Assembly: GCA_018985225.1 (NCBI GenBank)
Contig: JADGIF010000264.1
Span: 1-12,318, forward strand
Source: Amoeboradix gromovi X-113
Lineage: Eukaryota; Fungi; Sanchytriomycota
Reading direction: 5' to 3'
DNA length: 12,318 nt
A program made the position numbers and the translations under genes. Under the pieces are notes generated by a model, which was not told the origin of the DNA, ran no database searches, and saw nothing but the letters and a program-made list of their open reading frames with translations. Below are positions 1 through 12,318 of the stretch, piece by piece. Each line of letters begins with the position of its first letter. The first letter of the stretch is position 1.

Positions 1-154
1 ACAGAATATTTATTTTCCTTTTATACTCGTCAACTCCGCAACTAGCTGAATGTCCACTCACCTCTTAAATCCATAAAATTAATAAAGCTAAAATAATGTT
101 CCAAGTTGTTACAGAAAGTTTGTTCAGTTTTTATATTTGATGTCCCAACTGTAA

Positions 155-619
155 ATGCTGAAACGCAGTTGGATGAATAAACAGAACCTTAAGAAACTAA
201 ACAAGGAAGAGCTAGACCGGATAATACACGATCCAGAAGCTTATTTGATGACAGATGAAGGATTAAAGAGCCTTAAAGTCATGATAGTAGAGGAACAAGA
301 ACGACTGAGATCGATTTGCTTAGAAAATAAACAGGCACATCTGGCGCTACAAGGAAAGCAAAAAGAGCTTCTGGAGCTTCAAAATAACCTTAGTGAAATT
401 TACACTGAGTATCAGCAGCGTTGGATAGAGTATTCTGAGATCAGGGAATTGAATTCTTTGGAACCTAAACGCAAGAAATTGAGTATCTTAGTTAATGAGT
501 CCCAGAAGCAGTGCGATGAGATTGCAAACAAGTCTTATTATGATGATTTCTTACTAGACTATAAGGAAGCTAGAATCAAATATTATCAACGTCATTTTAA
601 ATTAGGCAATCTGCAGTAG
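155..619 (+). CDS. VPS37: ESCRT-I subunit Vps37-like protein (Mod(r) C-terminal domain)
   Basis: 154-aa coiled-coil ORF. The N-terminus LKKLNKEELDRII and the C-terminus ESQKQCDEIANKSYYDDFLLDYKEARIKYYQRHFKL resemble the Vps37 Mod(r) pattern (E.S..LA..F....DDFL..F...R..YH.R..K). The start may be the second Met (173). Confidence 0.6.
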   Translation: MLKRSWMNKQNLKKLNKEELDRIIHDPEAYLMTDEGLKSLKVMIVEEQERLRSICLENKQAHLALQGKQKELLELQNNLSEIYTEYQQRWIEYSEIRELNSLEPKRKKLSILVNESQKQCDEIANKSYYDDFLLDYKEARIKYYQRHFKLGNLQ

Positions 620-839
620 CTTTTATTCTACTAATTGCTGCAACACATGCCATTAAATAAAACTTTAAAATCTTTGTAATAAATCTCGATATTTTCAATT
701 AGTCTAATGCCGCAAATTCTCTAGGCCAATTTGTTTGCAACAAATCTAGAAAATAGAATCCAAGATGTGCTTGGCATCATAAAATTAACTCGTAGAAGAG
801 AAATGCCACGAATCATTTATTAGCTAAAAGCGTCAGTTC

Positions 840-1200
840 CTAAACACTGATATTTTTATTCTGATATATTGTTCACTAGTTGATCATATTTAGCCCGGTT
901 TGTTATACTTTGAACGTATACATTTTGAGCGATTACAATTACGACCGTATCATGCCAAACTAGAAAGACAATGTTAGTTACACCAAAGTTGTGTAAGCAG
1001 AAACACATTACTACTGTAGTTCAAATACCAATAGATGTTGAAGGCCACTTGGGTATGTCCTCTGGAGTGTTGTACTTGGTAGAGATGTGAATGCGTGTTT
1101 CAACAATATTCAAAGTCAAAGAGTGTCTATCGAATAAGGAGGGACTAGCTCGTAGCGAAGAGTAGCTGATAGGGAGCTGCCACCTAAAGTATTTGCGACA
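840..1200 (+). pseudogene. Degraded Fanzor1/TnpB-like nuclease relic (family II) with 3' tail
   Basis: Motifs appear in the expected order across shifting frames: I*PG (888-899, possible RuvC-I IDPG), YFERIHFERLQLRPY, NVSYT/KLCKQKH, SGVLY and RDVNACFNNI (RDVNAC at 1081-1098). The 13-mer agagatgtgaatg (1081-1093) is shared with the minus-strand relic at 8546-8558. Boundaries are approximate. Confidence 0.6.
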
Positions 1201-1232
1201 GAGTACGTGCTATTATAATTTACTGGTTTAGC

Positions 1233-1355
1233 CTCCTCGTTAAAAGTCCTGATTTCCGAGAAAATCGAGAATTTCCACAGAGAAACCAGCATTGTCAGAT
1301 GCTCCATTGCAGTGATTGCTCACGCTTTCACTACCCTGAGGCGGGATTGAATAAG
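1233..1355 (-). ncRNA. Predicted omegaRNA scaffold, copy 1
   Basis: Conserved block that overlaps and follows the Fanzor stop codon. Hairpins are CCC-GCCUCA-GGG (1345-1334), GUAGUGA-AA-GC-GUGA-GC-AA-UCACUGC (1334-1309) and GAUUUU-CUCG-GAAAUC. The block ends in ACGAGGAG, where homology between copies stops abruptly. The 5' end is approximate. Confidence 0.75.
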
Positions 1356-1700
1356 CATATATTTGATGTACATGTTCCTTGCTGCCATATATCTCTATTG
1401 TCGCATATTCGGTAAGACCAACCACAAGAACTATTAAATAAACGGTTTACAAGTTTATTTATCGTTCATCTCTTTCCTGGCGTTCAGAGACATCTAATTC
1501 TTTCATGTTTAGACCACTTCCTGAGTGTTGATGAATGTATGCTGTACCTGTTAGTTACTTATTTAGAATTGATTTAACATTTGCGAAAATGAAGGATATC
1601 GAGTGTTTAAGCTGTTAGAAAATCTGGAAAAGTCTTGAAATTATACAAAAATGCATACAAATTCGCGATAAATGATTTATTCAAGAAAACAATCGAGCTG
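1233..1700 (-). mobile_element. Non-autonomous, internally deleted Fanzor2-like element (family I, copy 1)
   Basis: Both ends match 7243-7820: 1647-1700 is identical to 7767-7820 (54 nt) and 1245-1279 is identical to 7253-7287 (35 nt). The minus strand encodes RD (1396-1391), a frameshift, then MAARNMYIKYMLIQSRLRVVKA* (1388-1320), the RuvC-III tail. It is joined to a probable N-terminal remnant (RIRCL..INKL..FNSSCGWSY). Confidence 0.88.
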
Positions 1701-1738
1701 TTTGAGACATTTAAGTGTCTAATTTTGTAATACCTCCT

Positions 1739-2473
1739 ATGATTCGAGTGTTCCCGATTAAATGTCTTTCTGATAATTATTCCTACATTGTCCAATGTCT
1801 TAGTACCAACAGAGGCGTGCTAATAGATCCAGTGGACCCTTCAAAAGCGTTCAAAGTCGCAGACGATAATAATATCAACATTGTGCAGAGTTTGGTGACT
1901 CATCACCATTTGGATCATCACAGTATTAAGGAACTGCTTAAAATTAGATCTATCCCTGTAATAAGTGGGGATGTGAGAATCCCTAATTCTGAAATTATTC
2001 ACGATGGTCAATCATGGAAAGTAGGTGAAATGACAGTACAGTCCATTTTCACTCCAGGGCATACAAATGGTCACTATTCATATTTCATCCATAGTAACAA
2101 GGAAAATCATGTATTCACCGGAGACTTTTTGTTTATTGGAGGGTGCGGTCGGTTTTTTGAGGGTACTGCGAAAACAATGTGGAATTCAATCCTCAAATTT
2201 AAGCAACTACCAAAGGATACCAAAGTATGGGTAGGGCATGAGTATACTGCAAGTAATTACAAATGGGCTCTTTCGGTTGCAAAGACATCAGAATTGGAGG
2301 ACAGATACACATGGGCTTTGGGGCAAGACATGACTGTACCAAGTACTGTTGAGTTAGAAGCATCTTATAACTTGTTTGTTAATTCTGACAGTGAGAAACT
2401 GTTTAGAATATTTAATACAGACAATCCTGTTAATGTGTTATCAGCACTGCGGGATTCAAAAGATAATTTTTAA
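1739..2473 (+). CDS. GLO2: Hydroxyacylglutathione hydrolase (glyoxalase II), metallo-beta-lactamase fold
   Basis: Motifs SDNYSY, LIDP, THHHLDH (HxHxDH), TPGHT.GH, FTGDFLFIGGCGRFFEG, VWVGHEYT, TVPST...E..YNLF and LRDSKDNF. ATG 1739 (MIRVFPI) is preferred over the GTG at 1715. Confidence 0.95.
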   Translation: MIRVFPIKCLSDNYSYIVQCLSTNRGVLIDPVDPSKAFKVADDNNINIVQSLVTHHHLDHHSIKELLKIRSIPVISGDVRIPNSEIIHDGQSWKVGEMTVQSIFTPGHTNGHYSYFIHSNKENHVFTGDFLFIGGCGRFFEGTAKTMWNSILKFKQLPKDTKVWVGHEYTASNYKWALSVAKTSELEDRYTWALGQDMTVPSTVELEASYNLFVNSDSEKLFRIFNTDNPVNVLSALRDSKDNF

Positions 2474-2500
2474 TAAACTGCCTTATTGTTTACAGACTAG

Positions 2501-2602
2501 TCCTCATGGAAGCTCGGTTTCCTAAAAAATCAAGAGTTTCCGCAGAGAAACTGATAGTGTTTGTTGCACATGCTCTCAACACACTCAGGCGGACTTATAT
2601 GC
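2501..2602 (-). ncRNA. Diverged omegaRNA scaffold, copy 3
   Basis: Homologous to the copy 1 and 2 scaffolds, with altered but still pairing stems (GUGUU...GC-AUGU-GC...AACAC; GUUUCU-CUGC-GGAAAC; CUUGAUUUU-UUAG-GAAACCGAG). It ends in GAGGA. Confidence 0.55.
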
Positions 2603-2930
2603 TTCTTTGTTACTTGTTGCCATACTGTCTTCGCCTAATTACAGACGCCCACTTCCAATATCTTCAACAGTTCTGCTTCTTGAGATGTCCTTTAACAAGG
2701 TACTTGAATTTCTTTCAAAGAGCCATGTTATGCTTATCGGATGAGAATCCCGCAGGTAAGGTGCACTCTTTAAATGCCTCGTAAACGGTACAGGAATCGA
2801 TTACCTGGTGAGAATAGCCACCGGATTTTTCCTTAGAGTAGTGCATAATGAATTGCTTGGTGATACCTTGGGATATGACATATTCTGACGATGGTAATAT
2901 GTTGACAATTGCCGTTGGCGTGAAAGTGAA
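2501..2930 (-). mobile_element. Older, heavily degraded Fanzor2-like element (family I, copy 3)
   Basis: 2501-2640 aligns with the 3' block of copies 1 and 2 (tttcctaaaaaatcaagagtttccgcagagaaac vs tttccgagaaaatcgagaatttccacagagaaac). Minus-strand remnants in order: SEYVISQGITKQFIMHY, VAI..PGNRFL/TVYE (2821-2778, RuvC-I-like), HNMAL*KKFKY, GHLKKQN (2690-2670) and RR/DSMATSN. The upstream boundary is uncertain. Confidence 0.72.
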
Positions 2931-2959
2931 AAAGACAAAAATAAACAACTCTCAATATC

Positions 2960-3270
2960 ATAGAACTTCTTTTTATTGGTACTGGGATTTTGTCACCATT
3001 CAACACTTTGCAGATCTACTTACGACTTTGAGCAATTTTTTCGCATCAGAATATGCGAAATGAAAAGAACTCAAAGTTCATTAGAGTTGCGACCATTCAA
3101 AAACAATATGATGTGTCCAACACTTGTAGTAGCTGCAAGCGTTATGAAAGGATTCCATCGTTGCGTCAATTGTCAGCAATGCGGTCACCAAGACCGTAGA
3201 GATATCAATCCAGGTACTTCAAAATAATGTAGGCAAGAACATGCTCAAATGGTATCTCCGAAGTTGAGCC
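2960..3270 (+). pseudogene. TnpB/Fanzor-like C-terminal relic (zinc ribbon + RuvC-III), opposite orientation
   Basis: Across frameshifts: LLFIGTG, VATIQKQYDVSNTCSSCK (from 3086), RCVNCQQCGHQDRRDIN (about 3159-3209) and NNVGKNML. This fits the TS..CS.C...C..CG...RD.N pattern. Confidence 0.55.
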
Positions 3271-3370
3271 AATTGAATCTAATGTTAACAGAGGTGTTCA
3301 GAAACTGGTCCTAATATGGGAACTCTACAACTTCCTTGTAAACAAACCTCTGTTGCTTATTTTCTCAAGA

Positions 3371-3460
3371 CTGACCAAATGAGATTCAGGTCGATTTTCT
3401 TTGTTTACACTCTTACAAGAACTGCACTATATGACATTGCTCTTTTATGAACTATCCCCA
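3371..3460 (-). pseudogene. Additional family I Fanzor2 fragment
   Basis: The 14-mer tctttgtttacact is shared with the coding region of copy 2 (about 7515-7528). The minus strand reads KRAMSYS...CKQRK...ES, compared with RNMATTSHY...CKQRG...NES in copy 2. Confidence 0.45.
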
Positions 3461-3596
3461 ATATTTTCCAGCTCATCGTCTTTAATTGGCCTTAACCCTA
3501 CCCAAAGTGGTTCTTAATGGAATCTAAGCACTTCACAATTAATAGAAAGTGATATATATCGATGTATAAAAATAACTCTTCACACAACTGGGGTAC

Positions 3597-3749
3597 ATGG
3601 GTAAGTCAGCTAAATTTTGCAAAAGATTATCCACCAAGGAAAGGTCAGCTTTAAAAGTTAAAAAAGATAAACTAAAAAAGAGTAATACAAAGAGCCAGTT
3701 TAAAACAGCCAATAAATCGGAATTCAAATTTTACTCACAATTTATTTAA
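3597..3749 (+). CDS. Small lysine-rich protein (50 aa), below the ORF-track cutoff
   Basis: Clean ATG-TAA ORF, MGKSAKFCKRLSTKERSALKVKKDKLKKSNTKSQFKTANKSEFKFYSQFI. The MGKSAKF.KR..KE start resembles small basic fungal proteins as I recall them (unverified). Confidence 0.6.
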   Translation: MGKSAKFCKRLSTKERSALKVKKDKLKKSNTKSQFKTANKSEFKFYSQFI

Positions 3750-3866
3750 ACCAAAAGCAATCTATGACGATGTCAGTATCTGCTATAACAGTCAAACGAA
3801 AAGGTGAAGCTTTATCAGACCCTAGGAGTACTGCGAATTGCGTGGAAGAGTTTTAAATTATATCTT

Positions 3867-5066
3867 TCAAATATACTTTTGTACCACTTTGTTGCCTCTC
3901 AGTGTTGACAAAATCGCATCCCTTCTAGGGTTGTTCCTGCAGAGGTGTTTAGAAATAGCGTCTTTAATGGCTATGCTGGATGATGACCTTTTAAGTCCAA
4001 AGGGGATCAAACAATTCTCTGGAAATAATCTGAATGCCAAAGTGAGATCTTTCTTATTCCACATTTTCATGTCTTTCAGCTTTAGATAAGGCGTCCATCC
4101 CATGGAATTAATAGCCTGAACATTGGTGTCTGTGCATAACAACTTTAGTAAGTACTCCGTATGGCAAGATTGCAATGCCACAAACAATGGCGTATTACCA
4201 AGATGATCAACTGCATCCAGATCGACGCAGTTGAACTTTGATAACTGAATTGCCTCATCAGCAAAATAACTACCACGGTTTAAAAAATCAAACAAATCCA
4301 AAGTAAATCTGTTTCTTAGTTTCGATTGTATCTCAAAATCGTACCCGAAATCTCTTGCAACCCTGGCTAATGTATGGCCGTTTTCATCCAAAGCGTAAAG
4401 ATCAATTCCTACCTCACTATCCTGTGATGCGTAACCGGTGATCTTTAAGATCCAATACAAGGGATTCCAATAATTCTTTTGGAGGATATCAAGGACTTCC
4501 TGATTAGGTTTTCTTGCTTTGAGCGCTTTAAACAATCTCAGTGTCTCATTGTTCACTTGTGCGCAATCAATAACAGCACAATCAATTTTAGGATTCAGTT
4601 TATTTAATATAAAATGACTCAGTTTCAAAGGCCTCCTATAGCGTCTAGGATAGGTGGCATGTTGGAAAGCAATGAAGTAAGGAATGAGATTCATAGTACC
4701 GCCAAGTAACTTAATATTCTTTGGGGTAACTAACAAAGTAATCAAGTCTGGATCAGACCGACATTCTAGTGCCAGGTGCAATGGGGTTTGACCTAACGAA
4801 TCCTGAATGTTTTTATTGTCTTCAGATATAAAAAGAACGACAATATCCTTGTCAAGTGCTACATTTATAGCCTCATGAAGAATTGTAGATTTTTTATCGC
4901 CAAATTGAGCCTCGTAATCTATAACACAACCCTGAACCAATTTTCTAATGGCTGGTAATTCTGTATTACCTAGCGACTTGAACAGTTTTTCGGTATCACA
5001 CTTTTCTTGCTCTTTAGTTACTGAACTTCCAGATGCGAAGAGAACAAAAATGAAAATCAAATACAT
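3867..5066 (-). CDS. Ankyrin-repeat protein with probable signal peptide
   Basis: Ankyrin motifs STILHEAI, DSLGQTPLHLALE, DENGHTLARVA, DHLGNTPLFVALQ and NSMGWTPY. Met at 5066 gives a hydrophobic leader, MYLIFIFVLFASGSS. The ORF stays open upstream to ATG 5123. Confidence 0.85.
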   Translation of the reverse strand: MYLIFIFVLFASGSSVTKEQEKCDTEKLFKSLGNTELPAIRKLVQGCVIDYEAQFGDKKSTILHEAINVALDKDIVVLFISEDNKNIQDSLGQTPLHLALECRSDPDLITLLVTPKNIKLLGGTMNLIPYFIAFQHATYPRRYRRPLKLSHFILNKLNPKIDCAVIDCAQVNNETLRLFKALKARKPNQEVLDILQKNYWNPLYWILKITGYASQDSEVGIDLYALDENGHTLARVARDFGYDFEIQSKLRNRFTLDLFDFLNRGSYFADEAIQLSKFNCVDLDAVDHLGNTPLFVALQSCHTEYLLKLLCTDTNVQAINSMGWTPYLKLKDMKMWNKKDLTLAFRLFPENCLIPFGLKRSSSSIAIKDAISKHLCRNNPRRDAILSTLRGNKVVQKYI

Positions 5067-5203
5067 AATATGTTGAAAAACAATTAAGGTATTTAAGTAC
5101 TCATTTTCAGGCCCGGCACGCATAATCGCCGCATATTAGAAATTCATGATGATTGCATTAAAAATATATCAACTTTTGGCGAATTTGATATTGAAATTGC
5201 AAT

Positions 5204-5233
5204 GTGGATAATCTAACGTGGATAATCTCACGT
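5204..5233. repeat. 14-bp tandem duplication gtggataatct(a/c)ac
   Basis: gtggataatctaac gtggataatctcac gt is seen directly. Confidence 0.85.
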
Positions 5234-5282
5234 AATTGGAATGGAATTGATGATAATGAAGTTAAATAACAATAAAAAGTGA

Positions 5283-7151
5283 CTATTTACTCAATACTCT
5301 TGCAGCTGCAATACTACACAGTCTAAGAACTTGCATTTGATCGGCGTTATCTATGTTCTTCAACAAGGCAGCAGCTGCCGCATCTCCAGCTCCTGTAACT
5401 GTGCTGTCAATTGTTTTTATAAGTGATGGTAAAACTACTCCAATATATCCATTTCCATGAAATTCTACTCCATCCTGGATATACTTGACATATTTCTTGT
5501 TCTGGCTAGTTCGTTTGATCAAACACATTCCGCTTTTTCCGAATTTAGCAAGAACGAGTGGAACCTTTTTCGCCAGCGCACATGCCATTGGAAGATGTTT
5601 ATTCCATTCTTCATTTAATAAATCCATTTCTTCTGTTTCCAGGTTCAGCTCGTCCACCAGTGTCTCTAATTCATGATGATTTGGTGTTATAATATCTACT
5701 AAATTACGGTTAATTGCATCAATTCCTCTTTTACATTTAGTTTTCGATATTGGTTCAAACAATGTTAATTTTTTCTTTGATTTAGCATTTTCAAATGCGA
5801 TAGTCAGGCCGGTATCTGATAAGTTAGCATCACAACAAAGTATGTCGAATTGCTGCATCAGTAATTCTTCCAATTTTGGAGCCGGGATGTCCTCCATAAT
5901 AGACACATCCGAATAAGCATCTGTTATATCGTTACATTTGCTCAAGAAAACTACGTATACACCTGTGTTACCGTTTGCACGATGTGTTTTAATGTTTCCA
6001 TTTTTAGTAGATTCAGAAATTACATTACCAAATGTGTCGTTGCCTATAAAAGTGTGAAGAGTGCAGTCTAAGTCAGTACTTAGTGCCTTGTACATGTTAT
6101 ATCCCACTCCACCTATGCTATTGCTTATTTGACTTGGTAATGAAGATTTTTTAGAAGAGTTGTGATGAGTAGCTCTGATTGTTACATCAATATTTATCCC
6201 ACCTAGTATTACTACTTTCGAAGAAGAAGGCGAATAAATTGAATTTTTATTTAATAAACTGTATTCCTTAGCTAATTGAGCACCGACTTTAACATTGTTG
6301 TAATACAACGCAATGTTAGATTCTAATGACTTTCCCTTTGTTATTTCATTAATCTTGCTCAAAAGATAAGGTGTTATTGCTTTTCCTCTAATTCCCAAAC
6401 TACTTGCAGATATCAATGCCTTGTTAATAGCCTCATCAATATCGTTTGGATTGGGGCTGTCAGCTGTAGGAATGGGGTTTGAAAATAAGATGCCTTTCAG
6501 ATTCAAACCAAAGTGAGTTTTCATAAGTATGGCACACTTGTAAATGTTTGGCTCATTAATTTCTACAGAAGACCCAGAATCATTAGTAAAAAAACCGGGA
6601 AATTTTTTGTTGCGGCTAATGTTGACAACAGGAACACCCAAAGTCTCTAGATATTCCAATGTACGAGGAATATCCAAAATTGACTTTACACCAGATGAAA
6701 CCACAGCAACATTGGATTTATCAAACTCGGTCAAATCAGCAGATATATCCATATCATCACCACGATGAACACCACCTATTCCACCAGTAGCAAATACTTT
6801 TATGTTAGCTTCGCAAGCAGCCCACATCGTGGCAGAGACAGTTGTAGCCCCATTTAACTTGTTGCTAATGCAATAAGAGATGTCACGTTTGGATATCTTG
6901 ATAGCAGGCTTAGTTGCTAATGTGAACAGGTCTTCTTTCTCTAATCCAATCTTTAGCACTCCGTTTATTATACCGATTGTGGCTGGCACTACCTTTTGCG
7001 CCCTTACTATCTCTTCTGCTCTTGTTGCTGTATAAAGATTTTCAGGATATGGCATTCCATGTGATATTATAGTCGACTCTAGCGCTAAGACAGGCTGACT
7101 TTGTTTAATTGCGTTTTGAATATGTTTTCCAAGTTGTATCATCCTTTTCAT
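5283..7151 (-). CDS. Bifunctional pseudouridine-5'-phosphate glycosidase (PsuG/IndA) + PfkB-family pseudouridine kinase
   Basis: N-terminal motifs ALESTIISHGMPYP, ATTVS, FATGGIGGVHR, DISADLTE and KSILDIPRTLEYLET. C-terminal PfkB motifs GGINID, GGVGYN, ITPN..E and TGAGD. This fusion is the typical eukaryotic form. Confidence 0.95.
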   Translation of the reverse strand: MKRMIQLGKHIQNAIKQSQPVLALESTIISHGMPYPENLYTATRAEEIVRAQKVVPATIGIINGVLKIGLEKEDLFTLATKPAIKISKRDISYCISNKLNGATTVSATMWAACEANIKVFATGGIGGVHRGDDMDISADLTEFDKSNVAVVSSGVKSILDIPRTLEYLETLGVPVVNISRNKKFPGFFTNDSGSSVEINEPNIYKCAILMKTHFGLNLKGILFSNPIPTADSPNPNDIDEAINKALISASSLGIRGKAITPYLLSKINEITKGKSLESNIALYYNNVKVGAQLAKEYSLLNKNSIYSPSSSKVVILGGINIDVTIRATHHNSSKKSSLPSQISNSIGGVGYNMYKALSTDLDCTLHTFIGNDTFGNVISESTKNGNIKTHRANGNTGVYVVFLSKCNDITDAYSDVSIMEDIPAPKLEELLMQQFDILCCDANLSDTGLTIAFENAKSKKKLTLFEPISKTKCKRGIDAINRNLVDIITPNHHELETLVDELNLETEEMDLLNEEWNKHLPMACALAKKVPLVLAKFGKSGMCLIKRTSQNKKYVKYIQDGVEFHGNGYIGVVLPSLIKTIDSTVTGAGDAAAAALLKNIDNADQMQVLRLCSIAAARVLSK

Positions 7152-7242
7152 TTCCTATATACCTGATGAAGGTGCGTAAGCTTTTACATGCACACAGTAA
7201 AGTTATAATCTATTCATCTGCATTGTATCGCCTATATGAGAA

Positions 7243-7362
7243 CTCCTCGTTCAGTCCTGATTTCCGAGAAAATCGAGAATTTCCACAAAGAAACTAGCAG
7301 TGCTAGATCTCCATTACAGTGATCGCTTACGCTCTCACTACCCTGAGGCGGGATTGAATAAG
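7243..7362 (-). ncRNA. Predicted omegaRNA scaffold, copy 2
   Basis: Same position and hairpins as copy 1: CCC-GCCUCA-GGG (7352-7341), GUAGUGA-GA-GC-GUAA-GC-GA-UCACUGU (7341-7316), CUAGC-ACU-GCUAG, GAUUUU-CUCG-GAAAUC and terminal GAGGAG. Confidence 0.78.
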
Positions 7363-7657
7363 GATGTATATGTTAATTGCTGCCATATGGTCTCTATCTG
7401 TCTTCAAATGACACTTTTTACAGGTGTAGGTTTTTAAGTTGGTTTTCTTTAGAGTACCACACCTTGTACATGTCTGACTAGTAAATGATTCATTGCATTC
7501 GACCATCGTCTTCCTCTTTGTTTACACTTGAACTTCAAGCGTTCCTTGAATGTGTAATGGGACGTTGTAGCCATATTTCTTCAGAATTGCTCAACAAGCT
7601 ACTTATCATTTGACTAGTCTTGAACGATGGCAAGTATATAAGATCATATGTCTCTGT
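7327..7657 (-). pseudogene. Fanzor2/TnpB-like nuclease C-terminal remnant (two frameshifts, N-terminal part deleted)
   Basis: TETYDLIYLPSFKTSQMISS / RNMATTSHYTFKERLKFKCKQRGR / MVECNESFTSQTCTRCGTLKKTNLKTYTCKKCHLKTDRDHMAAINIYILIQSRLRVVRA*. The last segment (7506-7327) is 59 aa, just under the ORF cutoff. Confidence 0.93.
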
Positions 7658-7970
7658 ATGCTGTACCTGTTAGTTATTTCTTTAGAATTGATTTGCCACT
7701 TGTGAAAAGGAAGAATATCGAGTATTTAACCTATTAGAAAAATCTGGAAAAGTCGTGAAATTATAGAAAAATGCATACAAATTCGCGATAAATGATTTAT
7801 TCAAGAAAACAATCGAGCTGCGCGATATAACGCACCAAAAATGATCTTGAAATTATTCAGGTTGTATACCTAGATCTTAAAGAGCAAAGCTGAAATAGGC
7901 GACGCTTGTTTATAGTAAAACAGATCCGGATGAAAGCTAGTTAAAAGGCATCGGAAACGGGCATGCGATC

Positions 7971-8330
7971 TTAATCTACTGATTTCAAACATATATTGGG
8001 AACAGCCACATGAAAAGAGCTTAGAGATGTAAAATAGTCTTTATCTGAAGTCCTTACAAGATAAACTAGTTTAGTTGCGCTTAGTTGTTTTAACAAGTAT
8101 CCCGTCCATTCGTAATTTTGATTAAAATGCCTCTCCCCCATACAGCATTCGCACTCAACGGTTTTAGAGTAAGTTGCATACAAATCATAAATTACCAATG
8201 TCTCATAAGGACTGTCTATCAATGATACCAGAACTTCGTCTGACGGATTATTCACTTGATAGCCATCAATTGTGTATCCTATAGGTGCTAACACATCCAC
8301 CAAGCCATAGCAATCGTTCAACATGCTCAT
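7971..8330 (-). CDS. Hypothetical protein (about 119 aa, ECECC motif)
   Basis: Open frame whose first ATG is at 8330. The track's start at 8369 is a GTG inside a transposon-relic tail. No family recognised. Confidence 0.55.
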   Translation of the reverse strand: MSMLNDCYGLVDVLAPIGYTIDGYQVNNPSDEVLVSLIDSPYETLVIYDLYATYSKTVECECCMGERHFNQNYEWTGYLLKQLSATKLVYLVRTSDKDYFTSLSSFHVAVPNICLKSVD

Positions 8331-8334
8331 GAGG

Positions 8335-8495
8335 AGTAAGTTTAGAAAACTTCTTTTTCCGCTTGGCACGTAATTCTGTAAAAACTATGCCAACTTTTTA
8401 AATGAATGTCTCGAGAAGGCGCAAGAGTTCCATATTTCATCATTTACACTTTAGGCAATTATCTGTGCCACAAGTTGTTCTTTTATCCCAACCTG
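8335..8495 (-). ncRNA. Candidate family II omegaRNA / structured 3' tail
   Basis: Immediately after the relic stop: CAGGUUG/CAACUUG (8495-8471), GGCA/UGCC and UUGGCA-UAGUUUU-UAC-AGAAUUA-CG-UGCCAA (8393-8363). It shares cctaaagt and gagacatt with the tail of the other family II copy. Confidence 0.4.
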
Positions 8496-8617
8496 TCAAA
8501 CACAGTTGCTCGATATATTTTCTACTATAAGATTTTTGCCACATCCATTCACATCTCTGTCCACAAAAACATCAGAACTAATGCACTGGCGTAATAGAGT
8601 ACACCATTGAGTACCCC
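8496..8617 (-). pseudogene. Fanzor1/TnpB-like RuvC-III fragment (family II)
   Basis: GVLNGVLYY / QCISSDVFVDRDVNGCGKNLIVENISSNCV* (DRDVNG at 8561-8544), with nucleotide similarity to 1063-1137. Confidence 0.65.
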
Positions 8618-8623
8618 TCATTG

Positions 8624-8654
8624 ATTAAACCTCAGTTATTAAACCTCAGTTATT
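8624..8654. repeat. 14-bp tandem duplication attaaacctcagtt
   Basis: attaaacctcagtt attaaacctcagtt att is seen directly. Confidence 0.9.
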
Positions 8655-9295
8655 TACTAAACTTAAGTAAGATGACTAAATTTCCATTTTTGGAGGGTAA
8701 TAAGACATTGCTTATGCTAGATTTATAACACTGAAGGTTAAAGTAAGCTTTTGTTTTTGATACATCTAAATTGCAATTAATTTTTGTAATTCTCATCTTC
8801 GCAATCAACATTTAGTTGAGCAAAATCGAACAAATGGGACGTTTTCATTAATTAAGAGACAATTTTTTAGCAATAACATTCAAGTTACACAGTACTACTT
8901 TATTTTGTAATCGAAAAGACTAATTTTTTGGAGAGCTCACTTATCACTCAAGAATAATCGGAAATAAATTATAAAAAGCTTGCCAGCCTTTGATTTATGA
9001 ATAAATAAGCTACTTCACATTGCTGCAAAATAAATAGAATCTAAATTCTATTTTATGTTACAAAATGTTGCATTATATAGAAATCCATCGTCTTTGCTTT
9101 CATAGGATCCACTATCGTGCAGTAATCAGGCATCTGAGTACAGAAGAATACCGCGAATGCCAAAAATAATCATCGATCACTCGGCTTAATCCCAGAGCTA
9201 GTTCAGTTATCTCAGACAATGTTACTCGCAGCAAGTACTTGTTTTTCTAAATTGACCTATTTTGTGCTATAAATTAAAAACTGCCACTGTATATC

Positions 9296-9649
9296 ATGAT
9301 CTTCATTGTGTTCCTGTTCGGTGCTCTATCCCAAAGAAATGTGTTGACTATCGAAGAGTCTTTGAGTAGTCTCACACTGGCACAGACAAATCTAAGAGAA
9401 AGCATGAATAGGCGCAGACAGGTTCGAGGACTAACAGGGTCTGGAAAAAACAAAAAAGCCAGAATTCCTACAATTTATGAAGATCTTGAGGCCAAGGGCT
9501 TGAAAAGAACAGAGCGAGTTAAACTATTTGTCAAATCCCATCCATTTAGTGCAGAGCAGCAGTCTGAGTTGCACTACAAGCTAATGAATATATTAAAAGA
9601 ACAGCCTCACAGAGGGGGAAATCCTCAGAAAGGAGAATTACCAAAATAA
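9296..9649 (+). CDS. Small basic protein with probable signal peptide
   Basis: 117-aa ORF with a hydrophobic N-terminus MIFIVFLFGALS followed by an R/K-rich segment. Its stop is 9 nt from the convergent gene. Confidence 0.65.
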   Translation: MIFIVFLFGALSQRNVLTIEESLSSLTLAQTNLRESMNRRRQVRGLTGSGKNKKARIPTIYEDLEAKGLKRTERVKLFVKSHPFSAEQQSELHYKLMNILKEQPHRGGNPQKGELPK

Positions 9650-9658
9650 ACACTTCAT

Positions 9659-11248
9659 TTACTTAAAATATTCTATGACACGATTAAAATCAAATCCATA
9701 AAAGTTCAATATCTGTAGCCATTTGCAATCTTTATCGACCGCTTCCAAGTTGTTCACATCAATTTCTGGAACATTTCCTGTATACTGTGGATACTTGCCC
9801 TTCAAACCGCTGATAATATCTAGAATCGGTATGCCTATGTTTGTAATCATCAATGTGGCATAGTCTAAATCATGAAAATGCTCATCTTTAAATTCACGGA
9901 AATATTTCATGAACATGTGGCATTGAAATAGCATTGCAACTGTTCTAGTAGTTTGCAAAGTATGATCGCCTTGCATTCGGACAGTCTTCAAAGATTTGTA
10001 AAAATGAGTATCCTCCAACATCATTTCTTTCGCTTCAAATGCTAGTTGATCTACCATATCAGGTAGTAGTAGCATCTTTTCACAACTTCCGGATATAGAT
10101 GACGATTTGACCAACGGGTAAAGCAATAAAACGTAGATTAGTTCGTTGCAGCTTCTGATGATCAAATCAACAGTAGAGGGAAATTCCAACGTGATTGACT
10201 CAATTACGATTGGATCCTTAAATAATTTCGAGCTCTCAAGTACCAAAATGCCATCAACTACAATTTCAGCATCCGAAATATTCTCGTTTTTATATTTTGA
10301 CTTCAAGTCACTCAGGGTATTTATGAGATTGTCCTGTAGTACGTTTATACAGGCCATGCATGTATCTTTAATTGTATCTAACTCCACATCTAGTAGCATT
10401 CCGCGCTCGTATATTTCTCTAAAAACCAAAGTGCTGTAATTGGAACTAAAATATTGTAACTCGTTCTGCTTAAAATTATTGACAAATGGGATTATTAAGT
10501 CATCTAAAGAGGTAGATTTTAAACAAGCAAGAGTAGATATTAGATGGGTGTATTCAGAGAACGATGAAAAAGACAAATCCAGTTTTGGATCTAAATCACA
10601 TTTGTACATTTCTTTGAATCTAAGGTACTTTATGAAGCACTCTTCTTCAATTGTAGTAAAGAACTGATCAATGCATTTCTGATACGCTTGCTTTAATTGA
10701 TCCTGGGTAGCCAACTTTAGCAGGTGGTCGTGAACAGTTTTCTGAAAACAGTCCTGAATAAATAGTTCGAGTAGCATGTTAACAACCGCCGACTGCTTAG
10801 ATTTGATGACCTCCTCTTCGTCAGGATTGTTAAGAATTTTTGTTAGCTTCAAAATATGGATAGTGCTAGCAACGGCGGCATTATAGTCATTTTTTGTGAT
10901 AGTTTCATCAATGCTAGATATATATAGTTTATAGTGCGTTGCAAATGCCTCTGCAGCTTGTTGGTCCAACAGTGCTTGCCTTTTGACATACATATCTTGC
11001 AATTCATTGATTATGTTCTCATTATAATTCAACTCATTCATTTTAACTACATGGTCACGATACTTCTTAAGCTCAGTAATATAGTTGTTAAGTGCATCGG
11101 TTTTTGAATCACAGTAAGCAATGTCATCCAAAACTAATTTTTTGGTTTTCAACGTTTGTTGCTTGTCAGCAGCAGCAACTTGATCTAATAACAATGGAAG
11201 AGTTTTCTTTTTGATTTGCGGAATCAAAGTCTCGAACATTTGAGACAT
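9659..11248 (-). CDS. Helical vesicle-tethering subunit, probably COG7-like
   Basis: 529-aa predominantly helical ORF with an N-terminal coiled coil. CEKMLLLPDMVDQL and HDLDYATLMITNIGI resemble the COG7 motifs GQYLLTLPQ.LE and TDIDYL.NV..ALGL as recalled. The ORF is secure and the family call is tentative. Confidence 0.55.
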   Translation of the reverse strand: MSQMFETLIPQIKKKTLPLLLDQVAAADKQQTLKTKKLVLDDIAYCDSKTDALNNYITELKKYRDHVVKMNELNYNENIINELQDMYVKRQALLDQQAAEAFATHYKLYISSIDETITKNDYNAAVASTIHILKLTKILNNPDEEEVIKSKQSAVVNMLLELFIQDCFQKTVHDHLLKLATQDQLKQAYQKCIDQFFTTIEEECFIKYLRFKEMYKCDLDPKLDLSFSSFSEYTHLISTLACLKSTSLDDLIIPFVNNFKQNELQYFSSNYSTLVFREIYERGMLLDVELDTIKDTCMACINVLQDNLINTLSDLKSKYKNENISDAEIVVDGILVLESSKLFKDPIVIESITLEFPSTVDLIIRSCNELIYVLLLYPLVKSSSISGSCEKMLLLPDMVDQLAFEAKEMMLEDTHFYKSLKTVRMQGDHTLQTTRTVAMLFQCHMFMKYFREFKDEHFHDLDYATLMITNIGIPILDIISGLKGKYPQYTGNVPEIDVNNLEAVDKDCKWLQILNFYGFDFNRVIEYFK

Positions 11249-11416
11249 TATCTAAGTTGGAGTAGGAGGGGATGAATAAAAGAAAACAAGATTGACTTGC
11301 TGGAGGTCCAAACCTTGATCAGAAATGTTCCTGGTGCTATAGAACAAAAGCATTATTAGATCATTATACTAACGCTAAAGTCATCATTACCACTAGAAGA
11401 CGCATCATAGATTAAA

Positions 11417-11692
11417 ATGATGTATAGAGAACTAGTTTTGGAAAATTTGTTAGCTAGGAATAAGAATACGATGATACTGAAAGAACGCGATAAGATCCGA
11501 TATAATAAGGTGGTTGCAGCTGTAAATACTAGAGAAATGATGTTGCAGTCTCCGAAGAGTACCCACTGTTATTATTTGCTCCTGAGCACAGATACGAATG
11601 GATCAGCAGTCTTCATCTTACGTCAGGTCTACTTTACAATTATAAATCACATCAAGAATGCCCAGGAACAACTAGCGAGCCTTCAATCATGA
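11417..11692 (+). CDS. Possible short hypothetical protein or decayed sequence
   Basis: 91-aa ATG ORF with no recognisable domain. A parallel frame also stays open over part of it, suggesting it may be a pseudogene. Confidence 0.25.
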   Translation: MMYRELVLENLLARNKNTMILKERDKIRYNKVVAAVNTREMMLQSPKSTHCYYLLLSTDTNGSAVFILRQVYFTIINHIKNAQEQLASLQS

Positions 11693-11783
11693 TAATACGG
11701 GACATTTCTACTCGTAAACAACTTTTCAAGATATTTTTAATATCGCATAAGTTTGTGGCAAAATCAAGAAATAAAATTTATTT

Positions 11784-12170
11784 TCAGCGAATTCTACCTT
11801 CGTAATCTGGGGTATCGGGTGTATTTCCAGAAGGCGGTGTATTATTTGGATGCATGCTGCTGTTGTCATTAAGCATGTCCAAAGCCTGGATAATTCTATC
11901 CTTGTCACTTGGAAGAATATTACTTACCAATTGGCCAGCTTGAGACATGAGATTAACTAAGGAATTAATCATGCTGTTATAAGTCACCTGATGCGCATTC
12001 CTGTTGATCGGGTTCGACTGGTTTTGGTCAAACAATGATCTAATAACATTTTCGATTTTATCCAAGCTTTGAATGGTCTCAGTTTTGGTTCTGGAATCAA
12101 CAACGCAATCGTCAACCATTTTTTTGAATTGAGATAGAATTAAGAGAGATTCGTTTATTTGGAGCATCAT
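11784..12170 (-). CDS. Hypothetical helical protein with a Pro/Thr-rich tail
   Basis: 128-aa ATG ORF with protein-like composition. No family recognised. Confidence 0.65.
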   Translation of the reverse strand: MMLQINESLLILSQFKKMVDDCVVDSRTKTETIQSLDKIENVIRSLFDQNQSNPINRNAHQVTYNSMINSLVNLMSQAGQLVSNILPSDKDRIIQALDMLNDNSSMHPNNTPPSGNTPDTPDYEGRIR

Positions 12171-12318
12171 TCTTCAGTTGTTTCAATAAAAACTAGACAT
12201 TTGGGACACCAAATATAAAAACTAGACTAACTCGTTTTTAAAGGTGCTCCATACGGAGGAAATGCTATTATTAATAAAAGATCTTCTTCTATTATACCAA
12301 TTTTCTTTCATTGATTGT

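Follow-up and report, generated by a model that had tools for sequence, protein, structure and literature searches.

A Fanzor2 gene relic in a putative miniature IS607-type element present in hundreds of copies in the Amoeboradix gromovi genome

Positions 7243-7820 of the window, by which we mean the whole stretch of 12,318 nucleotides that was analysed, are very probably a dead copy, now under neutral decay, of a non-autonomous miniature transposon that was derived from an element encoding an IS607-type TnpA and a Fanzor2 protein. The locus is a relic of a Fanzor2 gene and not a Fanzor2 gene: no nuclease can be produced from it because RuvC-I, REC and WED are missing and because the tail contains three frame-breaking indels. 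Taken alone, such a locus is ordinary, since Fanzor2 proteins and IS607 elements are known in eukaryotes and their viruses, with Fanzor2 in IS607-type elements having been described earlier (Bao & Jurka 2013, PMC3627910; Jiang 2023), and since the window copy is dead. The family outweighs this single dead copy, being an unusually prolific member of the group, with about 430-560 copies in a 10.5-Mb genome; the Fanzor census lists at most 122 copies per genome (Jiang 2023).

Extent and anatomy of the window copy

The features identified in the window are as follows.

7243-7820, minus strand (the sense strand): the whole mini-element, a ~580-bp non-autonomous IS607/Fanzor2 derivative and the block common to 42 aligned copies
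7655-7820, minus strand: left end, with the CAG/CTCGATTG terminus (slashes mark boundaries here and below), a conserved subterminal 30-mer (7778-7807), the 5' leader and the first ~20 tnpA codons
7652-7657, minus strand: deletion junction between the tnpA head and the Fanzor2 tail, with ACA (7657-7655) on both parental sides
7251-7654, minus strand: Fanzor2 C-terminal third (RuvC-II strand, helix, relocated-Glu loop, zinc ribbon, RuvC-III and C-terminal extension)
7628-7630, minus strand: Pro at the canonical RuvC-II Glu position, in YDLIYLP
7513-7582, minus strand: frame-splitting span, flanked by 1-nt deletions near 7582 and near 7513 relative to the family majority
7489-7491, minus strand: relocated catalytic Glu (Ealt), in NESFTSQTC, six residues ahead of the first CxxC
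7411-7470, minus strand: zinc ribbon CTRC...CKKC (PF07282)
7390-7392, minus strand: RuvC-III Asp, the second D of DRD, placed by translation; the equivalent D637 is invariant in relatives
7286-7312, minus strand: conserved hairpin GGAG..CTAGCA..CTAG..TTTCTC, just upstream of the right-end motif
7243-7283, minus strand: right end, with the conserved 25-mer GAAATTCTCGATTTTCTCGGAAATC (7259-7283), then ..AACGAG, then GAG
1233-1700, minus strand: second family member in the window, 468 bp, with the same left end, a longer tnpA HTH part, and the RuvC-III tail and right end only

Translation of the minus strand between 7200 and 7900 in three frames yielded YDLIYLPSFKTSQM, ATTSHYTFKERLKFKCKQRG and MVECNESFTSQTCTRCGTLKKTNLKTYTCKKCHLKTDRDHMAAINI, one per frame, and thereby reproduced all the peptides that had been stitched together in the original prediction; the codons that it had given for the proline (7630-7628), the glutamate (7491-7489) and the second aspartate of DRD (7392-7390) are exact. 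Three frames have to be stitched because of the two 1-nt deletions near 7582 and 7513. Relative to the family majority, the window copy has also lost 13 nt near 7367 and 2 nt near 7254 and carries 38 substitutions, and its overall divergence from the majority is 6.6% (the family median is 6.4%). The 60-aa piece encoded by the minus strand at 7327-7509 matches Pfam PF07282 (Cas12f1-like_TNB, the TNB domain of TnpB and Cas12f) with E=2.4e-14 and 53.7 bits at a cut-off of 26.3, the next-best Pfam family for this piece being the C1 zinc finger (E=0.047). A TnpB/Fanzor-type domain had been expected here, and it is indeed this domain that is matched, zinc-finger families scoring far more poorly (E>=0.047). 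The remaining two pieces are below the useful length for Pfam and were checked against copies elsewhere instead: they have 85-88% DNA identity with other copies in which one 144-aa frame spans all three pieces, and the unbroken 144-aa frame of one such copy, L035, matches PF07282 with E=2.3e-20. The window copy begins at the RuvC-II strand, and a complete RuvC domain, i.e., the RuvC-I D-P-G motif together with the upstream WED, REC and HTH parts, is absent from it.

The ends were mapped by aligning 42 non-redundant copies with 40-bp flanks. The shared block starts at ..CAG/CTYGAYTRTTTTCTTGAATAAATCATTTATCGCGAATTTG and finishes at ..GAAATTCTCGATTTTCTCGGAAATCAGGACTTTTAACGAG(GAG), and the flanks are unrelated. 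In the window, similarity among the 42 copies starts at 7820 and stops at 7243, which is exactly the interval for which both ends had been claimed. The right limit of the window copy, at 7243, reads ...AACGAGGAG, and the right boundary of the element may be at AACGAG or at AACGAGGAG; the frame of the tail ends at a TAA located 6 nt inside the right end. The neighbours of the window copy are a PsuG-PsuK fusion gene and other host ORFs.

The left end carries the head of a tnpA gene, ..SKEITNRYSIQRH, the beginning of a MerR-like HTH, and variants with a longer tnpA part (the second copy in the window, L060, L041, L048 and L052) continue to ..SSTLRNWSKHGRIRCL, the HTH of a full tnpA. The mini-element joins this head to the Fanzor2 tail at 7655/7654, out of frame and just before the RuvC-II strand (..GCATACA/AAGACATATGATC..). 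The tnpA side of the junction reads ..GCATACA/TTCATC.., the Fanzor side, as found in a longer relic (L070), reads ..CTGACA/AAGACG.., and the mini-element itself reads ..GCATACA/AAGACATATG.. The sides have a microhomology of 3 nt, ACA, and this feature of the junction points to the origin of the window's subfamily in one deletion event. The copy had been predicted to be a non-autonomous deletion derivative, and what was found agrees with that: RuvC-I, REC and WED are missing, and the start of tnpA is joined to a Fanzor tail.

Source family and its full-length relatives

Longer relics of the family are present elsewhere in the genome. Two of them, L070 (contig C385) and L069 (contig C565), are 85% identical to the tail in the window and carry upstream of it the RuvC-I motif, IALDPGVRKF; together with another longer relic, L075, they are themselves rearranged or deleted. 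An uninterrupted Fanzor2 ORF of 671 aa with HTH_OrfB_IS605 and TNB domains is located on contig C542 (locus L061, 1473-3488, minus strand), where it is overlapped in another frame by a Resolvase-domain (serine-recombinase) ORF. The HTH of this tnpA is present, one in-frame TAG stands at a Trp position, and ~150 bp upstream of its ATG there is A/CAG/CTTTTGACTA, a left terminus of the type found in the mini-elements. EukProt lists the C542 protein as a TransDecoder ORF. On contig C459 (L065) tnpA is apparently intact, with 233 codons that encode a MerR-like HTH and a Resolvase domain, while the Fanzor ORF, which the Resolvase ORF overlaps, is open for 495 codons and breaks just past its own ..ILLP strand. 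Searches of the whole genome gave 12 matches to Resolvase and 21 to the N-terminal two-thirds of Fanzor, versus hundreds of tails, and further tnpA-bearing places include contigs C690, C787 and C373.

The original prediction suggested searching for a serine-recombinase TnpA, and such genes do exist in the genome, as the intact tnpA on C459 and as the Resolvase ORF that overlaps Fanzor2 on C542. It had also proposed that an intact Fanzor2 of the same family may exist elsewhere. The 671-aa ORF on C542 bears this out at the level of the family but not of the subfamily: its tail is 47% identical to that of the mini-element and has no DNA-level match to it, and C542 thus represents a different, diverged subfamily. 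Among the full-length and longer loci that were read (C542, C459, L070, L069 and L075), none is an intact parent of the subfamily to which the window copy belongs.

Fanzors and their IS607 'pro-Fanzor' ancestors are defined by a DPG motif in RuvC-I and by a Glu placed six residues ahead of the zinc finger, the relocated-Glu pattern being ExxxxxxCxxC...CxxC...D (Yoon et al. 2023, PMC10711439), and the relic in the window fits this pattern. The best sequence match of the C542 protein among solved structures is the mimivirus 'TnpB-like protein L79', a Fanzor2 (9b0l; E=1.6e-13). This alignment places the proline of the LP motif opposite the Gly of ICIGKLN and the first Glu of TEEF opposite the Glu of NEY. 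An AlphaFold2 model of the C542 protein was built from 40 sequences and is of moderate confidence (pLDDT 70, pTM 0.61), residues 10-113 being disordered; a Foldseek search with it ranked 9b0l_P first (E=3.8e-20, TMt 0.64), followed by ISDra2 TnpB, with the Fanzor1 structures (SpuFz and PpFz) appearing only at ranks 43-48. In the alignment of 40 sequences (C542 and 39 relatives), no variation occurs at D471-P472-G473, P558, C612, C627, C630 and D637, and at least 90% of the sequences have E605 and C614. The signatures of Fanzors and IS607-type TnpB proteins on which the original prediction was built are therefore all in place, with the proline aligned to a Gly of L79 and invariant in the 40 relatives, and with the Ealt, the zinc ribbon and the Asp found.

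The source family has DPG, a non-acidic residue at the canonical site together with a relocated Glu, CxxC..CxxC and the RuvC-III Asp; it is also associated with an IS607-type TnpA, has an N-terminal HTH and adopts, in the model, a fold that is nearest to the solved Fanzor2. These features support the assignment of the source family, as far as sequence and predicted fold can tell, to the Fanzor2 of an IS607-type element, a predicted RNA-guided nuclease. The relic alone holds the C-terminal third, which Fanzor1, Fanzor2 and TnpB proteins have in common, and it could for that reason be imagined to come from a Fanzor1 or from an unrelated zinc-finger protein. We regard such an origin as highly improbable, since the head of an IS607 tnpA is linked to the relic within one element, full-length relatives carry the N-terminal HTH_OrfB_IS605, the fold search ranks Fanzor2 first and Fanzor1 at 43 or lower, and other zinc-finger families of Pfam are matched with E>=0.047 versus 2.4e-14 for TNB.

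Copy number, element ends and predicted mobility

The genome that was searched is an assembly of 10,549,678 bases in 1,319 contigs with a GC content of ~36%, in which the window is contig C508. With up to 3 mismatches allowed, the right-end 25-mer has 563 matches in this genome and the left-end 30-mer has 431, their reversed controls having none, and the family thus comprises about 430-560 sharply bounded copies. A DNA search with the region 7200-7900 returned at least 40 copies with 84-88% identity and common end points, these being the best-scored of 865 first-look candidates, and in a search of the genome for the TNB domain, which gave 560 candidates, all 150 places that were scored exceed the Pfam cut-off. 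At ~0.47-0.6 kb per copy the family occupies roughly 2-3% of the genome. The deletion variants differ internally, one of the shorter ones having no zinc ribbon, and all variants seen retain the outermost ~130-165 bp on the left and ~160 bp on the right. Many of the motif matches are located no farther than ~300 bp from a contig end, and for this reason the assembly has probably been broken by the repeat; it probably accounts for many contig breaks and also yields spurious short ORFs. Transposable elements are unmentioned in the description of the Amoeboradix gromovi genome (Galindo 2021), and among the papers searched we found none that links Fanzor with sanchytrids.

The wide spread of the copies also bears on the question of whether the sequence belongs to the host at all. 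The nearest named relatives are brown-algal and the nearest solved structure is that of a mimivirus protein, Fanzor2 proteins are enriched in large DNA viruses (Jiang 2023), and the assembly derives from whole-genome-amplified material, all of which would be compatible with an integrated fragment of a giant virus or virophage, or with contamination by a bacterial IS607 TnpB, in place of a host-nuclear transposon. A host-nuclear transposon is nevertheless what the data indicate, and a viral or contaminant source seems very unlikely to us: hundreds of copies are dispersed among ordinary eukaryotic genes on hundreds of contigs, the copy in the window sits between the PsuG-PsuK fusion gene and other host ORFs, the combination of DPG and Ealt is of the eukaryotic or pro-Fanzor type and not of the ordinary bacterial type, and identity to the nearest relatives outside this genome, among them those from the brown algae Ectocarpus and Pylaiella, is only 37-38%.

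The alignment of the 42 copies also defines the sequences at the ends of the transposon. On the left flank the frequencies are R 81%, C 93%, A 83% and G 100%, while on the right, after AACG, they are A 95% and G 93%, then G 74%, A 81% and G 79%, beyond which the sequence is random. AG is found at both junctions in 32 of the 42 copies, as would be expected of a 2-bp core. A likeness between CTCGATTGTTTTCTTGAA at the left end and CTCGATTTTCTCGGAA at the right end, both read in one orientation, was noted by eye and was not reported by the repeat finder. No terminal inverted repeats were found in the element, and the flanks contain no target duplication longer than 2 bp under any of four boundary models. 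No empty target site was recovered: no nested insertion was present among the 80 loci examined, and both flanks of the second copy in the window are unique in the genome. The hairpin at 7286-7312 forms a perfect stem of 9-12 bp in one subfamily; no compensatory changes were found in it, subfamilies differing by one-sided changes only.

The history of the mini-element can be pictured as follows. One internal deletion of roughly 2 kb at the 3-nt microhomology joined the start of tnpA to Fanzor2 just before the RuvC-II strand. What remained were both transposon ends, with ~165 bp of sequence on the left and a final ~400 bp that contains the Fanzor2 tail. The product could then be mobilised in trans by the TnpA of full-length relatives. 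For IS607, TnpA alone suffices for transposition, which proceeds by exchange at a dinucleotide common to the ends and the target and involves no inverted repeats and no target duplication (Chen 2018, PMC6188088). By analogy, TnpA of the present family would excise and insert double-stranded DNA by exchange at a 2-bp core, AG here rather than GG, and this IS607-like exchange would likewise leave no inverted repeats and no target duplication. The ~160 bp at the right that all deletion variants seen have in common may hold the TnpA-binding right end and, as in TnpB and Fanzor systems, probably also the scaffold of an omega or reRNA guide, which would overlap the nuclease gene at its 3' end. The preference for R-C-AG in the left flank may represent the TAM, and a CAG-like TAM is predicted from this preference. 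Mobilisation in trans, an AG core, the TAM and a guide RNA are all inferred.

An earlier survey (Gilbert & Cordaux 2013) had obtained no evidence that IS607 elements transpose in eukaryotes. The present set of loci provides evidence from nature that transposition by a serine recombinase has been prolific in a eukaryote, and it supplies a predicted AG exchange core, a CAG-like TAM, and an intact 671-aa Fanzor2 and an intact TnpA that can be tested.

Sequence evolution, possible function and relation to known systems

Substitutions found in a single copy are distributed over the three codon positions as 77/81/82, with 20% of them synonymous and an even spread over the element, the right end included. 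Judged by this pattern, the copies decay neutrally after insertion. Two other influences on the sequence were considered and rejected. A RIP-like mutation bias is ruled out, the four transition classes being roughly balanced. An alternative genetic code had to be considered for the internal stops, TGA being frequent inside TNB matches, and it is ruled out by the occurrence of all three stop codons, by the many frameshifts and by the fact that the tnpA of C542 is interrupted by TAG.

Variants that several copies have in common behave differently from the singletons. Among those present in at least 3 copies 37% are synonymous versus 20% of the singletons (Fisher p = 9e-4), and among those present in at least 6 copies the proportion is 48% versus 20% (Fisher p = 2e-4). 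With 22 copies picked by DNA similarity alone, the ratio of synonymous to other changes is 25:23 for shared variants versus 39:136 for singletons (p = 1e-4). Over these comparisons the synonymous proportion among shared variants is 37-52% versus 20%, with OR 2.2-3.8. Shared variants being enriched for synonymous changes, the tail would therefore have diverged under protein-level constraint between waves of amplification. Such an excess is not predicted for a purely non-coding mini-element of single origin, which is what the junction suggests. The simplest explanation of the shared synonymous bias would be recombination or gap repair against functional full-length genes; the more novel one would be selection on the tail or on its RNA.

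The second explanation raises the possibility that the mini-elements are kept for a function, either as a guide RNA, in which case they would be guide-only hitch-hikers that rely on Fanzor2 in trans for homing, or as a source of the 144-aa tail peptide. The synonymous enrichment itself (OR 2.2-3.8, p = 1e-4 to 9e-4) is in line with this, as are the uninterrupted 144-aa frame of 7 of the 42 copies despite ~6% divergence and the retention of the last ~160 bp by all deletion variants seen. A function of this kind is nonetheless distinctly unlikely. The singletons are neutral and evenly spread, right end included; the open frame has neither a start codon of its own nor RuvC-I; a shorter variant exists without any zinc ribbon; the frame of the window copy is broken; fold z-scores and covariation are weak; and the synonymous bias may equally arise by recombination or gap repair against full-length genes that are under selection. 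With regard to RNA structure, RNAalifold on 42 right ends gave a covariation contribution of -0.36 kcal/mol and one compensatory pair, single-sequence folds were not better than those of shuffled sequences (z = -1.75 and -1.04), and Rfam had no match. A search of sequencing runs for the window found one DNA run, probably the genome's own source, and no RNA run.

Neutral decay of passively mobilised copies remains our preferred reading. A tentative and, in our estimate, rather unlikely reading is that the mini-elements are eukaryotic guide-only passengers: in ~500 copies the guide scaffold at the right end would read into the flank, and Fanzor2 supplied in trans would re-cut emptied donor sites (at the predicted TAM CAG), whereupon repair would restore the element. 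If this were true, the same gap repair, with full-length genes as templates, would account for the recurrent appearance of deletion derivatives as well as for the shared synonymous-biased variants.

A comparable relation between short derivatives and their parents exists in bacteria, where PATE-like elements are guide-RNA-bearing, protein-less derivatives of IS200/IS605 that keep both ends and the guide region at the right end and use proteins supplied in trans. The mini-elements resemble them in being short non-autonomous derivatives with both ends and a right-end region, and differ from them in that PATE-like elements depend on HUH enzymes acting on single-stranded DNA, whereas a serine recombinase acting on double-stranded DNA is predicted here and the role of an RNA from the mini-elements is putative.

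The mimivirus L79 protein (ApmFz2, 9b0l) has DPG, a non-acidic residue at the canonical RuvC-II position, a relocated Glu, CxxC..CxxC, DRD and an N-terminal HTH, as does the C542 protein, and in both cases a serine-recombinase tnpA overlaps the gene from upstream. The C542 protein is, however, only 18% identical to L79 over the structural alignment and has a disordered N-terminal extension of ~110 residues; moreover, the family described here resides in a cellular genome and comprises hundreds of internally deleted copies, whereas mimivirus has three copies (Jiang 2023). With the bacterial and archaeal IS607 family (IS607, IS1535 and ISC1926; Chen et al. 2018, PMC6188088) the present elements have in common the order of a tnpA, encoding a MerR-like HTH and a serine-recombinase domain, followed by tnpB, as well as the lack of TIRs and TSDs and, in 32 of the 42 copies, one dinucleotide at both junctions; they are distinguished by AG in place of GG, an additional R-C preference in the left flank, a eukaryotic host and a far higher copy number. 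Finally, like eukaryotic MITEs, Ds and non-autonomous P elements, the mini-elements show an internal deletion at a microhomology, have kept their ends and have been amplified beyond the autonomous parent. Unlike MITEs, they have no TIRs and no TSDs and thus are not MITEs in the strict sense; the accurate label for them is 'miniature non-autonomous IS607 derivative'.

Two mini-elements in the window and the neighbouring PsuG-PsuK gene

The dead mini-element at 7243-7820 lies next to a gene, and the window carries one more member of its family:

7151 (ATG), same strand as the element: 622-aa PsuG-PsuK fusion gene (Indigoidine_A + PfkB)
1233-1700, minus strand: second mini-element of the same family, 468 bp

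Only 91 bp (7152-7242) separate the right end of the 7243-7820 element from the downstream PsuG-PsuK ATG at 7151, and thus the relic occupies the promoter or 5' leader region of the fusion gene.

The internal deletion of the 1233-1700 copy is unlike that of the 7243-7820 element. Its left end is identical in kind, its tnpA HTH head is longer, reading ..YSIHSSTLRKWSKHERIRCL, and this is followed by an unrelated middle of about 130 bp. The Fanzor part consists of the RuvC-III tail only (..MAARNMYIKYM), after which comes the right end. As both ends are present in a copy with only this tail, their retention does not require the zinc ribbon.

On the minus strand of 620-1260, a stretch reads ..FDRHSLTLNIVE... 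No DNA repeat was found between 620-1232 (minus) and 7971-8369 (minus), and the 132-aa ORF at 7971-8369 (minus) has no Pfam match.

Longer relatives on other contigs

Two loci, L061 (contig C542), with an intact Fanzor2 ORF, and L065 (contig C459), carry the following features:

L061, 387-1298, minus strand: 303-aa ORF, starting about 175 bp downstream of the stop codon of the intact Fanzor2, on the same strand
L065, 1119-1820, plus strand: apparently intact IS607-type tnpA, 233-codon ORF with MerR-like HTH and Resolvase domains

The C542 Fanzor2 element is single-copy; the 303-aa ORF has no match in Pfam. The L065 tnpA is a candidate for the gene that supplies the mini-elements with transposase, and the Fanzor ORF adjoining it is open for 495 codons, with a break directly after the RuvC-II strand.

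A probable link to assembly breaks, and inversions in the family

In the genome-wide search with the right-end and left-end motifs, many matches fell close to contig starts, no more than ~300 bases in (C23:35-59, C298:14-38 and C36:103-127 are examples), which suggests that this repeat family is the cause of many contig breaks in the assembly.

At ~1700-1800 (minus strand) of L070, a longer relic on contig C385, an inverted tnpA fragment (antisense translation EVVFELFSLIFVAFIENHNVNLYALTDLFK) precedes the Fanzor RuvC-I region, and so inversions, too, belong to the history of the family. Such inversions might be expected where the ends of an element are the substrate of its own serine recombinase.
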